DNA from: Candidatus Saccharimonadota bacterium
GTDB lineage: Bacteria > Patescibacteriota > Saccharimonadia > Saccharimonadales > UBA4665
Length of the DNA stretch: 64,000 nt
Assembly: GCA_027371845.1 (NCBI GenBank)
Contig: DAHXLD010000010.1
Location: forward strand, 9,438 to 73,437
Direction: 5' to 3'
Shown here: piece after piece, positions 1 through 64,000 of the stretch
Layout of the letters: every line of letters starts with the position of its first letter
How positions within the stretch are numbered: the first letter of the stretch is position 1
Made by a program: the position numbers and the translations under genes
Notes under the pieces: generated by a model
What the model was told of the DNA's origin: nothing
The model's database searches: none
What the model saw: only the letters and a program-made list of their open reading frames with translations

Positions 1-722
1 GGTCTAAAATAGAGCTTTTTATTCAATGTCCTAGATGTTTTTGGTTAGACGCCAGAATGGGTATTAAAAGGCCAAATGGTCCGCCTTTTAGTTTAAACAA
101 AGCTGTTGATGAGTTGTTTAAGAAAGAATTTGACTCTTTTAGAATAAAATCACAACCTCATCCTATAATGGTTGAGAATAATATTAAAGCGATTCCTTTT
201 AGCCATAAAGATTTAGATAAATGGAGAGAAAATTTTATCGGCGTCGGATACTTAGATGAAGCTACTAACTTATTTATATTTGGGGCGGTCGACGATTTAT
301 GGATAAATGAAAAAGAAGAACTAATAGTCGTTGATTATAAGGCTACCTCAAAATCTTCTGATATTAATATTGATGCAGATTGGCAGAATAGTTACAAAAG
401 ACAGGTTGAAGTTTATCAATGGTTATTACAAAAGAACGGATTTAAGGTTAACAATAAGGCTGTATTTATATACACCAATGCTTTAGTAGATCCAGAGGGC
501 TTTAACGACAGATTAGAGTTTAAAACGAAGTTAATCGAATATGATGGGGATAATAGTTGGGTCGATAAAGCTATTTTAGATATAAAAGAATGCTTAGAGG
601 GCAATATCCCAAATGTTGGAAAAGCTGCTATGGGTGGGACTTGTGATTTTTGTGAATACGCTCGAAAAAGAACCGAAATGACATTACAATCTCTTCCCAA
701 AAGAAAAGATAAGAAGGTATAA
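1..722 (+). CDS. PD-(D/E)XK (RecB/Cas4-like) nuclease family protein, 5' end outside window
   Basis: The frame is open from nt 3 (SKIELFIQCPRCFWLDAR precedes the listed Met at 57), so the gene starts upstream. GAVDDL..LIVVDYKAT gives a D..(D/E)xK core followed by QVEVYQWL. CPRC on the N side and CDFC near the C terminus suggest a 4-Cys metal or Fe-S site. Confidence 0.55.
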   Translation, partial: SKIELFIQCPRCFWLDARMGIKRPNGPPFSLNKAVDELFKKEFDSFRIKSQPHPIMVENNIKAIPFSHKDLDKWRENFIGVGYLDEATNLFIFGAVDDLWINEKEELIVVDYKATSKSSDINIDADWQNSYKRQVEVYQWLLQKNGFKVNNKAVFIYTNALVDPEGFNDRLEFKTKLIEYDGDNSWVDKAILDIKECLEGNIPNVGKAAMGGTCDFCEYARKRTEMTLQSLPKRKDKKV

Positions 723-723
723 T
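718..723 (+). promoter_or_regulatory. -10 hexamer TATAAT 7 nt upstream of serS ATG (leaderless-type geometry)
   Basis: TATAAT at 718-723 overlaps the upstream stop codon. ATG is at 731 and there is no SD in the 7-nt gap. Confidence 0.45.
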
Positions 724-730
724 CTAATTC

Positions 731-2029
731 ATGATAGATCTAAACTTAATAAGAAAAAATCCTAAGGAAGTTCAAGATAAGGCTCAATCTAAAGGTTATG
801 AGATTAATACTGGACTCATTATTGAAACCGATAATAAACACTTATCTTTGATTAAGGAAGTTGAGAATCTAAGGGAAGAGCGCAATCAACTTAGCGGGAT
901 CGGGAAAAATACCAAACCTGACATAGAGACTATAGAAAAAGCTAAAAATCTTAAATCGACCCTACGTTCTAAAGAAGAAGAATTGGCTAATATCGCCAAA
1001 GAATTAAATACCTTATTGTTAAAAGTTCCGAATATGCCTCTTGATGAGGTGCCTTTTGGGAAAGACGAATCCGAGAATTATGTGTCTAAAAGTGTTGGTG
1101 AAATTCCAGTGTTTGATTTTGATATTAAAAATCATGCTGAAATTGCCGAGAGTAAAGATTGGCTTGATAAAAAAAGAGCCGCCAAAATAGCGGGGAGCAG
1201 ATTTAATTATATAAAAGGCCCACTAGTAAGTCTTCAATTTGCTATCATTCAGTATGTATTAGATGTTTTAACTAAAGAAGAAGTTATAGCTAAAATTGTT
1301 TCTGATAATAATTTAAATATATCATCTAAAGCATTTGTCCCGGTAATACCGCCTGCTCTTATAAAAACGGATGTATACGAAGCTTCTGGGAGGCTTGATG
1401 CCGAAGAAGTAACCTACAAGATTGATCAAGACGAACTATGGTTAAATGCTAGTGCTGAACACAGCTTGTGTACGATGTATAAAGATGAAATAATTTCCGA
1501 AGATGATCTACCCATAAGATATATTGGTTATAGTACTTCCTTTAGGAGGGAAGCCGGGACTTACGGTAAAGACACTGAGGGCTTATTTAGAAGCCATCAA
1601 TTTGATAAGCTTGAAATGGAAGTATTTAGTTTACCCGAAAACGGTTATCAAGAACACCTATTACTTATTGCAATAGAAGAATATTTAATGCAATCCCTAA
1701 AAATACCATACCAAGTTTTAATGAAGTGTACGGCTGATATAGGGTTTCCAAACGCTAGGGGGGTGGATATTGAAGCTTGGCTCCCGGCTCAAAACAAATA
1801 TCGAGAGACTCATTCAGCAGATTATATAACAGACTTTCAGGCCCGTAGGCTGAAGACTAGATTTAAAAAGAAAAACGGCGACATAGGATTTGTCCACACT
1901 AACGATGCAACCGCTTTTGCTTTAAGTAGAGCTCCAATTGCAATTATTGAAAATTATCAACAGAAAGACGGGAGCGTATTAATCCCAGACGTCTTGCAGA
2001 CTTATATGGGAAATAAAAAAGTACTATAA
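731..2029 (+). CDS. serS: seryl-tRNA synthetase
   Basis: 432 aa. N-terminal coiled-coil arm (MIDLNLIRKNPKEV) and class II core (FRREAGTYGKDTEGLFRSHQFDKLE, TNDATAFALSRAPIAIIEN). Confidence 0.93.
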   Translation: MIDLNLIRKNPKEVQDKAQSKGYEINTGLIIETDNKHLSLIKEVENLREERNQLSGIGKNTKPDIETIEKAKNLKSTLRSKEEELANIAKELNTLLLKVPNMPLDEVPFGKDESENYVSKSVGEIPVFDFDIKNHAEIAESKDWLDKKRAAKIAGSRFNYIKGPLVSLQFAIIQYVLDVLTKEEVIAKIVSDNNLNISSKAFVPVIPPALIKTDVYEASGRLDAEEVTYKIDQDELWLNASAEHSLCTMYKDEIISEDDLPIRYIGYSTSFRREAGTYGKDTEGLFRSHQFDKLEMEVFSLPENGYQEHLLLIAIEEYLMQSLKIPYQVLMKCTADIGFPNARGVDIEAWLPAQNKYRETHSADYITDFQARRLKTRFKKKNGDIGFVHTNDATAFALSRAPIAIIENYQQKDGSVLIPDVLQTYMGNKKVL

Positions 2030-2063
2030 TAATCTAAGAGAATAAATTCAAATAAAGGAAGCC

Positions 2064-2426
2064 ATGTTACAAAAAATAGATATTCAAGGAGTGCACTTAA
2101 AAATTGATGAAAAAACTCATAGATATGTTTTAAAAAAGTTGGGCCATATAGATAAATATTTGCCTTCAGCTGTCAAAGAATCAGCTCATGCCGAGATTCA
2201 ATTAAAAGAGTCTAAATCTAAAAGCACCAATAAGTATACTTGTGAAATTACTCTTTATCTTCCTAAGGAAACAATTAACATAAAAGAGTCGACTATTAAT
2301 ATGTTTGCCGCTATAGATATAGTAGAGAGCAAAGTTATTCAAAAGATACATCAATATAAAGACTTGCATCATAGTGGTAAATTTCATCGTAGATTAATGG
2401 CCAGATTTAGAAGTCGTCAATCTTAA
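2064..2426 (+). CDS. hpf: ribosome hibernation promoting factor (short HPF/RaiA type)
   Basis: 120 aa, S30AE-like (MLQKIDIQGVHLKIDEKTHRYVLKKLGHIDKYL). SD AGGAAG lies upstream. It sits directly upstream of secA. Confidence 0.8.
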   Translation: MLQKIDIQGVHLKIDEKTHRYVLKKLGHIDKYLPSAVKESAHAEIQLKESKSKSTNKYTCEITLYLPKETINIKESTINMFAAIDIVESKVIQKIHQYKDLHHSGKFHRRLMARFRSRQS

Positions 2427-2513
2427 AAAATTATTCGATTTTATATAATTTTTTGGCTATACTATAAGATAAAGTAGAAAGGGTATTAAACAGAAAGCTT
2501 CTGATTTTTATAT

Positions 2514-5120
2514 ATGAATATAGTTTTTAAAAAAATTCTTGGCGATCCTCAAGCAAAACATATTAAAAGATTGAGAAAAAAGGTAGATGCTATTAATGCC
2601 TTAGCTTTAAAATATCAAAAATTAAGTCCGAAACAACTTCAAGCTCAAACAGACATTTTAAAGAAAAGATTAAAAAAGGAAACATTAGACGATATTCTTC
2701 CCGATGCTTTTGCGGTCGTAAGGGAGGCCGCTAATCTAACCTTGAAACAAAGGCATTTTGATGTTCAGTTAATTGGAGGAATTGTTCTACACGAGGGTAA
2801 TGTTGCTGAAATGAAGACGGGTGAGGGTAAAACTCTTGTAGCTACGCTTCCGGTATACCTTAATGCTTTATCTGGCAAGGGAGTGCATGTTGTTACGGTA
2901 AACGAATATTTAGCTCAAAGAGATGCTGGGTGGATGGGACAGGTTTATCACTTTTTGGGGCTTACTACGGGAGTTATAGTCGCCGAACAGAGCTATATTT
3001 ATGATCCAAGCTTTACAAATAATGACCATCAAGATGAGCGTTTTCATCATTTAAGATCTTGTACAAGACAAGAAGCCTATAAAGCCGACATAACCTATGG
3101 GACTAACAATGAGTTCGGTTTTGACTACTTAAGAGACAATATGGTTAGAGAAGTTGATCAATTAAGACAAAGAGATCTTAATTATGCAATCGTCGACGAA
3201 GTGGATTCAATCCTAATAGATGAGGCCCGAACCCCTTTGATTATTAGTTCTCCGAGCGCTACTAGTGGTTCTAGCTACGCTCAATTTTCAAAAATTGTCA
3301 GGCAACTTAATAAAGATAAGGATTTTGAAACAGATGAGAAACGAAAGACTGTCATTCTAACTGATTCTGGTGTAGAGAAGATTGAAAAAATCTTAAATAT
3401 TGATAATCTTTATGGATCTGAGAATATTCGAACCATCTATCATTTACAACAAGCCTTAAGGGCTCATGCTTTATTTCATAAAGATAAAGATTATGTGATT
3501 ACTAAGGATGGAGAAGTAGTTATTGTCGACGAGTTTACTGGGCGTTTGTTGGCGGGAAGAAGATATAGCGAAGGTCTTCATCAGGCTCTTGAAGCTAAAG
3601 AAGGAGTTGAAGTTCAAGAAGAGAGTATGACTCTTGCTACCATATCTTTCCAAAATTACTTCAGACTTTATGACAAATTATCTGGTATGACTGGTACCGC
3701 CATGACTGAGAGCGAAGAATTTCATCAGATTTATAAACTTGATGTAATCGAAATTCCGCCAAATAAAAATATTATCAGGTCCGATAGGCCAGACCGAATA
3801 TATAAAAGTGAAGTTGGTAAATTCAAAGCGATTGTAAGAGAAATTCAAACCTTGCGAACCAAGGGTCAGCCTGTTTTGATCGGTACTGCTTCAATTGAAA
3901 AAAATGATTTGTTAGCTAGATTATTAACCAAGGCTAATATTCCTCATGAAGTATTAAACGCCAAGAATAACGAGAAAGAAGCAGCCATTATAGCTAAAGC
4001 TGGTAAAAAAGGATCAGTTACTTTAGCTACCAATATTGCTGGTAGAGGAACCGATATAGTTTTGGAAGAGGGCGTTAAAGAATTAGGTGGCCTTTTTGTT
4101 CTAGGAAGCGAAAGACACGAATCAAGAAGGATAGACAATCAGCTCAGAGGGCGTTCCGGTAGACAGGGTGACCCTGGTATTACTCAATTTTTTGTAAGCA
4201 CTGAAGATGATCTTATGCGAATATTCGGAGGTGAAAGAATTGCTTCAGTGATGTCGACCCTAAAAGTAGCAGACGATACGCCGATAGAAAATCGTATGAT
4301 ATCTAGATCTCTTGAAGCTGCTCAAAAAAGAGTAGAAGGGTATAACTTTGACCAACGCAAGAACGTTGTTCAGTACGATGATGTCATGAATCGTCATAGA
4401 AAAGCTACTTATGCTATGCGGAAAGACATTCTAAAATCAGAAGATATAAGTAAAAGAATAAACATTTTTATAGAAGAACAAGCTGCTCTATTTGCCCATT
4501 CGCCAGAAATAACTTCAGATAACTTTGAGGACATGATTAAAGAGGTATATCCATTTAGTGACCAAACCCTAGACAAACTATTTGATTCTAATGCCGAGAT
4601 GTTTGAAAAAGTTTTATTAGAAGAATCCAGAAAACTTTATAAGAAAAAAGAGACTCTTTTTGGAATTGAAGTTATGCATAAAATGGTGGAGCGAGGAATT
4701 TATCTTCAAGTTCTAGATGCTTTGTGGATGCAGCATCTTGAAAATATGGATCATCTTAGAGAAGGAATACATTGGATGAGCGTGGGCCAACAAGATCCTT
4801 TAGTTGAATATAGAAAAAGAGGTCAATTATTATTTGAAGCTATGCAAAATGAATTACGTTATGAGGTTCTAAGAACTCTTTATCATGCTGAGCCAGTTTC
4901 TGAAGATCAATTAGATCAATCAATGGAAACGGATCTAACCTTAGCCGCTAGGGGTTCGGTAGAAAATGCCAATCAAATAGTTGATAATCAATCAGAGTTT
5001 AACGAAACAGACTTTAAAGCCAGTAATGCTAAACCGGCTAAAAAGAGAACCAATACTATTAAAAAGGCTCGGAAGAACGAGCGTAAACGTAAAACGGTCG
5101 CTAAAAGACGTAAAAGGTAA
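2514..5120 (+). CDS. secA: preprotein translocase ATPase SecA
   Basis: 868 aa. MKTGEGKTLVATLP Walker A, DEVDSILIDEARTPLIIS DEAD-like box, TNIAGRGTDI, RIDNQLRGRSGRQGDPG. Basic C-terminal tail without the Zn-binding Cys motif. Confidence 0.97.
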   Translation: MNIVFKKILGDPQAKHIKRLRKKVDAINALALKYQKLSPKQLQAQTDILKKRLKKETLDDILPDAFAVVREAANLTLKQRHFDVQLIGGIVLHEGNVAEMKTGEGKTLVATLPVYLNALSGKGVHVVTVNEYLAQRDAGWMGQVYHFLGLTTGVIVAEQSYIYDPSFTNNDHQDERFHHLRSCTRQEAYKADITYGTNNEFGFDYLRDNMVREVDQLRQRDLNYAIVDEVDSILIDEARTPLIISSPSATSGSSYAQFSKIVRQLNKDKDFETDEKRKTVILTDSGVEKIEKILNIDNLYGSENIRTIYHLQQALRAHALFHKDKDYVITKDGEVVIVDEFTGRLLAGRRYSEGLHQALEAKEGVEVQEESMTLATISFQNYFRLYDKLSGMTGTAMTESEEFHQIYKLDVIEIPPNKNIIRSDRPDRIYKSEVGKFKAIVREIQTLRTKGQPVLIGTASIEKNDLLARLLTKANIPHEVLNAKNNEKEAAIIAKAGKKGSVTLATNIAGRGTDIVLEEGVKELGGLFVLGSERHESRRIDNQLRGRSGRQGDPGITQFFVSTEDDLMRIFGGERIASVMSTLKVADDTPIENRMISRSLEAAQKRVEGYNFDQRKNVVQYDDVMNRHRKATYAMRKDILKSEDISKRINIFIEEQAALFAHSPEITSDNFEDMIKEVYPFSDQTLDKLFDSNAEMFEKVLLEESRKLYKKKETLFGIEVMHKMVERGIYLQVLDALWMQHLENMDHLREGIHWMSVGQQDPLVEYRKRGQLLFEAMQNELRYEVLRTLYHAEPVSEDQLDQSMETDLTLAARGSVENANQIVDNQSEFNETDFKASNAKPAKKRTNTIKKARKNERKRKTVAKRRKR

Positions 5121-5122
5121 TC

Positions 5123-6409
5123 ATGAAACATACTGTTAAAGAATTAGCGCTTAAAAATGGGGCTAAAGGTTTAGTTATTAATGTTCCAGATGCCTTGGTG
5201 ATGACATTCAATCTTAATTTCAGAGCCGGCGAATACCTGGTGTCAAAGAATAAATGGGAGATTCCTCACTTAATGGAGCATGTTTTACTTGGAGCTAATG
5301 AGTTAATTCCAAAAGCGAGAGATTTTCATGCTGAATTAGAGAAGAATGGGGCATATAGTAACGCATCTACTGGTATTTACGATATTGAATATGAAGCCGA
5401 ATGTGCCGATTTTGAATGGGATAGGGTTTTAGATTTAATGATAATTGCAATTTCAAAACCTTTATTCTTAGAGGATGAATATAGGGCTGAATTTGGTAAC
5501 GTGAAGGAAGAGTTAGCGGCTAGATCTAATAATCATTTCCGAAGATTAAGTTTAGAGATGCGAAAAGCTATAGGATTTATAGCTAAAACTGATCAAGAGC
5601 GCATTAAACTTATGGATAACCTCAAAATAGAAGACCTAGTAGCTCATTATAAAAAAACTCACATGACTTCAAATTTGAGATTTGTTATAGCTGGCAAAAT
5701 TAATAATAAAAGACTTAATGAAATGATTGAAAAAATTGAGAACATCGAATTACCTAAAGGCAAAAAGAGATTTAATCTCCCCTCAGAAAAATTAAACATA
5801 CCTCCAAAACCAATCTTTATAGTTAATAAAACCATAAATAACGTCTATTTTTATCTCGATACGTTTCTTGAAAGAAGGTTAGATACTTTAGAAACAGATT
5901 CCCTAAGCCTTTTAAATACTTATTTAACAGAGACTTTACATTCAAAAATTATGGGGACGGCTCGAGAGAGAGGTTTACTATATGACATGAGTTCTGGAAT
6001 ATCTTATTCCAGAGATGTTACTAATTGGTGGTTTGGGGCTCAACTGTCTGAGGAAAATCTTAAGCTTTTAATTGACATAATAATAACTGAAATATCAAAA
6101 GTTAGAAGGGGTGGTATTAACCTTGACGACATAGAAGCCACTAAGCAATACCTCATTGGAAGATTCCAAAGATCCGCTCAAACTGTTATGGGGACGGCAA
6201 TGGGTTATTTGTCTAGATATTTTTTTGACGAGGTAATAGACGATTATTATAAAATACCCGAACGAATTACTAATATATCCAAAAAGGATATTGTTGACGT
6301 TGCAAATGCTATGTTTGAAAATCAAAAATGGTATTATGGGGCTCTCGGTAATAGTTCTATGAAAGAGATTGAGGCAACTAATCGCCAAATTTCAGTACTT
6401 TGGAATTAA
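5123..6409 (+). CDS. M16 (pitrilysin/insulinase) family zinc peptidase
   Basis: 428 aa. Inverted zincin motif HxxEH (IPHLMEHVLLG) in the N-terminal domain, with two-domain M16 length. Confidence 0.75.
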   Translation: MKHTVKELALKNGAKGLVINVPDALVMTFNLNFRAGEYLVSKNKWEIPHLMEHVLLGANELIPKARDFHAELEKNGAYSNASTGIYDIEYEAECADFEWDRVLDLMIIAISKPLFLEDEYRAEFGNVKEELAARSNNHFRRLSLEMRKAIGFIAKTDQERIKLMDNLKIEDLVAHYKKTHMTSNLRFVIAGKINNKRLNEMIEKIENIELPKGKKRFNLPSEKLNIPPKPIFIVNKTINNVYFYLDTFLERRLDTLETDSLSLLNTYLTETLHSKIMGTARERGLLYDMSSGISYSRDVTNWWFGAQLSEENLKLLIDIIITEISKVRRGGINLDDIEATKQYLIGRFQRSAQTVMGTAMGYLSRYFFDEVIDDYYKIPERITNISKKDIVDVANAMFENQKWYYGALGNSSMKEIEATNRQISVLWN

Positions 6410-6410
6410 G

Positions 6411-7502
6411 ATGGAAGATTTAACTAAAAGAGTAAATTTTTTACAAGCTCAAATAAATGAATATTTTAATAACCCTAATGTTATTAAAAAGAAAAAAAAC
6501 GTCGATATTTTAAAAAAAGAATCTGAAAATTCAAGATTCTGGGAAAACTCAATTCAAGCTCAGCAAAAAATGAAAAAACTGGCTAGTTTAGAAGATCAAA
6601 TTAACCCTTGGTCTGATATTCTAAAGGAGGCTACTATTATTAAGGAACTCCTAGAATTAAAAGACGATACTTTAAAATCAGAGTTGTCTGAAAAGCTAGA
6701 TCAGATACAGTCTAAGATTGAATCTTTAAAAATAGAACTGAAATACAATGGAGAATTTGATTCTAATGATGCAATAGTTAGCATATATGCTGGCGCGGGC
6801 GGAACTGATGCTCAAGACTGGACGCAGATGTTATTCAGAATGTATTCTAGGTGGGTTGAAAAGTCCAAATATGGTATTAAAATCATTGATCAGAATGTTG
6901 GTGAAGAGGCTGGATTAAAAAGCATTACGTTTGAAGTTTTTGGAAGCAATATCTACGGTAAATTAAAAGGGGAGGCGGGAGTTCATAGATTAGTTCGTTT
7001 AAGCCCCTTTAATGCTGATAACTTAAGGCAAACAAGCTTTGCAAAAGTTGAAGTTATACCTCAAATTAGTTTTGATAAAAAATTAGATTTAGATGATAAA
7101 GATTTAAAGATAGATGTTTTTAGGGCAGGAGGTCATGGTGGTCAGTCTGTTAATACAACTGATTCGGCGGTTAGGGTAACTCATATTCCTTCTGGAATTA
7201 GCGTATCAATCCAAAACGAAAGATCTCAAGTCCAGAATAAAGAAGTAGCTTTGTCTATCTTAAAATCTAAATTATTATCACTTTCATTAGAGCAACACGT
7301 TAAAAAGCTTTCAGATATAAGGGGACCGTCTCAATCGGCAGAATGGGGAAATCAAATTAGATCCTATGTTCTTCACCCCTATAAGCAAGTTAAAGACTTA
7401 AGAACTAGTTATCTAAGCAGTGATCCAGATAAGGTTCTAGATGGTGGTATTGATGGTTTTATTGAGGCTTATTTAAATTATGCTATTAAAGCAAAATTAT
7501 AG
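6411..7502 (+). CDS. prfB: peptide chain release factor 2
   Basis: SPF motif (LVRLSPFNADN) and GGQ (GGHGGQSVNTTDSAVR). Start placed at ATG 6411 (MEDLTKRVNF), 1 nt after the upstream stop, rather than the overlapping ATG 6369. The frame is single and uninterrupted, with no +1 frameshift site. Confidence 0.93.
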   Translation: MEDLTKRVNFLQAQINEYFNNPNVIKKKKNVDILKKESENSRFWENSIQAQQKMKKLASLEDQINPWSDILKEATIIKELLELKDDTLKSELSEKLDQIQSKIESLKIELKYNGEFDSNDAIVSIYAGAGGTDAQDWTQMLFRMYSRWVEKSKYGIKIIDQNVGEEAGLKSITFEVFGSNIYGKLKGEAGVHRLVRLSPFNADNLRQTSFAKVEVIPQISFDKKLDLDDKDLKIDVFRAGGHGGQSVNTTDSAVRVTHIPSGISVSIQNERSQVQNKEVALSILKSKLLSLSLEQHVKKLSDIRGPSQSAEWGNQIRSYVLHPYKQVKDLRTSYLSSDPDKVLDGGIDGFIEAYLNYAIKAKL

Positions 7503-7511
7503 AAAATACAT

Positions 7512-7517
7512 TATAAT
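7512..7517 (+). promoter_or_regulatory. -10 hexamer TATAAT 7 nt upstream of ftsE ATG (leaderless-type geometry)
   Basis: TATAAT at 7512-7517, ATG at 7525, no SD between them. Confidence 0.45.
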
Positions 7518-7524
7518 ATAACCA

Positions 7525-8208
7525 ATGATATTATTGGACAGGGTAACAAAGACTTATTCTAAAGCAATGGGTCCGGCTTTAAACCGGATCAGTATTCACG
7601 TTGAGCCAAAAGAATTTGTGATAGTTGTTGGACAAAGTGGTGCCGGTAAAACTACCTTGCTTAGACTCTTAACAAGAGAAGAAAGACCAACTTCCGGAAA
7701 AATTATAATTGGCGGAATTGATTATGATAAACTTAAAGATAAAGATATTCCAATGCTTAGAAGAAAAATAGGTGTGGTTTTTCAGGATTTTAAATTATTA
7801 CCTAATAAGAATGTTTTTGAGAATGTGGCTTTTGCCCTGGAGCTTGTTGGAGCTAGTCGAAAAGAGATTAAGAATACTGTTCCAAAAGTTTTAGACATCG
7901 TTAATCTAAAAGGTAAGGAAAAAAATATGCCCCAAGAACTTAGCGGAGGAGAGAGACAAAGGGTTGCTATAGCTCGAGCGATTGTCCGTCAACCAAAGAT
8001 TCTAATAGCTGATGAGCCTACCGGCAATTTAGACCCTAAACACGCCTGGGATGTAATCAGAGTTCTTGAGAAGATTAATAGATATGGGACAACCGTATTG
8101 CTAACAACACATAACGTTGAAATCGTAAACAAACTAAAGAGAAGAGTAGTTTCACTAAAATCCGGAAGAGTTATCTCAGATCGAGCCAATTCAAACTACA
8201 GGATATAA
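7525..8208 (+). CDS. ftsE: cell division ABC ATPase FtsE
   Basis: 227 aa. GQSGAGKTTLL Walker A, LSGGERQRVAIARA signature, ILIADEPTGNLD Walker B. Followed by ftsX. Confidence 0.92.
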   Translation: MILLDRVTKTYSKAMGPALNRISIHVEPKEFVIVVGQSGAGKTTLLRLLTREERPTSGKIIIGGIDYDKLKDKDIPMLRRKIGVVFQDFKLLPNKNVFENVAFALELVGASRKEIKNTVPKVLDIVNLKGKEKNMPQELSGGERQRVAIARAIVRQPKILIADEPTGNLDPKHAWDVIRVLEKINRYGTTVLLTTHNVEIVNKLKRRVVSLKSGRVISDRANSNYRI

Positions 8209-8243
8209 ATGAATACAATATTTATTCAAAATCAGGGTATTTT

Positions 8244-9188
8244 ATGAAAAGATTAATTATAAATTTTTTTAGAATTCTACAGACTGGCACAGTTAATTTT
8301 ATGAGGAATATCTCGATATCTTTAGCGGCTATTTCGGTGATGGTCGTTACTTTAAGTGTTGTCCTTCTTTCTCTAGTAATCAGCGCAACTTTTTCAAATA
8401 CTATAAACCAAATAACAAATAAGATAGACATATCGGTTTATTTAAAGGACAGTGTTACTTTATCCCAGACTGATACTTTTATAAAAGAACTTAAGGCTTT
8501 ACCTAACGTCAAAAGCGTTCAATATTTGAATAAACAAGAAGTTTTGAGGCAATATGAGGCTCAGAATGCTTCAAATCAGCAGTTATCTCTAGCTATTAAC
8601 GAAACATCTAACCCTCTTCCGGCTACTATTCACATTAGAGCCTATGATTTAAATAAGATTAACGGGATTAAAAACTTTTTAGATAAACCGGCTATTAATA
8701 ATCTTCAATCTAATCAACCGTCTTATTCTGGTAGTTTGAAGACGGCGATTAATAACATTGCTCATGCTACAGATGTTTTAAGAAAGCTGGGAGTTGTGGC
8801 CATTGTGGTTTTTGCCTTTATTTCAGCGCTTATAATCTTCAATACTATTAGGATGGCTATTTTTAATCGAAGAGATGAAATTCAGATTATGCGTTTATTA
8901 GGAGCTAGTACCGCTTACATTAGGGGTCCTTTTATAGTTGAGAGTGCAATTTATGGAATCTTGTCGGCCGTTTTTTCGGTTATAATTATAAACTCTGTAT
9001 TTGTAACAGCTAGTTCCACTCTTCAGGCATCTACCTTAGGTTTGTTGGATATAAACTATGCTACAGATTATTTTGATCACCATTTTTGGCTATTTCTTGC
9101 GATGCAAATTCTTATCGGTATCATTATCGGGGCCTTTTCGGCTTATATAGCGACAAGAAGATATTTAAGGTTCAAAATTAAAGCTTAA
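8244..9188 (+). CDS. ftsX: cell division permease-like protein FtsX
   Basis: 314 aa. TM1, a large extracytoplasmic loop, then three C-terminal TM helices (FtsX topology), directly after ftsE. Confidence 0.88.
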   Translation: MKRLIINFFRILQTGTVNFMRNISISLAAISVMVVTLSVVLLSLVISATFSNTINQITNKIDISVYLKDSVTLSQTDTFIKELKALPNVKSVQYLNKQEVLRQYEAQNASNQQLSLAINETSNPLPATIHIRAYDLNKINGIKNFLDKPAINNLQSNQPSYSGSLKTAINNIAHATDVLRKLGVVAIVVFAFISALIIFNTIRMAIFNRRDEIQIMRLLGASTAYIRGPFIVESAIYGILSAVFSVIIINSVFVTASSTLQASTLGLLDINYATDYFDHHFWLFLAMQILIGIIIGAFSAYIATRRYLRFKIKA

Positions 9189-9222
9189 TAAAATTAATAA
9201 TTGTATATTTTGGGGTTTTTTT

Positions 9223-10560
9223 ATGTTATTTAATCAATTTAAGGTCTTTACATCGGTAAAACGTGAGAATATAATAAAAGGGCATAAACAAAAGACAAAA
9301 ATGCTCAAAATCAAAAGTCAAAAATCATTTAAACGCTATTTAAGGTCGACTCCGGTATTAATAACCGTAAGTGTATTAATAATGTTTATGGTTTTTACCC
9401 ATGGATTTGGGATATTGGCAGCATCTTGTAGTTCGGTTACAGACTGCCAGCAACAAATTAATAATCTAAATAATGCCAATAACTCCGTTAATCAACAAAT
9501 TAGTAACCTTGAAGCTCAAGCAGGTAGTTACCAGGCATCGATATCGGCTCTTCAAGCTCAGGTTAGTAATTTACAATCCCAGATTTATTCTAACGAAGTT
9601 CAACAAACAAATGTTCAGAATCAAATCAACAGTGATCAACAAGAGATTTTAAACCAAAAATCGATACTTTCTAATGATATCAAGACACTTTATGAAAGCG
9701 GTCAAATAACCCCGATAGAAATGTTGGCAACTAGCAGTAGCATTAGTCAATATGTTGATCAACAAGAAGCTTATACGGCTGTCCAAAATAAAATACAAAG
9801 CACATTAACCGAAATTACAAGTTTGGAGCAGCAACTTCAGATTCAAAAAAATCAATTAGGTTTATTATTAAAATCACTGAATAATCAAGAAGCCCAAGTG
9901 GCTCAAGAACAGGCTGCTGAAAACAATTTGCTTGCCATGAATCAGTCTCAGCAAAGTACTTTTAATCAACAGATTCAGACCAATAAATCGGCATTAAACC
10001 AACTTTATGCTCAACAGGCCGCGATTATTGCTTCGTCATTTGGTGGGGGCTACCATTACGGTGGAACGGGAGGTTATCCATATAGTAATGCTTCTTGTTT
10101 AAACTATAACGGGAACTGTGGACCTTATGGAGGAGCTCCTTTCGGACCATATGCCTGGGGATATCCTCCCAACGATCAATATGATCCTTCTGGTTGGGCT
10201 TATCGAAACTGTACTAGTTATGCGTTTTGGAAGCTTTATCAAACAACGGGGATAGACTTAACTGCTTATAATTTTCCAGATGTTGCAAGTGGTGGGCAAG
10301 CCATTAAGTACTCAGTAATAGATTATAGTGGAGCTTTGAATGGTGATTTCGAACATATGGGCTATGCTGTTAATAAAGATCCAAATGGGAAAGCTGTTTT
10401 AGCCGTACAAACAGAAGGGCCCTATGGGCACATTATGTACGTTGAGGGTGTAGTTAATGGAAATGCGGTAGTTAGTCAGTATAATGCCAGTGAGAATGGG
10501 TTATACTCAACCGGAACGCTAACTAACTTGAGTGGAATCTATTTTATTCATATAGAATAA
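9223..10560 (+). CDS. secreted coiled-coil + CHAP domain peptidoglycan hydrolase (PcsB-like architecture)
   Basis: TM/signal segment (VLITVSVLIMFMVF), a Gln/Asn-rich coiled-coil region of about 230 aa, a Gly/Tyr-rich linker, and a C-terminal CHAP domain (Cys in YRNCTSYAFWK, His in GHIMYVEG). The start could instead be ATG 9301. Confidence 0.75.
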   Translation: MLFNQFKVFTSVKRENIIKGHKQKTKMLKIKSQKSFKRYLRSTPVLITVSVLIMFMVFTHGFGILAASCSSVTDCQQQINNLNNANNSVNQQISNLEAQAGSYQASISALQAQVSNLQSQIYSNEVQQTNVQNQINSDQQEILNQKSILSNDIKTLYESGQITPIEMLATSSSISQYVDQQEAYTAVQNKIQSTLTEITSLEQQLQIQKNQLGLLLKSLNNQEAQVAQEQAAENNLLAMNQSQQSTFNQQIQTNKSALNQLYAQQAAIIASSFGGGYHYGGTGGYPYSNASCLNYNGNCGPYGGAPFGPYAWGYPPNDQYDPSGWAYRNCTSYAFWKLYQTTGIDLTAYNFPDVASGGQAIKYSVIDYSGALNGDFEHMGYAVNKDPNGKAVLAVQTEGPYGHIMYVEGVVNGNAVVSQYNASENGLYSTGTLTNLSGIYFIHIE

Positions 10561-10591
10561 ATTATAGATTTACTAATTTAACGGGAGAGTT

Positions 10592-11803
10592 ATGAAGAAT
10601 AGTCTAGATAAACTAAAGAAACGTAATTTAAAAAAATACTTATTAATACTTATTTTATTAATACTTATTTTTGGTTCCTTTGCACTTGGTTTAAATGTTG
10701 GAAACGGAAACATTTCTTTTTCTAATAATAATTATGAAACTGGATTACCAGCGAAATTAAATTATAAGAACGTTAATCAGCTTTACAGTGTTCTAAGAGC
10801 AAATTACGATGGTCATTTAAGCGAATCTCAGGTTATGAACGGTATTATGCATGGATTAGCAAACTCTCCAGGAGACCCTTATACTGAATATTTTACCAAG
10901 TCTGAAGCGAGTGTTTTTAATAATGAATTAAATAATTCATTTAGTGGCATCGGTGCAGAGCTTAGTAAGAATGCAGCAGGAGATATTCAAATCATAGCTC
11001 CGCTAAGTGGTTATCCGGCCTCTAGGGCTGGGTTAAAGCCTCAAGACATAATATCAAGCATTAATAATGTTTCAACAAACGGAATGAGCGTTGAGACAGC
11101 CGTAAATGATATTAGGGGACCTGCTGGAACCAAGGTTAATCTAGGCATAATTAGAGGAAGTCAAAAGATTGATATTAGCGTGGTTCGGCAAACTATTACT
11201 ATCCCAAGTGTTAGTACTAAGATTCTAAAAGGGAATATTGGATACATGCAGATTATTTCCTTTGCTAATGATACTAGTAAACTAGCCTATCAGGCTGCCC
11301 TAAAATTTAAGAGCGACCACGTTAAAGGTATAATACTAGACCTTAGAAATGATCCTGGAGGCCTATTGACAGCCGCTATAAACGTATCCAGCCTATGGGT
11401 TAACAATAATAGTCTTATACTTCAAGAAAAGCGGAATAACACGGTTATAGATAGTTATTATGGCCAAGGTGACAATATTCTTAGCCATATTCCAACCGTA
11501 GTATTAATAAACTCAGGTACGGCCTCTTCGGCTGAGATTACTACGGGCGCACTTCATGATAACCACCAAGCATATGTAATCGGCACTAAGAGTTTTGGCA
11601 AAGGAGTCGTCCAAGAGTTATTCAATCTTAATAACGGTGGAGTTCTAAAAGTAACCATTGCCAGTTGGTATAGGCCGAACGGGCAAGATATTAATAAGAA
11701 GGGTATTACCCCGGATCAAACTGTTCAGTTAACAAATTCGGATATAAAATCTGGTAACGATACCCAATTAAATGCTGCTCTTAATTATTTATCTTCAAAA
11801 TAA
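10592..11803 (+). CDS. ctpA: S41 carboxy-terminal processing protease (PDZ domain)
   Basis: 403 aa. N-terminal TM, PDZ (FSGIGAEL..GYPASRAGLKPQDII), catalytic Ser in SGTASSAEI and Lys in SFGKGVVQ. SD GGGAGAG upstream. Confidence 0.88.
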   Translation: MKNSLDKLKKRNLKKYLLILILLILIFGSFALGLNVGNGNISFSNNNYETGLPAKLNYKNVNQLYSVLRANYDGHLSESQVMNGIMHGLANSPGDPYTEYFTKSEASVFNNELNNSFSGIGAELSKNAAGDIQIIAPLSGYPASRAGLKPQDIISSINNVSTNGMSVETAVNDIRGPAGTKVNLGIIRGSQKIDISVVRQTITIPSVSTKILKGNIGYMQIISFANDTSKLAYQAALKFKSDHVKGIILDLRNDPGGLLTAAINVSSLWVNNNSLILQEKRNNTVIDSYYGQGDNILSHIPTVVLINSGTASSAEITTGALHDNHQAYVIGTKSFGKGVVQELFNLNNGGVLKVTIASWYRPNGQDINKKGITPDQTVQLTNSDIKSGNDTQLNAALNYLSSK

Positions 11804-11819
11804 TAAAAAATTAATTTTT

Positions 11820-11847
11820 TTGTAAAAAAATAAAATCCAGATATAAT
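11820..11847 (+). promoter_or_regulatory. sigma70-type promoter for pyrG (TTGTAA-16 nt-TATAAT)
   Basis: TTGTAA at 11820-11825, TATAAT at 11842-11847, then SD GAGG and ATG 11867. Confidence 0.5.
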
Positions 11848-11866
11848 CTTTATAAAGCGAGGTTTA

Positions 11867-13471
11867 ATGGTGTTAAAGAAACAGACAAAATATATTTTTG
11901 TCACCGGTGGAGTTATATCTGGGCTAGGCAAGGGGATTACGGCTGCCTCGATTGCTAACCTTCTAAAAGCAAGAGGGTTTAATGTTAATCTTCAAAAATG
12001 TGATCCATATCTAAATGTTGATGCCGGGATGCTTAACCCCAGAGAACACGGTGAATGTTTTGTTACTAAAGATGGAGCAGAAACAGATTTAGACCTTGGA
12101 CATTATGAACGATTTATTGATCAAGAATTAAATCAGCAAAGCTCATTAATGGCGGGTAGGGTGCTCCTCAAAGTTATACAAGATGAACGAGCGGGTAAAT
12201 ATGATGGAGATGATGTTCAAATTATCCCTCATTTAACGGCAGCTATTCAGGGATATATTTTGGAGGCGGGTAAAGGATTTGATATTCATATCGTTGAAAT
12301 TGGAGGGACTGTCGGTGATTATGAGTCACTAAGCTTTATTGAAGCTATTCGAGAGCTAGGGCTCAAAGTTGGAATAGAAAATTGTTTATATATACACTTA
12401 GTATATTTGCCCTATATCAACACCTCTCATGAAATTAAAACTAAACCAGCTCAAAATTCCGCTAGAGAACTTAGGGGTTTAGGTATTCAACCAAATATAC
12501 TTGTGGCAAGAAGTGAGGAGCCGGCTAATTCTAATATTGTCAAGAAGATCAGTTTATTTACTGGAGTTAAAGAGAGCTCAATCGCGTTACTCCCCAATGC
12601 TCCCTCTATTTATGAAGTTCCTCTTACTCTCGAAGATAGTGGAGTTGCCACCGAAATCGTCAGATTACTAGGCTTAAAGGACAACAAGCCCAGCCTTAAA
12701 GAATGGCGTAAAATGGTAGATTTAGCCACCAAAAGCTTTGATAAAAAGATCAGAATAGGGTTTATAGCTAAATACTTAGATAATACCGATACCTATGTTT
12801 CGGTTTTTGAAGCCCTCAAATCAGCCGCACTTTGGAATGAGGTCAAGATTGATATTGACTGGATTGATTCAACTGAATTAGAAGACCAAAAGAATACTCA
12901 GAAGTTAAAAGAATATGACGGTATTCTAGTCCCCGGAGGGTTCGGAAAAAGGGGATTAGAGGGAAAGATAAATGCGGCTAAATTTGCTTATCAGAATAAA
13001 ATACCTTATTTGGGCCTTTGTTTAGGAATGCAAATGGCGGTAATTGCTGCAGCCAGGCTATCTAATTTTAATGAGGCTACTTCATTTGAAATTGATCCAA
13101 AATCAAAATTTCAAGTAATTACTACCATGAATGATCAAAAAGGCAAAGAAAATACTGGCGGGACAATGCGATTAGGAAATTATAACTGTAATATAAATAA
13201 AGATAGTTTAACCTTTAAATTATATAACCAAGAAAAAATCATAGAAAGACATCGCCATAGGGGCGAATGTAACCCAAAGTATACCGGAGACTTTGATAAA
13301 TGGGGGATTAGAATTGCTGGGGTTAACCCAGATAACGGATTAGTTGAAATAATCGAAGCGAAAGACCATCCATTTTATGTAGCTTGTCAATTCCATCCTG
13401 AATTCAAAAGTCGCCCAACTAAACCTCACCCCTTATTCGAAGGATTCCTGAAAGCAATTTTAAAAGTTTAA
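11867..13471 (+). CDS. pyrG: CTP synthase
   Basis: 534 aa. KYIFVTGGVISGLGKGITAASI N terminus and glutamine amidotransferase domain (GLCLGMQ, QFHPEF). Confidence 0.97.
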   Translation: MVLKKQTKYIFVTGGVISGLGKGITAASIANLLKARGFNVNLQKCDPYLNVDAGMLNPREHGECFVTKDGAETDLDLGHYERFIDQELNQQSSLMAGRVLLKVIQDERAGKYDGDDVQIIPHLTAAIQGYILEAGKGFDIHIVEIGGTVGDYESLSFIEAIRELGLKVGIENCLYIHLVYLPYINTSHEIKTKPAQNSARELRGLGIQPNILVARSEEPANSNIVKKISLFTGVKESSIALLPNAPSIYEVPLTLEDSGVATEIVRLLGLKDNKPSLKEWRKMVDLATKSFDKKIRIGFIAKYLDNTDTYVSVFEALKSAALWNEVKIDIDWIDSTELEDQKNTQKLKEYDGILVPGGFGKRGLEGKINAAKFAYQNKIPYLGLCLGMQMAVIAAARLSNFNEATSFEIDPKSKFQVITTMNDQKGKENTGGTMRLGNYNCNINKDSLTFKLYNQEKIIERHRHRGECNPKYTGDFDKWGIRIAGVNPDNGLVEIIEAKDHPFYVACQFHPEFKSRPTKPHPLFEGFLKAILKV

Positions 13472-13548
13472 AAGTAACTGAAATTAATTGTTATTTATTG
13501 CGTTATTGCTATTGCTAAAAACTAAATAAGAAGTTAACATATTGCTAT

Positions 13549-13962
13549 ATGGAAGATGCAAACACCAATATTCCAAAACCAAAACATCCCAGCCGAATAC
13601 TTTTAGTTGAAGATGATGATGCTTTAGCTAATGTCTACGTTACTCGCCTAGAGGCTGAGGGTTTTGATGTTAGAAGGGTGGCCAATGGAGAAGATGCTCT
13701 TGCTGATGCCATGAGCTATAAACCAGATCTGGTCCTTTTGGATGTTATGATGCCAAAAGTTAGTGGCTTTGATGTTTTAGATATACTTAGAAATACTCCA
13801 GAGACCGCTAATCTTAAAATAATAATGCTAACTGCCTTAAGTCAAGAAAGTGACAAAGAGAGAGCCGAAAGTCTTGGAGTTGACGACTATTTAGTAAAGT
13901 CGCAGGTGGTAATTGCTGATGTCGTTGAAAGAATAAGACATCACCTGCATTTAGAAAATTAA
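13549..13962 (+). CDS. single-domain response regulator (receiver only)
   Basis: 137 aa. LLVEDDD acidic pocket, DLVLLDVMMP phospho-Asp, IIMLTAL, DDYLVKS Lys. No output domain. Close paralogue of the receiver at 40164-41276. Confidence 0.85.
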   Translation: MEDANTNIPKPKHPSRILLVEDDDALANVYVTRLEAEGFDVRRVANGEDALADAMSYKPDLVLLDVMMPKVSGFDVLDILRNTPETANLKIIMLTALSQESDKERAESLGVDDYLVKSQVVIADVVERIRHHLHLEN

Positions 13963-13963
13963 G

Positions 13964-14236
13964 CTATTCGACGCTGACTTCTGTTCTTCGAACACTTTTT
14001 CCGCTAAATAAACGGATTTTTCTAGAACTGAACTTAACTATTCCATCTTTTGTGGCGTGTATTGTAAAGTTTCGACTTATCATGGTTCCTGTTCCAGGCC
14101 TTTTGGTCATTCCAACCTGCCTAACTATAACTTGTCCAGTTTTAACTTTTTGATTACCAAAAATTTTAACTCCTAGTCTTTGACCCGGTGAATCGTGAAC
14201 ATTTTTAGCTGTACCGCCTGCTTTTACGTGTGACAT
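13964..14236 (-). CDS. rpmA: 50S ribosomal protein L27
   Basis: 90 aa. MSHVKAGGTAKNVHDSPGQRLGVKIFG..IVRQVG matches the L27 N-terminal signature. No Firmicutes-type propeptide. Confidence 0.93.
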   Translation of the reverse strand: MSHVKAGGTAKNVHDSPGQRLGVKIFGNQKVKTGQVIVRQVGMTKRPGTGTMISRNFTIHATKDGIVKFSSRKIRLFSGKSVRRTEVSVE

Positions 14237-14240
14237 TTTA

Positions 14241-15407
14241 TTATTTCCTTATTAATGCTAATAATTGTCTTCCAACTACCTGGCTAGGTCTAAGATAGAT
14301 CAATTCTTTATTATTTAAACCTTTAAATTCTATGAGATTATATCCCAGATCGTCCAAATCGTCAATAACGTTCAGCTTCCTAAAGCCGTTACTTGAAACT
14401 TTCCAGGCAGGGACTGCAATGCATAATCTTTGACCTGAACTTAATTGATTAGCCAAATTTTCTAGAAATCCTTTAATTAAATTATTAGCATTTTCAACGA
14501 TTTTATTAAAGGAATTTGAATTCGGTATCTTAGATAATGGGGCGCCTAAACTTGTTTCAGTTGCAACGCAATCAAAATGGGGCCATTGGGTTGTTATTGC
14601 ATCTCCAACCATAAATTCTGAAGTTATATCTTGATCTATATTAAATTTGGTCTTTAACCATTTAATATTATCTATTGAGAAATTTATCATTTGGGGGTTA
14701 AGGTCTGCCCCTATTACGTCATTACCCATTAGCATGGCTTCTTGTAGAATTACTCCCGTTCCACAAAACGGATCTAGAACTACTGATTTCTGACCCCCTG
14801 CGGCAATATTTATTAAGATTTGAGCAAGTTTTGGAGGTAACATGCCATTTCTAGAGTCTCTAAAGGGTCTGTTAAAATCTCGAGCAGCATATCTAGAAAT
14901 ATTTTGAATAAATAGAGTCTTGGTAAGCCATATTTCATTTTTATTAGATATGATATTTACTTCAACATTATTGCCTTTATGTAGTTTGTTGTTTATTATT
15001 TGGGCACTATTTAATTCTTGGTCTCTATTTTCAACATATCTAGATGAACCGAAGTCCTTTAAAAGTTTCTTCTTAATTTGAAATCCTAGCTTATGAATTT
15101 CTTTAAGGGGCAACTCCTTGTTGTAAATACTTAATCCAAAAGTTATTTTTTTGGTTAAATCTTTATCTGATTTTACATATTCGCTAATAATCTCAGAGAG
15201 TCTGGACCAGTCTTTTTGGTCTATGATTTTAGGTATACCAGATACTTTATATGAACCTCCGATTTCCTCCATATTGCCCGGCAAATCGTCTGATTCTAAA
15301 ACCGCAAGATTAGCCGTCATGGGTCTTACGTTTTGTTCTCCGAATAGGCTATAAAGTTCTGCGAGGGAAAGTTCGCTTTGTCTACCTAAATTAAATATAA
15401 ATTTCAT
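14241..15407 (-). CDS. class I SAM-dependent methyltransferase, UPF0020/Trm11-like with N-terminal extra domain
   Basis: 388 aa. Motif I VLDPFCGTGVILQEA and acidic loop GADL. The position where this family has (D/N)PPY reads ATETSLG. Confidence 0.55.
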   Translation of the reverse strand: MKFIFNLGRQSELSLAELYSLFGEQNVRPMTANLAVLESDDLPGNMEEIGGSYKVSGIPKIIDQKDWSRLSEIISEYVKSDKDLTKKITFGLSIYNKELPLKEIHKLGFQIKKKLLKDFGSSRYVENRDQELNSAQIINNKLHKGNNVEVNIISNKNEIWLTKTLFIQNISRYAARDFNRPFRDSRNGMLPPKLAQILINIAAGGQKSVVLDPFCGTGVILQEAMLMGNDVIGADLNPQMINFSIDNIKWLKTKFNIDQDITSEFMVGDAITTQWPHFDCVATETSLGAPLSKIPNSNSFNKIVENANNLIKGFLENLANQLSSGQRLCIAVPAWKVSSNGFRKLNVIDDLDDLGYNLIEFKGLNNKELIYLRPSQVVGRQLLALIRK

Positions 15408-15458
15408 GATTCTAATATAACTTTAGCAAGCATTATTTTAAATAACTAACAAAATCAG

Positions 15459-15464
15459 TATAAT
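15459..15464 (+). promoter_or_regulatory. -10 hexamer TATAAT 9 nt upstream of ATG 15474
   Basis: TATAAT at 15459-15464 followed by TAAAAAAAT and then ATG. Confidence 0.4.
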
Positions 15465-15473
15465 TAAAAAAAT

Positions 15474-16532
15474 ATGTCATCAAAATCATTTTTAAAAAAG
15501 CGGTGGAAACTAATAATAAACATTATTACAATCCTTGCTTTAATAATCTTGGTTTATCTTATTAGAAAACAATTGATGGCCACAATAGACAACCTGGAGA
15601 ACATTAATGCTTGGGCGTTAGTTCTATTAATACCCATCGAACTTCTTAATTATCACGCTCAAACTAAGATGTATCAAAAACTTTTTGGAATTGTTGGCAA
15701 TAAACTTAAATATAAATACTTATTTAAAGCTGCTTTAGAGCTTAATTTTGTGAATCATATTTTTCCGAGTGGGGGCGTTACCGGGATCTCTTATTTCGGG
15801 GTGAGAATAAGTGGCCAAAAAGACGACAATGGCATTAGTGGTGGTAGAGCAACTCTAATTCAAATAATGAAGCTGGTCTTAACAATCCTTTCCTTTGAAG
15901 TTCTGTTGTTTGTTGGGCTTATTTTATTAAGTGCTTTTGGAAAAGTTAGTAACTTAACTATTTTAGTTGCCGCTATTCTGTCTACGATTTTAATTGTTTT
16001 AACGGCCTTATTCGGATATATAGTTGGTAGTAAAGCTAGAATTAATAACTTTTTTACTTTCTTAACAAAAGGTATCAATAAGTTTATTTATTTAATTTTT
16101 AGAAAAGAACCAGAATCCATTAATATTAAAAAAGCTAAGACGGTTTTTAACGATTTTCATGATAATTATCGCCAACTTGTGTCTCACTGGAAAGATTTAA
16201 GATCTCCATTCTGGTATGCTCTTCTAGCTAATTTAACAGAGATATTAGCCATCTATGTGGTTTATATTGCCTTTGGTAAATTTGTAAATATTGGAGCTAT
16301 AATAATCGCTTACGGTGTTGCTAACTTTGCTGGTTTGATATCTTTTCTACCAGGTGGAATTGGAATATATGAGGCCTTAATGACGGCCGTTTTAGCCGGT
16401 GCTGGGATTCCTCCAAAACTAAGTCTCCCGGTTACTGTGATGTACCGAGTTATTAATACTTTAATTCAACTTCCCCCAGGATACTATCTCTACCATAAAG
16501 CTATTAATGATGGTAAGGAAGTTGTAAAGTAA
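15474..16532 (+). CDS. flippase-like / lysylphosphatidylglycerol-synthase TM-region family membrane protein (UPF0104)
   Basis: 352 aa, about 8 TM helices. LPGGIGIYEA motif near the C terminus is typical of this family. Confidence 0.6.
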   Translation: MSSKSFLKKRWKLIINIITILALIILVYLIRKQLMATIDNLENINAWALVLLIPIELLNYHAQTKMYQKLFGIVGNKLKYKYLFKAALELNFVNHIFPSGGVTGISYFGVRISGQKDDNGISGGRATLIQIMKLVLTILSFEVLLFVGLILLSAFGKVSNLTILVAAILSTILIVLTALFGYIVGSKARINNFFTFLTKGINKFIYLIFRKEPESINIKKAKTVFNDFHDNYRQLVSHWKDLRSPFWYALLANLTEILAIYVVYIAFGKFVNIGAIIIAYGVANFAGLISFLPGGIGIYEALMTAVLAGAGIPPKLSLPVTVMYRVINTLIQLPPGYYLYHKAINDGKEVVK

Positions 16533-16552
16533 GCCGAAGAGGATAATAGATT

Positions 16553-17659
16553 TTGGAAGATTTAAGCGTAAGCGAATTCATTGCCGTACTAAATAATTAT
16601 TTAGATGAAAGTTTTCCTTTGATTAATATAGTTGGAGAATTAGCTAATTTTAAAATAAGTAAAAACAAGTGGCTATATTTTGATTTAAAAGATGAAAAAT
16701 CGTCGTTAAAATTTTTTGGAAGCATTTATAAATTAAAAAAACCAATAGAAGAAGGAATGTTGTTACGAGTTAGTTGTACTCCTCATTTACATTCAAATTA
16801 TGGCTTTAGTATGCAAGTTGTTGTTATTGAACCTTTTGGAGAAGGAAGTATTCAGAAGGCCAATCAACTTTTAGCGGACAAGTTAGCTAAAGAGGGTCTT
16901 TTCGATCCGGACAATAAGCGTTTATTAATGTATCCACCGGGTCAAATTGGTTTAATAACGTCAGCCCAATCAGCCGCTTATAGTGACTTCTATAAGATTT
17001 TAAATGAAAGATGGGCGGGAGTTAATATCAACTTATATGATGTTCAAGTTCAAGGTGAGGCAGCATCTCCCCAAATCATACAAGCCATAGATTACTTTAA
17101 TAATCAAAAAGTAAAGGTTGATGTCCTAGTATTAATTAGGGGAGGTGGTAGCCCTGACGATTTGGCTGTTTTTAATGACGAAAAATTAACAAGAAAAATA
17201 GCAAGTTCTAAGATACCGACTTTAGTTGCAATAGGGCACGAAATAGACGTTAGTTTAGCCGAGCTAGCTGCCGATAAAAGGGCTTCTACCCCAAGCAATG
17301 CTGCTGAATTATTAGTTCCAGACAAAAAAATTATTAAACAGGAGCTTAATAATAACCTGAAGATTTTAAATACTCGAATAGAAGATTTTTTCTTTAATTC
17401 TAACGAAAATCTTCTATTGAAAGAAAAGTCCTTAGAAGAATTAGTGACTAATAACATTGAAGTTATTAATAGAAATTTAATAAATAAACAAAGGATTCTA
17501 AAAGCTTATAATCCTAAAATTAATTTAAAACGGGGTTATTCGATTATTAGACTAAAATCAAAAGTCTTAAATTCCTCAAAACTATTAAAAAAGAATGATA
17601 AGCTAGCAATTGAGTTCTATGATGGTAAAATTGAATCTAAGGTAGAAAAGATTGGTTGA
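16553..17659 (+). CDS. xseA: exodeoxyribonuclease VII large subunit
   Basis: 368 aa, TTG start with SD GAAGAGGA upstream. OB-fold N terminus (VSEFIAVLNNYL..VGELANFK), catalytic core (LIRGGGSPDDL, IGHEIDVSL). Followed by xseB with an overlap. Confidence 0.88.
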   Translation: MEDLSVSEFIAVLNNYLDESFPLINIVGELANFKISKNKWLYFDLKDEKSSLKFFGSIYKLKKPIEEGMLLRVSCTPHLHSNYGFSMQVVVIEPFGEGSIQKANQLLADKLAKEGLFDPDNKRLLMYPPGQIGLITSAQSAAYSDFYKILNERWAGVNINLYDVQVQGEAASPQIIQAIDYFNNQKVKVDVLVLIRGGGSPDDLAVFNDEKLTRKIASSKIPTLVAIGHEIDVSLAELAADKRASTPSNAAELLVPDKKIIKQELNNNLKILNTRIEDFFFNSNENLLLKEKSLEELVTNNIEVINRNLINKQRILKAYNPKINLKRGYSIIRLKSKVLNSSKLLKKNDKLAIEFYDGKIESKVEKIG

Positions 17660-17663
17660 TTTT

Positions 17664-17864
17664 ATGAAAAAGGATCAAAAAATAGATTTTAAAACTTTAA
17701 ACAACGAGCTCGATCAGATCCTGGACGATTTAGAAAGACCAGAAATAGACGTTGATAAAATGATTGCTAAGTATGCTAGAGGAGTTGAAATAGTCACTAT
17801 TCTAAGTAGATATCTAAAGGAGTCGGAGAATAAAATAAAAAAAGTCAAAGATAACATTAAATAA
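17664..17864 (+). CDS. xseB: exodeoxyribonuclease VII small subunit
   Basis: 66 aa from ATG 17664 (the listed ORF begins at an in-frame TTG 17652 that overlaps the xseA stop). Helical hairpin, LNNELDQILDDLERPEIDVDKMIAKYARGVEI. Confidence 0.8.
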   Translation: MKKDQKIDFKTLNNELDQILDDLERPEIDVDKMIAKYARGVEIVTILSRYLKESENKIKKVKDNIK

Positions 17865-17907
17865 ATTAATTGAATTATATAGGAATGTTCTGATACGATA
17901 TAAAAAT

Positions 17908-18576
17908 ATGAAACATAAGCACGATGGATCAATAAATTTTCTTTTTTTGTTTATAGTGGCTCTATGTTTATTCTTCCTATCTCTTATATTTGGAATATGG
18001 TCTTATGCAACAGCTCAGAAATATAAAAACAACGTAGATCAAATAGTGAACGCTGATGTTAGTACCGCTAAAACACAACAACAAATCTCAGACAATAAAG
18101 CCTTTGCCATTGCCGAACAAAACCCATTTACGACTTACTATGGTCCTCAAGCGTATGGAAGTCTAGTAGTAAGTTACCCAAAAAATTGGAGCTCTTACGT
18201 TAACACCACTACCAATAATAATTATCCGGTTGATGGTTACTTCTATCCAAGTACCTTACCGTCGGTTCACGATTCTGATCCTGTTGATTTTGCTTTAAGA
18301 ATTAGGGTCTTAAATATGACCTACAGTCAGGAGTTACAGCAGTATGCTGGGCTTCAAAATGGAGGTAATGTTCAAATAAGCGCCTATTCGCTTCCCAAGA
18401 TGCCATCAATCGTTGGAGTAAAGGTAGTCGGAAGTTTACTAAACAATAATCAGAAGCAGGGAACTGTAATAATCCTACCACTTAGAAGTAATACATTAGA
18501 ATTTTGGACAGAAGGCAATCAGTATCAAAGTACTTTTATTAACAATATTTTACCCTCTATAAGTTTTTCTCCTTAA
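17908..18576 (+). CDS. hypothetical membrane-anchored extracytoplasmic protein
   Basis: 222 aa. Single N-terminal TM (INFLFLFIVALCLFFLSLIFGIW) followed by a soluble domain of about 170 aa. No motif recognised. Confidence 0.6.
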   Translation: MKHKHDGSINFLFLFIVALCLFFLSLIFGIWSYATAQKYKNNVDQIVNADVSTAKTQQQISDNKAFAIAEQNPFTTYYGPQAYGSLVVSYPKNWSSYVNTTTNNNYPVDGYFYPSTLPSVHDSDPVDFALRIRVLNMTYSQELQQYAGLQNGGNVQISAYSLPKMPSIVGVKVVGSLLNNNQKQGTVIILPLRSNTLEFWTEGNQYQSTFINNILPSISFSP

Positions 18577-18627
18577 CGATTTATTAATTAATAAGTGGTA
18601 TAATTATCTCTAGAAAAGAGGGTAGAG

Positions 18628-19344
18628 ATGTCTCTTGATGAGGTAAAGGTTTTAAATCAAGAAATTGCTTCGATAATAAATTTAGCCGAACAGTTGAAGT
18701 TGCCATTTCTGCAAATCCTTAGAGAAGTAGAAGCAAGTAAAATTGATAATCAAAGGGATCTTAATAACATTGAAGTATCAGCTGAACATGCCTTAAATCT
18801 TTTAGACAATTATTTATTAAGTATTAAATTAAGCAACAAAGAAGTTGAGTTTAGTAGCGAGTCAGTCTCAATATCTCATATTCTTTATGAGAGTTCTAAA
18901 TTGCTAGAAAATCTTGCCAGGCAATATGGCGTAATAATCGAACTTGATATCAACGGAAAATTTGGACCAGTTGAAGCTAATGGATTTGGATTGCAGTCAG
19001 CATTATTTAGCGCCGGTTCTTCTCTTATAGAGGCCGTATCGGCTAGCCCGGATCAATCTAAGAAGCGTTTGTATTTAGCGAGTCACAAGAGTCGTTACGG
19101 TATTGTAATAGGTGCCTATACGGACAATATGATCATTACTAATAAGATTATAAAACAGGGCCGATCTCTTGCGGGACTTTCTAGCCAACCTTTCCCGTCT
19201 ATTATTCCATCAGCTGGAGCTGGCATACTAGTTGCGGATCGAATAATGAAAGCAATGAACTTAGACTTAAAGAGTTCCAGGCATAATAAGTTATATGGAA
19301 TAGGTGCAGTACTCCATTCAAACGAACAGTTACAATTAGTTTAA
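18628..19344 (+). CDS. cytoplasmic histidine-kinase-like protein with degenerate catalytic motifs (pseudokinase candidate)
   Basis: 238 aa. HK-like order of a helical DHp-like N terminus plus a GHKL-like C terminus (G2-like SAGAGILVADRIMKAMNLDLKSS..YG). The H-box position reads IINLAEQLKLPF (no SHELRTP His), the N-box reads LFSAGSSLIEAV (no Asn) and G1 reads AYTDNMII. SD AGAGGG upstream. Confidence 0.45.
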   Translation: MSLDEVKVLNQEIASIINLAEQLKLPFLQILREVEASKIDNQRDLNNIEVSAEHALNLLDNYLLSIKLSNKEVEFSSESVSISHILYESSKLLENLARQYGVIIELDINGKFGPVEANGFGLQSALFSAGSSLIEAVSASPDQSKKRLYLASHKSRYGIVIGAYTDNMIITNKIIKQGRSLAGLSSQPFPSIIPSAGAGILVADRIMKAMNLDLKSSRHNKLYGIGAVLHSNEQLQLV

Positions 19345-19724
19345 TGAAACGCATAAACATATTGTTAGTTGAACCTGATAATGTTCTAGCAAGAAGCTAT
19401 CAAAGAGCTTTAGAGAAGTTGGGACAAAAGGTTATTTGCGCGAATAGTGCTCAAAATGCGATTAATCAACTTGATAAATTTAAGATAAGTTTAATAATCC
19501 TAGAGATTCAACTAGTTGATCATTCTGGGATAGAGTTTTTATACGAACTTAGATCTTATCCAGAGTGGGATAAAATAAGAGTTATCATCCTAAGTTCAAT
19601 ACCAGAACACGAATTTAAGAATAATATAAATATCTTAAAAAATGACCTAAAAGTTGATTATTATCTTTACAAGAATGGTACTAAATTAAATAAATTAATA
19701 AAAATTATCGAAAATATAGAATGA
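19344..19724 (+). CDS. atypical receiver domain protein (phospho-acceptor Asp replaced by Glu)
   Basis: 126 aa. Receiver fold landmarks are present (ILLVEPD, RVIILSS, VDYYLYK Lys), but the beta3 site reads SLIILEIQLVDHSG where DLIILDxxxP is expected. Its start overlaps the upstream stop (TAATG). Confidence 0.65.
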   Translation: MKRINILLVEPDNVLARSYQRALEKLGQKVICANSAQNAINQLDKFKISLIILEIQLVDHSGIEFLYELRSYPEWDKIRVIILSSIPEHEFKNNINILKNDLKVDYYLYKNGTKLNKLIKIIENIE

Positions 19725-20407
19725 ATATCAAGACCACAGATGCGATTCTTATAAACAGAATTAATTATTCCGAAAGTGATCGAATCTTAAATCTTATTAC
19801 TTTAGAGTTTGGAAAAATTGCTGTTATAGCCAAAGGTTCTCGGAAGATAAAATCAAAATTAGCTGGCAGTATTGAACTTTTCACTTTATTAAAAATAGGT
19901 TTTATAGAAGGCAAAGGCGATATGGGTACTTTAGTGTCATCAAGAATAATAGAGAATTTTGAAGAAATAAGTAAAGATTTAGATAAATCTCAATTAGCAT
20001 TTCATGTTTTAAAGCTAACTAATTTAAACACTCACGATAATGCCGATCAAAATTATTTTAATCTCCTTTTAAAATTCTTTAAGCTGTTAAATAGCGAATC
20101 AGTCGACCTGTTGACTTTAAAAAATTGGTATTATGCTCAATCTTTATTAATTAATGGTAGCATTCCTAATTTAATAAAATCTGATGACGGGGTCAATTTA
20201 ATCGAGTCTAAAAAGTATGATTTTAATTATTTAAAGATGTGTTTTTCGGGAGGAGATAAGTATTCCAAAGATCATATTAAATATTTAAGGCTATTATTTA
20301 GTGATACCTATAATTTAAGAGCATTTAAAATTAATATTAAACAAAACTTAAATAAAGATAGTTTTGAAATCTTAGAGACTATGTTTAAAAGTCATCTTTC
20401 GCTATAA
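19721..20407 (+). CDS. recO: DNA repair protein RecO
   Basis: 228 aa. OB-fold N terminus (TDAILINRINYSESDRILNLITLEFGKIAVIAKGSRKIKSK). ATGA overlap with the upstream gene. Confidence 0.8.
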   Translation: MNIKTTDAILINRINYSESDRILNLITLEFGKIAVIAKGSRKIKSKLAGSIELFTLLKIGFIEGKGDMGTLVSSRIIENFEEISKDLDKSQLAFHVLKLTNLNTHDNADQNYFNLLLKFFKLLNSESVDLLTLKNWYYAQSLLINGSIPNLIKSDDGVNLIESKKYDFNYLKMCFSGGDKYSKDHIKYLRLLFSDTYNLRAFKINIKQNLNKDSFEILETMFKSHLSL

Positions 20408-20408
20408 T
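20403..20408 (+). promoter_or_regulatory. -10 hexamer TATAAT 7 nt upstream of glyQS ATG (leaderless-type geometry)
   Basis: TATAAT at 20403-20408 overlaps the recO stop. ATG is at 20416. Confidence 0.45.
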
Positions 20409-20415
20409 TTAGGAA

Positions 20416-21768
20416 ATGGTAAGTTTAGAAAATATTGTAGCGTTATTAAAAAGACGAGGATTCATTTATCCAGGATCGGAGATATACGGGGGCCTATCTG
20501 GTACTTGGGATTATGGTCCCTTAGGCGTAATCCTTAAAAGAAATGTTGAAAATTTATGGTGGAATTTTTTTGTTGAAAAAAGAACGGATATGTATGGGAT
20601 TGATTCGGCAATTTTAATGAATCCAAAAGTTTGGCAGGCAAGTGGTCACGTCGATACGTTTAGTGATCCGCTAATTGAGGATCTTAAAACCAAAAAAAGA
20701 TATCGTTTAGATCACATTTTGGAAGATAACGGTATAGATCCAGTCGGTATGTCAATCGAGGAGATGCAGGACAAAATTACTAAAAAGAATATTTTGAGTC
20801 CAGAGGGCAACAAACTAGGGAATGCCGCCAAGTTTAATTTAATGTTTAAGACTCATATTGGATCAGTCGAAGAAGATAAATCGATTGTTTATCTCAGACC
20901 CGAGACGGCTCAAGGAATGTTTGTCAATTTTAAAAATATTATAGATTCGTTTTATCCTGATTTGCCTTTTGGTATCGCTCAAGTTGGCAAGAACTTTCGA
21001 AATGAAATTTCTCCTAGAGATTTTATTTTTAGGAGTCGAGAACTTGAAATTATGGAGCTTGAATATTTTATCGATCCAGCCGATTGGGAAAAAGAATTTG
21101 AAAAGTGGTTAAAAATTCAAATTGAATGGTATACAAAAGTTCTAAAATTAGACAAGAACAAAGTTATTCAAAAAGAAATTGAGGCTGCCGATAGAGCTCA
21201 TTATAGTAAGAGAACCATTGATTTTGAATATGTTTTTCCGTTCGGAACAAAAGAAATTGGAGGCTTTGCTTACCGGGGAGACTTTGATTTAAATAATCAT
21301 CAGAAAACTTCTGGCAAATCGTTAGAGTATAGAGTCAAGGGCTCAGATAAAGTCTTTATTCCGCACGTTTTAGAGCCAACTTTTGGATTAGATAGAAACG
21401 TTTTAGCTTTAATATTCGAGGTTTATTCCGAGGATGAAGTTAATGGAGAGAAAAGAATATTTTTAAAACTAGATAAAAATATGGCTCCATATAGAGTTGC
21501 GATTAGTCCTTTATTAAAAAATAAGGTTGAATTAGTTAAAAAAGCCAAAGAGGTTTTTAATATGGTAAAATCCTCAATTTATAATGTTGTTTGGGACGAT
21601 AATGGGAATATTGGCAAAAGATACAGAAGGCAAGACGAGATAGGGACTCCGTTTTGTGTAACAATTGATTTTGAAACTCTAGAAAATAATACAATAACCT
21701 TAAGGGATAGAGATACCACCAATCAAGTCAGAATAAAAATAAGCGAACTTATTTCAAAGATTTCTTAA
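20416..21768 (+). CDS. glyQS: glycine-tRNA ligase (dimeric class II type)
   Basis: 450 aa. LKRRGFIYPGSEIYGGLSGTWDYGPLG, FRNEISPR, and a C-terminal anticodon-binding domain. Confidence 0.93.
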   Translation: MVSLENIVALLKRRGFIYPGSEIYGGLSGTWDYGPLGVILKRNVENLWWNFFVEKRTDMYGIDSAILMNPKVWQASGHVDTFSDPLIEDLKTKKRYRLDHILEDNGIDPVGMSIEEMQDKITKKNILSPEGNKLGNAAKFNLMFKTHIGSVEEDKSIVYLRPETAQGMFVNFKNIIDSFYPDLPFGIAQVGKNFRNEISPRDFIFRSRELEIMELEYFIDPADWEKEFEKWLKIQIEWYTKVLKLDKNKVIQKEIEAADRAHYSKRTIDFEYVFPFGTKEIGGFAYRGDFDLNNHQKTSGKSLEYRVKGSDKVFIPHVLEPTFGLDRNVLALIFEVYSEDEVNGEKRIFLKLDKNMAPYRVAISPLLKNKVELVKKAKEVFNMVKSSIYNVVWDDNGNIGKRYRRQDEIGTPFCVTIDFETLENNTITLRDRDTTNQVRIKISELISKIS

Positions 21769-21830
21769 TTTTAATTAAAACTGGTAAGAAACTTTAGATT
21801 TAATTTAACTTTAGGGTTAGTTTAAAGTTT

Positions 21831-23063
21831 ATGGATCAGCAAAGAGCTCTAGACGTTATTCTTTCTGACTACAATGTGTTCTTAACTGGTCCTCCAGGCT
21901 CGGGTAAATCTTTTTTGTTAAAGCAGGCTATTCAAGAATTTCAAAAAATGAATAAAATTGTAGCGATTACGGCTTCAACCGGTATTGCTTCAAGCCAAAT
22001 AGACGGAATAACTTTGCATTCTTGGTCAAATATCAGCGAATACACTAGAAGCAAAACCTTTTATGATTTTGAATCTGACAAGGAGTTAACAAAAAGATAT
22101 AAATCGGTTGATGTCTTAATTATCGATGAAATTTCAATGATCGACTGTGACTTATTCGAGAGAATAAATAACATGGCCAAATTTTTAAGAAAATCTTCTA
22201 AAGTATTTGGAGGGATAAAGTTGGTATTAGTTGGAGATTTTTTTCAACTTCCGCCAGTGAACTCTTCAATTAATAAAAACTTATTATACTTATTCGAAAG
22301 CAGTCTTTGGAATGAACTTAATCTAAAGATTTGTTACCTGAATACTCAATATAGACAACAAGTTGATAATAGTCTAACTAAAATACTTTATAGGATTAGA
22401 AGTGGCAATTTAGATATTAAATCCTTAGATTTATTGAAAAAGAGAATACTTAAAGCTAACGATTCTTCTATCATTAAGTTATATTCACATAATTATGACG
22501 TAGATAATGAAAACCATATTCAAAACAATATATTAAGGACTAGGCCTAAAAACTATAAGCCACTTAATTGGGGTATTCATAAATACGTTGATAGCATTAT
22601 GAAAGATAATGGTTTTAATAATAACACCGGATTTAAGATAGGTTCTAGAGTGATATTTATTATTAATCGACCACAATTAGGATATGTTAATGGCTCAAGG
22701 GGGCAGATAATAGATTTTAAAAAACATCTACCGTTAGTTCGAACCTATGATAATAAAAATATTCTAGTGGATTATCAAGAATTTAGTATGCAAATTAATA
22801 ATATAAAAGTTGCTAAAGTAAACTATTTACCATTAAGGCTGGCTTGGGCTATTACAATTCACAAAAGCCAAGGAATGAGCCTAGATTCAGCAGAAATAGA
22901 TTTAGGTAGGTCTTTTAGTCCAGGAATGGGTTATGTGGCTTTATCAAGAGTAAAAAGCCTAGAGGGGATATATCTTAAGGGCTTTAATAAAATGGCTTTT
23001 TTAATAGACAATCGGGTAAGAGAAGTAGATAGAGATTGGTTAAAAAGTACTAAAATAATCTAA
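21831..23063 (+). CDS. Pif1/RecD-family SF1B DNA helicase
   Basis: 410 aa. Walker A GPPGSGKSF, LIIDEISM, Pif1-type GDFFQLPPV, ITIHKSQGMSLD. Confidence 0.85.
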   Translation: MDQQRALDVILSDYNVFLTGPPGSGKSFLLKQAIQEFQKMNKIVAITASTGIASSQIDGITLHSWSNISEYTRSKTFYDFESDKELTKRYKSVDVLIIDEISMIDCDLFERINNMAKFLRKSSKVFGGIKLVLVGDFFQLPPVNSSINKNLLYLFESSLWNELNLKICYLNTQYRQQVDNSLTKILYRIRSGNLDIKSLDLLKKRILKANDSSIIKLYSHNYDVDNENHIQNNILRTRPKNYKPLNWGIHKYVDSIMKDNGFNNNTGFKIGSRVIFIINRPQLGYVNGSRGQIIDFKKHLPLVRTYDNKNILVDYQEFSMQINNIKVAKVNYLPLRLAWAITIHKSQGMSLDSAEIDLGRSFSPGMGYVALSRVKSLEGIYLKGFNKMAFLIDNRVREVDRDWLKSTKII

Positions 23064-23117
23064 TTAGTACCAAGCTAGACTCATTAAGTGATAAAATATC
23101 CAATAGGAATAAAATAA

Positions 23118-23663
23118 ATGCGAAAAAGATTTTTAAAAAAACCAAAAGATGTCGTCGCCCTTATAGATAGTCAGAATTTGAATCTTGGCACCCAAAGAAT
23201 GGGCTGGAATATGGATTGGCGAAAATTTCGCAAATATCTAAAAGATGAGTACAAAGTGACTAAAGCCTATTTGTTTATTGGTTATATATCTGAAAATGAA
23301 TCCTTGTATGAATACATGCACAGCTTAGGTTATTTAGTAGTCTTAAAGCCGACTCTAGATATAGGATCCGTTCAAGATAAAACCGACCAGAAAGAGAAGG
23401 TACCGGTCAAGGGGAACGTTGACACGGAGATTGTACTGATGGCAATGAAAGAAATAAATAATTACTCGAAAGCTGTAATAGTATCGGCCGATGGAGACTT
23501 TTATTCCTTGATAGAATATTTAGATTCAAAACAAAAACTATCTGCTATACTTACTCCAAATTGGCAGTATTCTAAATTATTAAAAGAGTTTGATAAGTAT
23601 ATAGTTAACCTAGATAAAATAAAGGCTAAATTAAGATATCGGAAAGACCCCAAAACCAGATAA
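23118..23663 (+). CDS. NYN (LabA-like) domain protein, putative RNase
   Basis: 181 aa. ALIDSQNL at the N terminus, GNVDTEIV and VSADGDF acidic motifs of the NYN/PIN-like fold. Confidence 0.7.
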   Translation: MRKRFLKKPKDVVALIDSQNLNLGTQRMGWNMDWRKFRKYLKDEYKVTKAYLFIGYISENESLYEYMHSLGYLVVLKPTLDIGSVQDKTDQKEKVPVKGNVDTEIVLMAMKEINNYSKAVIVSADGDFYSLIEYLDSKQKLSAILTPNWQYSKLLKEFDKYIVNLDKIKAKLRYRKDPKTR

Positions 23664-23681
23664 AGCACTTTTATAATTAGT

Positions 23682-23710
23682 TTGACAAAGTATACAATAT
23701 TTGTTATTAT
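23682..23710 (+). promoter_or_regulatory. sigma70-type promoter TTGACA-17 nt-TATTAT
   Basis: TTGACA at 23682-23687 (the same triplet the ORF track used as a TTG start) and TATTAT at 23705-23710. Confidence 0.5.
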
Positions 23711-23801
23711 ATACATAGTGAAAAATAAAATAAAAACTATTATAAAAATTGAAATAAATAGCTTAACAGTATTCTTATTATCTATAGCGGCCATATTTGG
23801 A

Positions 23802-23990
23802 ATGTTCGAGATAACCTATAAAAATCCAAACAAGCTAAATTTATTACCAACTCAGACAGTTTCATTCGTTAGGGTAACTCCGGGTCAAAGTGCCAATAAT
23901 CCAATAAGAAGAGAAAGAGACGAAGTTGATACCCAATATGTTAGTTATTCAGAGTCCCAAAGGACATCACCTAGAACAGGGAAGTACTAA
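23802..23990 (+). CDS. hypothetical small protein (62 aa from ATG 23802); coding status doubtful
   Basis: The upstream part of the listed 102-aa ORF is AT-rich low-complexity sequence that overlaps a promoter. Only the distal part (MFEITYKNPNKL..RTGKY) looks protein-like. No SD and no recognisable motif. Confidence 0.25.
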   Translation: MFEITYKNPNKLNLLPTQTVSFVRVTPGQSANNPIRRERDEVDTQYVSYSESQRTSPRTGKY

Positions 23991-24080
23991 GTTATCCACA
24001 GATAACTGGTTATAAATCCTTTAATTACGTCAGTAACACTAAAATTTAAGGGGTAAAATGTCTATTTACCTTGTGTATAA

Positions 24081-24108
24081 GTGGTGTCATAAACACCACC
24101 TTTTGATT
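24081..24108 (+). terminator. intrinsic terminator-like hairpin
   Basis: GTGGTGT (24081-24087) pairs with ACACCAC (24093-24099) across a 5-nt loop, followed by CTTTTGATTT. Confidence 0.5.
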
Positions 24109-24123
24109 TAATATTAGCTTGTG

Positions 24124-24170
24124 GTGGGTTAGGGTGGGTAGTATGCTTAGGTTAGTGGGTAAAAGTGGGT
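24124..24170 (+). promoter_or_regulatory. four phased GTGGGT direct repeats upstream of mraZ (putative MraZ operator)
   Basis: GTGGGT at 24124, 24134, 24155 and 24165 (spacings 10, 21, 10 bp, all on one helical face), 47-93 nt upstream of the mraZ ATG. Confidence 0.65.
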
Positions 24171-24216
24171 AGTAATACCCGAATTAAAATAAAAAAACCA
24201 CTAGTTAAAAAAAGGG

Positions 24217-24576
24217 ATGGCGATAATAGATTACTTTGAAAGAAAACTCGACGACAAAAGGCGGTTAAGTCTACCGGCTGAATTGCGTTCAGAGTTTAAG
24301 AATGGAGTAGTTATTACCCGCGGTTTCAAAAAATATCTACACCTTTATCCTTTAGAGGTGTGGAATAAAGAAGTAGAGCCTCAGCTTTCGGGAAATGTTC
24401 TCGATGAGCACACGGCCGATTTGAATATCCAATTCCGGAGGGGGAAAGTCGAAACTAAAATTGACCTTAAGCAGGGAAGATTTGGTCTAGAAAAGCACCT
24501 CTTAGATTATGCCGGGATTAAAAAAGAAGTTATTGCTGTAAGAGCGGGTAAATACTGGCGACTTATGGCAAAGTAA
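24217..24576 (+). CDS. mraZ: transcriptional regulator MraZ
   Basis: 119 aa. Two SpoVT/AbrB-like half-domains carrying the DxxxR motif (LDDKRRLSLPAELR and DLKQGRFGLEKHLLDYAGI). First gene of the dcw cluster. Confidence 0.85.
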   Translation: MAIIDYFERKLDDKRRLSLPAELRSEFKNGVVITRGFKKYLHLYPLEVWNKEVEPQLSGNVLDEHTADLNIQFRRGKVETKIDLKQGRFGLEKHLLDYAGIKKEVIAVRAGKYWRLMAK

Positions 24577-24878
24577 AGTACTTTAACAAAATAAATAGGA
24601 TTCATTCTCGAGATTAGCTAATCGGCAGTCAATAAGTGGATTATAGGGTACCACTTTAATTTACCCTTGTACCTTTGTTTAAAAACACCTCCCAAAACTC
24701 CACCTCACACATAAGTCTCTCAATAGATGAATTAATAGTAAGGAGTTATAAGATTTTTAAAATCTTAATTTAAATCTTCTTTACATACATATTTTTTCAT
24801 CCAACAAAAACAAAAACTTTAATAAAAACAAAAAATTGGCTGCTGATTAGGTGACCTTGTAAAATAAAACAAGTAAAT

Positions 24879-25772
24879 ATGCACCAAAACAAAAACAAAA
24901 AATTAAATCATATCCCAGTTCTGTTAAAAGAAGTTATAAGTGTATTGGAACCAAAAAACAATGACACTTATTTAGATTTAACCGCAGGTTACGGAGGCCA
25001 CTGTAACGCGGTTTTAAACTTTACCCATAACCCAGGGGGAGCAGCGCTGGTAGACAGGGATGATGAAGCGATAAAATTTATCCAAGAAAAATACGGTAAA
25101 TCAAAAGCTTTAATTATTCATAATGATTTCTTAACTGCCAGCAAGGATTTACTTAAATCAAGTTACCAATTTGATTTAATATTGGCAGACCTAGGTGTGT
25201 CGTCACTGCACTTTAATGAGGCCAGGAGGGGATTCTCTTTGTTAAGAGACGGTCCTCTAGATATGAGAATGGATCAAAATCAAGTTCTCACTGCTGAGAA
25301 AGTTATAAATACTTACAGCAGAGAAGAGCTCTTTAATATTCTTAAAGAATATGGAGAAGAGCCTAAAGCTAGATTAATAGTCGATACAATTATAAATAAT
25401 CGACCAATTAATTCGACTCTTCAGCTTGCTGATCTGATTGCTAAAAAGTTTGGATATAGCAGGATACATCCCGCTACAAAAACCTTTCAGGCAATAAGGA
25501 TAGAAGTTAATAATGAGTTAAATCTCTTGAGCGATAGTCTTGATTTATGGTTGAAATTATTAAGTATCGGAGGACGAATAGCTATTATTAGCTTTCATAG
25601 CCTTGAAGACAGAATTGTTAAAAACTTCTTTAAGGAACACAGTAGTTCAAAATATGAAGCTGAACTAAGTCTAGTTAACAAACATCCGATAACTGCTGGC
25701 CCCCAAGAAATCGTCAATAATCCGCGAGCTAGAAGTGCTAAACTTCGAGCCGCAGTGAAAATAAAAACATAA
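24879..25772 (+). CDS. rsmH: 16S rRNA (cytosine1402-N4)-methyltransferase
   Basis: 297 aa. HIPVLLKEV, DLTAGYGGH, ADLGVSS, ISFHSLEDRIVK. Confidence 0.93.
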   Translation: MHQNKNKKLNHIPVLLKEVISVLEPKNNDTYLDLTAGYGGHCNAVLNFTHNPGGAALVDRDDEAIKFIQEKYGKSKALIIHNDFLTASKDLLKSSYQFDLILADLGVSSLHFNEARRGFSLLRDGPLDMRMDQNQVLTAEKVINTYSREELFNILKEYGEEPKARLIVDTIINNRPINSTLQLADLIAKKFGYSRIHPATKTFQAIRIEVNNELNLLSDSLDLWLKLLSIGGRIAIISFHSLEDRIVKNFFKEHSSSKYEAELSLVNKHPITAGPQEIVNNPRARSAKLRAAVKIKT

Positions 25773-25861
25773 AAGGAAGGGAGTGCCTCATGCCAATACA
25801 GGTAAAAAGCAGATCCCGAGCGTATAAGGTTAAAGTCAGAGTGGTTTAACTTTAATATACG

Positions 25862-25885
25862 GCTAGCCCCTGAGATGGGGCTAGC
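25862..25885 (+). other. GC-rich stem-loop between rsmH and ftsL-like gene
   Basis: GCTAGCCCC (25862-25870) pairs perfectly with GGGGCTAGC (25877-25885) across a 6-nt loop. No U tract follows. Confidence 0.4.
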
Positions 25886-25916
25886 ACAAGAATAAATATA
25901 AAAAGAAAGAAAAAAT

Positions 25917-26264
25917 ATGACATACTCAAGCACTTTGGCTATGAATAGAAATCGTTATTCAAACCGACATCAAAATTCAGTTAGTTTTGCAATCGCAAAG
26001 CCCAAGATTGGCCCCATAAGCAACACCATTGTTTTAATTGTACTAGCTTGTCTTTTAGGATTATTATACTTAACCCAAGTTACTAAAACTGACAGTTATG
26101 GCTATCAGATAAATAACTTGCAAGTACAGCAACAGCAACTAGACTCGCAGAAACAAAATTTAGAAGTTTCGTCGGCTAGTCTACAGTCTATGGGTAGCGT
26201 TCAGAATAGTTCAACTGTAAAGAATATGACGCCCATTACTCCTACAGCGGTAGTTTCTCATTAG
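25917..26264 (+). CDS. FtsL-like cell division protein
   Basis: 115 aa. Single TM (NTIVLIVLACLLGLLYL) followed by a short coiled coil (LQVQQQQLDSQKQNLEV). Positioned between rsmH and ftsI. Confidence 0.55.
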   Translation: MTYSSTLAMNRNRYSNRHQNSVSFAIAKPKIGPISNTIVLIVLACLLGLLYLTQVTKTDSYGYQINNLQVQQQQLDSQKQNLEVSSASLQSMGSVQNSSTVKNMTPITPTAVVSH

Positions 26265-26304
26265 TTTTAAAGTGAACCCAAAGAAGAGTATAATTAGATG
26301 GTAG

Positions 26305-28089
26305 ATGTCCCCAAATACAAAAAATTTTAAAGATCTCTCTTTAAAGCGTATTAGAGTCTGGTACGCTATTTTAATTATAGTGGCGGCTGTTTTTTTTATA
26401 AGACTTTTTATCGTACAAATTATTAATTATCGAACATATAAAGACGCCGCCTTAAAAGATCAGCTAAAACAATATCAAATCCCAGCAACTAGAGGACTTA
26501 TATATGCTGAATCTGGTAATCAATATGTTCCAATCGTATTAAACCAAACTCTCTACACCCTTTACGCAGATCCTAGTTTTATTAAAAGCAATTCGGCAGC
26601 TAATAATATTGCCAGTAAGGTTGTCGGGGTAATTGGTGGAAATCAGAATAAGTTAGCTAGCTTGATGGAGACCAAAAATACTAGGTATGTCGTGTTAGCT
26701 AAAAAACTTTCAAAATCTCAAAATAATAAAATACTTTCATTTAAGATCCCGGGAATTGGGACCCAATCTCAAGATTATAGAGAGTATCCCGATGGACAAC
26801 TAGCCTCTCAATTGTTGGGTTTTGTAAATCAAAATGGTTTGGGTGAATATGGCATTGAACAAGCTATGAATAAACAATTAGCTGGGACTTCTGGGATGGT
26901 TAAAGCAGTAACTGATGCTAGTGGAGTGCCTTTAGCCGCCACTAACGGGAACGTTGAAATTCCTCCTAAAAACGGCAATAGTCTTGATTTAACTATAAAT
27001 GTTGGCATGCAAGCCGCCGTAGAAAAGATTCTAGCTAGCGAGTATAAGGCTACCAAGTCAGAAAGATTAAGTGCTATAGTTATGAATCCATATAATGGAC
27101 ATATTAAAGCTATGGCTAACTTTCCGACCTATAATCCGAGCAATTACCAAAGTGTAACCAATCCTTCCATATTTCAAAACGCAGCAGTTGATGATGATAT
27201 TGAACCAGGTTCAACAATGAAGATATTGACTACTTCTGCCGCCCTTAATCTGGGGGTTATTCAGCCTAATACTAGTTTTTTTGATCCGGCACATTGGGTT
27301 ATAAATGGCTTTGATATTCACGATATCAAACAAGACGGAGGTCCTAGAGTTCAGAATATTGCTAGTATATTAGCCCTTTCTTTAAACACCGGTGCAACTT
27401 GGATGTTGATGCAGATGGGTGGGGGACAAATAAACAAGCAGGGGATAGACAACTGGTACAACTATATGGTGAACCATTTTCGATTAGGTCAAATAACAGG
27501 TATACAACAAGGCTACGAGGCCCCTGGTTTTGTACCTCCACCTAATATGGCTGATCCAAGTATCGATTTAAGATATGCTAACACTTCTTTTGGTCAAGGA
27601 GTACAGCTCACGGCTTTACAGGAGGCCGCTGCTGACGCATCTATTTTAAACGGAGGAACTTATTATCAACCAACTCTTATTGCAAAAACAATTTATCCCA
27701 ATGGAAAAACTATCACAGATCAACCTAAAGTTCTTGAACGAAATGTTGTTTCTCCTAAGGTAGGCCAAGACATGGTTCCTCTAATGGAAAATGTCGTAAA
27801 CGCTTATCTCCAAGGTGGATTTTCGTTCATGAGATTTAATCCAAATTATATTGTTGGAGGGAAAACTGGGACCGCCCAAGTCGCTAAGCCCACGGGAGGA
27901 TATTATACAAATATTTTTAACGGTACATATTCGGGATTTGTTGGAGGTAATAAAGTTCAATATATAGTTGTTGTCTATAATATCAAACCACAAGTTCCAG
28001 GATATGCTGGTTCATATGGCGCCCAACCAGTTTTTGCCGATATCGTGCACATGCTAATCAGTAATGGTTTTGTTTCTCCAAAAGGATAA
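26305..28089 (+). CDS. ftsI: penicillin-binding protein (class B transpeptidase, FtsI/PBP2-type)
   Basis: 594 aa. N-terminal TM, PBP dimer domain, SxxK (GSTMK), SxN-like LSLN and KTG (GGKTGTAQ). Confidence 0.85.
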   Translation: MSPNTKNFKDLSLKRIRVWYAILIIVAAVFFIRLFIVQIINYRTYKDAALKDQLKQYQIPATRGLIYAESGNQYVPIVLNQTLYTLYADPSFIKSNSAANNIASKVVGVIGGNQNKLASLMETKNTRYVVLAKKLSKSQNNKILSFKIPGIGTQSQDYREYPDGQLASQLLGFVNQNGLGEYGIEQAMNKQLAGTSGMVKAVTDASGVPLAATNGNVEIPPKNGNSLDLTINVGMQAAVEKILASEYKATKSERLSAIVMNPYNGHIKAMANFPTYNPSNYQSVTNPSIFQNAAVDDDIEPGSTMKILTTSAALNLGVIQPNTSFFDPAHWVINGFDIHDIKQDGGPRVQNIASILALSLNTGATWMLMQMGGGQINKQGIDNWYNYMVNHFRLGQITGIQQGYEAPGFVPPPNMADPSIDLRYANTSFGQGVQLTALQEAAADASILNGGTYYQPTLIAKTIYPNGKTITDQPKVLERNVVSPKVGQDMVPLMENVVNAYLQGGFSFMRFNPNYIVGGKTGTAQVAKPTGGYYTNIFNGTYSGFVGGNKVQYIVVVYNIKPQVPGYAGSYGAQPVFADIVHMLISNGFVSPKG

Positions 28090-28127
28090 AATATACAGCT
28101 TTTCTGATATAATTAATTTTAATTGAT

Positions 28128-29168
28128 ATGGAAAAAATATTAAAAATAACAATTTCGGATCAGGTTATCGTAAACATTTTAATTCTTGGAATCGTTGCTT
28201 TTGTGTTGAGTATGGCTATAACACCTATATTTACAACCGTAGCTTATAAATATAAATGGTGGAAAAAACCCCGAAAAGAAGCTTGGTCTGGTGGCACGGC
28301 AACTGTTTATAATAAATTACACGCTGCCAAACATCATCGTAATATACCGAATATGGCGGGATTAATATTTGTAGTAAGTATAGCTTTGATTACACTGCTG
28401 TTTAACTTAAAGAGGACCGAAACTTGGCTGCCTCTTGCAGGGATGATAGGGGCTGGAACTATAGGGTTAATAGATGATATTTTTAACATTAGGGGCGTGA
28501 ATAAGAAGATAGCCGGCATGCAGGCAAAAGTAAAGTTTTTACTATATAGTATTGTGGCTCTTATGGGTGGTTGGTGGTTTTACGATAAATTAAACGTTCA
28601 TTCTTTTTATTTACCCTATTTTCATAATATAGGAGTAGGTATATTCATTATATTAATATTCTGGTTTGTGGTTGTAGCAACAGCCAATTCGGTTAATATA
28701 ACAGACGGTTTAGATGGGTTAGCGGGTGGCTTGCTGGCTTCGTCGTTTGCTACGTATTCAATTATTGCTGGGATAGAGCATAAATATGCTTTAGCGGCCT
28801 TTTGTATAACAGTAGTGGGAGCTTTATTAAGTTATACTTGGTTTAACATATTTCCAGCTAGATTTTTTATGGGAGACGTAGGGTCATTTGCTCTTGGAAC
28901 TGCTCTCGGTATTATTGCCATGCAAACTAACACCATATATATCTTGCCAATAATTGGAGTTGTCTATGTCTTTGAAACTGGATCGGTGATTATTAATCGA
29001 ACTAGTAAACTACTAAGAAACGGTAAAAAAGTATTCTTATCTTCTCCAATTCATCACCATTTTGAAGCCATAGGTTGGCCCGAAACAAAAATTACGATGC
29101 GATTTTGGATACTAGGACAAGCCGCTGCTTTTGTTGGGCTAATTGTTTTCTTACTGGGAAGAAGATAG
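28128..29168 (+). CDS. mraY: phospho-N-acetylmuramoyl-pentapeptide transferase
   Basis: 346 aa polytopic protein. NSVNITDGLDGLAGG and FMGDVGS motifs. Confidence 0.93.
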   Translation: MEKILKITISDQVIVNILILGIVAFVLSMAITPIFTTVAYKYKWWKKPRKEAWSGGTATVYNKLHAAKHHRNIPNMAGLIFVVSIALITLLFNLKRTETWLPLAGMIGAGTIGLIDDIFNIRGVNKKIAGMQAKVKFLLYSIVALMGGWWFYDKLNVHSFYLPYFHNIGVGIFIILIFWFVVVATANSVNITDGLDGLAGGLLASSFATYSIIAGIEHKYALAAFCITVVGALLSYTWFNIFPARFFMGDVGSFALGTALGIIAMQTNTIYILPIIGVVYVFETGSVIINRTSKLLRNGKKVFLSSPIHHHFEAIGWPETKITMRFWILGQAAAFVGLIVFLLGRR

Positions 29169-29171
29169 CAA

Positions 29172-30452
29172 ATGTTTTCGACAGGTAGGGGTCGAAATAC
29201 CAGATCTCAGGTTAGAGAAGAGGCCTTAAGTTTAGGTAGAAAACACCGTCCAGATTATTGGATTATCATAATATGTGCCTTACTCTTGGCGGTTGGTATT
29301 ATTGTGGTTTATGCCATTGGTCCAGCGCTCAAAATAACAACTAATTTAAGTGCAAGCTATTATACTTCAAGACAAATCATTGCTGTAGTATTAAGTGCGG
29401 TTGCTTTTATTTTTACAGCTACTATTCCTATTCAGAAATGGAAAGAGAACACTAAATGGATTTTATGGATAGCAATTATAGCAACTGGTTTAGCGGTAGT
29501 TTTACCCGTTAATCCAGCTTATCCAGCTCATAGATGGGTTCGATTAGGAAGTGTGTCGTTTCAATCCGTAGAACTTCTTAAATTCGGAGCTGTTCTATGG
29601 ATAACGGCCTTTCTAACAAAAGCCGTTAAAAATAACACGATAACTGATTTTAAGAAAACTTTTAAGCCACTTCTGGTACTAATAATAATATCAGGAGTAA
29701 TTATAGCCGGGATTCAGAGCGATTTAGGCTCAATGGCGGTATTATTAGCAATGTTAGGGGTTATGGCTTTTGTGGCGGGGCTTCCGATTAAAAAAATAAT
29801 GACCATTATAGGAGTCGTTATAATTGGTTTAATTATAGCGATTATCATATTTCCGTATAGAATAGCTCGTATTGAAGCTTATTTACATCCTAGCTCGTCT
29901 AATAATTGCCAGAATGCCTCTGATTATCAAGCCTGTCAAGCTTTAATTGCAGTTGGATCTGGGGGGATGTTTGGTTTGGGATTAGGGCATAGCGTTCAAG
30001 CTTACGGTTATGAACCCGAGGCGGCCAACGACTCCATCTTTGCTATTTATGCTGAGACTTTTGGTTTTATAGGTAGTATTATATTGGTTGGATTATTCTG
30101 GATTTTATTTAATAGATTTAAAATAATTGCCGAGAATCTCGATGATGTATATTCTAAATTATTAGTAATTGGAGTATTAACTTGGTTAAGTGTGCAAACC
30201 ATTATTAATATAGGTGCCATGATAGGCCTTTTACCCCTAAAGGGGATAACTTTGCCATTTGTTAGCTATGGCGGTACTTCTATAGTATTTTCCGCAGCAG
30301 CGGTGGGCCTTGTTTTTCAACTTTCGCGCTATACTAATTATCAGGGGAATAATATAAAATCTGGTAAAGATAGGAGAATATCTGGTGAAAATAATCTTAA
30401 CGGCCGGCGGTTCGGGAGGACATATAACTCCGATTCTGGCGATAGCCTCTGA
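29172..30452 (+). CDS. ftsW: SEDS family peptidoglycan polymerase FtsW/RodA
   Basis: 426 aa. About 10 TM helices, PEAANDSIFAIYAETFGFIGS and TLPFVSYGGTS motifs. The C-terminal tail overlaps murG by 68 nt. Confidence 0.88.
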   Translation: MFSTGRGRNTRSQVREEALSLGRKHRPDYWIIIICALLLAVGIIVVYAIGPALKITTNLSASYYTSRQIIAVVLSAVAFIFTATIPIQKWKENTKWILWIAIIATGLAVVLPVNPAYPAHRWVRLGSVSFQSVELLKFGAVLWITAFLTKAVKNNTITDFKKTFKPLLVLIIISGVIIAGIQSDLGSMAVLLAMLGVMAFVAGLPIKKIMTIIGVVIIGLIIAIIIFPYRIARIEAYLHPSSSNNCQNASDYQACQALIAVGSGGMFGLGLGHSVQAYGYEPEAANDSIFAIYAETFGFIGSIILVGLFWILFNRFKIIAENLDDVYSKLLVIGVLTWLSVQTIINIGAMIGLLPLKGITLPFVSYGGTSIVFSAAAVGLVFQLSRYTNYQGNNIKSGKDRRISGENNLNGRRFGRTYNSDSGDSL

Positions 30453-31557
30453 AATTAAAGAGATCAGACCAACTTCAGAATTGATTTATATTGGCCAAAA
30501 AGGAGATATTTTTACGGATGTAACAAATCTAGAAAATAGTGTAGATAAAATTTATAAAGTAAGAGCAGGGAAGTTTAGAAGATATCCTAGCGACGGTTTA
30601 AGACAGTTGTTAGATGTTGCAACCTTTTTAAAGAATTTTAGAGACTTCTTCTTTGTAATAGTAGGGGTATTTCAGAGTTACTTTATTTTAAAGAAAATAA
30701 AGCCCGATATGGTATTTTCAAGGGGAGGGTATGTAAGTGTTCCGGTGTGTTTAGGGGCAAAATTAAACAAAATACCATATATAACTCATGATTCTGATTC
30801 CATAGCTAGTTTAGCTAATAAAATTATAGCTCCTTGGGCCTTAAAGCATTTTGTGTCAATGCCAGAAGAAACATACAGTTATCCCTTAGAAAAAACAATT
30901 AATACTGGAATTCCGCTAAGTTCAAACTTTGTTAAAGTAACGTCAGATATTAAAAGCGACTATCGCAAAAAATTAAAAATAAAAGATAATAAAAAAGTCT
31001 TAATGTTAATTGGGGGAGGTCAGGGTGCTCGAGAATTGAATAATTTATTTATAAAAAGTTCTTTTAAGTTTTTTGAATCAATCCCTAATCTTTACATAAT
31101 TCATGTTGTGGGTAAATTAAATTACGAAGCCGCTAAAAAAGACTATTCTAAGATTTTAACCAATGATCAATCTAAAAATATAAAAATTGTTGACTATACA
31201 AATGAGGTTTATATTTATAGCGGAGCATCGGATTTAATTATAACTAGGGCCGGAGCCACTAATTTAGCAGAATTCGCCATTCAAGCTAAGCCCTGTATAG
31301 TTATACCAAGTTCTTATTTAGCTTCTGGGCATCAGGTTGAAAATGCCTATTTGCTAGCTAGATCAGGTGCTATTGAGCTTATTATCGACAAAGACCTCGA
31401 GAAAGATAAAAGTTTATTAGAAACTAAGATACTAGAGTTAATTAATTCCAAAGAGAAATTAATAGAACTCTCTGATAAATTTTATAAATTTGCAAAACCG
31501 GGTTCTGCTCATAAAATAGCCAAGTTAATTATTGAATTAGCGTCGAATCAAAATTAA
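30385..31557 (+). CDS. murG: UDP-N-acetylglucosamine-lipid I transferase MurG
   Basis: 390 aa. GTG start with SD AGGAG 8 nt upstream. GGSGGHITPILAI, and ITRAGATNLAEF in the C-terminal domain. Confidence 0.9.
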   Translation: MKIILTAGGSGGHITPILAIASEIKEIRPTSELIYIGQKGDIFTDVTNLENSVDKIYKVRAGKFRRYPSDGLRQLLDVATFLKNFRDFFFVIVGVFQSYFILKKIKPDMVFSRGGYVSVPVCLGAKLNKIPYITHDSDSIASLANKIIAPWALKHFVSMPEETYSYPLEKTINTGIPLSSNFVKVTSDIKSDYRKKLKIKDNKKVLMLIGGGQGARELNNLFIKSSFKFFESIPNLYIIHVVGKLNYEAAKKDYSKILTNDQSKNIKIVDYTNEVYIYSGASDLIITRAGATNLAEFAIQAKPCIVIPSSYLASGHQVENAYLLARSGAIELIIDKDLEKDKSLLETKILELINSKEKLIELSDKFYKFAKPGSAHKIAKLIIELASNQN

Positions 31558-31571
31558 GATACAATTAAGGT

Positions 31572-32483
31572 ATGTTTAAAAGAAAAAACAAAAATTCTTA
31601 TCGTAGTCGAGGGGAACGAGATGGAGATAAACCCGTATTTATGTATACATACCATAATGTTAGGGATAATTTTGACGATAAACGAGATAGAAACGAGAAA
31701 AAAGAGCTAATTCCTAAATTAATAAACCCGTTTAAGAAACTTAGCGCTTTAATTGTTTTAATCATCTTATTAATAGCTTTTATAAACTTAATATACCTGT
31801 CTTCAACGCCTAAGGTATACCTTCTTAATAGTAATTCTAAAATTTCTAATCTATATAACTCTTTATACGGACAAAAAGTATATCTTGAAGTAAAAAGCTA
31901 TCTAAACTCTTCCTTACTAAACTATAATAAGTTATCTATAAATCTTAACAGTCTGAACAAAGAGGTTACATCTAAGTTCCCCATAATAACGAACACCTCA
32001 TATAACATCCCTCTTTTTAAGAATCAGGTTGAGATCTATCTGACAACCTCTAATCCGGCCCTATTATTATCTAATAACAAAAACAACTATGTGTTGAATC
32101 AAAATGGTGAGGTTATTTTAAACGATCAAGGCTATAACACCATAGACTCCTTAGATCTACCCAAAATAATTACTAGTGATGGGGCTATTAAGGTTGGCTC
32201 AAGCTTATTGAGCGCACAACAGGTCGGATTTATTCAATCCGTTGACCAGCAATTAGCGGCTAAAAAGTACCTTATTTCATATATGAAGATTAGTGGCGGG
32301 GGAGAGGAGTTAGACGTGTATATAAAAGGTGAAACTTTTTTTGTTAAATTTAATCTTTCCGGTGGCGATGCTAGATTAGAAGCTGGAAGGTTTCTAGCCT
32401 CAATAAATTATTTAACGACAAATAAAATAAACCCTACTCAATACATCGACGTTAGGTCGGAGGGAAGGGTTTTTTATAAATAA
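31572..32483 (+). CDS. FtsQ/DivIB-like cell division protein
   Basis: 303 aa. Basic cytoplasmic N terminus, single TM (LSALIVLIILLIAFINLIYL), extracytoplasmic domain. The call rests mainly on its position after murG. Confidence 0.5.
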   Translation: MFKRKNKNSYRSRGERDGDKPVFMYTYHNVRDNFDDKRDRNEKKELIPKLINPFKKLSALIVLIILLIAFINLIYLSSTPKVYLLNSNSKISNLYNSLYGQKVYLEVKSYLNSSLLNYNKLSINLNSLNKEVTSKFPIITNTSYNIPLFKNQVEIYLTTSNPALLLSNNKNNYVLNQNGEVILNDQGYNTIDSLDLPKIITSDGAIKVGSSLLSAQQVGFIQSVDQQLAAKKYLISYMKISGGGEELDVYIKGETFFVKFNLSGGDARLEAGRFLASINYLTTNKINPTQYIDVRSEGRVFYK

Positions 32484-32580
32484 AATCAGAAGGTCTGTGT
32501 GAAAGAGCTGTAATATAAAAGACTATAAACTTTTAAATAAGACTAATAAAAAATAGATACCTCACCCCCTTCACCCTTCT

Positions 32581-32603
32581 AGTTCGCAAAACGTTCACTA
32601 TTA
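32581..32603 (+). repeat. 23-nt direct repeat copy 1 (AGTTCGCAAAACGTTCACTATTA)
   Basis: Matches 33145-33167 at 22 of 23 positions. Contains TCGCAAAA, the same octamer as the arm of the dif-like site. Confidence 0.8.
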
Positions 32604-32951
32604 ACAAAACAAATAAATGTTTTAAAAAACATATATAAACAAATAAAAACAACCAAATGTCAAAAATATATATTAAAGCAGAGAAAAGTAGGGGATGTCA
32701 AATTTAGTAATCTATATCCTAAAAAAGCAGGTTTCACGATAAAACTGTGGATAAGTCAAATAGTGCCTAAGATCACTCACTAGACCATATGAGTTAATTA
32801 GGGCGTTTAATAAATAGTACTTTAAGGGGGGTTATATAAGAGGCAGTGCTTATAAAGTTTTATGTAATATATAAATATAAGGATACTAAGTAAGAGGGCT
32901 GTTAATCCCCTACAAGAGAGGTATCAATAACCAACTTTTATAATATATGCG

Positions 32952-32979
32952 ACGTCGCAAAATATACATTGTGCGACGT
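32952..32979. other. candidate Xer recombination site (dif-like): 11-bp arm, 6-bp spacer, 11-bp arm
   Basis: ACGTCGCAAAA TATACA TTGTGCGACGT. The arms are inverted repeats (10/11). The minus-strand reading ACGTCGCACAA TGTATA TTTTGCGACGT resembles E. coli dif GGTGCGCATAA TGTATA TTATGTTAAAT. It lies at the coding-strand switch. Confidence 0.55.
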
Positions 32980-33144
32980 TATCTATTAGTATCTATTGCT
33001 GCTGCTCTTCTTTTCATGTTCATCTTTTTAATTCTAATAAAATGTTTTTATTTAATATAATATCCGTATACTCTTCTATCGTGTTAACGATAATCATTAA
33101 ATGGATTTTATCACTACTCTCAACTTGGTTATATATATTAAGTA

Positions 33145-33167
33145 AGTTCGCAAAACGTTCAGTATTA
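33145..33167 (+). repeat. 23-nt direct repeat copy 2 (AGTTCGCAAAACGTTCAGTATTA)
   Basis: See copy 1. The two copies bracket a 541-bp segment that contains the dif-like site. Confidence 0.8.
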
Positions 33168-33231
33168 TTTATATTTTAAAAAAATAGCTATTTATTTAGT
33201 AAGCCTATTTTTTTATTTATTATTTAGGCCG

Positions 33232-34275
33232 TTACTTTTCAGTGAGTTCGTAGGTAGCTTTAGCAACTCTTTTGAATTGGGGTTTTCCTTGAAGGTTTAA
33301 GATAACAGTAGTTTCTTTAACGTATCTATTCTCTAGGACTTTTTTTACGATTTCGTCTTTATGAAGTGGTTTTGAGGCTTCCTTTAAGATTTCAACAATT
33401 ATGTCTGATACTGTGCCTTTTTTATAACCCCACTCTTTAAGCGCATAAAGTCCTCTTCCTATTAACACGAATCTCTTATCTTTTATAAGTTCGTTGTGAA
33501 TTGCCTGGGTAGTAACATTATTTCGTTTAAAGTCGCTTTTTCTAATTGTTTCAGCAATCTCATTAAAATGCATATGTTTGCCATTTTTCTTAAGGACAAC
33601 ATATATTTTATCTCTAATATTTTTTGGGTTTACTGAAGGCCACTTTACTAGTCCCCACACCCCATTAAGACTAGTCAAACTTTTAGATACTGACGCTAAA
33701 GAGGCGACCTGTAGCTTGTTTTGACCCTTAATCAATTTAACTAATTGATCAGCGGTTTGAGGCTCATCTATCTCTTTAATTTTGTTTATAATTGAGTTAA
33801 TGTTCGATTTAATATCTTTTTCGTTGCATGTTTCTTTGATGTATATAAAGCTGTAATATAAGTCATCTTCTTCGATTAGCTCTAATTGTGGGCTTAACTT
33901 TGCTAGAAAAGCTACTCTGGAATTGTCTACCTTAGTGGCATTATCGCAAATCTCTTGAGCCAAGGTAGAAACTCTTATTAAATTTCCCCGCTCTTTTAAT
34001 ATAGGTAGAACTAGCTTATCAAAATTAGCGATGTTATCGGTAAATTGCTTCTGTTTACTGTTAGCGAGCTGGGTTATAATAATCTTTTCAAGTTGTCTCA
34101 CTCTTTCTCTAGTGATGCCCAACATCTCCCCTATTTGCTCTAAGGTCTCTTTGCGGTCGTATAGACCAAAACGTCTAGATATTATCTCTTTTTCTCTGTC
34201 CTTCTCGATCGATGAGATTATTTTATCCACCATAGACTTAACTGATAAGGATGAAACCTCGTTGCTGTTTGCCAT
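33232..34275 (-). CDS. sigma-70 region 4-like HTH fused to HARE-HTH (RNAP delta-like) winged-helix domains
   Basis: 347 aa. N terminus EKEIISRRFGLYDRKETLEQIGEMLGITRERVRQLEKII (region 4.2-like), with no region 2. C-terminal part HMHFNEIAETIRK..KRFVLIGRGLYALKEWGY (HARE-HTH-like) plus a second similar module (PLHKDEIVKKVL..ATYELTE). SD GAGGA upstream. Confidence 0.6.
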   Translation of the reverse strand: MANSNEVSSLSVKSMVDKIISSIEKDREKEIISRRFGLYDRKETLEQIGEMLGITRERVRQLEKIIITQLANSKQKQFTDNIANFDKLVLPILKERGNLIRVSTLAQEICDNATKVDNSRVAFLAKLSPQLELIEEDDLYYSFIYIKETCNEKDIKSNINSIINKIKEIDEPQTADQLVKLIKGQNKLQVASLASVSKSLTSLNGVWGLVKWPSVNPKNIRDKIYVVLKKNGKHMHFNEIAETIRKSDFKRNNVTTQAIHNELIKDKRFVLIGRGLYALKEWGYKKGTVSDIIVEILKEASKPLHKDEIVKKVLENRYVKETTVILNLQGKPQFKRVAKATYELTEK

Positions 34276-34441
34276 ATTTTCCTCTTATAAAGAACTAATA
34301 ATATTATATTATACAATTAATCTTTGTAAAGTCAACTCAATACTTTATCGTTTTTATTTTAGCACATAAGTGACTAAATTACATAATTATTATTGTAAGA
34401 TTCTTTATATAAGTTAATTTACTTCTATACAATAATGTAGT

Positions 34442-36733
34442 TTATTTTTTAGATCTTTTAAACTTTCTTTTAGTTGGTTTAGCATTTTTAATCATTTCTT
34501 GAGCTTTTGATTCTGTTATCTCTGATGGTTCTATGTTTTTAGGAATTCTAGCATTTTTCTTGCCATCTGTTACATATGGGCCGTAGGGTCCTTTAAGGAT
34601 TTTAATGCCGTTTTTAAATTCTTTGATATTTCTTTCTTTTATTTTTTTCTCATTTTCTGCTATTAAATCTAATGCTTCATCTAGAGTGATGTTGTGAGGG
34701 TCATGTGGCTTTATGGAAATAAACTTATCGTCTACTTTTATATATGGACCAAAACGACCTATATTAGCTAAAATATCCTTTTTGTCTTTGGTCGTTCCAA
34801 CTAATCTTGGCAAAGAAAGAGCTTTAAGAGCTTCTTCTAAAGTAACACCTTCAATGGTTGCGTTTTTAGGTATTGGAGCAAATTCGGGTTTTTTTGAGTC
34901 TTCGTCATCTGATTCTCCTCTTTGAATCATTGGACCAAATCGACCGAACCTAGCATAAATTGGTTCATGGTTTTTGGGGTCTTGCCCAATCAAACGCATT
35001 TTTGAAACTTCTTTTCTGGATATATCTTCCGACTTTATTATTCTGGGGTGAAATTCTTCATAGAATTTTTTTATTACTTTACGCCATTCATCATTACCAT
35101 TAGCTATTCTATCGAAGTTTTCTTCTACCTGGGCCGTAAAATCATAATTTACAATATCTGGAAAATATTTAGTTAAAAAATCAGTTGTAAGTTCAGCTAT
35201 GGCGGTTGGAATCAATTTCGATTTATCTGATCCATAATTTATCTGGCTTGATTCTTCTAAAATGTTTTGCCCGTCAAATTCAGCTATTTTTATTTGCTTC
35301 TTAACGCCTTCCACATCTTTTTTCTCGACATAACCTCTATTCTGAATTACGGTAATAGTCGGAGAATAAGTACTAGGACGACCGATGCCTAAGTCTTCTA
35401 ATTTCTTAACCAAAGAGGCTTCGCTATATCGAGCTGGTCCCCTGTTAAAACCTTCATTAGCAATGATTTTGATTAATCTTAAATCTTGCCCATTTTTTAA
35501 GTCAGGCAAAATGACATCCTCAATAGGGTTGCCATAAACCTTTGTAAAACCTTCAAATTTAACTATTTCTCCTTTGGATATAAAAAACTCTGGTTTGTTG
35601 GAGATGGCAATTTTTACTTCTGTTCTTTCAACCTTAGCTTGACTCATTTGAGAAGCCAAAGTCCTTTTCCATATTAATTGATAGAGTTTGTTTTGTTGAG
35701 GATCTGAATCTATTTCTAAATTGTTAAAATTTGTTGGTCTAATTGCTTCATGAGCTTCTTGGGCGTTTTCGTTTTTAGTCTTGTATTGTCTAAATGAGTA
35801 ATAATCTTTTGAAAAATTATCTATTATATATTTCTTGGCAGCTTCTAGAGCCTCTCCTGAAAGAATAGTGCTATCTGTCCGCATATAGGATATATGACCA
35901 TTCTCATATAGTCTCTGAGCCAGTGTCATGGTTTGTCTTACGCTAAAACCTAATTTTCTCGACGCTTCTTGTTGCAATGTGCTAGTAGTAAAAGGTGCAC
36001 TCGGGCTTTTTATGGATGGTTTCTTTTTTACTTCTTCCACCCTATAAGAAGAGTTCTTTAAATTATTGAGCCAATCTATTATATCTTTTTGAAAATCTTT
36101 AGGTCTAATATTAAGTTCGGCATTAAAAATCTTATTTTCGGCTTCAAAATCAGCCGTAATTTTAAAGAAAGAATCAGGTATAAAGTTTCTTATCTCTCTT
36201 TCGCGTTCGACTATTAGACGGACCGCTACCGATTGAACTCTTCCGGCACTTAATCCTGTTTTAATTTTTTTCCATAAAACCGGACTTAACTCATAGCCCA
36301 CAAGCCTATCTAGAACTCTTCTAGCCTGTTGGGCGTAAACTAGGTTTAAATCTATGCTCCTTGGACTCTTAATGGCATTTGAGATAGCTTCTGGTGTTAT
36401 TTCGTGAAATACAATCCTTTTGGTTTTGGAAACATCTAATTTCAGGGCATTACATAAATGCCAAGCAATTGCTTCTCCTTCCCTGTCTTCGTCGCTTGCT
36501 AGCCAAACTTCTTTGTTCTTAGCCTGTTCTTTTAATTCTCTAACGACTTTACGTTTATCTATAGAAACCTCATATTTAGGCTCAAAGTTATTCTCAATAT
36601 CTATGCTTAAACCTTTTTTAGGAAGATCCCTAATGTGACCAAAACTACTTTTAACCTCATAATCCTTCCCAAGAAATTTTGAGATTGTTTTGGCTTTAGC
36701 TGGGCTTTCGACTATAACTAGGTTTTTTGCCAT
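34442..36733 (-). CDS. topA: DNA topoisomerase I
   Basis: 763 aa. Toprim N terminus MAKNLVIVESPAKAKTISKFLG, active-site region (ISYMRTDS). C-terminal Cys-free GRFGP/GPYGPY repeats replace Zn ribbons. Confidence 0.95.
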   Translation of the reverse strand: MAKNLVIVESPAKAKTISKFLGKDYEVKSSFGHIRDLPKKGLSIDIENNFEPKYEVSIDKRKVVRELKEQAKNKEVWLASDEDREGEAIAWHLCNALKLDVSKTKRIVFHEITPEAISNAIKSPRSIDLNLVYAQQARRVLDRLVGYELSPVLWKKIKTGLSAGRVQSVAVRLIVEREREIRNFIPDSFFKITADFEAENKIFNAELNIRPKDFQKDIIDWLNNLKNSSYRVEEVKKKPSIKSPSAPFTTSTLQQEASRKLGFSVRQTMTLAQRLYENGHISYMRTDSTILSGEALEAAKKYIIDNFSKDYYSFRQYKTKNENAQEAHEAIRPTNFNNLEIDSDPQQNKLYQLIWKRTLASQMSQAKVERTEVKIAISNKPEFFISKGEIVKFEGFTKVYGNPIEDVILPDLKNGQDLRLIKIIANEGFNRGPARYSEASLVKKLEDLGIGRPSTYSPTITVIQNRGYVEKKDVEGVKKQIKIAEFDGQNILEESSQINYGSDKSKLIPTAIAELTTDFLTKYFPDIVNYDFTAQVEENFDRIANGNDEWRKVIKKFYEEFHPRIIKSEDISRKEVSKMRLIGQDPKNHEPIYARFGRFGPMIQRGESDDEDSKKPEFAPIPKNATIEGVTLEEALKALSLPRLVGTTKDKKDILANIGRFGPYIKVDDKFISIKPHDPHNITLDEALDLIAENEKKIKERNIKEFKNGIKILKGPYGPYVTDGKKNARIPKNIEPSEITESKAQEMIKNAKPTKRKFKRSKK

Positions 36734-36788
36734 AAAAGTATACTTAATATCATTTTAAATATAAAAGCAATAAAAAAGCTTAAAAAAA

Positions 36789-36959
36789 TTAAAAATAAGC
36801 TTTATTAATTCTATATCCTACAATAATCCCTAAAATTGAACCGACCGTACCAAGTAGAATACTCCAACCTCCTAGCCAGTTACCGTGATCCATTAAGGCT
36901 CCAAACCAACTAAAAAGAGTTCCTAAGGCTACTATAGATATTGTGTATATTATTTTCAT
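36789..36959 (-). CDS. small two-TM membrane protein (GlsB/YeaQ/YmgE-like)
   Basis: 56 aa from ATG 36959 (MKIIYTISIVALGTLFSWFGAL..GWSILLGTVGSILGIIVGYRI). The longer listed ORF (to 37052) adds an implausible N terminus. Confidence 0.5.
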   Translation of the reverse strand: MKIIYTISIVALGTLFSWFGALMDHGNWLGGWSILLGTVGSILGIIVGYRINKAYF

Positions 36960-37035
36960 CCTTATTAATATACCATATAAGGATAAGCGTAGTAAGTATA
37001 TAAAATTGCCAACAAGTCTATAGTAGGAAATAGTA

Positions 37036-37064
37036 TTGACATAAAGTAACAAATTTGCTAAAAT
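37036..37064 (+). promoter_or_regulatory. sigma70-type promoter TTGACA-17 nt-TAAAAT with palindrome over the -10
   Basis: TTGACA at 37036-37041 and TAAAAT at 37059-37064. A perfect inverted repeat TTTGCTA-AAA-TAGCAAA (37054-37070) is centred on the -10. Confidence 0.5.
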
Positions 37065-37070
37065 AGCAAA

Positions 37071-37431
37071 TCGTGGGTTTATTTATTAAGTAGGCCTATG
37101 AACCTTTTATTTATCTAACTTTTGTTAGATTGTTTTAGAGCGCTACTTTAAGACTAAAGTTGTTACCCTCCACTTTATCTTTTTTATTTTCCTTTTTATA
37201 TGGGAAAACGCTCTAAAACAAACTAATCCCTTTAACTAGAAGCCGATCTCAATTGGCTCCCCGTTTCAAAGTGAACCTAAACGGTAGTTTTTTAAACTGG
37301 CACGATTATTTAATTTTAGTTTTTTTATCGATGCTTCACTGGGGTGGGTTGAAGGGTGCCAGGAGATAACTTCGGTTGTCTCCTAAAAGAGACTTCGGCG
37401 GTGCCCACCCCCTCCGGAGTCTCTTTTATTT
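37071..37431 (+). ncRNA. candidate structured non-coding RNA(s), unclassified
   Basis: No ORF. Perfect 13-bp long-range helix (37130-37142 with 37209-37221). Weak terminator-like hairpin at 37261-37293. 10-bp stem with UUCG loop (37361-37384). Terminal stem 37385-37398 with 37414-37427 followed by TTTTATTT. Its loop CCCACCCC (37404-37411) is complementary to GGGGTGGG (37341-37348). Two G-U pairs exist only on the plus strand. Confidence 0.35.
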
Positions 37432-38083
37432 AAAAGATAAAAGATCTAGTTTCGTTTTCTAGCCCGCTATCCCCAGATAAATATTCTGTTATTAGGGAAA
37501 CCACCTCGTTATTTAGGTCCTTTAAAACTTTTTGTTCTTTTAAATTAAACTTTTGTAGTACAAAATCTTTAGCATCTATTTTAGATAATTCGGGATTTTT
37601 TATTCCTATTCTTAATCTTTTAAAGTCTTTACTCTTAACACTCTCGATTATAGAATTTATACCGTTATGTCCGCCACTGGTTCCATTTGATCTTATTCTA
37701 ATTTGTCCAAAATTAATGTCCAAATCGTCGTGAATTACTAAAATATCACTTAACTTTAGTTTATAAAAAGATAGTGCTGCTAAAACTGCTTGACCGCTGT
37801 TATTCATTAGAGTTAATGGTTTAATTGCAATAACTCGTTTATCTGTCATATGACCAATAGCTATTTCACATTTAAGGTCTTTTTTAGTGGTCCAAGGCCC
37901 GAAGTCACTTAAATTATCGATTAGATAACCTAGGGTTTCGAACCCAATATTATGTCTAGTTCCGTTATATTCTTTAGGATAGTTACCTAGCCCTACTAAA
38001 AGTATGGTTTTTTTATTCAAGCTTACCTGATACGAAAATGTGGCAGGATTTTGAAATTGTGGTCTTTTTTGAAGCCAACCCAT
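37430..38083 (-). CDS. pth: peptidyl-tRNA hydrolase
   Basis: 217 aa. LLVGLGNYPKEYNGTRHNIGF and GGHNGINS motifs, with an N-terminal extension of about 25 aa. Confidence 0.9.
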   Translation of the reverse strand: MGWLQKRPQFQNPATFSYQVSLNKKTILLVGLGNYPKEYNGTRHNIGFETLGYLIDNLSDFGPWTTKKDLKCEIAIGHMTDKRVIAIKPLTLMNNSGQAVLAALSFYKLKLSDILVIHDDLDINFGQIRIRSNGTSGGHNGINSIIESVKSKDFKRLRIGIKNPELSKIDAKDFVLQKFNLKEQKVLKDLNNEVVSLITEYLSGDSGLENETRSFIF

Positions 38084-38119
38084 AGATAGAGTATTGATTT
38101 AATATTTAAAGTAGTCAAG

Positions 38120-39484
38120 TTACTTTTTAGGTTTTGTGGGAGATAGTCCGTGTTTATGGGCAACATGTTTTTCAATAAACCAAAGTTGAAGAGGGCTACC
38201 TTCAAATCCATAAGCTTGTCTTAAATTTTTTTCTAAATATCTTTTATAGCTCCAGTGTAGGTATTTGGTGTTAGATCCAAAAATTTTGAAGGCTGGAGTA
38301 GTATTATCTTTTTCTTGAATAATATAGTTTAGTTTTGGAAAACGATTTTTTAATCCTGCTGGAGGATGCGAATTAACGGCTTCTATTAACCAGCTATTTA
38401 GCTTTGGGGTGGATATTTTTTGTTGACGGTTTTCAACTATCTCCAATACTAGATCAAAAATTTTAGTTATATTTTGACCGGTTGTTGAGCTAGTTAAAAT
38501 GAGAGGCGCCCAAGGTACGAAGTCAAAAGTAGCCCTAAGCTCCTGGGCTATTTTATCTCTAAGAAACGGATCTTTCTCTTTAACCGCGTCCCATTTCGTA
38601 ATAACTAATATTAATCCTTTTCCGGACTCTTTAATCATGCCAGCCAGTTTTTGATCTAAGGCTACGTTAAGTTCATTACAATCCATGAGTAGTAAACACA
38701 CGTCAGACTCTTCAATAGCACTTAAACTTCTAATAACGCTAAATCTTTCAACCCCTTGCTGTATTTTTCCAGATCTTCTAATTCCAGCCGTATCTAAAAC
38801 CTCTAAGTTTTTAGAATGATATTTAATTTTATTTCTATTTATATCCCTTGTAGTCCCGGCTCTTTCGGATACAATGGCTTGTTGTTTTTTTAATATTGTA
38901 TTGAATAGGGTTGATTTACCAACGTTCGGTCTTCCTATTAGGGAAAATGTTATCTTATCCAAATCTTCTTTCTTAAAAGATATTTTAGGGATTTTTGTTA
39001 CTATCCCATTAAGAAGATCATTAATCCCTTTTTTTTGACTTACAGATATTAAAAAGTAATCTTTAATACCAACATGTTTAAAATGATCAATCGTGTTATC
39101 TCTTATCTTATCTATTTTGTTAACTATTAAGACGACCGGTTTATTACTTTTTAGAGCCATTTCAGATAGTTTTCGATCATCATCATTAATTGAGACTTCG
39201 GCGTCAACCATTACTAAAATCAAATCAGCTGATTCACTGGCTTGATAGATTTGCTCTTGAATCGTAAATTCAAAATCGTCTTCTGGATCTTTTACTCCAG
39301 CCGTATCGACTAGCCAAAATTCTTGATTTCGCCACCTAGCTTTTGACATTAGGCTGTCTCTGGTTGTTCCAGCCTCTTTGGCGACTATGGCTTCCCTTTT
39401 GCCAATAACGAGATTATACAAACTTGATTTGCCAACATTTGTTCGTCCAACAATAGCAACAATAGGTGTTTTTTTAGTCGTCAT
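38120..39484 (-). CDS. der: ribosome-associated GTPase Der (EngA)
   Basis: 454 aa. Tandem GTPase domains (GRTNVGKSSL, GRPNVGKSTL; DTAG twice; NKID, TKWD) plus a KH-like C terminus. Confidence 0.95.
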   Translation of the reverse strand: MTTKKTPIVAIVGRTNVGKSSLYNLVIGKREAIVAKEAGTTRDSLMSKARWRNQEFWLVDTAGVKDPEDDFEFTIQEQIYQASESADLILVMVDAEVSINDDDRKLSEMALKSNKPVVLIVNKIDKIRDNTIDHFKHVGIKDYFLISVSQKKGINDLLNGIVTKIPKISFKKEDLDKITFSLIGRPNVGKSTLFNTILKKQQAIVSERAGTTRDINRNKIKYHSKNLEVLDTAGIRRSGKIQQGVERFSVIRSLSAIEESDVCLLLMDCNELNVALDQKLAGMIKESGKGLILVITKWDAVKEKDPFLRDKIAQELRATFDFVPWAPLILTSSTTGQNITKIFDLVLEIVENRQQKISTPKLNSWLIEAVNSHPPAGLKNRFPKLNYIIQEKDNTTPAFKIFGSNTKYLHWSYKRYLEKNLRQAYGFEGSPLQLWFIEKHVAHKHGLSPTKPKK

Positions 39485-40136
39485 TAATATTAATCTTCTT
39501 ATATGATCCTAATTGTAAGTCTGAAAGGACAAAACTTGCAAACTTTATTCGATGTAAATACGTAACCATATATCCAAGTTGATAAAGGGTTCTCCGAATT
39601 TGTCGGTTTTTACCTTCGTGCATTTGTATGTGGTAATAATCGTTTTTATATCTTGAAATCTTCATATGACTAATCCCGTCAGACAATTTAACTCCGTTGT
39701 TTATGGATTCCATGTCGGTTTCGGATATTTTTTTGTTTGTTTGAACTAAATAGAGTTTCTGCTTAATAAATCTGGGATGAGCTAATTTGTTAGAAAATTC
39801 TCCATTGTTTGTTAAGATTAATAATCCGCTTGAATTCTTGTCTAATCTTCCAACGGGTTTTAAATTAGAAAAGTTTTTTGGCAGAAGATCGTAAATTGTT
39901 TTACTCCCCTGTCCATTCTTACTAACAACGTAGCCCGAGGGTTTATTTAACATGATTGTTGTGTATTTTGGTAGAGTTAGAATTTTACCATTCAAAGTAA
40001 CTTTATCATTCTCAATAATATCTTGACCAATTTTAGCAAGTTGGTCGTTAACTTTAACCTCTCCTTTTTCTAACAAGAGGTCTGCTTTACGCCTACTAAT
40101 ACCACTAGCAAGTGAAACATACTTATTGATTCGCAT
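39474..40136 (-). CDS. pseudouridine synthase, RsuA/RluB family (S4 domain)
   Basis: 220 aa. S4 N terminus MRINKYVSLASGISRRKADLLLEKGEVKVN and catalytic GRLDKNSSGLLILTNNG. Confidence 0.88.
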   Translation of the reverse strand: MRINKYVSLASGISRRKADLLLEKGEVKVNDQLAKIGQDIIENDKVTLNGKILTLPKYTTIMLNKPSGYVVSKNGQGSKTIYDLLPKNFSNLKPVGRLDKNSSGLLILTNNGEFSNKLAHPRFIKQKLYLVQTNKKISETDMESINNGVKLSDGISHMKISRYKNDYYHIQMHEGKNRQIRRTLYQLGYMVTYLHRIKFASFVLSDLQLGSYKKININDD

Positions 40137-40142
40137 AATTGA

Positions 40143-40151
40143 ATTATACCA
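40143..40151 (-). promoter_or_regulatory. extended -10 (TGgTATAAT) 6 nt upstream of the rsuA-like ATG
   Basis: The minus strand reads TTGGTATAATTCAATTATG, with the ATG at 40136. Confidence 0.45.
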
Positions 40152-40163
40152 ATCAAATTGTAT

Positions 40164-41276
40164 TTAAAGAGTAATATTAGTTGGGTCGATATTATCGCTA
40201 GAATTTAAAGAACTAGCTTGAGGAGAGTCATCTGGGTTTACTATCGAAGTCCTGGGGGTATTATTTGTGTACGGTATAACGTTCTCTGGGGGGCTTACCG
40301 GCACTGAACTATCTGATTCTGAATCAGTGCCTTGAATCGGTATTTGAATTGAAGGAGATTGAACTTCGGGAGCCTGCTCAATAGGAGGATTATTTAAATA
40401 TGGTTGATTAGATCCTTGATCTTGCTGTTCATTATTGTCGGTAACTTCATTAAGCGAAGAATCTTCACTGCCAAGATTGCCATAAAATTCATTAATTTTG
40501 TTATTAATATTGGTTGTTTCGGTCGATTCGTTTAAAGCTTCGGGGTCTTGGTCAATGGGTTGTTGGCTAGGGTTGGTAGGTTCAGTTGGGGTTTCTTCTT
40601 GTTGAACTGGTTCGGGCACTAACGGCATTGATGTGTCTTGAGTTTGAGTGTCTAAGGCTTCTTGTCCTAAATTGTCGGCAGTTTGTAATAACTGATCATT
40701 TGATAAACCGGTTGAATTATTAGTAGTATTTTCTTCGTTTAAAGCTTCGGGGTCTTGGTCAATGGGTTGTTGGCTAGGGTTGGTAGGTTCAGTTGGGGTT
40801 TCTTCTTGTTGAACTGGTTCGGGCACTAACGGCATTGATGTGTCTTGAGTTTGAGTGTCTAAGGCTTCCTGTCCTTGTTGATTCTCTGAAGTATTATTAC
40901 TATTTTCGGTAGGGTTTAGTAATTCTTTAGCTACCTTGACTATATCTTCTAAGGTAACCTGAGACTTAACTAAATACTTATCGGCACCAAGTTTATTAGC
41001 TCGATCTTGATCCTCGCTTTGTCCTAAGGCTGTCAACATAATAACCTTAGCGTTCTTTAAGCCGTCGGTATTGCGAATAATGTCTAACATTTCAAAGCCA
41101 CTAATCTTAGGCATCATGACATCAGAAATAATTAGATCAGGTAATTGATCTTTAGCTAGAACAAGAGCCTCTTCGCCGTCCCCGGAAGATATTACTATGT
41201 AACCTTCAGCTTGAAGTCTCGCTTCATATATTTCTCTAAGATTGTTGTCGTCTTCCGCTAAAAGGATTTTCGCCAC
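40164..41276 (-). CDS. response regulator receiver fused to a long Pro/Gln/Glu/Thr-rich low-complexity tail
   Basis: 370 aa, GTG start. Canonical receiver (LLAEDD, DLIISDVMMP, IMLTAL, DKYLVKS) for about 120 aa. The following 250 aa or so are predicted disordered and contain a duplicated 47-aa block. Confidence 0.85.
   Translation of the reverse strand: MAKILLAEDDNNLREIYEARLQAEGYIVISSGDGEEALVLAKDQLPDLIISDVMMPKISGFEMLDIIRNTDGLKNAKVIMLTALGQSEDQDRANKLGADKYLVKSQVTLEDIVKVAKELLNPTENSNNTSENQQGQEALDTQTQDTSMPLVPEPVQQEETPTEPTNPSQQPIDQDPEALNEENTTNNSTGLSNDQLLQTADNLGQEALDTQTQDTSMPLVPEPVQQEETPTEPTNPSQQPIDQDPEALNESTETTNINNKINEFYGNLGSEDSSLNEVTDNNEQQDQGSNQPYLNNPPIEQAPEVQSPSIQIPIQGTDSESDSSVPVSPPENVIPYTNNTPRTSIVNPDDSPQASSLNSSDNIDPTNITL
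40527..40667. repeat. 141-bp direct repeat copy A inside the receiver-tail gene
   Basis: Identical to 40734-40874 except for one position (40663 vs 40870). The offset is 207 bp (69 codons, in frame). Confidence 0.9.
40734..40874. repeat. 141-bp direct repeat copy B inside the receiver-tail gene
   Basis: See copy A. Encodes GQEALDTQTQDTSMPLVPEPVQQEETPTEPTNPSQQPIDQDPEALNE. Confidence 0.9.
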
Positions 41277-41328
41277 TTATTTTTAACCTTATTAAAGTTG
41301 CTTATGTTTATTCTATTATATATCAAGC

Positions 41329-42666
41329 TTAAGTCAAAGGGTTTTTGGTTAAATCAGTTATAGTATCTGGATTTACATCTGATGTCATGCTCTGAGCTTG
41401 TTGTTGTGTTATTCTTGGTAAGTTTATATAAAATGTACTACCCTTATCTACTCGACTTTCAACCCATATCCTACCGTTATAGAGCTCGATTATCTTTTTA
41501 CATATGAATAGTCCTAAACCAGTCCCCCCAACGGTTCTAGTGGCTGAATTATCTACTCTATAGAATTTTTGAAAGAGATGAGGGATGTCTTCGGCCGGAA
41601 TACCTACCCCAGAATCTTTAACATAGAATTGGACAACATTAGTATCGGCGGTAAGCCCTATCGTAATGGAACCTTCAGAAGTAAATTTTACGGAGTTATC
41701 AAAGAGGTTGGTAATCACCTCTCTTAATCGATCTGGGTCGGCATACACATAATAAAAAGGCATTATGTTTTTCTCTTTTGTTAAGTTAACTTTCGCTAGT
41801 TGATCTGTGCCAACAATAAATTCCATTTTTAATCCTTTTTTTTCGGCTGCAAACTTGAGCTCTTCGGCTAATTGTTTGAGGAAAGTACCTATTTCTATTA
41901 CTTTTGGGTGATTGGTTAATCTTCCGTCCTCTGCTTTAGCGCTGGTTAAAAGATCTTGAAATAACTGTCCTAGGTGCTGTGTGGCCATATGAGCCTTTTC
42001 AAGATAGTCTCGAACTTTATCGTCAATTGAGGATACTTTAGAATTTAGAGCTAAAGCTAGATAACCCTCAATAGCTGCTACCGGGGTTCTCATTTCGTGA
42101 GATGCGGTACTTATAAAATCTACAAGTCTTTCTTCTTCCATTCTTTCTTCTGTAACATTTCTAATCAAAACGACTGCTGATTCAGAGCTTTTGTTTAAAT
42201 CTGCTAATGAGATACTTAAGCTAACATAAATTGTTGAATTTGTTTTAGTTATAAGTGAAGCATTATTGTCTTTGATGTTTTGTTTCAATTTAAATATTTG
42301 TACAAAGGGGTTACTATTAGCTAAGTATTCTTCTCCCTTGTTGTCTACTACTTTAACTACCATCTTAATATCTATTCCAATTGCATCTTTAGCTTCCCAG
42401 CCAGTTATTTTTTCAGCTGCTGGATTGAACAAATTTATGACTCCGTTTGAATCAATTAAGATAAGACCTTCGTCGATTGAATTAAATATGAAACTTAGTT
42501 TATCGGTTTGATCTTTTAAAGATAAGTTTGGTTTAGTTTTATTCTTTGTCTTAGTCTTTTTAATAGAAGTAAGTCGGAATATTAAAAAGATAATTATTCC
42601 AACAGCGATTATTCCAGCACCAATAAAAGCGTATATATAATAATGCATATGTTTACTTAAATACAT
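41329..42666 (-). CDS. sensor histidine kinase (TM, PAS, HisKA, HATPase_c)
   Basis: 445 aa. One N-terminal TM, a PAS-like segment (FNSIDEGLILID..ITGW), H-box STASHEMRTPVAAIEGYL, N-box NLFDNSVKFT, G1 DSGVGIP, G2 GGTGLGL. Confidence 0.9.
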   Translation of the reverse strand: MYLSKHMHYYIYAFIGAGIIAVGIIIFLIFRLTSIKKTKTKNKTKPNLSLKDQTDKLSFIFNSIDEGLILIDSNGVINLFNPAAEKITGWEAKDAIGIDIKMVVKVVDNKGEEYLANSNPFVQIFKLKQNIKDNNASLITKTNSTIYVSLSISLADLNKSSESAVVLIRNVTEERMEEERLVDFISTASHEMRTPVAAIEGYLALALNSKVSSIDDKVRDYLEKAHMATQHLGQLFQDLLTSAKAEDGRLTNHPKVIEIGTFLKQLAEELKFAAEKKGLKMEFIVGTDQLAKVNLTKEKNIMPFYYVYADPDRLREVITNLFDNSVKFTSEGSITIGLTADTNVVQFYVKDSGVGIPAEDIPHLFQKFYRVDNSATRTVGGTGLGLFICKKIIELYNGRIWVESRVDKGSTFYINLPRITQQQAQSMTSDVNPDTITDLTKNPLT

Positions 42667-42753
42667 TATATCTGATTTTAATAGTAGGTAGTCAATTAAA
42701 TATTATAAGAATAAATAAGGTTGTATTGTGATATAGTTGTTTGTATTATAATT

Positions 42754-42830
42754 GGCCCCTTCGTCTAGTGGTCCAGGACACCGGGTTCTCAGTCCGGTAA
42801 TCGCGGGTTCGAATCCCGCAGGGGTCACCA
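42754..42830 (+). tRNA. tRNA-Glu (anticodon CTC), CCA encoded
   Basis: Manual cloverleaf. Acceptor GGCCCCT/AGGGGTC, D arm GTCTAGTGGTCCAGGAC, anticodon stem CCGGG/TCCGG with loop TTCTCAG, T arm GCGGG-TTCGAAT-CCCGC, then ACCA. Confidence 0.9.
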
Positions 42831-42962
42831 AATTTGTTATTAGATACGAATTAGTCGAAAAGCTGCAATATATTAGTTTAGTGGTGTACTCGTATCAGTT
42901 AATCAAGTTCGATTCTCAGTGGCTTTTCTTGATTCACTTTGGTCTTAGCATCGGACATGGCA

Positions 42963-43228
42963 TTAGTATACTTGGTTGTGTGAGCCGACATCTAGAAAGA
43001 TGTATGAAGTAGTAGTTTCATAGTAAACTACACGAATATCACCAGTAATTGAGAAAGCACGTAGATTTTTCATATTTTTACTTAATGGATGGTCGTTTAG
43101 TGGCTTACCTCTTTTACCAGCTATAAAAAGTTTTAGACGATCATCGAAACGTGCTTTAAGATTTTTATTTGGTGCAATGCGTCCCTAAAGTGCTTTTGGA
43201 ACTGCGGTCTTTGTTCAATGTTCTTCAT
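42963..43228 (-). pseudogene. RelE/YafQ-superfamily toxin gene disrupted by a frameshift
   Basis: ATG 43228 gives MKNIEQRPQFQKHF.., which stops at 43133. A second frame (open from 43184) encodes APNKNLKARFDDRLKLFIAGKRGKPLNDHPLSKNMKNLRAFSITGDIRVVYYETTTSYIFLDVGSHNQVY and ends at 42963. Joined, the length would be about 88 aa. The gene lies 45 nt downstream of the antitoxin. Confidence 0.65.
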
Positions 43229-43273
43229 GTCCGTATAAATCTGCGGGGAAGTCTTCTACGTCTGTATAGGTCT

Positions 43274-43519
43274 TTAATTTGCCAGTTTTTTGTCTGCCAT
43301 ATGTTCAGCTAGCATTTTTTCATACCTAGCCTCGGCAGCTGGACTTAACCTTTCACTAATACTAAGACTAAAATCCATCTTGTTACGAACAACCGTACTA
43401 TACATAACGCGTGTAAAATCCTGTACCGAATTAAAACCTAGTTGGCGGGCATGTTTAGCTACGGCATCACGTAGTGACTTATCGAGAGGTATCTGTAATT
43501 TAACTGTCATATTACTCAT
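43274..43519 (-). CDS. RelB/DinJ-like (ribbon-helix-helix) antitoxin
   Basis: 81 aa. VKLQIPLDKSLRDAVAKHARQLGFNSVQDFTRVM follows the beta-strand plus two-helix RHH pattern. Upstream partner of the toxin remnant. Confidence 0.6.
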   Translation of the reverse strand: MSNMTVKLQIPLDKSLRDAVAKHARQLGFNSVQDFTRVMYSTVVRNKMDFSLSISERLSPAAEARYEKMLAEHMADKKLAN

Positions 43520-43525
43520 ACATCT

Positions 43526-43554
43526 ATAGTATCAAAGCTGTCAAAGTATGTCAA
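43526..43554 (-). promoter_or_regulatory. promoter/operator of the antitoxin gene (TTGACA-17 nt-TACTAT)
   Basis: The minus strand reads TTGACATACTTTGACAGCTTTGATACTAT. TTTGACA/TTTGATA direct repeats lie within the spacer, flanked by the inverted repeat TAGTAT..ATACTA. Confidence 0.5.
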
Positions 43555-43608
43555 ATCTATACTACTCAACTCATCATACCACCTGAGTATTTCAGAACAA
43601 AACCCCAA

Positions 43609-43630
43609 TTCGAGTGCAAGAGGGTCACCA
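43609..43630 (+). repeat. degenerate copy of the tRNA-Glu 3' end (TTCGAGTGCAAGAGGGTCACCA)
   Basis: Shares TTCGA and the terminal GGGTCACCA with tRNA-Glu 42808-42830. The two GGGTCACCA 9-mers are exactly 800 bp apart and bracket the toxin-antitoxin cassette. Confidence 0.55.
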
Positions 43631-43933
43631 TTAGTGGGTCTTCTGTATTAGAAAACTCTTTTTCATTGGGGATGCATCTGTAAAACGGTCTAATTTTTGA
43701 GTTTTTAGATATCTGCTTGCTTGTGTGGAGTTCAAGACCTTATGGCCTTTTGAATGTGAAGTTGGTTTAATAGTTGCTGTTTGCCTAGCGCGGCTCACAA
43801 TACTCCAACGGTATTTTTTATAACACTCTCAACGGCTTAGGCCTAATGAGCTTAAGCCAGATTTTGGTACAAATAGTTTAGGTATTACTAATTTATATTG
43901 CCAAGTTTTACTAATAAAATAAAAAAGGACCCC

Positions 43934-44524
43934 CTATTTTTTATAAGCCAATGTTTTATGTGCCATTATTGCAGCAAGAAATTGAATTATTGCCATTGTT
44001 ATAAATAAGCCTTTGAAACCGTAGATACCTATTACTAAACCGCCAATTGCAGCACCTATAGCTCCAGCAAACATATTACTGCTATCCATCCAAGACCATT
44101 CTTCGCTCTCCTTACCCTTTCCTTGGTTCCTAGCAAACATGGTTTTAAGGGCTGGAAATGTTATGCCAGCACCAAGTGCATTAAGACTTAACACAAGTAA
44201 TAGCCCACTCGCACTATGAACTGTTAAAAACAGTAAATCAGCTATTGGATAAATATAGACACCTAACTTAACATATTTTTCTTTTCTACGGCGATTTTCA
44301 TATTTGCCAAATAATAAAATAAGAATAGCAGCCATCATTGAATATGCACTCCAAATGAAGCCAATATATCTTGGTGTGATGTCTATGCTTTTAGCGAATA
44401 ATGCATATAACGGTGCAAAAATATAGAAACCAACCTGGCTAAAAATATATATGTAGAGGAGGAACTTAAGTTTTTTTGCTTTAGTCATTTTTATTAATAA
44501 TACTTTGTTAGTTTTATTATACAT
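43934..44524 (-). CDS. six-TM protein resembling one half of an MFS transporter (possibly truncated)
   Basis: 196 aa (or 184 aa from ATG 44488). Six hydrophobic helices with an MFS-like loop (GKYENRRRKEKY) and a Gly-rich helix (FAGAIGAAIGGLVIG). No partner half is adjacent. Confidence 0.4.
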   Translation of the reverse strand: MYNKTNKVLLIKMTKAKKLKFLLYIYIFSQVGFYIFAPLYALFAKSIDITPRYIGFIWSAYSMMAAILILLFGKYENRRRKEKYVKLGVYIYPIADLLFLTVHSASGLLLVLSLNALGAGITFPALKTMFARNQGKGKESEEWSWMDSSNMFAGAIGAAIGGLVIGIYGFKGLFITMAIIQFLAAIMAHKTLAYKK

Positions 44525-44700
44525 TTAATTACGGTTTTTGCTTCAAAGTAAAGTAATTACTCCTATTATCTATTGCCAAGCCATATCAATATTCCGATCA
44601 GTCAGGGTTTAATTAGACCAGCCAGGTTCTTGCTGCAATTAGTAAATATATAAATTATGCTTAAATCGTAAAAAACCAAGATAATTTAAGGATTAACTTA

Positions 44701-45146
44701 AGTGGGCAAATTAAAATATAACCAGAAAGGCTTCAGTGCAATAGAGGTTGTTCAATAACTACAGATAATTCTAATTCGCCAACAACAATATACCTTCAAT
44801 TTAGTACCGATAGCATTAACATAGACTGCGCTGATGCTTTTTGCCAAGTTACAACAGCTGTTCCACTTAGTAATTCGCAGTTACCAGGAGCAGTTCTTGC
44901 TGTTGCTAATCAGACTAGTGGTAACGGAACTAAGTTTACAGAGTATGTCGTTGCCAGTAGCAGTACAAAAGTCGGAGATAAGACTATAAATGCTGTTAAA
45001 ACTGGTAGCAGTAATATTTATGTATTTGGCCAACCCTATTACAGTACTGGTGGACAAGGAGATTTTTCTAGAGAAGCTGGTCGAGTTAATGATGTTACAG
45101 CCCTTCAATCCAACAGTTATTTTATAGACCTGGTTCAACTAATTAA
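44701..45146 (+). pseudogene. type IV pilin-like gene remnant (prepilin signal peptide separated from body by stop/frameshift)
   Basis: GTG 44701 encodes VGKLKYNQKGFSAIEVVQ-stop, which carries a class III signal motif (G/FSxIE). A different frame (44721-45146, no start codon) encodes a 141-aa Ser/Thr/Gly-rich body with a Cys pair (DCADAFC). The hydrophobic alpha1 helix is missing. Confidence 0.5.
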
Positions 45147-45328
45147 CTCCATCAAGTTTAATTAGAAGCTAATTTGTAGTTATAATCCCCTATTGGGGAG
45201 ATTAATCAGTTAGCATTACGGCCTTCTTGTCTCTAGCTGGCGTAAAGCTATAACCGATTATGGCAGCAGTAGATCAAAGTAAGATAAAACCCACACCTTG
45301 TGTATTAATAGCCCTATAGTTTCTTATA

Positions 45329-46624
45329 TTAATTCTTTTGAATTAGTTGATTGTAGTATTGTTGCATTTGTGAATAGTCTCCAATACCCTGTGTTGGAAT
45401 AAGGGCCTCTTCGCCCGAAGAAGGATCGGTATAATCAGTTAATACAGGCTGGGAACAACTGCCTGAAGTTAGAGTCGAACAATAAGCAAAAGATTTCATA
45501 CTAGACGGGCTAATGCCCTTAGTTAATGATAATAGCTTTAAAACATCTGAAAGGCTTAGATTTGTTTGTACGTTATTGCCCAAGGCTGTAAACAAGTTGC
45601 TAATTTTTATTGGGTTGTCTAAGAACCCTAGTGACTTAGCCTTCTGTCCAATGGCGGTTAAAATTTGTCTTTGATGGGCGGTTCGATCAAAATCACTATT
45701 CGGGAATCCATAGCTTCCTGGTCCGTCACCTCTGGCTCTTGCTAAATTTAGGGCCTGTTGACCGTCAAGATTCACCCAACCGTTGGCTAACTTAAGATGG
45801 GCATTAGGATCATAAAGTCCTCTTGGATCTGGGCTTTGAATGTTTACTGAAATACCTCCAACGGCATTAACAACATCTCGAAAAGCTCCGTAATCGGAAA
45901 CCGAATAATAATCTATAGGAATGCCGAGGTCAGTAACAACTATATGCTCTAATTGCCCCATTCCATTTTGAGGATATCCCGGAAAATTTTTGCCAAGTCC
46001 GTCATTAGCAGCATTTATCTTTTGCCATCCAAAGCCCGGAATATTAACCCAAAGGTCTCTCGGTATGCTGAGCATAAATGCAGAGTGTTTTTTAGTATTT
46101 ATACTAAGGACTATGATTGTGTCGGCTAAACTAGCCCCTCCATGCCCTATTTGATCTACAGAATCTCCGGCTAGTAGAATATTAATTCGACCTTGATTCT
46201 CACCTTTTAGGGTAGTATTGCTAAATATGGATGTTGCATCAGAAAAGAAGTTCCCGTGGAAAACTTTATCTAAATTACCAACAATACTACTGCCCAACCA
46301 ACCCCCTACACCAATAAATATTAAAAAAATTATAATAATCGGGGTTAATATTTTACGTTTAATGGACCATTTCTGGTGTGTTTTTTGTTCTTTTTTGTAT
46401 CGATTTGGATTGAACTGAGTTTGAAATTGTTGGTTTGGGAGAGTTGTATTTAAAAGAGACGGGGCTGAAGGATTCTTAGTAATTGGTCTAACTGGTTTAG
46501 ATTGAATGGTTTGTTTGGGGTGATATTGAATAGGCTTTGATGCGGTTTTTTCTTCTCTTGGGGTTAAAGGTCTATAAGCGTTAAATCCATCTATGCTTTT
46601 GTATCTAAATTTTTTGCTTTCCAT
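45329..46624 (-). CDS. LytR-CpsA-Psr (LCP) family cell-wall glycopolymer transferase
   Basis: 431 aa. Cytoplasmic tail, one TM, and an LCP core INILLAGDSVD..LADTIIVLSINTKKHSAFMLSIPRDLWV. Confidence 0.85.
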   Translation of the reverse strand: MESKKFRYKSIDGFNAYRPLTPREEKTASKPIQYHPKQTIQSKPVRPITKNPSAPSLLNTTLPNQQFQTQFNPNRYKKEQKTHQKWSIKRKILTPIIIIFLIFIGVGGWLGSSIVGNLDKVFHGNFFSDATSIFSNTTLKGENQGRINILLAGDSVDQIGHGGASLADTIIVLSINTKKHSAFMLSIPRDLWVNIPGFGWQKINAANDGLGKNFPGYPQNGMGQLEHIVVTDLGIPIDYYSVSDYGAFRDVVNAVGGISVNIQSPDPRGLYDPNAHLKLANGWVNLDGQQALNLARARGDGPGSYGFPNSDFDRTAHQRQILTAIGQKAKSLGFLDNPIKISNLFTALGNNVQTNLSLSDVLKLLSLTKGISPSSMKSFAYCSTLTSGSCSQPVLTDYTDPSSGEEALIPTQGIGDYSQMQQYYNQLIQKN

Positions 46625-46633
46625 AAAAACCTA

Positions 46634-46639
46634 ATTATA
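46634..46639 (-). promoter_or_regulatory. -10 hexamer TATAAT 9 nt upstream of the LCP gene ATG
   Basis: The minus strand reads GCTATAATTAGGTTTTTATG, with the ATG at 46624. Confidence 0.35.
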
Positions 46640-46663
46640 GCTTAATGATGCTTATTTTTTAAA

Positions 46664-49168
46664 TCATTTCAAATTTAAACCAAGATTTGTTTTATAGAAC
46701 CAGACCTTCACGGTGTCCATTACGCCGAAATAAACTAGAGTCATACCAGCCGTTAATAGAAGCAATTTATATGGGAAGTTAGCGAAGAGTAAAAGATTTT
46801 TAGTGTAAGGAATATATACCAGGGCTAAGGATACTATAAATATTATTAAGAAAGAGATAGCAAGAGCTTTAGAGAATTTAGGAGCTTTAAAAAAGTGCCC
46901 TTTATTTCTTATTGAAAGAATAACAATTAGAGCCGTAAAGGTTAAGAAAATATATAGACCAGTGCCTACGACAGAGCTGGAATTATTTTGTTTAATTATG
47001 GCGTAATACATAATTTCAAATATTGATGTTACGCTACCCAAAAAGATAGATATAAACATCAAAGAGTGAATATTAAATTTGGATGGACGTTGTAGTTCAA
47101 CTGTATCGACGTTGTCAGTAGCGATCGTAAAGCAAGGTAGTTCAGTAATCAAGCTAGTTAGAAGTACTTGGACTGGGAGTATTGGTAAAGACACGATCGA
47201 CATAAGATAAAGGATACTTAAAGCGAAGAAATTGCCCCAGTTACTTACAAATACGTAGCGAATATATTTATTAATATTGGCGAATATTTCTCTACCAGAT
47301 TTAATGCCATTTATAATCACCCCTATATCATTTCTTAAAAGAACAATATCGGCACTGTCTTTTGCCACGTCGGTAGCACCATTTACGGCTATAGCGACAT
47401 CAGCTAATTTGAGAGCTGGGGCATCGTTAATGCCATCCCCCTGATAACCAACCACATTTCCTTTTATTTTGAGCAATTCAATAATGTGATGCTTTTGAGA
47501 CGGGTTTAATCTAGCAAAGACATTGTTATTTTGGATTATCTCAATTAAGCGGCTGTCGCTTATGTTGCTTAATTCTTCGCCGGTATAGACTTTTTGATTA
47601 TTCTTCAAAAGTCCAACCTGATGAGCTACATATTCGGTTACTTCTTTGCTGTCTCCTGACATTATTTTAATTTCAACTCCAAGTTCTTCGGCTAATTTAA
47701 TTGTATTTCGAGCACTTTTTCTTAAGGGGTCTTGGAGTGATACGAAACCAACAAATTTTAGATTATCTTCATTCTTTAAAATATCAAGTTTAGAGCTATA
47801 GTTCGGGAGTTCCTTAAAGGCTATGCCAAGATGTCTTAAGCCTAATTTCCCCTCTTCGCTTATAATTTGGTGATATTGTTTGGAGTGATGATCGTTAGAT
47901 ATGGACAATAAGGTTTCAACCGAACCAACTTCAATTAAATAAATCTTATTATTGTTTTTGGCAATTACTCTTCTTCTTCTAGAGTCTGGATCGAATGGGA
48001 GTTCTTTAAGTCTTTTAAAGGACTGTCCTTCCTTTCTAATATTGTCGGGAACAAAATTTAAAAAAGCATTATCAAAGGCGCTTTGATATCTTTTCTTCTT
48101 TTCGTCACTAGCTTCTAAGCTAGCCATCGCTAAAATTTGAAAAAACTTTAAGTCTGACGCAATAATATTCTTGACCTGCAGTTTATTCTCGGTAAGTGTA
48201 CCGGTTTTATCGCTACATAGGATATTAATATTGCCTAGGTCTTCAACGGCTGATAAAGTTTTAACAATAACATGTTTTTTAGAAAGTTTTAGAGCTCCTT
48301 TAGAGAGTGTTAATGTGACGATTACCGGCATAGCTTCGGGCACAACCGCAATTAAGAGGGCTACTACAAATATCGCTAATTCAGCGACATTACTGAGATT
48401 ATGGCTTATTATTACTTTTAGTATAAATACTACTAAAAGAGTTATAGAGGTTACTTTAATTAAAAAATTACTAAAAATTGTTAAAGACTTTTCAAATTGG
48501 GTCGTCCTTTTAGTATCGATTGATAGATGAGCAATTTTACCTAATTCAGTTTCAAAAGAAGTTGCATAGATTACACCCCTAGCTTCGCCTCCCTCAATAA
48601 TGCTTCCAGCGTAAACAAAAGAGTTATCGCCTTCAGAACTTTTATTTACCGGAAGACTTTCTCCTGTCAATTGGGACTCATTGACGTTTAAATCATCCGA
48701 CTCGAGAAGTCTAATATCAGCCGGTATTATATCGCCTTCTTTTAAAATAACAATATCGCCCACTACAATATCTTTTTCTAGAACAAGCAGAGGTTTTGAA
48801 TCTCTTAAAACCATTATTTCTCTATCAATTAATTTCGATAAATGGTCAATAGCCTTTTCAGAACGGTATTCTTGATAAAAACTTAAAGAAGTATTAATTA
48901 TAAGAATAAAAATAATAACAACGCCGTCGCTAGTACCATTAAAAAGGAAAGATAATATACAAGCAATTATTAACAAATAAACTAGTGAATTTTTAAATTG
49001 CTTTATATATAGTCTAAAAGTTTTAAATTTAGTGGTTTTATAAAAGATATTAGGTCCGTTAATTTCAAGTCTTGCCTTAGCTTCAACTGAACTTAAACCC
49101 TGGTCACTCGAGTTTAAATATTTTAAAAGATCTTCTTTGCTAATTTTTTTTATATTAAATTTTTGCAT
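46664..49168 (-). CDS. cation-transporting P-type ATPase (MgtA/Ca-ATPase-like, P2/P3 type)
   Basis: 834 aa. Cation-ATPase N-terminal domain (LSSVEAKARLEINGPN), TGES, TM4 VPEAMPVIVT, phosphorylation site CSDKTGTLT, hinge GDGINDAPALK. SD AGGAGA upstream. Confidence 0.9.
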   Translation of the reverse strand: MQKFNIKKISKEDLLKYLNSSDQGLSSVEAKARLEINGPNIFYKTTKFKTFRLYIKQFKNSLVYLLIIACILSFLFNGTSDGVVIIFILIINTSLSFYQEYRSEKAIDHLSKLIDREIMVLRDSKPLLVLEKDIVVGDIVILKEGDIIPADIRLLESDDLNVNESQLTGESLPVNKSSEGDNSFVYAGSIIEGGEARGVIYATSFETELGKIAHLSIDTKRTTQFEKSLTIFSNFLIKVTSITLLVVFILKVIISHNLSNVAELAIFVVALLIAVVPEAMPVIVTLTLSKGALKLSKKHVIVKTLSAVEDLGNINILCSDKTGTLTENKLQVKNIIASDLKFFQILAMASLEASDEKKKRYQSAFDNAFLNFVPDNIRKEGQSFKRLKELPFDPDSRRRRVIAKNNNKIYLIEVGSVETLLSISNDHHSKQYHQIISEEGKLGLRHLGIAFKELPNYSSKLDILKNEDNLKFVGFVSLQDPLRKSARNTIKLAEELGVEIKIMSGDSKEVTEYVAHQVGLLKNNQKVYTGEELSNISDSRLIEIIQNNNVFARLNPSQKHHIIELLKIKGNVVGYQGDGINDAPALKLADVAIAVNGATDVAKDSADIVLLRNDIGVIINGIKSGREIFANINKYIRYVFVSNWGNFFALSILYLMSIVSLPILPVQVLLTSLITELPCFTIATDNVDTVELQRPSKFNIHSLMFISIFLGSVTSIFEIMYYAIIKQNNSSSVVGTGLYIFLTFTALIVILSIRNKGHFFKAPKFSKALAISFLIIFIVSLALVYIPYTKNLLLFANFPYKLLLLTAGMTLVYFGVMDTVKVWFYKTNLGLNLK

Positions 49169-49181
49169 TTCTTTCTCCTAC

Positions 49182-50555
49182 TTAAGGAATCATAGAATAT
49201 ATCGCCGCTATTCCCGACACTGTCATTAGAAGAACTAATATCCAACCAAACGAAGCTGATATCTTGCCATTTTTCCACTCTCCCATTATTTTATGGTTTC
49301 GGGCCATTATTAGAATTAGAACTAATATTATTGGAGCCACAATTCCATTCAATACGGCTGAATAGATTAAAGCTTTAATTGGGTTAAGACCTATAAAGTT
49401 AATCCCAAGGCCAATTAACATCGAAATTATGATAACTCCATAGAAAGAATAAGCCTGTCGAAGCTTTTTGCTTAAGCCTTGTTTTTTCCCTAGGGTTTCA
49501 CTTATGGCATAGGCACTAGATCCAGCTAAAACAGGTATCGCTAAAAGACCAACACCTAAAATCCCAATGGCAAAAAGCCAAAAAGATAAGTTTCCGGCAA
49601 AAGGCCTTAGGGCTTCGGCGGCTTGAGAGGCTGTGTTAATGTCGGTAATGCCGTGAGTAAACAAGACGCTTGCACAAGCGGCAATTATAAAAAACATAAC
49701 GACATTGCTTAAGAACATTCCAGACCAAACATCTATTCTCATGCTTCTAATGTCTTGTTTACTTGTTTCCTTTCGTTGAGCTATAGTAGTTTGTCCAGCG
49801 GCAATCTCATCTTCTACTTCTTGAGAGGTTTGCCAGAAAAAAAGATACGGAGTGATTGTTGTTCCCAAAACGGCACAAATAAGAAGGATACTATTTTTAG
49901 AAATTGTAAAAGTTGGTATTATTGAATGTTTTAGAATTGTGTGCCAATCTGGTTTAGCTAAGATCGCTGATAAAATATAAGTAACTAAAATAAGGGCCAA
50001 CCATTTTAAATATTTGGCGTATCTTGCGTAGGGTGTAAATATTTGAACCACAATAATAAATAAAGTAAAAAGGACTACTAATAGTCCAAAGTTAAGGCTT
50101 GGCCTTAATAGTTGAAGGGCGTTAGCCATAGCTCCAATATCTGCCCCAATATTAAATGTATTGGCGGCAAATAAAAAGATGGTACTTAGGTATAATATTC
50201 TTTTTCCAAAATGGGCTCTAATGTTACTAGCTAATCCCTTCCCGGTTGCTAAACCTATTCTGGCACACATTTCTTGGATTACAGCCATTAGAGGAAAGGT
50301 AAAGCCAGCTAACCAAAGTAATTTAAAGCCATACTGGGCTCCTGCTTGAGAATATGTCGCTATTCCGCTTGGATCGTCGTCAGACGCTCCAGTCGTTAAA
50401 CCAGGACCAAGAGTATACCAGTAGTCTTTAGCTTTTTGGATAGATAGATTTTTTGAATAAGGTATAGAGTTAGCAATTTTCTGACTAGAGTCTATTCCTT
50501 TTTGAAGTCCTCTCGCCGGAGCCTCAATGGTTCTTTCAATTATATTTTTTTTCAT
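49182..50555 (-). CDS. NRAMP-family divalent metal cation transporter
   Basis: 457 aa, about 11 TM helices. GPGLTTGASDDDPSGIATYSQAGAQYGFKLLW resembles the NRAMP/MntH-like N-terminal signature. Confidence 0.8.
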   Translation of the reverse strand: MKKNIIERTIEAPARGLQKGIDSSQKIANSIPYSKNLSIQKAKDYWYTLGPGLTTGASDDDPSGIATYSQAGAQYGFKLLWLAGFTFPLMAVIQEMCARIGLATGKGLASNIRAHFGKRILYLSTIFLFAANTFNIGADIGAMANALQLLRPSLNFGLLVVLFTLFIIVVQIFTPYARYAKYLKWLALILVTYILSAILAKPDWHTILKHSIIPTFTISKNSILLICAVLGTTITPYLFFWQTSQEVEDEIAAGQTTIAQRKETSKQDIRSMRIDVWSGMFLSNVVMFFIIAACASVLFTHGITDINTASQAAEALRPFAGNLSFWLFAIGILGVGLLAIPVLAGSSAYAISETLGKKQGLSKKLRQAYSFYGVIIISMLIGLGINFIGLNPIKALIYSAVLNGIVAPIILVLILIMARNHKIMGEWKNGKISASFGWILVLLMTVSGIAAIYSMIP

Positions 50556-50562
50556 CTTAAGT

Positions 50563-50952
50563 TTAAAGTTTAATTTTATTTAAAAACTCGACAAGTTCCA
50601 TTGGGGTTAGCTCGGCTTTAATGATATAACCGTCAGCTTGACTTTCGATTTTTGTCTTAACATCCTCTCTTTGTTCAAGATTAGTTGTGATAATAACCTT
50701 AGCTCTTAAGTGTGGTGTTTTAGTTTTGTCTCTTAAAATATCTAGAAGCTCTATACCAGTTAGGTTGGGGATCATTAAATCTAATAATATTATGTCGTAG
50801 TAGTCGGTCTGAGCTTCTTTGAGAGCCTCTACCCCATCAGCAATTACCTTAACTTCATATCCAGATTTATTTAGGGCCCTAGTATAAAGTTCTCCAATGA
50901 AATGTTCATCTTCTATGACAAGTATTTTTCTGATTTCTTTATTTTCTTCCAT
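50563..50952 (-). CDS. single-domain response regulator (receiver only)
   Basis: 129 aa. ILVIEDE, DIILLDLMIP, VIITTNL, DGYIIKA. No output domain. Confidence 0.88.
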   Translation of the reverse strand: MEENKEIRKILVIEDEHFIGELYTRALNKSGYEVKVIADGVEALKEAQTDYYDIILLDLMIPNLTGIELLDILRDKTKTPHLRAKVIITTNLEQREDVKTKIESQADGYIIKAELTPMELVEFLNKIKL

Positions 50953-50980
50953 GATATAACTTTAACATTTTTTTAAAAAA

Positions 50981-52522
50981 TTAACGTCTATAATATGAAT
51001 GATTTTTAATCCAGCCGTGAGCGCTTCTGACTAGATCATCATTTGAAAGATTCTTTTGTTCTTGACTTAGCTTTTCGAATGGCAAAACACTAAAACCAAA
51101 AATGCTACCATCCCCCTCTTTACTGTGAACCCATATGTTACCTTGATGGGCGGTAATTATAGCTTTTGATAAATATAAGCCCAAACCAGTTCCCCCAACT
51201 TGGGCCCGATTATGGTGATCTCTATAAAACTTGGTAAACAGTTTAGATATTATGCTTTCTGGAATACCTCTTCCAAAGTCTTGAACGGTTGTTTCAACTA
51301 AGCCTTCACCATTTAAGGAGCTTTTAATTTTAATTACTTTGGAGTCGTTGCTGTATTTAATAGCGTTATCGATTAGATTTAAAACGACTTCTTGGATGCT
51401 TAATCTATCAACTCCAACCTCGGGAAGATCGGTTGCGATATCTCTTTCTAGGGCGATGTTTCTAACTTTTGCCCGTAAATCGATCGTATCAATAGCTTGA
51501 TTTAAAACTTCAGACCAGTTTTCTTTCTGGAGTTTAAGTTCCATTTGATCATTATCTACTCTAGCGACATTTAAGATATTATTAACAAATGCCGTTAATT
51601 GATCGCTTGAGGCTCTCATCTTATCTAAGAATGAATCCATTTCTGGATTTAACTTGCCCTTGAATTCTTGATTAAAGACTTCTACGTAACCCTTCAGAAG
51701 AGTTAGGGGAGTTCTAAGTTCGTGAACGGTCAAAGCCACAAAGCTAATGGATTGATCGTCTTGAGAGTATTGTTTGGTGTGATCAAATAAAGTTAATATC
51801 GTGCAGTAACCTTCAGGGTTGCCGACGTTATAATAGGCCGAAAGATCAAAGTATAGAGTTGGGTGTTGATCTCTAATATTAAGCTTTACCCTCTCCCATT
51901 GATTAGAGCTATTAGCAGTGTTCCCCTTAACTTCTTTAAGCCAATAATCAAAAGTATTATTTGTCGGGAAAGACATATCGAGAATCGTGTAAATATTTTT
52001 ATTTATTAAATCGTTAACTTCTATACCTAAATATTGAGCAGCTATTTTATTGGCAAATTTAATATTTTCATTGTTGTCTAGAACAAAGATCGGTAAAGGA
52101 ATATTGTTGGCCATAAAATCCCTAGATAGATCATATTTAGTTTTTTCAATTTCAGTAGCGTTTTTATTGGCAACTGATGCAATTTGATAAAGCTGGGAAA
52201 TAAGATTACTTACTAATTCTCTTCCAAGGGTTAGTTTATTGGTGTCGGGGGCTCCAATCGGTTGATTATAGCTCGGACTAATATGTAGAATCGCTTGACG
52301 AAGTTGTTTTAATGGAGAAGTTAGGCCATTACTTAGCATCAAGGTAGTTACTAAGCTTAAGAAAAAGGATAATAAACAAGCAATTATTAAGGTTTCCTTT
52401 AGGCCAATATTTAAATAATGGACGGTTAAATATATTAACCCTACTATAATTAGATTCTCAATAAGTAAGCTCACCAAGAGTCTTATCTTAAATTTATTTA
52501 AATATCTTTGGAAGTCATCCAT
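50981..52522 (-). CDS. sensor histidine kinase (2 TM, PAS-like, HisKA, HATPase_c)
   Basis: 513 aa. H-box LTVHELRTPLTLLKGY, N-box NLIDNAIKYS, G1 DFGRGIP, G2 GGTGLGL. Confidence 0.9.
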   Translation of the reverse strand: MDDFQRYLNKFKIRLLVSLLIENLIIVGLIYLTVHYLNIGLKETLIIACLLSFFLSLVTTLMLSNGLTSPLKQLRQAILHISPSYNQPIGAPDTNKLTLGRELVSNLISQLYQIASVANKNATEIEKTKYDLSRDFMANNIPLPIFVLDNNENIKFANKIAAQYLGIEVNDLINKNIYTILDMSFPTNNTFDYWLKEVKGNTANSSNQWERVKLNIRDQHPTLYFDLSAYYNVGNPEGYCTILTLFDHTKQYSQDDQSISFVALTVHELRTPLTLLKGYVEVFNQEFKGKLNPEMDSFLDKMRASSDQLTAFVNNILNVARVDNDQMELKLQKENWSEVLNQAIDTIDLRAKVRNIALERDIATDLPEVGVDRLSIQEVVLNLIDNAIKYSNDSKVIKIKSSLNGEGLVETTVQDFGRGIPESIISKLFTKFYRDHHNRAQVGGTGLGLYLSKAIITAHQGNIWVHSKEGDGSIFGFSVLPFEKLSQEQKNLSNDDLVRSAHGWIKNHSYYRR

Positions 52523-52523
52523 G

Positions 52524-53696
52524 CTAATTGGAATAACTTACATAAGAGCTCGAGGAAACAGCTGTAATCCAGACTTGACCAGGGATTAAATCTAGAGGTT
52601 GGCCATTGCTATTGGTAAAACTAATTTGGGAGGTGTTGCTACTTTTTGTCCACTGTCCGATTTGAACTCCACCGTTTTGAAATACATAAACCTGACCACT
52701 GCCAATAATCGAATAATCGGAATAATAGGCTCCAGTTGCATCTAGGGGTCCGTTAGTTTCTGGGATTACCATGGCAATAACAACTTTTGGACTTATTTGT
52801 TTATTAGTGTCGGTTCCAATTTGAGGTGATCCAGCTTCACTTCTGTTATAGCTATTGGTCGAGGCGTCATATAAATAGGAGGGGTTATAGTCTGGCCCAG
52901 AAAGAGTTAGACCTATTTTTGTAGCGGTCGGACTTTTTAGGGGGCTAGCTGGAGTTCGTGGCCAACTCGTAAAGATGCTTTGACCAAATCCTTTTTGAGC
53001 CTCAAGATTATGCAAATTAGCAATTGAAGTGTAGACATTATGAGGGGCGTAGCGGGAGGCTATTCTAGTGTAATAGGAGCCATTAAAGAACTGGTTTAAG
53101 TCTTTAACGCCCCACGTTTGAATGTCAGTCAAAGCCTGTGGGCTTCCTCCAACATGGGCATAGGCCGCATCAAATCCTAAAGCCCACTGAACATAGTATG
53201 GTCGAGCACTTCGCACTGGTCCAACATAAGTTGGAGCGGTATCTTGGTATAGGGCCATGAATCTGGTTATGCCACCTTCTGCTAAAGCTTCGAAGACCAC
53301 CCCTGCTTGACCTAGCCCAGATTGAGGTCTTGCCGCTAGACTGTTTTCGATCATTACGGCCGTAACGGGTAGTTTGTTTAAGGCTGGGTTAACTGGTAAA
53401 CCGGTTAAATTTGATGGGACTAAATTTGAGACTGGTTTTATTTGCTTTTTTGTTACCACTTGAGGCTCTGGCGCTTTGGAGGGTTTTGAATTAATTAACA
53501 AAAACGAAATAATCCCGGCTATAACTAAAACCACAATTACTACTATGATAATTATTTGTTTCTTGGTTAATTTAAATTTTGGTTTTTTAGGCATAATTAT
53601 GTCCTTTTTTGAATCGTTATTTATGATAGGTGTAGCTGCTTGATCGCCTTCTTGAGTAGCTATTTCTTCGGGAGTTTTAAAATTTTCATCTTGCAT
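52524..53696 (-). CDS. DUF3048 (YerB-like) secreted/membrane-anchored protein
   Basis: 390 aa. N-terminal TM, then PVTAVMIENSLAARPQSGLGQAGVVFEALAEGGITRFMALY and VGPVRSARPYY, which are characteristic of DUF3048. Confidence 0.7.
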   Translation of the reverse strand: MQDENFKTPEEIATQEGDQAATPIINNDSKKDIIMPKKPKFKLTKKQIIIIVVIVVLVIAGIISFLLINSKPSKAPEPQVVTKKQIKPVSNLVPSNLTGLPVNPALNKLPVTAVMIENSLAARPQSGLGQAGVVFEALAEGGITRFMALYQDTAPTYVGPVRSARPYYVQWALGFDAAYAHVGGSPQALTDIQTWGVKDLNQFFNGSYYTRIASRYAPHNVYTSIANLHNLEAQKGFGQSIFTSWPRTPASPLKSPTATKIGLTLSGPDYNPSYLYDASTNSYNRSEAGSPQIGTDTNKQISPKVVIAMVIPETNGPLDATGAYYSDYSIIGSGQVYVFQNGGVQIGQWTKSSNTSQISFTNSNGQPLDLIPGQVWITAVSSSSYVSYSN

Positions 53697-53703
53697 AAGA
53701 TCT

Positions 53704-53712
53704 ATTGTACCA
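53704..53712 (-). promoter_or_regulatory. extended -10 (TGgTACAAT) 7 nt upstream of the DUF3048 gene ATG
   Basis: The minus strand reads TTTGGTACAATAGATCTTATG, with the ATG at 53696. Probable promoter of the 53696-45329 operon. Confidence 0.45.
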
Positions 53713-53853
53713 AATGCTTATGCTTTACTCTATAGATTAAAAAACAATTTATTAATGTTTTATTCAGCTATAATTTAGACTCAAGTCTTTTGATCTAGGT
53801 AATAATATAATTAATTACTTAAACTTAAAGGTTAATTAATGATCCATTTAAAT

Positions 53854-55287
53854 TCAATTATTTAGGGCTGAGATCTGTTGTTTAATTCTGTTTAAGGATC
53901 GATCTTTGCCGAGAAGATTTAAAGTCTCAAATAGCCCTGGACTTGAGGGACTTTGAGTGGTTGCAATTCTTATTAAACTAAATAGAATAGCGGGTTTTTG
54001 ATTTAGTTTTTGTAATAAATCGTTAAGTTTAAGTTGTAAGTCGTCCACTTCAAAATCACTTTCTAATAATACTTCTAAAGAAGCTTCAAGCATTTTTATT
54101 ATCTGTTCGTTAGTAAACTCTCTAAGCTTGTTATTGTCTTTGATAAGATTCTTATTAACGTCTAATTCTTTAAAGAAGAACAGACTCAAAGCTTCTATTT
54201 CGCCTAAGTATTTTAATCGTTCTTGAATTAAAGCAAGAACCTTTCTTTGATATGATTCCTGATAGTTTTGAGCTTCTTTTGGCCAAAAACTTTTACTTAA
54301 TACCTGCAATTCATCTAAATCTAAATTTCTAATAAGATAACCATTAATATATAAAAGTCTTTTTTCGTCAAAATTAGCCGGAGATCTCTGAACCTTATTT
54401 ATCGAAAACTTTTGAATTAATTGATCGACACTAAATATCTCTTGCCTAGTACCGTCGTTCCAGCCTAAAGTTGCCATAAAGCTAATAAGAGCATCTTTAA
54501 GGTAGCCTTCGTTTAGGTATTCTAAAATATCTTTAGCATTATCTCGTTTGGACAATTTCTTTTTACCGTCAGGCCCCAATACGGCCGGGGCTGTTGCCAT
54601 CTTTGGTGGATCAATTTCTAAAGCTTCGTAGAGATTTAAAAATTTTGGAACACTCGCCAAGAACTCACTAGATCTAATTATATGAGTTATTTTCATTAAA
54701 TAATCATCAATAATATGAGCAAAGTTATATGTTGGGTAACCGTCACTCTTTAAGATTATAAAATCATCAATTGCTTCTTTGGGTGTTTTAAGATCACCAT
54801 AAATTAAATCGTTATATAAATATTCTTTTGGTTCACTCTTAAAACGTAAAGCTTGGCCTTCCTTGTACCCATTAAGTTTTTTTGGTCGAAAGTTTCTATA
54901 AAGAAAAGGTTCTTTAGACTGTTTAGCCTCATTTCGAAAGTTTTGAAGTTCTTCCTCACTGTATATTTCGCTATAAGCCCTTCCCTTGTCGACAAGCTTC
55001 ATGGCCCATTCCTTATAAATATCTAAACGATCGCTCTGTCGATATGGTCCGTAAGGCCCCTTAATATCGGGTCCTTCGTTATAATTTAGTCCGAGAGCTT
55101 TAAGGGATTTTATGATGTGCTCAATTGAACCTTCAACTTCACGGCTCTTATCGGTGTCTTCGATTCTTAAAATAAAATCACCATTATTTTGTTTAGCCAT
55201 TAGCCACGCAAAAAGAGCAGTTCTTAGACTACCTACATGTAGAAAGCCTGTGGGGCTTGGAGCAAATCGAGTACGTATTTTATTCAC
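53854..55287 (-). CDS. gltX: glutamate-tRNA ligase
   Basis: 477 aa, GTG start. RTRFAPSPTGFLHVGSLRTALF (HIGH region) and KLSKRD (KMSKS). Confidence 0.93.
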   Translation of the reverse strand: MNKIRTRFAPSPTGFLHVGSLRTALFAWLMAKQNNGDFILRIEDTDKSREVEGSIEHIIKSLKALGLNYNEGPDIKGPYGPYRQSDRLDIYKEWAMKLVDKGRAYSEIYSEEELQNFRNEAKQSKEPFLYRNFRPKKLNGYKEGQALRFKSEPKEYLYNDLIYGDLKTPKEAIDDFIILKSDGYPTYNFAHIIDDYLMKITHIIRSSEFLASVPKFLNLYEALEIDPPKMATAPAVLGPDGKKKLSKRDNAKDILEYLNEGYLKDALISFMATLGWNDGTRQEIFSVDQLIQKFSINKVQRSPANFDEKRLLYINGYLIRNLDLDELQVLSKSFWPKEAQNYQESYQRKVLALIQERLKYLGEIEALSLFFFKELDVNKNLIKDNNKLREFTNEQIIKMLEASLEVLLESDFEVDDLQLKLNDLLQKLNQKPAILFSLIRIATTQSPSSPGLFETLNLLGKDRSLNRIKQQISALNN

Positions 55288-55295
55288 TAAAACTT

Positions 55296-55301
55296 ATTAT
55301 A
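55296..55301 (-). promoter_or_regulatory. -10 hexamer TATAAT 8 nt upstream of the gltX GTG
   Basis: The minus strand reads CCTATATAATAAGTTTTAGTG, with the GTG at 55287. Confidence 0.4.
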
Positions 55302-55330
55302 TAGGATAAAGATTTAATACAAAAACATCT

Positions 55331-56371
55331 TTACATGGTGGCGGCAATTTCAATAATTTGTTGAACACTTAAGGAGTTGTTGTCTTGAACAATATACCAA
55401 ATTCCGTTATGGGTCCAGGTGGCTAAAGAATTGCCATTATAGGTGTATATTGTTAAATTATTTTGAGTTATGGTTTGATAATTCAGTCCAGCTCTATTAA
55501 TAACATAATTATTTAAAAGATCACTACTATTCCAATTAGATTTTTTCTCGATAATTGAATAAGTTCTTGAATCGGAATTACTTTTAAAAGTACTTTCAAC
55601 GATTCCTGAGGCTGAGCTTACGGTGCTTAAGTTAAATCCAGAGGGGTTGTAGCTGGAAACGGTAGGACTAAACCCTGCTCTCGAAGCAGCTAAGTATAGA
55701 GAAACTTTATTAAGATTATGCCCAAGATATATCCCGCCTATTATTAATGCTATCGCTAAGACCGAAAGACTTGAAACTAAAACTGAAAATTTATGGTTTT
55801 TTTGTTTCTTATGTTTTGATTTTAAAGGCTTGGAATATTTAAGGTACATAGCTTGTTCTGGAATGGGGGTGGTTCTTAGGGCTTCTTCAAAAATATTTTT
55901 GGCTAGTTGGGGAGTATTATCTAAAGAATTTGGGACAGATTCTTGATTGTCGGTTTCTATTTTAGATGTATTACTAAATTCTAGATTTTGATCAGTTAAC
56001 ACAAGGCTTGAATTAGTTGAAAAAACTTGTTGAGGCTGATCCTCGGTCTGAGTATTGGCGGTTGAGCTGAATCGACTTATTAATTCACTTCTAGGTATTT
56101 TGTAATTTCTAGGATGTCTATTGTGTACGTACCCGTCAAGCTTAGATTCATATTCTTGAGGGTCTTCTTTTTGAGGTTGATCGTTAGTTGAAATGTTTCC
56201 CGAAACGGTGTTAATAGAAACATTTGATCCTAAGGGGTTCTTGACACTGTTTCGCATAAGAGTATTGGATTTTTGGAGATTTCTATGCTTAATATGATTA
56301 ACATCAGCATAGACTTTAAAATCCATGTATTTACTACTTGAACTTTGTTGGCTCTGATAATTTTTATCCAT
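55331..56371 (-). CDS. membrane-anchored protein with disordered cytoplasmic N terminus and DUF4367-like extracytoplasmic domain
   Basis: 346 aa. Ser/Gln/Asn-rich first 190 aa or so, TM (FSVLVSSLSVLAIALIIGGIYL), and a C-terminal domain ending WTHNGIWYIVQDNNSLSVQQIIEIAATM. Confidence 0.5.
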   Translation of the reverse strand: MDKNYQSQQSSSSKYMDFKVYADVNHIKHRNLQKSNTLMRNSVKNPLGSNVSINTVSGNISTNDQPQKEDPQEYESKLDGYVHNRHPRNYKIPRSELISRFSSTANTQTEDQPQQVFSTNSSLVLTDQNLEFSNTSKIETDNQESVPNSLDNTPQLAKNIFEEALRTTPIPEQAMYLKYSKPLKSKHKKQKNHKFSVLVSSLSVLAIALIIGGIYLGHNLNKVSLYLAASRAGFSPTVSSYNPSGFNLSTVSSASGIVESTFKSNSDSRTYSIIEKKSNWNSSDLLNNYVINRAGLNYQTITQNNLTIYTYNGNSLATWTHNGIWYIVQDNNSLSVQQIIEIAATM

Positions 56372-56496
56372 TATTTAGATCTTTGTTTACCCTCAAATAA
56401 GTTCTTAATATATATTAATACTACTTGTGATTATCGGCAATAGGTAAGATAATTTAAATATATCTTTTTTACAGTTTTTTTAGGTATTATTAATTA

Positions 56497-57969
56497 ATGG
56501 ACTTTTTAGATCCCAAGAAGAATTTTCAACACAAGGTGCTACTTTATAGTGGCTATTTTCTAATATCGGTGGCTATTTTAATTGGAACGATCGTATTAGT
56601 TTATGAATCATATGGATATGGCATAAATCAAAACGGTCAGGTTATTCAGAATGGTTTAATCTATCTTTCGTCAACACCTAATCCAGCTAACATTTATATT
56701 AACGGAAAGTTTAGAACGACAACTAATACTAGCTTTACCCTTCCTTCAGGAATATATAATTTTAGCCTATCATTAAGTGGTTATCGAACATGGAATCGCC
56801 GGATAGAGATAGATGGGGGTTCGATAGTTTACTTTGACTATCCTCTTTTAATCCCCAATACCCTAAAAACAACTAATGTCAAAAATTATCCCAGTGCTCC
56901 TCCTTTGGGGTCTCAGAGTCCAAGTAAACAATGGCTTCTTATAATGATTCCAAACACAAAATATAACTTTGATTTGTATGATCTTAATAATTTAACTCAG
57001 CCTCCTACTCAAATTAGTTTACCAACAAATATAGTTTCAAATGCAACATCTTCGGAGAGTTGGCAGGTAGTGTCCTGGGCGAATGATAACCAGCATGTTC
57101 TTTTGGAACATTTTTATGACGGAAAAGACGAATATATTTTACTAGATACTAATAATCCTAGCCAATCAGTTAATTTAACTCAGACCTTTAGCACTACCCC
57201 GTTTACATCGCTTAGTATGGTTAATGATAATTATGATCAATATTATTTATTAAATTCGGCCAGTCAGAGCCTTTCTGAAGTTAATTTGTCTGCTCCAACT
57301 CAGTCTACGGTTGTTTTAAACAATGTTATTAACTTTGATCCCTATTTAATTAATACAATACTCTACGCTACGGCCAAAGGAGCACCTGTCGGAAAAGTCT
57401 TTATTGAAGAAAAAGTCGGTAATTCCTATTACCACATTAAAACCTTTTTAAGTGGTTCCAGTTATTTATTAAATGAAGCTAGCTATAACGGAGTTATTTA
57501 TGTTGCTTGCGGGTCTCAAGGTGAAAGTAAAGTATATATCTATAGAGATCCGGTCTCCCAGCTCATTAACAACCCTAAGCAAATGCCGATTCCTTCTCAG
57601 GTTTTGTTCGTTAAAGATCCTAATTATTTAAGTTTTTCTAATAATGCTCAATTTATTATGGCCGAGAATGGAAGTCAGTTTGGAGTTTTTGATATAGTCA
57701 ATCAACACGGCTATAACTATAACAGCATCCTGCCCCTTCAGGCTCCTCAAGCCCATGCGGTCTGGATGGATGGAGATCGTCTGGCTTATATCAGTGGGGG
57801 CAAACTAGTTATATTTGAATATGACCATAATTATGCTCAAACTCTTGAAGACGCATCCCCAAATTATTCACCTTTTTTTGATCCTAACTATAAGTATATC
57901 TTCACTTTGAATCAAAGCTCTAAAAATTCAAGTTTTAATCTCACTAAAACTTCTCTGATAGCTTCTTAA
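56497..57969 (+). CDS. PEGA domain membrane-anchored protein with large beta-rich extracytoplasmic region
   Basis: 490 aa. N-terminal TM, then a PEGA-like module (IYLSSTPNPANIYINGKFRTTTNTSFTLPSGIYNFSLSLSGYRTW). Confidence 0.6.
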   Translation: MDFLDPKKNFQHKVLLYSGYFLISVAILIGTIVLVYESYGYGINQNGQVIQNGLIYLSSTPNPANIYINGKFRTTTNTSFTLPSGIYNFSLSLSGYRTWNRRIEIDGGSIVYFDYPLLIPNTLKTTNVKNYPSAPPLGSQSPSKQWLLIMIPNTKYNFDLYDLNNLTQPPTQISLPTNIVSNATSSESWQVVSWANDNQHVLLEHFYDGKDEYILLDTNNPSQSVNLTQTFSTTPFTSLSMVNDNYDQYYLLNSASQSLSEVNLSAPTQSTVVLNNVINFDPYLINTILYATAKGAPVGKVFIEEKVGNSYYHIKTFLSGSSYLLNEASYNGVIYVACGSQGESKVYIYRDPVSQLINNPKQMPIPSQVLFVKDPNYLSFSNNAQFIMAENGSQFGVFDIVNQHGYNYNSILPLQAPQAHAVWMDGDRLAYISGGKLVIFEYDHNYAQTLEDASPNYSPFFDPNYKYIFTLNQSSKNSSFNLTKTSLIAS

Positions 57970-59189
57970 CCTCGACGCTTTTTGTTTATTTTTCGTAGTA
58001 TATAGATAACGATACCAAGGGGTATAACAATAACTAGAACCTTGCCTTCTACGGAGCCTATGAATCTATCCCAAAGGGTTGGGCCATTTCCCGGTAAGTA
58101 TGAAGGAGAGCTAAGGCTGGTTAAGCTTTGAGTCGGGGCGGTGTCAGTCGTAACTGATGGGCTTACTTGTTGCCCTACGACTACTAAACGATTTATGCTG
58201 GTTCCCGGAGGATCGCACGTTATCAGTGTTGCTGTTGCTTGTTGGCCAGCCACCGAGTTCAATACGGACACGTCATTTGGCGAAACAATTTTAGTGTAAA
58301 TAACTTTGTAGACATAAAGTGTATCGTTATAGGTTAGATAGAATGTATCCCCCGTTTGCATGGTGTGAAGTAAAACAAAAGCGAATTTATATTTACCAGG
58401 ATTAAATATATTATTTGAAGAGTGACCAAAATATGCCGTATTCCCTAATTGGCCTGGCAAGACGGTTGTTGGGTAATGTACGACACCGTCTTCGAGAAAG
58501 TTTTCAATAGTATTTTCGTTAGTTGTGTTGACGCTATAATTGACGGGTATTTGAACATTAATTTTTGGAATTATAACTTGAGGACTTGAACTTGCCACTA
58601 AATTATCTGAACCGACAATTATTGGGACAGCGGTAATGTTTCGGCTAGGTTGAATCAGGGGGGCAATAAAAACTTCATTAAAGAATCCGAACATAAAAAT
58701 AAAGATCACCATTAAGCCTAATCCTAGTCCAAAAATAAGCGATTGAACGTGATGCTTTAATTTAAGGCGGCCTCTAGAGCTAATTTTAGAATGTAAATTT
58801 TGAGTCAAAGATTGATGTTTTGAAGGTTTGAAACGATTAGATGATATGAGCTCGTTTTTTTGTTTAGCCATATTTTTTTCAAAGGAATCTATTCCTTCAG
58901 ACGGTTGTTTAAGATTTTTGTTGCTTTCGTAGAATTCTTTCCAAACTTGTTTTTTATCTTCTTCTCCTAGCGATAGATAGTAATTATGCCATTCTGTCTG
59001 AATGGTGGCGACATCTTTCCCGGAGTGGACTAGGCTATTTATGAAAGCCTGATGTTTACTTGGCTTGTCGTTATTCTCGGCTTCTTTGGCTTCTTCTTTA
59101 AAGTTGGGCTCAATAGAGGCATAGATAGTTTCAAGTTTTCTTCTAATTAGGTCTGCTGCCGAATTTTTTTTGTTTTGTTGATCATCCAT
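57966..59189 (-). CDS. sortase family transpeptidase with long N-terminal extension
   Basis: 407 aa. His in AYFGHSSNN, catalytic TLITCDPPGT, Arg in NRLVVVG. TM helices lie before the catalytic domain and at the C terminus. Confidence 0.8.
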   Translation of the reverse strand: MDDQQNKKNSAADLIRRKLETIYASIEPNFKEEAKEAENNDKPSKHQAFINSLVHSGKDVATIQTEWHNYYLSLGEEDKKQVWKEFYESNKNLKQPSEGIDSFEKNMAKQKNELISSNRFKPSKHQSLTQNLHSKISSRGRLKLKHHVQSLIFGLGLGLMVIFIFMFGFFNEVFIAPLIQPSRNITAVPIIVGSDNLVASSSPQVIIPKINVQIPVNYSVNTTNENTIENFLEDGVVHYPTTVLPGQLGNTAYFGHSSNNIFNPGKYKFAFVLLHTMQTGDTFYLTYNDTLYVYKVIYTKIVSPNDVSVLNSVAGQQATATLITCDPPGTSINRLVVVGQQVSPSVTTDTAPTQSLTSLSSPSYLPGNGPTLWDRFIGSVEGKVLVIVIPLGIVIYILRKINKKRRG

Positions 59190-59306
59190 CGATAGTTCGT
59201 TAAATAAAGTTTCTAATCTAAATTTTTAAATAGATATACTACGTTAATTATAGTACAATGACCTCTACAAAGCTAAACTTTAGAATTTTAACAATGTCCA
59301 TTTTTT

Positions 59307-59391
59307 GGGCGAGTGGCGGAACTGGTATACGCGCACGACTCAAAATCGTGTTCCTTTCGGATTGAGGGTTCGATTCCCTCCTCGCCCACCA
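59307..59391 (+). tRNA. tRNA-Leu (anticodon CAA), long variable arm, CCA encoded
   Basis: Manual cloverleaf. Acceptor GGGCGAG/CTCGCCC, anticodon stem CACGA/TCGTG with loop CTCAAAA, variable arm TCC-TTTC-GGA, T arm GAGGG-TTCGATT-CCCTC, then ACCA. Confidence 0.9.
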
Positions 59392-59471
59392 AATAATTGT
59401 GACTTAGTTAATAAAATGTCCTTTTTAGTTCGACATATTAATATGAAACGTATAACAATTAGAGGGTTAAC

Positions 59472-60335
59472 ATGAATCAAATTCCAGCAGTAAATTTGTC
59501 TAACGGTATCAAGATGCCAATATTGGGTTTTGGGGTATTTAGAATGACTAATGAGGAAGCTGAGCAAAGTGTCGTTACCGCTCTTAGAACTGGTTACCGC
59601 TTGATTGATACGGCAGCTTCATATCAAAACGAAGAAGCCGTAGGACGAGCTATCAAGAAAAGTGGCTTATCAAGACAGGAGATATTTGTAACTAGTAAGC
59701 TGTGGATTGCTGATGCTTCTTACCAAAAAGCCAAAATTGCTTATCAAACATCTCTGGATAAATTAGGACTGGATTATCTCGACTTATACTTAATTCATCA
59801 ACCGTTTGGTGATATTTTTGGGGCTTGGAAGGCTCTGACTGAACTTTATAAGGCCGGTAAGGTTAAGGCGATTGGAGTTTCGAACTTTAATAGTGCCAAA
59901 CTTACCAACTTTGTGCTAACTAATCGGAAGATTCTTGGTATTGATAGCATTCCAATGGTTAACCAAGTGGAAACAAATCCTTTCAATCAGGAAATTGAAA
60001 CTAAAAAAATAATGGATGAGTTCGGAATAGTTCATGAAGGTTGGGCGCCTTTTGCCGAAGGTCAGCACGGCATCTTTACTAATAATACTTTAAGTAAGAT
60101 AGCTGAAAGTCATAATAAAACTATCAGTCAGGTTGTGTTGCGGTGGCATATTCAAAGATCTATAGTTTCTATCCCTAAGTCAGTTCATAAAGAAAGAATT
60201 AAGGAAAATTTTGATGTGTTCGATTTTGAGCTATCTGATAGCGAAATGGAGAAAATATCTGGGCTAGATAATGATGCTCATTTAGTAGACCACGAAGATC
60301 CTAAGTTTCTAAATAGGCTATTCGATCGTATATAA
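59472..60335 (+). CDS. aldo/keto reductase (DkgA/YvgN-like)
   Basis: 287 aa. NGIKMPILGFGVF, LIDTAASYQNEEAVG, LYLIHQP, SIPKSVHKERIKEN. SD AGAGGG upstream. Confidence 0.88.
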   Translation: MNQIPAVNLSNGIKMPILGFGVFRMTNEEAEQSVVTALRTGYRLIDTAASYQNEEAVGRAIKKSGLSRQEIFVTSKLWIADASYQKAKIAYQTSLDKLGLDYLDLYLIHQPFGDIFGAWKALTELYKAGKVKAIGVSNFNSAKLTNFVLTNRKILGIDSIPMVNQVETNPFNQEIETKKIMDEFGIVHEGWAPFAEGQHGIFTNNTLSKIAESHNKTISQVVLRWHIQRSIVSIPKSVHKERIKENFDVFDFELSDSEMEKISGLDNDAHLVDHEDPKFLNRLFDRI

Positions 60336-60397
60336 ATGTAATTAAAGTTTTCTATCTAAATTAGAATATTGAATATAGTCGTATAATTTCTAACAAT

Positions 60398-61189
60398 TTA
60401 ATTTTTTAAAGCTTCATAGACTGCGCTGCTTATTGCCTGATAAGTTTTAGTGGGGTAATTGACCATATAAAAAGAAGCTGAAGCTGATAATAGTTCGATT
60501 GAAACTGTCTTATCGTTGGGTATTTTGGTAGTCGATACCCTTCCCTCTGAAACAACAATTATTATGTCCTCATGGACGCATACTATATTTACGGGATGTT
60601 TAATATTAAATTCTTTTAAGGTATTTAATATTACATAAAGTTCATCTAACTTTTTAATGATGATTCCATATTTTTTACTAAGTAATTTTTGAAGGTTCGA
60701 AAAACTTGTTACTAAGAGAATTTTTTCGTTTAAAGATATATCTAAATCTTCTAGGATTATAATGTTTTCTGAAGTAAAACATAAAAGCCCAGTGTTTTTA
60801 GCAAGAAAATGTTCTAAAGTTAAAACGGTTTCACTGTTCTTGCCAAGGTCTTGAGCAATAATAGTAATATCTACTTGATTGGCAAGATCAAGTAATTCGG
60901 CGGTTGCCTTTAATCCGATACTGCCACTAGGGTTTGATGGTAAGTAGCTAATTTTTAAGTCCATATGGTCGACTAATTTTTTAAGAGTATTAGGAATAGC
61001 CACTAAAATATTTGATGATCCTACTTTAGTTAAGTTTTCATAAATTTGAGCAGTACTAGTAATTTCGTGAGAATTGCCGCCTACAATTAAATACTTCCCG
61101 CTTAATAGCTTATTTTCTGGTTTTTCCCAAATTATATCTTCAAAAAGCGGAGAGTCTAAGGTTTGTTTTTGCCAATTTAAATTATTCAT
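60398..61189 (-). CDS. divergent YjeF-C/NAD(P)HX-dehydratase-like (ribokinase-fold) protein
   Basis: 263 aa. GKYLIVGGNSHEITSTAQIY..VAIPN and IIAQDLGKNSE align by eye with the VLIIGGS..GA and VIGPGLG blocks of this family, but no GGxGD catalytic block is present. Overlaps the xth stop region by 8 nt. Confidence 0.35.
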   Translation of the reverse strand: MNNLNWQKQTLDSPLFEDIIWEKPENKLLSGKYLIVGGNSHEITSTAQIYENLTKVGSSNILVAIPNTLKKLVDHMDLKISYLPSNPSGSIGLKATAELLDLANQVDITIIAQDLGKNSETVLTLEHFLAKNTGLLCFTSENIIILEDLDISLNEKILLVTSFSNLQKLLSKKYGIIIKKLDELYVILNTLKEFNIKHPVNIVCVHEDIIIVVSEGRVSTTKIPNDKTVSIELLSASASFYMVNYPTKTYQAISSAVYEALKN

Positions 61190-61988
61190 CTAGAGCAACA
61201 TTAATATTTATTGGACAATGATCAGAGCCAAATACTTCAGGATGGATGGCGGATTCTTTTAAAAGATTTTTAATTCTTTTTGATACCATAAAATAATCTA
61301 TTCTCCACCCAACGTTTCGGGCTCTTGAATTCGCAAAATATGACCACCAAGTGTAATACCCGTTGCCTTTTTTAAATTCTCTGAAACTATCTATAAATCC
61401 AGCTTTTAGAATCTTATCTATGCCTACTCTTTCTTCGATTGTAAAACCCTTTTTGCCCATATTTGGTTTTGGATTAGCTAGATCTTCTTCTTTATGAGCC
61501 ACGTTAAGATCCCCGCAAAATATAACTGGTTTGTCTTTTTCTAGTAGTTTCATGTATTCAATGAAAGCAGGATCCCATTTCTTATATCTAAGATCGAGCC
61601 TGCTTAAATCGTCTTTGGCGTTTGGGGTGTAGACACAAACTAGAATAAAGTTTTTAAAGACAGCGCTAAGAACTCTACCCTCAAGGTTTGGATTTCCATA
61701 ACGATCTTCGTCGACTTTATGTTTTTTTATTAAACTCTCTGGAATACCCTCAATTACTTTTAAGGGTTTTATTTTGCTTAGTATGGCAGTACCCGAGTAA
61801 CCTAACTTTTGAGCAGCATAATAATAAGCAAAGGGATAATGCTTTAAGTCTAAGTCTATTTGATCGGGTTTGGCTTTTATTTCTTGCAGGCAAATAATAT
61901 CTGGATTTTCTTTGTTGATAAATTCATGAAAAGCACCTTTTTTTAAAACCGCCCTAATACCATTTACGTTCCAAGAATATATTTTCAT
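61182..61988 (-). CDS. xth: exodeoxyribonuclease III (AP endonuclease)
   Basis: 268 aa. MKIYSWNVNGIRA, ICLQEIK, GDLNVAH, WRIDYF, SDHCP. Confidence 0.93.
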   Translation of the reverse strand: MKIYSWNVNGIRAVLKKGAFHEFINKENPDIICLQEIKAKPDQIDLDLKHYPFAYYYAAQKLGYSGTAILSKIKPLKVIEGIPESLIKKHKVDEDRYGNPNLEGRVLSAVFKNFILVCVYTPNAKDDLSRLDLRYKKWDPAFIEYMKLLEKDKPVIFCGDLNVAHKEEDLANPKPNMGKKGFTIEERVGIDKILKAGFIDSFREFKKGNGYYTWWSYFANSRARNVGWRIDYFMVSKRIKNLLKESAIHPEVFGSDHCPININVALDE

Positions 61989-62042
61989 TTATATTAAAAA
62001 GTATAGCTTTGTTAAAATTTATTTGCTAGACTCTTAATTTAG

Positions 62043-62759
62043 ATGAAGCTAAATTCGTTCAAAAGAATTTTAATAAAAATATCTGGTGAGCAACTTGCTG
62101 GTGAGTATGAGTTTGGAGTTGATCCAAAAATTGCTAATTTTTTAGCTAAAGAAATTAAAAAAGTAGTTGCTGGCGGTTGCCAAATTATATTAGTTGTAGG
62201 TGGTGGCAACATGATACGTGGAGCAGAAGTTGCCGGAAATGGCATTAAAAGAGTTACAGCTGATCAAATGGGAATGTTGAGTGGTCTTATTAATTCAATG
62301 TGCCTAACTGATATATTTGAGTCCAATGGAATACAAACAAGATGTTTAAGCAATATTTATGCTGAACAAGTCGCTGAATCGTTTTCATTTAGAAGAGCTG
62401 AGAAACATTTAGAGGCTGGACGAGTTGTTATAGTGGCAGGAGGAACGGCCAGACCCTATTTTACTCACGATACAGCTGCGGTTAGTTTCGCCTTAGAGCT
62501 TGATGCCGAAGTAGTTTTAAAAGCAACTAAGGTAGACGGTGTATTCGATCGAGATCCAGCCAAGTATAAAGACGCCAAGAAATTAGAGAGCATAACTTTT
62601 GACGAAGCTGTTTCAAATAATGAGATTAAAGTTATGGATAAAGCTGCACTAGGGCTTGCAATGGAACAAAATGTTCCGATAATTGTATTTAACCCAATGA
62701 AGAATGACAATATTCTAAAAGTAGCTCAGGGTAATATTGTTGGAACTCTAATAAACTAG
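62043..62759 (+). CDS. pyrH: UMP kinase
   Basis: 238 aa. KRILIKISGEQLAG, VVGGGNMIRG, TKVDGVFDRDP. Confidence 0.93.
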   Translation: MKLNSFKRILIKISGEQLAGEYEFGVDPKIANFLAKEIKKVVAGGCQIILVVGGGNMIRGAEVAGNGIKRVTADQMGMLSGLINSMCLTDIFESNGIQTRCLSNIYAEQVAESFSFRRAEKHLEAGRVVIVAGGTARPYFTHDTAAVSFALELDAEVVLKATKVDGVFDRDPAKYKDAKKLESITFDEAVSNNEIKVMDKAALGLAMEQNVPIIVFNPMKNDNILKVAQGNIVGTLIN

Positions 62760-62883
62760 CTATAAACCGTTTAATTGAAAATTAATAGGAAACGTTTTTA
62801 AGGAAGCAAACTATGTTTAGTCAGGTACTTTACTAATATGCTAATGTATGTTATCATAGTCAAGTTAATTTTGGATTTATTCT

Positions 62884-64000
62884 ATGCCAGGTGAAGAACC
62901 GACAACTAGCCAGTGGCTTGAACAAAATAGAAGTCATTTTGAGCAAACTGGTCAATTTGCTAGCCGCATTGATGAGCAGAATCAGATTTATTCAGATTTG
63001 ATCGAAGGTGGTCAGTTAACCGTAAAACCATTCCAAGAGTTAGCTACGGATTATCTTACTACTGAGCAAGAGCATGCTTTTAATGAACTAGTCAAGGCTG
63101 AAAAACAAACTCCTTTTAGAGAGCTCTCTGAACGAACAAGAGCTTTAGAAAAGGCATTAGGAGCGGCGACAACTAAATTGTCTGATATTGAGCAGCAGCA
63201 GAAAGAAAAAATCGACTTAATACTTAGAGAAAAACAATTTTTATCAGAAGTTCTGCCTGGGTTAGTGCCTAAATTAACAGAACTTACTGTTCAACTAGAA
63301 CATAGATTATTGGATGAAGCGCGGCAAGAAGCTGAAGCTGAGGTTATTGCACTTCAGGGTGAGTATGAAGGTCTAGAAGAAATGATAGATATATCAGGTA
63401 GAAGCTGGCCAATTCCACGTTTAGCATCAACAAAGAGACTTGAAAAAGTAAAAACGGATAGACTAATTGAAGTTGATGACTTCCCCGATTCACCAATTAG
63501 ATTAACGAAACAAGAAATCACTGAGCGAGTTCTTAAAGATTATCCCGAGGATGTATTACGAGATGCTAGCGAATTATTGGCTCTATTACTAGCCGAGGAG
63601 CCAAAACATATTTTCACACTTGAAGACCTAGGTTTAATTATCTATGGTGATGATGAGCCTAATAGGCGAATGAGAGTTAGTGCTTTAATTTCTAACTTCG
63701 AACTAGGCAAAGTGGGTATTATCGGTAAGTTACTAAACGAGGAAGGCTTGGTATTCCAACGGGGTGAACGCAGAAGCTATAGATCGACTGATGGCAAGCA
63801 AATTGGAAGAAATAATCCCGTCTTTAGGGCCGTCCCTCTTAGTGAACTAGAACGAAAAGAACGAGTAGTACATTGTGATGAAAAAGTTGAATGGGTAAAT
63901 GATGGTTGGCATACGGTAGTATTCGAATCTACCCATGAAGACCTGGATAATAGCGATAAACTTGATGTTGCGTGTGAACTAAATGATGACGAGGCTCCAG
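62884..64000 (+). CDS. hypothetical protein, 3' end outside window (at least 372 codons); not in the supplied ORF track
   Basis: I translated the frame from ATG 62884 by hand to nt 64000 and found no stop (in-frame stop upstream at 62866). The N-terminal 150 aa or so are coiled-coil-like (EQQQKEKIDLILREKQFL, EARQEAEAEVIALQGEYEGLEEM), followed by a globular region. It is visibly GC-richer than neighbouring genes. No motif recognised. Confidence 0.6.
   Translation, partial: MPGEEPTTSQWLEQNRSHFEQTGQFASRIDEQNQIYSDLIEGGQLTVKPFQELATDYLTTEQEHAFNELVKAEKQTPFRELSERTRALEKALGAATTKLSDIEQQQKEKIDLILREKQFLSEVLPGLVPKLTELTVQLEHRLLDEARQEAEAEVIALQGEYEGLEEMIDISGRSWPIPRLASTKRLEKVKTDRLIEVDDFPDSPIRLTKQEITERVLKDYPEDVLRDASELLALLLAEEPKHIFTLEDLGLIIYGDDEPNRRMRVSALISNFELGKVGIIGKLLNEEGLVFQRGERRSYRSTDGKQIGRNNPVFRAVPLSELERKERVVHCDEKVEWVNDGWHTVVFESTHEDLDNSDKLDVACELNDDEAP

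Follow-up and report, generated by a model that had tools for sequence, protein, structure and literature searches.

A pseudo-histidine kinase and pseudo-receiver pair encoded with recO in Saccharibacteria, a probable phosphorylation-independent module

What can a histidine kinase (HK) and its response regulator (RR) still do for a cell once the residues of phosphotransfer have gone from both? The question is raised by a locus from the Saccharibacteria, ultrasmall episymbionts whose genomes, about 1 Mb in size, encode very few regulators. Within the 64-kb window that we analysed (the whole stretch of DNA at hand), a kinase-like gene, a receiver-like gene and recO follow one another. A preliminary description of the locus saw in it a phosphorylation-independent two-component module, either a relic or repurposed, that is tied to a recombination-repair gene. 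Below, the kinase-like protein is called pHK, the receiver-like protein pREC and the product of the upstream neighbour gene memb.

Gene order and transcription signals

All of the open reading frames and peptides quoted in the preliminary description were found in place when reread from the window sequence (Table 1). The third gene product matches TIGR00613 (82.2 bits, cut-off 48.7, E=3.6e-23) and RecO_N (65.3 bits, cut-off 27, E=5e-18). Both gene overlaps noted earlier were read directly: the junction between the pHK stop and the pREC start is GTT TAATG AAA, and that between the pREC stop and the recO start is GAATGAAT, with the overlap ATGA. In related loci pHK and pREC are separated by a median of 2 nt, and by at most 30 nt in 70 of 72 cases, and the pREC stop overlaps the recO start in 62 of 68. 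Rfam and tRNA scans detected no RNA elements at the locus.

Table 1. Coordinates of genes, signals and substituted codons at the locus (window numbering)
Feature	Position	Strand	Description
memb	17908-18576	+	ORF, upstream neighbour gene
Extended -10-like element TGGTATAAT	18596-18604 (hexamer 18599-18604)	+	In the memb-pHK spacer; putative promoter
Shine-Dalgarno-like AAGAGGG	18616-18622	+	5 nt before the pHK ATG; read directly
pHK	18628-19344	+	ORF, 238 aa, pseudo-histidine kinase
Glu21 codon GAA	18688-18690	+	Replaces the phospho-accepting His; read directly
pREC	19344-19724	+	ORF, 126 aa, single-domain pseudo-receiver without output domain
Glu10-Pro11-Asp12 codons (EPD)	19371-19379	+	Acidic pair reads E-P; DD2 metal ligand replaced by Pro
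Glu54 codon GAG	19503-19505	+	Replaces the phospho-accepting Asp; read directly; within LIILEIQLVDHSG
recO	19721-20407	+	Third gene of the operon; TIGR00613 and RecO_N matches
TATAAT	20403-20408	+	7 nt before the glyS ATG (20416); downstream operon boundary

A generic promoter and terminator scan of this AT-rich DNA performed no better than on shuffled sequence (45 sites against 35 expected, and 1 terminator-like site against 3.3), and a comparative motif count across loci was used instead. A TATA[AC]T motif occurs 25-45 nt before the pHK start in 78 of 81 loci, and the same motif precedes memb in 4 of 73, pREC in 1 of 72 and recO in 1 of 69. Because it is common before pHK and almost absent before pREC and recO, we take pHK, pREC and recO to form one operon, and we infer promoter function for the putative -10 element from its recurrence at this position. 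In 65 of 81 loci, the 25 nt before the pHK start contain a GAGGG-type motif. At the other end, TATA[AC]T is found 10-20 nt before glyS in 50 of 57 loci, a placement which implies that glyS would be transcribed separately from the operon, and probably as a leaderless transcript.

The membrane-anchored product placed immediately upstream of the pair is indeed a conserved neighbour, preceding pHK in 74 of 80 loci. It is predicted to cross the membrane once, with its N terminus inside, and to have a long stalk helix and, outside the cytoplasm, a PsbP/Mog1p-like domain. Although the AlphaFold2 (AF2) model is of moderate quality (pLDDT 76.6), a Foldseek search with the ectodomain returned CyanoP (2lnj; E=3.9e-5, probability 1.0, target-normalised TM 0.50), with plant PsbP, LpqN, Apa and DcrB among the further matches, and SEML1_0245 of S. 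epibionticum has been assigned to the same ECOD class (PMC10633639 Table S2). Its membership of the module is nevertheless doubtful, because the -10 element of the operon itself follows memb, in a spacer that is always positive (median 74 nt), and because only about 8 of its residues are cytoplasmic. For the same two reasons, memb is unlikely to be the sensing half of a split sensor kinase whose other half is pHK.

Kinase and receiver folds without phosphotransfer residues

The likeness of pHK to histidine kinases, claimed earlier from domain order and length, is borne out by its structure model. The protein is soluble, with neither a sensor domain nor a transmembrane segment, and the AF2 model (pLDDT 83.5, pTM 0.79) has the secondary-structure order of histidine kinases: a DHp helical hairpin (about residues 3-69) followed by a GHKL/Bergerat CA domain (about residues 78-229). 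Foldseek matched the model to HK853, CpxA, DivL, GacS and RetS with E-values down to 1.3e-9, and for the first four of these the probability was 1.0 over about 240 columns, which span the entire DHp and CA cores. At the sequence level the relationship is remote. Pfam HisKA and HATPase_c gave no match at E<=1 for the window pHK and five divergent orthologues, and phmmer found no match for pHK in the PDB. A profile of the pHK family had DivL as its best, weak match in the PDB, with the H-boxes aligned (AEQLKLPL to SYELRTPL), and an hhalign alignment of the family with one canonical kinase of the window did not extend beyond DHp alpha2 and the first CA strand. An anti-sigma-factor kinase of the SpoIIAB/RsbW type was also considered for pHK and rejected, because pHK has a DHp hairpin and its best matches are full histidine kinase cores.

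Two canonical PAS-histidine kinases and three canonical receivers (two of them single-domain) are encoded in the same 64-kb window. Motifs of pHK were mapped with MAFFT --add against these two kinases, and against DivL in the profile alignment, and every catalytic loss described previously was recovered. At the H-box position (NLAEQLKLPFLQ), Glu21 occupies the expected His site, in a register set by L-K-x-P at +2, +3 and +5, which matches H-E-L-R-T-P. Among orthologues from the fetched loci this site is mostly Glu, otherwise Asp, Asn, Ala, Gly or Val, and none of them has a His at or beside it. In the N-box helix (LQSALFSAGSSLIEAV), Ser128 and Ser132 align to both Asn of the canonical window kinases, and E135 aligns to their Lys; the two Asn positions are Ala in most relatives. 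The G1 region (RYGIVIGAYTDNMII) has lost GxG in a 5-residue gap relative to the two canonical kinases, although Asp166, at the G1 Asp position, is retained in 48 of 72 orthologues. The G2 region (SAGAGILVADRI) keeps G197-A-G199, with the third Gly replaced by Leu or Phe.

Since His is replaced by Glu, pHK should be unable to autophosphorylate, and canonical Mg-ATP binding has probably been lost with the N-box Asn and the G1 glycines; both Mg-ATP Asn ligands are absent and these glycines deleted in every family member. The phosphatase motif of HisKA proteins is H-E/D-x-x-T/N. Its T/N site, H+4, is the almost invariant Leu25 in pHK, which therefore lacks the phosphatase residue as well. Conserved polar residues (H153, R156, R179, R186, D204, R218 and H219) surround the former ATP pocket, and given this lining a ligand could still occupy it; with Asp166 retained so widely, some adenine contact may persist.

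For pREC the receiver assignment is direct: it matches Pfam PF00072 (Response_reg; 45.6 bits, cut-off 30.2, E=9e-12), aligns to KdpE, CheY and RR468, and has a (beta/alpha)5 CheY-like sequence pattern. Its E10-P11, E54, S84 and K110 align to the EDD, D, T and K of KdpE and the three canonical window receivers, with Glu54 opposite KdpE Asp52, in agreement with the Glu acceptor and EPD pocket first described. Across 119 cluster representatives, E10, P11, E54, Q56, H60, G62 and K110 are invariant, and the switch residues are retained (Ser or Thr at position 84 in 100%, Lys110 in 100% and the K-3 aromatic Tyr107 in 98%). The most conserved surface comprises the beta3-alpha3 loop and the alpha3 helix (HSGIEFLYELRSYPEW). 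A protein found as a receiver yet without the phosphotransfer residues, pREC is a pseudo-receiver as defined by Bourret et al. 2025.

The Asp-to-Glu change, by contrast with the other losses, is typical of only the largest clade. Glu54 is present in 119 of 119 representatives of the window's clade, whereas about 20 deep-branching lineages retain Asp54, and these deeper subfamilies still have neither DD2 nor the kinase His. The DD2 position is Pro, Ser, Thr or Ala in all 132 unique pHK/pREC pairs, and a His or an acidic DD2 occurs in 0 of 132. For some receivers with Asp54, phosphorylation by a different donor is conceivable, provided that Asp12 takes the place of DD2.

Conservation, fitness and competing explanations

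The features of pHK and pREC and their gene order recur in several hundred orthologues, far beyond chance: the family comprises 534 representative clusters at E<=1e-3 and was found in 193 GTDB species genomes. Hundreds of lineages have both frames intact, at about 240 and 126 aa, and dozens of residues are invariant, the substituted sites included. Against the nearest relative, pN/pS is 0.10/0.73 for pHK and 0.16/0.77 for pREC, with recO similar at 0.14/0.70, so that silent sites are saturated while replacement sites of the pair stand at 0.10-0.16. Sequence comparison thus confirms that the losses in the pair are conserved across Saccharibacteria and are not local decay.

Published Tn-seq data for Southlakia epibionticum (PMC10633639 Table S1) provide a view of fitness, with the qualification that we infer the orthology of SEML1_0246 and SEML1_0247 to pHK and pREC from synteny, gene size and 4-nt overlaps only. 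SEML1_0246 (708 bp), which is listed with weak Pfam HisKA and HATPase_c matches (i-E 3.4e-4 and 6.9e-6; PMC10633639), scored GD/GD/ES, and SEML1_0247 (366 bp), syntenic with pREC, scored NE/GD/ES; the two genes thus range from growth-defective (GD) to essential (ES). RecO (SEML1_0248) scored NE/NE/GD and is largely dispensable, and a canonical PAS-HK/RR pair (SEML1_0318/0317) and a single-domain RR (SEML1_0238) were almost entirely NE. By synteny, then, the pair appears to count more for growth than either the canonical two-component systems or RecO.

Taken together, we consider it probable that pHK and pREC are a two-component pair turned into a repurposed, phosphorylation-independent protein-protein module. 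According to this view, pHK would be a cytoplasmic, sensor-less protein that most likely keeps the four-helix-bundle dimer of histidine kinases. Its partner would have given up Asp phosphochemistry through the DD2-to-Pro and Asp-to-Glu changes while keeping the Ser/Thr, Lys and Tyr of the conformational switch, and the Glu54 side chain plausibly holds it in an "on-like" state. A dedicated putative promoter would drive both genes along with recO, and their reading frames, which overlap or almost touch, would keep the two proteins at a fixed ratio; these would bind each other through the ancestral DHp/receiver interface. Signalling or scaffolding could then proceed by protein-protein contacts in the manner of DivL and DivK, with the beta3-alpha3 loop and alpha3 helix of pREC as the candidate contact surface. 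A covariation analysis of 72 pHK/pREC pairs (mutual information with APC) gave scattered top pairs and no enrichment at DHp/alpha1, a result that is uninformative, given the near invariance of the likely interface and an Neff of about 61.

A bolder reading, which we think unlikely, is that the pair forms an essential, phosphate-free switch peculiar to Saccharibacteria, a frozen mimic of the phosphotransfer state that controls a core process of the episymbiotic budding cycle and not DNA repair. Glu21 would then lie opposite Glu54, Glu10, Asp12 and His60, possibly bridged by a metal, and cell cycle, polarity or envelope might be the controlled process, as with DivL-DivK in Caulobacter.

Alternatively, the pair may modulate canonical systems, either by pHK heterodimerising with PAS-HKs through its DHp domain in the style of RetS/GacS, or as decoys that titrate receivers and kinases. 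The canonical kinases and receivers of the window would be at hand as targets, RetS and GacS are among the Foldseek matches of pHK, and pseudo-components have been proposed as binding competitors (review PMC12632262). We nevertheless hold this to have a small chance of being right, because a modulator of dispensable systems should itself be dispensable, and in S. epibionticum the canonical SEML1_0318/0317 and SEML1_0238 are non-essential whereas the syntenic pseudo-pair is required. A self-contained pair is also suggested by the strict 1:1 genetic linkage of pHK to its own pREC.

The tie to recO proposed in the preliminary description stands as co-expression; a functional tie is at most putative, given that S. 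epibionticum needs the syntenic pair but can dispense with its recO orthologue. Were pHK and pREC accessory or regulatory subunits of RecO, assisting the recombination mediator by, for example, coupling its loading to the state of the cell, the conserved tricistronic operon with its single upstream -10 element and its frequent pREC/recO overlap would be readily understood. Yet the adjacency of recO and glyS is an old gene order, known from the era-recO-glyQS arrangement of Firmicutes, and the position of the pair may therefore be historical. No nucleic-acid-binding or RecO/RecR-like feature is present in either protein. We regard this role as rather improbable, since the two upstream genes become essential in the Tn-seq data while recO scores NE/NE/GD, which argues that the main role of the pair is not exerted through RecO.

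Less promising still would be a residual, non-canonical chemistry, in which the CA domain binds a nucleotide or small molecule, or small-molecule donors or another kinase phosphorylate the receivers, those with Asp54 at least, with Asp12 serving as DD2. The former ATP pocket and lid are rich in invariant polar residues, the E-x-D motif is kept universally, as are Ser/Thr, Lys and Tyr of the switch, and some 20 lineages keep Asp54. Against this stand the family-wide loss of the Mg-ATP Asn ligands and G1 glycines, the uniform Glu acceptor of the window's clade and the want of an H-box His in any orthologue; we rate such chemistry as quite improbable. Finally, a decaying, functionless relic carried along inside a conserved operon would account for the loss of all catalytic hallmarks and the missing Pfam kinase match, but we exclude it as exceedingly improbable, and retain only the "repurposed" half of the original wording, because of the purifying selection on intact frames and invariant residues and the fitness defects of the syntenic genes.

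Comparison with known systems

The canonical counterpart of pHK/pREC is a pair of the HK853-RR468 type, with which it shares fold, domain order, gene adjacency and the scaffold of the H-box (x-E/Q-L-K-x-P-L in pHK, H-E-L-R-T-P-L in canonical kinases); HK853 is the best Foldseek match of pHK, and RR468 is among the best matches of pREC. Unlike in HK853-RR468, all residues for autophosphorylation, phosphotransfer and phosphatase activity have been replaced. In plants, the kinase-related domain of phytochromes derives from histidine kinases and lacks the His, and PRR/TOC1 proteins carry a receiver-derived domain with Glu at the phospho-Asp position; neither relies on His-Asp phosphotransfer. These eukaryotic proteins are multi-domain and have neither a cognate pair nor an operon, and the likeness to pHK/pREC is one of analogy only. 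Among bacteria, histidine kinase-like proteins that act by protein contacts instead of, or besides, phosphotransfer are known from the RetS-GacS multikinase network (PMC8498467) and from PsmA of Streptomyces (PMC12963549), but those proteins are large, membrane-bound or hybrid, carry sensor domains and have no dedicated pseudo-receiver partner.

On the receiver side, pREC resembles the pseudo-receivers FrzS, the second domain of PleD, CmrT and the ChxR-type regulators in lacking DD2, the Asp and the D+4 Pro. A non-acidic DD2 is found in about 80% of pseudo-receivers, and only about 47% retain the full set of T, K and K-3 aromatic residues (Bourret et al. 2025, PMC12632262). What distinguishes pREC is that it stands alone, has a cognate pseudo-kinase gene directly upstream and keeps all three of these residues.

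The nearest precedent for the mechanism we favour is DivL of Caulobacter crescentus (PMC4211667; PDB 4q20), which is the best PDB profile match and a top Foldseek match of pHK. Like pHK, it combines a HisKA-type DHp with a CA domain and has its phospho-His replaced. It serves as a binding platform for the single-domain receiver DivK rather than as a phosphodonor (PMC4211667), and we propose that pHK acts likewise. The two differ in that DivL has Tyr at the His site, a membrane anchor and PAS sensor domains, whereas pHK has Glu and none of these; moreover, DivK, whose gene lies elsewhere, is a true receiver that can be phosphorylated, whereas both members of pHK/pREC are dead and their genes are translationally linked.

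How pseudo-kinases and pseudo-receivers switch is still an open problem in the field (PMC12632262), and pHK/pREC allows one to ask what the HK/RR scaffold does once phosphotransfer is removed. The system is compact (238 and 126 aa, lacking both sensor and output domains) and genetically tractable in S. epibionticum, and the combinations that occur at the former H- and D-sites (E/E, D/D, N/D and E/D) constitute a natural mutational series. The literature that we searched held no description of such a pair in Saccharibacteria or Patescibacteria, and the locus flags an unrecognised and probably important regulator in the Patescibacteria. Pseudo-kinases and pseudo-receivers were each known before; what sets this locus apart is that both partners of one cognate pair are dead, and that an entire bacterial class, with genomes of about 1 Mb, has retained the dead pair.

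Gene order and putative transcription units

The pseudo-histidine kinase (pHK) and pseudo-receiver (pREC) lie between an upstream membrane protein (memb) and recO in a single co-directional gene array spanning 15.4-23.1 kb of the window. The window is GC-poor (~34%), and Candidatus Saccharibacteria/Saccharimonadia account for all of its genes and closest relatives. The order xseA-xseB-(MTase)-memb-pHK-pREC-recO-glyS is near-universal across 80 syntenic loci. All peptides quoted in the preliminary description are found in the window, and both overlaps it claimed, TAATG (pHK/pREC) and ATGA (pREC/recO), are real. Most relatives, and Southlakia epibionticum (SEML1_0244), encode a membrane-anchored SAM methyltransferase between xseB and memb that is absent from the window and from two related loci, L001 and L222. 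The receiver/L27 arrangement of the window also recurs in S. epibionticum (SEML1_0238/0239), so synteny in this class reaches well past the operon. Among the other two-component genes of the window, the tailed receiver contains an exact 47-aa duplication (GQEALDTQTQDTSMPLVPEPVQQEETPTEPTNPSQQPIDQDPEALNE) inside its low-complexity tail, and the kinase/receiver pair beside the Nramp gene resembles in gene sizes S. epibionticum SEML1_0318/0317, which is non-essential in Tn-seq.

Positions of the genes and elements discussed (window coordinates, except the last two rows)
Feature	Position	Strand	Remark
Canonical single-domain receiver	13549-13962	+	directly ahead of L27 gene
L27 gene	13964-14236	-	
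LPG-synthase-type membrane protein			first listed gene of array
xseA, xseB			second in array, ahead of memb
memb	17908-18576	+	222-aa membrane protein
TGGTATAAT	18596-18604		-10-like element, memb-pHK spacer
AAGAGGG	18616-18622		ribosome-binding-site-like, before pHK
pHK	18628-19344	+	238 aa
pREC	19344-19724	+	126 aa
recO	19721-20407	+	next after pREC
TATAAT	20403-20408		-10 hexamer 7 nt before glyS ATG; overlaps recO stop
glyS	ATG at 20416	+	next after recO
PIF1-like helicase			last listed gene of array, after glyS
Canonical receiver	40164-41276	-	~250-aa acidic, Pro/Gln-rich low-complexity tail
PAS-HisKA-HATPase kinase	41329-42666	-	adjoins tailed receiver
Nramp transporter	49182-50555	-	cluster 49182-52522
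Single-domain receiver	50563-50952	-	cluster 49182-52522
PAS-histidine kinase	50981-52522	-	cluster 49182-52522
SAM methyltransferase, 162 aa	3686-4174		related locus L024
SAM methyltransferase, 162 aa	3274-3762		related locus L002

Genetic coupling within the pair is fixed: the pHK-pREC gap has a median of 2 nt (at most 30 nt in 70 of 72 loci) and the pREC-recO gap a median of -4 nt (overlapping in 62 of 68); memb and pHK are a median of 74 nt apart and never overlap. Within the memb-pHK spacer, TATA[AC]T lies 25-45 nt ahead of the pHK start in 78 of 81 loci, preceded by TG in 30 of the 78 and followed by a GAGGG-type ribosome-binding site before pHK, and the 80 nt ahead of memb, pREC and recO contain the motif in 4/73, 1/72 and 1/69 loci, respectively. 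We infer that pHK-pREC-recO would form one tricistronic transcript with its own promoter, leaving memb outside it and glyS separately transcribed. TATA[AC]T also stands 10-20 nt before glyS in 50 of 57 loci, which suggests that the glyS mRNA is probably leaderless in this clade; an Rfam scan found no T-box at glyS.

The model of memb (pLDDT 76.6) comprises an 8-residue basic N-terminus, a single TM helix extended by a long helical stalk, and a domain rich in beta structure that resembles cyanobacterial and plant PsbP, Mycobacterium tuberculosis LpqN and Apa, and Salmonella DcrB (best match E=3.9e-5, probability 1.0). Given the short cytoplasmic part of memb and the promoter-like element between it and pHK, the membrane-anchored extracytoplasmic protein of the preliminary description stands as a conserved neighbour but not as a shown component of the module.

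Folds and missing catalytic residues

Searches of Pfam and NCBIfam with pHK gave no significant match, the sole trace being PhoR (E=0.01). An AlphaFold2 model built from 36 orthologues (pLDDT 83.5, pTM 0.79) has a two-helix hairpin (residues 3-39 and 46-69) followed by the strand/helix order of a GHKL domain, and every match that Foldseek returned from the PDB was an entire cytoplasmic core of a kinase (HK853, E=1.3e-9; CpxA, DivL, ZraS, GacS and RetS), each at probability 1.0 over ~240 aligned columns, which bears out the kinase fold first proposed for it. The protein consists of DHp and CA domains with no hydrophobic segment or further domain, and is therefore a soluble, sensor-less core. 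Its family profile matches DivL (4q20, E=0.015), pairing V-A-E-Q-L-K-L-P-L with V-S-Y-E-L-R-T-P-L, and this register agrees with an alignment of the family to the two canonical PAS-kinases of the window (Pfam HATPase_c E=2.5e-32 for 41329-42666 and 3.6e-26 for 50981-52522). In the latter alignment Glu21 occupies the kinase His position, Leu25 the Thr position at H+4, Ser128 and Ser132 the two N-box Asn positions and Glu135 the N-box Lys position; the G1 GxG faces a 5-residue gap, and G197-A-G199 marks the start of G2. The losses of phospho-His, N-box Asn and G1 originally described are thereby recovered. A HisKA domain without the His is rare, at 0.9% of those sampled (review, PMC12632262).

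pREC is a stand-alone domain recognized by PF00072 (E=9e-12) and alignable with KdpE, CheY and RR468. At the diagnostic positions it has E10-P11(-D12), E54, S84 and K110, against E-D-D, D, T and K in the window's three canonical receivers, as the preliminary description had it for the acceptor and the EPD pocket. The second acidic-pair residue, a direct metal ligand, is thus Pro and the acceptor Asp is Glu; the receiver switch residues are retained, namely Ser/Thr84, Lys110 and the Tyr at K-3, including those of Y-T coupling. Some 80% of pseudo-receivers have a non-acidic second residue in this pair, and by its residues pREC fits the recent definition of the class (PMC12632262). The two proteins, whose folds are established, lack every residue needed to autophosphorylate, bind Mg-ATP, transfer phosphate or act as a HisKA-type phosphatase, and in the enzymatic sense the names histidine kinase and receiver fail on the defining residues. 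Their identity as a pseudo-kinase/pseudo-receiver pair is, in our judgement, very probable.

Conservation and variation at the former phospho-sites

A pHK relative is encoded in 193 GTDB species genomes. Database searches returned 180 word-indexed matches to pHK and 534 representative clusters at E<=1e-3 (246 of them <=1e-30), those among the matches listed being ~240 aa each, shorter fragments excepted, and 243 matches to pREC at E<=1e-5. His occupies position 21 in 0 of 258 full-length database proteins (Glu 235, Asp 9, Gln 9, Arg 1) and in none of the orthologues from the fetched loci, where Glu predominates beside Asp (18), Asn (4), Ala (2), Gly (1) and Val (1). pREC residues E10, P11, E54, Q56, H60, G62 and K110 are invariant in 119 representatives. 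On this sequence evidence, the residue losses are ancient and selected.

No His or acidic second residue occurs in 132 unique pairs, at least 84 of which read E/P/E at pHK position 21 and pREC positions 11 and 54, with (D,N,G)/(S,T,P,A)/D in ~20. A deeper subfamily, type B (23 species genomes), has an H-box reading L-S-[DNG]-D-L-A-L-P-L-L-Q-I, a CA domain likewise without the N-box Asn and GxG, and receivers that keep Asp54 with Ser, Thr, Pro or Ala at position 11, and the widespread L222 lineage combines Glu at the His position with Asp54. Glu at one phospho-site tends to go with Glu at the other, and D/N/G at the His position with Asp at the acceptor; as this association tracks clade structure, it does not independently argue for coupling. 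All subfamilies share an invariant pHK C-terminus (K/Q-Q-L-x-L/F-V). Loci L199-L221 (type B), L222/L224, L095, L101, L114 and L139 vary among D/N/G/A/V/Q, D or E, and P/S/T/A at the His, acceptor and second acidic positions, respectively. Saccharimonadia-type loci also appear in records titled Dormiibacterota, Verrucomicrobiia, Kerfeldbacteria or Binatia, as the full block (L016, L020, L046) or as the pREC motif or a pHK relative alone (L092, L203, L206), and a Polaromonas-named protein is among the pHK matches; the off-lineage titles likely reflect bin contamination or mislabelling of public MAGs.

Fitness data, possible mechanism and known systems

In S. epibionticum, xseA, xseB and a SAM methyltransferase precede SEML1_0245-0249 (Wang et al. 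2023, PMC10633639 Table S1), genes that the text of that paper does not discuss. Tn-seq calls there (input DNA/T1/T2) are ES/ES/ES for SEML1_0245 (hypothetical, ECOD Mog1p/PsbP-like, 663 bp), GD/GD/ES for SEML1_0246 (708 bp), NE/GD/ES for SEML1_0247 (response regulator, 366 bp), NE/NE/GD for SEML1_0248 (RecO, 675 bp) and GD/ES/ES for SEML1_0249 (GlyRS, 1353 bp); insertions fell from 32 (input DNA) to 1 (T2) in SEML1_0246 and from 10 to 0 in SEML1_0247, and SEML1_0247 and recO each share a 4-nt overlap with the preceding gene (PMC10633639). Since recO insertions are tolerated and recO lies between the pair and glyS, polar effects on glyS are an unlikely cause of the SEML1_0246/0247 defects. By synteny, size and overlaps, these genes are putative orthologues of pHK and pREC. 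The Pfam matches of SEML1_0246 are weak (HATPase_c i-E 6.9e-6, HisKA 3.4e-4; PMC10633639 Table S2) relative to the 1e-26 to 1e-32 of canonical kinases in our analysis, and it is therefore a divergent protein, possibly less degenerate than the window pHK.

We lean towards a general model in which the pair acts without phosphotransfer, through protein contacts. pHK would dimerize via its DHp and use the ancestral interface to bind pREC; near-invariant stretches are L23-K24-L25-P26-x-x-Q29-I30 flanking the H-box and L15/A16/Y19/L23 in alpha1 of pREC. Input could come from a ligand, for which the polar residues conserved around the former ATP pocket of pHK leave room. Several response regulators are activated by Asp-to-Glu substitution, and Glu54, with Ser/Thr84 and Lys110, may keep pREC activated-like. 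Output would then pass through protein contacts, with a candidate surface in the invariant pREC stretch that covers the beta3-alpha3 loop and helix alpha3 (H60-S-G-I-E-F-L-Y-E-L-R-S-Y-P-E-W75).

That the pair instead modulates canonical two-component systems, such as those of the window, we consider unlikely; in S. epibionticum the canonical PAS-HK/RR pair SEML1_0318/0317 and the single-domain RR SEML1_0238 are almost wholly NE (PMC10633639). Slightly more doubtful is a role as accessory to RecO, whose gene shares the predicted transcript of the pair and tolerates insertions. Residual non-canonical phosphochemistry or ligand sensing is less probable again, the catalytic residues being gone. 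A relic can be dismissed, given strong purifying selection: compared with L001, the nearest relative at 82% identity, the genes show saturation at silent sites (pS 0.73-0.77), and replacement-site divergence is 0.10 for pHK and 0.16 for pREC (recO 0.14, glyS 0.07). Of the "relic or repurposed" module first envisaged, only the repurposed half survives, within the contact-based model.

We found no description in the literature of a cognate, translationally linked, class-wide conserved pair with both partners dead. Plant phytochromes and PRR proteins have converged on both types of substitution (loss of the His; Glu for Asp). The closest fold match of pHK-pREC is HK853-RR468, and its closest working analogue is DivL-DivK.

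Follow-up and report, generated by a model that had tools for sequence, protein, structure and literature searches.

A probable Xer/dif-type recombination site where genes converge next to the dcw operon of Saccharimonadia

The stretch of DNA analysed here is 64 kb long (henceforth referred to as the window) and contains a gap of 748 bp with a G+C content of 28%, on which genes converge from both sides (coordinates are collected in Table 1). On the left, the gap is bordered by the end of a plus-strand dcw cluster, which comprises mraZ, rsmH, a PBP gene, mraY, ftsW, murG and the gene of a 303-aa protein that had no match in Pfam. On the right, it is bordered by a minus-strand series consisting of the gene of a Sigma70_r4/HARE-HTH protein (henceforth referred to as the sigma-like gene), topA, pth, der and rluB. 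The left part of the window has 30 ORFs of at least 100 aa on the plus strand and a single credible ORF on the minus strand, and the right part has 16 ORFs of at least 100 aa on the minus strand up to position 56371, together with a tRNA-Glu gene on the plus strand. The switch in coding strand that an earlier note on this DNA had placed here is therefore real, and so is the AT-rich non-coding gap that it had described. The small ORFs that can be read in the gap (one of 37 aa that starts inside the palindrome described below, and one that ends in the repeat called Box2) were rejected, as neither frame nor length is kept in relatives, and no conserved ORF was found in the gap when relatives were compared.

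Table 1. Coordinates of the features in and around the gap (window positions; position 1 is the first letter of the window)
Feature	Coordinates	Strand	Remarks
Credible minus-strand ORF left of the site	14241..15407	-	
Last dcw-cluster gene, 303-aa protein	31572..32483	+	left flank of the gap; usual ftsQ position
Non-coding gap	32484..33231		
G-rich tract	32561..32580	-	follows Box2
Box2, second direct-repeat copy	32581..32603	-	~100 bp past the stop of the 303-aa gene
Promoter-like element	32627..32663	-	TTGACA (32663-32658), 18-nt spacer, TTTATA (32639-32634), then TATGTTTTTT
DnaA-box-like block	32718..32775	-	contains TTGACTTATCCACAG...CGTGAAAC
Perfect DnaA-box-like 9-mer	32746..32754		TTATCCACA
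Conserved flank beside the core	32902..32939	-	AAAAGTTGGTTATTGATACC then TCTCTTGTAGGGGATTAA on the minus strand
Dif-type core, 28 bp	32952..32979	-	two 11-bp arms + 6-bp central region; plus-strand sequence ACGTCGCAAAATATACATTGTGCGACGT
Box1, direct-repeat box	33145..33167	-	core GAACGTTTTGCGAAC on the minus strand; between the site and the sigma-like gene
Sigma70_r4 + HARE-HTH DNA-binding protein, 347 aa	33232..34275	-	right flank, converges on the site

The gap contains a 28-bp palindrome, for which the sequence, the coordinates and the 11-6-11 inverted-repeat architecture given in the earlier note were all confirmed. Its arm ACGTCGCAAAA and the reverse complement of its arm TTGTGCGACGT, which is ACGTCGCACAA, match at 10 of 11 positions around the spacer TATACA (TGTATA on the minus strand), and these arms are presumed to be the binding sites of a recombinase. 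Read on the minus strand, the 28-mer is ACGTCGCACAA-TGTATA-TTTTGCGACGT and matches E. coli dif at 18 of 28 positions. The proposed likeness to E. coli dif holds for the central hexamer, which is identical, and for the inner arms, where four of five positions match on either side (CAcAA/TTtTG here vs CATAA/TTATG in E. coli), whereas the overall match is no better than chance: all of 100 simulated windows held a 28-mer with at least 18 of 28 matches to E. coli dif. Similarly, two 11-6-11 palindromes with at least 10 of 11 matching positions were observed in the window compared with 1.6 ± 1.0 in Markov-simulated windows. Taken alone, therefore, neither the shape of the palindrome nor its resemblance to E. 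coli dif is above chance in an AT-rich window, and we regard the 28-mer as non-random because it is conserved across genomes and is linked to xer genes.

The 347-aa protein that flanks the gap has thousands of homologues, of which the named ones belong to Candidatus Saccharimonadales/Saccharimonadia or to Patescibacteria; metagenome contigs that contain the window's own sequence were also seen. In relatives in which this protein is 82%, 64% and 60% identical, the order of the dcw cluster, a gap of ~700 bp and the sigma-like gene with topA is kept, and an alignment of four gaps (flanking protein 60–82% identical) revealed a 24-nt core, GTCGCACAATGTATATTTTGCGAC, that is invariant in a gap that has mostly diverged. 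We scanned a degenerate 22-mer, TCGCANAATGTATATTNTGCGA (henceforth referred to as the motif), against one genome per GTDB species and obtained at least 120 stretches with one match each, all in different assemblies, although the power of this once-per-assembly test is lowered by the fact that most assemblies are drafts. In the window, too, the 28-mer is the sole copy when up to three mismatches are allowed. The matches listed are mostly from Saccharibacteria and also from Moranii-, Magasanikii-, Woese-, Taylor- and Paceibacteria, with a few in MAGs labelled Bacillota or archaea. The same core is present in 129 fetched loci, across which the arms and the centre are essentially fixed and one inner position varies (CACAA/TTTTG, CAAAA/TTGTG, CATAA/TTATG and CAGAA/TTCTG), the commonest form being asymmetric. 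Such fixed arms and centre with either symmetric or asymmetric inner pairs would fit DNA that is bound by a protein better than an RNA hairpin. In the Saccharimonadia loci, the motif is always located past the stop of the last dcw gene and in a single orientation, ~400–550 bp away in most of them; its distance to the sigma-like gene varies from ~0.2 to 3.4 kb among relatives, and Box1 stays with the motif.

A palindrome located between convergent operons might also act at the level of RNA, either as a bidirectional terminator or as part of an unannotated non-coding RNA, and the convergent genes on either side, a possible stem of 9–11 bp and the conserved length of the gap (~700 bp) are consistent with this. 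However, a terminator scan of positions 32300–33400 detected no intrinsic terminator, and no T-run (a U-tract in the RNA) follows the palindrome on either strand. The loop is invariant, and the commonest variant introduces a C.U or A.G mismatch into the stem instead of compensatory pairs. Searches with Rfam 15 returned just two tRNAs in the window, both outside the gap, and one sub-threshold chance match in the gap region; no family matched the conserved DNA around the palindrome in 13 related loci, and RNAalifold produced no consensus RNA structure for the adjoining conserved flank. A non-coding RNA was accordingly rejected as a candidate (no credible Rfam match by gathering or E-value threshold, and no RNAalifold structure), and we consider an RNA hairpin of either kind very improbable.

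The evidence that links the motif to Xer-family recombinases comes from other lineages. Neither an Xer nor a Phage_integrase protein is encoded in the 64-kb window, no xer gene was found in an additional 10 kb to its left (which holds co-oriented genes only) and no tyrosine recombinase gene was found in any syntenic Saccharimonadia locus as far as its flanks were fetched, so that an Xer recombinase in this genome is assumed. Among the loci outside the syntenic Saccharimonadia group, 13 have a tyrosine recombinase gene at a distance of at most ~2 kb from the motif, and several of these Xer-family genes begin within 60 bp of it. The best NCBIfam models for the 13 recombinases are XerC, XerD or XerA, and two of the proteins score above the XerA equivalog cut-off. 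Recombinase genes that adjoin their own site are also known from xerS/difSL and from some xerA/dif pairs (PMC5357621). In the reverse test, a profile built from four of these recombinases returned many Patescibacteria homologues, three of which were picked solely because of their long contigs. All three xer genes picked in this way have a site with the same arms 0.9–1.2 kb upstream, with the centre TGTATA in one case and GTTATA in two. No Saccharimonadia Xer was among the best 120 matches to the profile, all of which were from other Patescibacteria. No ftsK was seen in the window, and a crude motif scan of the 129 fetched loci and the window found neither dnaA nor ftsK near the motif. That motif and xer are linked in both directions is the most compelling reason to regard the motif family as a target of Xer.

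Overall, the Xer/dif-like site proposed in the earlier note is borne out by the invariance of the core in diverged relatives, its occurrence once per assembly and the Xer-family genes that adjoin it in other lineages. Because the core is invariant, the motif occurs once per assembly and the linkage to xer holds in both directions, a site of the Xer/dif type is well supported, and on these sequence comparisons the 28-mer is probably the chromosomal Xer-type (dif-like) recombination site of this Saccharimonadia (Patescibacteria/CPR) bacterium.

In Saccharimonadia, the site lies within a conserved non-coding module of ~590 bp that is fixed beside the dcw operon and in which Box1, the core, the conserved flank, the DnaA-box-like block, the promoter-like block and Box2 follow one another in this order. 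Box1 and Box2 are 23-bp direct repeats, 22/23 identical and 564 bp apart, where none would be expected by chance. Across 80 Saccharimonadia loci, Box1 was found in 76 at −166 to −250 bp from the motif (typically ~ −180 bp), compared with 0.4% of shuffles, and Box2 in 61 at +321 to +443 bp (~ +380 bp), compared with 0.7% of shuffles. The alignment of the 80 loci gave the consensus ATAGnTGATTA ... ATACCCCTGCTGTAGGGGAGT for the flank, at +10 to +60 bp from the motif. The consensus of the DnaA-box-like block is TTGACTT(T/A)TCCACAG...CGTGAAA at ~ +220 bp, and a match to TTWTNCACA is present in 78 of the 80 loci at +167 to +296 bp, compared with 1.3% of shuffles. The promoter-like element has the consensus TTGACW-N18-TATA-TTTTT (54 loci anchored on TTGACW); its direction in the window is toward Box2 and the 303-aa gene, whose 3' end it faces, and a generic promoter scan did not list it. 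The module is absent from 25 loci of other lineages, save for three deep-branching loci with a Box2-like element, and no regulon of further Box or DnaA-like block copies was found elsewhere in the window. We also considered whether the boxes could be half dif sites, as they share TCGCAAAA with an arm, but the Box1 consensus, GAACAWWWTRCGAAC, is better explained as a direct repeat of GAAC(A) at 11-bp spacing, and this candidate was rejected. As a hypothesis only, the flanking DNA may have an accessory or regulatory role in Xer recombination. The location of the site inside a larger conserved module was itself counted against a dif reading, since the site may serve the function of that module.

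The same module could be read in another way, namely that the palindrome is an operator or an architectural site for a dimeric protein with a regulatory or chromosome-organising function, and that its likeness to dif is incidental in Saccharimonadia. The spacing among Box1, the DnaA-like match, the promoter-like element and Box2 is fixed (Box1, the DnaA-like match and Box2 occur together in 60 of the 80 loci vs ~1% expected for each alone), the usual neighbour is a conserved gene for a DNA-binding protein with Sigma70_r4 and HARE-HTH domains, and the site has neither a skew switch (see below) nor a nearby xer gene, all of which speak for this alternative. Nevertheless, we consider it unlikely, because in other lineages the same arms occur outside the module, beside xer genes or in phage contigs, because the 6-bp centre is as invariant as the arms, which is expected of a crossover region, and because the site is present in a single copy per genome.

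The earlier note had further taken the site as the replication terminus, positioned exactly at the strand switch, and had expected the extremum of the cumulative GC skew at ~33 kb. Total GC skew is indeed ~ +0.12 to the left of the site and ~ −0.02 to its right. However, the maximum of the cumulative skew at ~33 kb (3.51) is only a local one; the curve is still rising beyond 58 kb, has exceeded this value by 61 kb and stands at 3.85 at 64 kb. The effects of coding and of replication were separated by computing the skew of the coding strand at third codon positions and 4-fold sites. Plus-strand genes had a GC3 skew of +0.05 and a 4-fold skew of −0.09 on the left (n = 30) and of +0.04 and −0.06, respectively, on the right (n = 3). 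For minus-strand genes, the corresponding values were −0.15 and −0.44 on the left (n = 1), −0.20 and −0.38 on the right between 33 and 56 kb (n = 16) and −0.34 and −0.37 on the right beyond 56 kb (n = 3). The skew at these positions thus tracks the strand of the gene and not the side of the site, as does the AT3 skew, and a two-component solution returned a replication term that is constant at ~ +0.14 on the plus strand across the whole window. No switch in third-codon or 4-fold skew occurs at the site or within ~31–33 kb on either side of it. Because the skew depends on gene strand and not on side, it is as if the plus strand were the leading strand throughout the 64 kb. If the terminus were at 33 kb, plus-strand genes on the left and minus-strand genes on the right should be alike; since they differ in skew (Mann-Whitney p = 1e-7), a terminus at this position is unsupported. 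The flip in total skew at 33 kb is an effect of the coding strand, which is purine-rich and changes sides here. The 9-mer TTATCCACA and the AT-rich promoter-like blocks had prompted us to consider an oriC as well, which was rejected given that the genes converge, the DnaA-box-like 9-mer is single and there is no skew switch.

The same strand asymmetry was observed in 79 of 81 syntenic loci, where the difference averaged −0.27 and no switch occurred within 4–10 kb. It is present in every gene of a 21-kb locus (L006), in a strongly skewed locus (L060) whose two sides agree even in the sign of the total skew, and also in loci of mixed gene orientation (L018, L110, L111 and L149-L151). Total GC skew flips at the site in three loci (L024, L097 and L099) that have an adjacent xer and come from MAGs with a Clostridia, Eubacteriales or Bacillota label, and the two that have usable genes on both sides (L024 and L099) show a similar third-codon skew on the two sides; these three loci are compatible with a switch at the site. 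We also considered that the arms might have the same polarity with respect to the direction of the forks in all lineages, but rejected this, as it became inconsistent once L149-L151 were added.

With respect to the position of the site on the chromosome, the motif lies at 0.487 of CP064960.1, 0.466 of OY970327.1 and 0.504 of JAXHLG010000002.1, and at 0.758 of the complete record CP023991.1, all being fractions of the records as deposited, whatever their start point. The positions in the first three, chromosome-level records (0.47–0.50) were counted for a dif reading and that in CP023991.1 (0.76) against it. The site may belong to a part of the chromosome that is close to the terminus. For Saccharibacteria, replication has been reported to start between dnaN and dnaA and to proceed in both directions (PMC6031116). 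According to Kono et al., the distance between dif and the skew shift point in Proteobacteria and Firmicutes amounts to 0–1.39% of genome length (±1 sigma) and exceeds 3% in no outlier (PMC3025954). For a genome of ~1 Mb, which is assumed from the chromosome-scale contigs of relatives (~0.85–1.3 Mb), 31 kb is at or past this limit. Judged by skew, the switch is located at least 31 kb beyond the site, on the topA side, and forks that come from the dcw side pass through the site. The site is located at a conserved junction of convergent genes next to the dcw operon and not at the point at which the skew changes sign.

Compared with known systems, the site resembles the dif of XerC/XerD systems (E. 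coli and B. subtilis) in its 28-bp 11-6-11 structure and in being present once per chromosome in non-coding DNA at a convergent junction. It differs from them in that its arms are almost identical, so that no distinct XerC and XerD arms can be told apart, in that it is embedded in a conserved non-coding module, and in its distance of at least 31 kb from the skew switch, as opposed to ~1.4% of genome length for dif (±1 sigma; PMC3025954). The near-palindromic arms are shared with systems in which they imply one recombinase, namely archaeal XerA/dif, XerH/difH of Helicobacter and Campylobacter and XerS/difSL of streptococci and lactococci. A further shared feature is that one xer gene adjoins the motif in other Patescibacteria, and also in MAGs with an archaeal or Bacillota label. 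Archaeal dif is often not located 180 degrees from the origin, and the site described here may be offset in a similar way. In contrast to the single-recombinase systems, no xer adjoins the site in the window or in the syntenic Saccharimonadia loci, and difSL differs from it in having 31 bp with an 11-bp centre instead of a 6-bp centre. Because the arms differ at one inner position and because a single xer adjoins the motif in other Patescibacteria, we infer that one recombinase (comparable to XerA, XerH or XerS) is more likely to act here than a XerC/XerD pair. Subunits of a Xer-family tyrosine recombinase would bind the two near-identical 11-bp arms (GTCGCAcAA / TTtTGCGAC), two such sites on a chromosome dimer would pair, and the strands would be cleaved at the edges of the 6-bp centre TGTATA. 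Exchange via a Holliday junction would then convert the dimer into two monomers before division.

Copies of the motif are not confined to chromosomes, as 16 IMG/VR contigs also carry it. One of these is a Saccharimonadia locus itself; five others were confirmed as tailed phages by their terminase genes (PHROGs), and in these the motif is located 0.1–1.5 kb from the terminase genes. No tyrosine recombinase was detected in the fetched parts of the IMG/VR contigs. Mobile-element contigs that carry a dif-like motif of the host recall the IMEX (CTXphi, VGJphi, TLCphi and the gonococcal genetic island); unlike these, the confirmed phage contigs are tailed-phage genomes with the motif near terminase genes, and their chromosomal integration is hypothetical. 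The motif-bearing phages are candidate exploiters of Xer, which fits with mobile elements that use the recombination site of their host. Both the phage-borne copies and the 23-bp direct repeats that flank the site, 564 bp apart, could point to a remnant or an attachment site of a mobile element (an IMEX or a prophage att) in place of the cell's own dimer-resolution site. Yet the chromosomal position of the whole arrangement is constant in the class, even where the neighbouring MurG is just 30–40% identical, no conserved ORF is present in the gap and each locus has one full site. Moreover, elements of the IMEX type use the dif of the host, so that this alternative, which we regard as scarcely probable at all, largely merges into the reading of the 28-mer as a chromosomal Xer-type site.

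A more elaborate version of the Xer-type reading, which we put forward tentatively and with considerable doubt, is that the dif-type core is the centre of a dedicated non-coding ‘dif module’ of ~590 bp, with accessory or regulatory flanks, a site inside the replichore and phage integration through the Xer of the host. The closest parallel is with the plasmid sites cer and psi, in which conserved non-coding DNA, a few hundred bp in length, likewise flanks a Xer core; the site described here differs from them in being chromosomal and in having conserved DNA on both sides of the core, and ArgR, PepA and ArcA are not implicated. By pure inference from cer and psi, the conserved flanks could bind accessory proteins and impose selectivity on resolution. 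A possibility suggested by the plasmid systems is that the flanks of such a ‘dif module’ might act as an FtsK-independent topological filter or, alternatively, might link dimer resolution to division or to DnaA status. The site would then work inside the replichore and not where the forks converge, by analogy with archaeal XerA/dif, and the host Xer would integrate tailed phages of Patescibacteria with the same core at this position.

A large part of the diversity of bacteria belongs to the Patescibacteria/CPR, and to our knowledge almost nothing is known about chromosome maintenance in this group; no paper that links dif or Xer with Patescibacteria was found in the literature searched. A site of the Xer/dif type is in itself of a known kind, and the features that are unusual here are its conserved module and its distance from the skew switch. 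A single-copy Xer site that is defined by its sequence is a landmark for the curation of genomes and for checks on MAG assembly, and it is a candidate target for Xer-based marker excision and integration in the few Saccharibacteria that can be cultivated. The conserved module and the phage-borne copies are concrete, testable leads. Importantly, the site makes it possible to test whether the resolution of chromosome dimers in ultra-small cells is tied to the terminus: the skew data suggest that it is not, in which respect these bacteria would resemble archaea more than model bacteria.

The dif-type site, a 28-bp Xer-type palindrome, is enclosed by a non-coding module of ~590 bp (window 32561-33167) whose spacing is fixed and which is kept across Saccharimonadia (loci L003, L006, L008 and L010-L129 from other assemblies). 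The parts of this module are listed in the table below; we detected no Rfam family match and no conserved ORF in the module around the site. The pattern TTWTNCACA, used for the DnaA-like block, is, if anything, rarer in the window than expected (3 found versus 6.7 expected). The usual neighbour of the module is a gene for a Sigma70_r4 + HARE-HTH protein, which is strongly conserved (57-64% identity for most homologues among the matches listed, P0001-P0120) and very widely distributed in Saccharimonadia, with at least 8000 matches.

Features of the window and parts of the module around the dif-type site
Feature	Window position	Strand	Detail
Sigma70_r4 + HARE-HTH protein	33232-34275		adjoins dif-type site
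Module: two direct-repeat boxes			GAACAWWWTRCGAAC
Module: DnaA-box-like block			TTGACTTWTCCACAG
Module: promoter-like element and conserved flank			
tRNA-Glu(CTC)	42754-42830	+	
MFS fragment	43934-44524		196 aa

As judged by synonymous-site skew, the plus strand is G- and T-rich throughout the window (1-64000), and therefore the 16 genes at 33-56 kb, which include topA, pth, der, rluB, two-component systems and gltX, would be transcribed head-on to replication; this gene arrangement is conserved class-wide. Coding is sparse at 42667-45328, a stretch with ORF-free gaps and an MFS gene that may have decayed or been split; the relatives L003 and L004 also carry an MFS ORF of similarly short length. 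On the minus strand, the left half of the window has a single credible gene, at 14241-15407, which encodes a DNA methyltransferase (N6_N4_Mtase/UPF0020 domains). GC and AT skew both dip locally at this gene, and it may have been acquired. Also in the left half, a palindrome, AGTTATCCACAGATAACT (23989-24006), lies directly at the end of the ORF at 23682-23990 and holds the only other perfect TTATCCACA of the window. The mraZ gene (ATG at 24217) is preceded, at a distance of 45-95 bp, by two GTGGG-N5-GTGGG direct-repeat pairs (24121-24172), which resemble the MraZ operator repeats known from E. coli.

Other lineages have xer-dif modules, in which the motif of the dif-type site is accompanied, at a distance of 50 bp to 2 kb, by a single Xer-family recombinase gene (loci L018, L024, L025, L044, L046, L093, L097, L099, L100, L108, L110, L111, L121 and L149-L151). 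The MAG labels of these loci comprise Woesebacteria, Moraniibacteriota, ‘Patescibacteria group’, Bacillota/Clostridia, Nanobdellota and Methanofollis, and some labels, e.g. Pseudomonadales, look like products of mis-binning. The centre TGTATA is replaced by GTTATA in L149 and L151. In two Patescibacteria loci, gyrA and an intein-containing gyrB converge with the xer-dif module (L150, 7515-12972; L151, 8156-12936); gyrA and gyrB are found near the origin in many bacteria.

The same dif-like motif is also present in viral contigs from IMG/VR (L133-L137 and L139-L148). Terminase small or large subunit genes are found 0.1-1.5 kb from the motif in five of them (L133, L134, L135, L139 and L148), and the retrieved parts of the motif-bearing contigs contain no tyrosine recombinase. 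These contigs are candidate tailed phages of Patescibacteria that would integrate via the host Xer in an IMEX-like manner.
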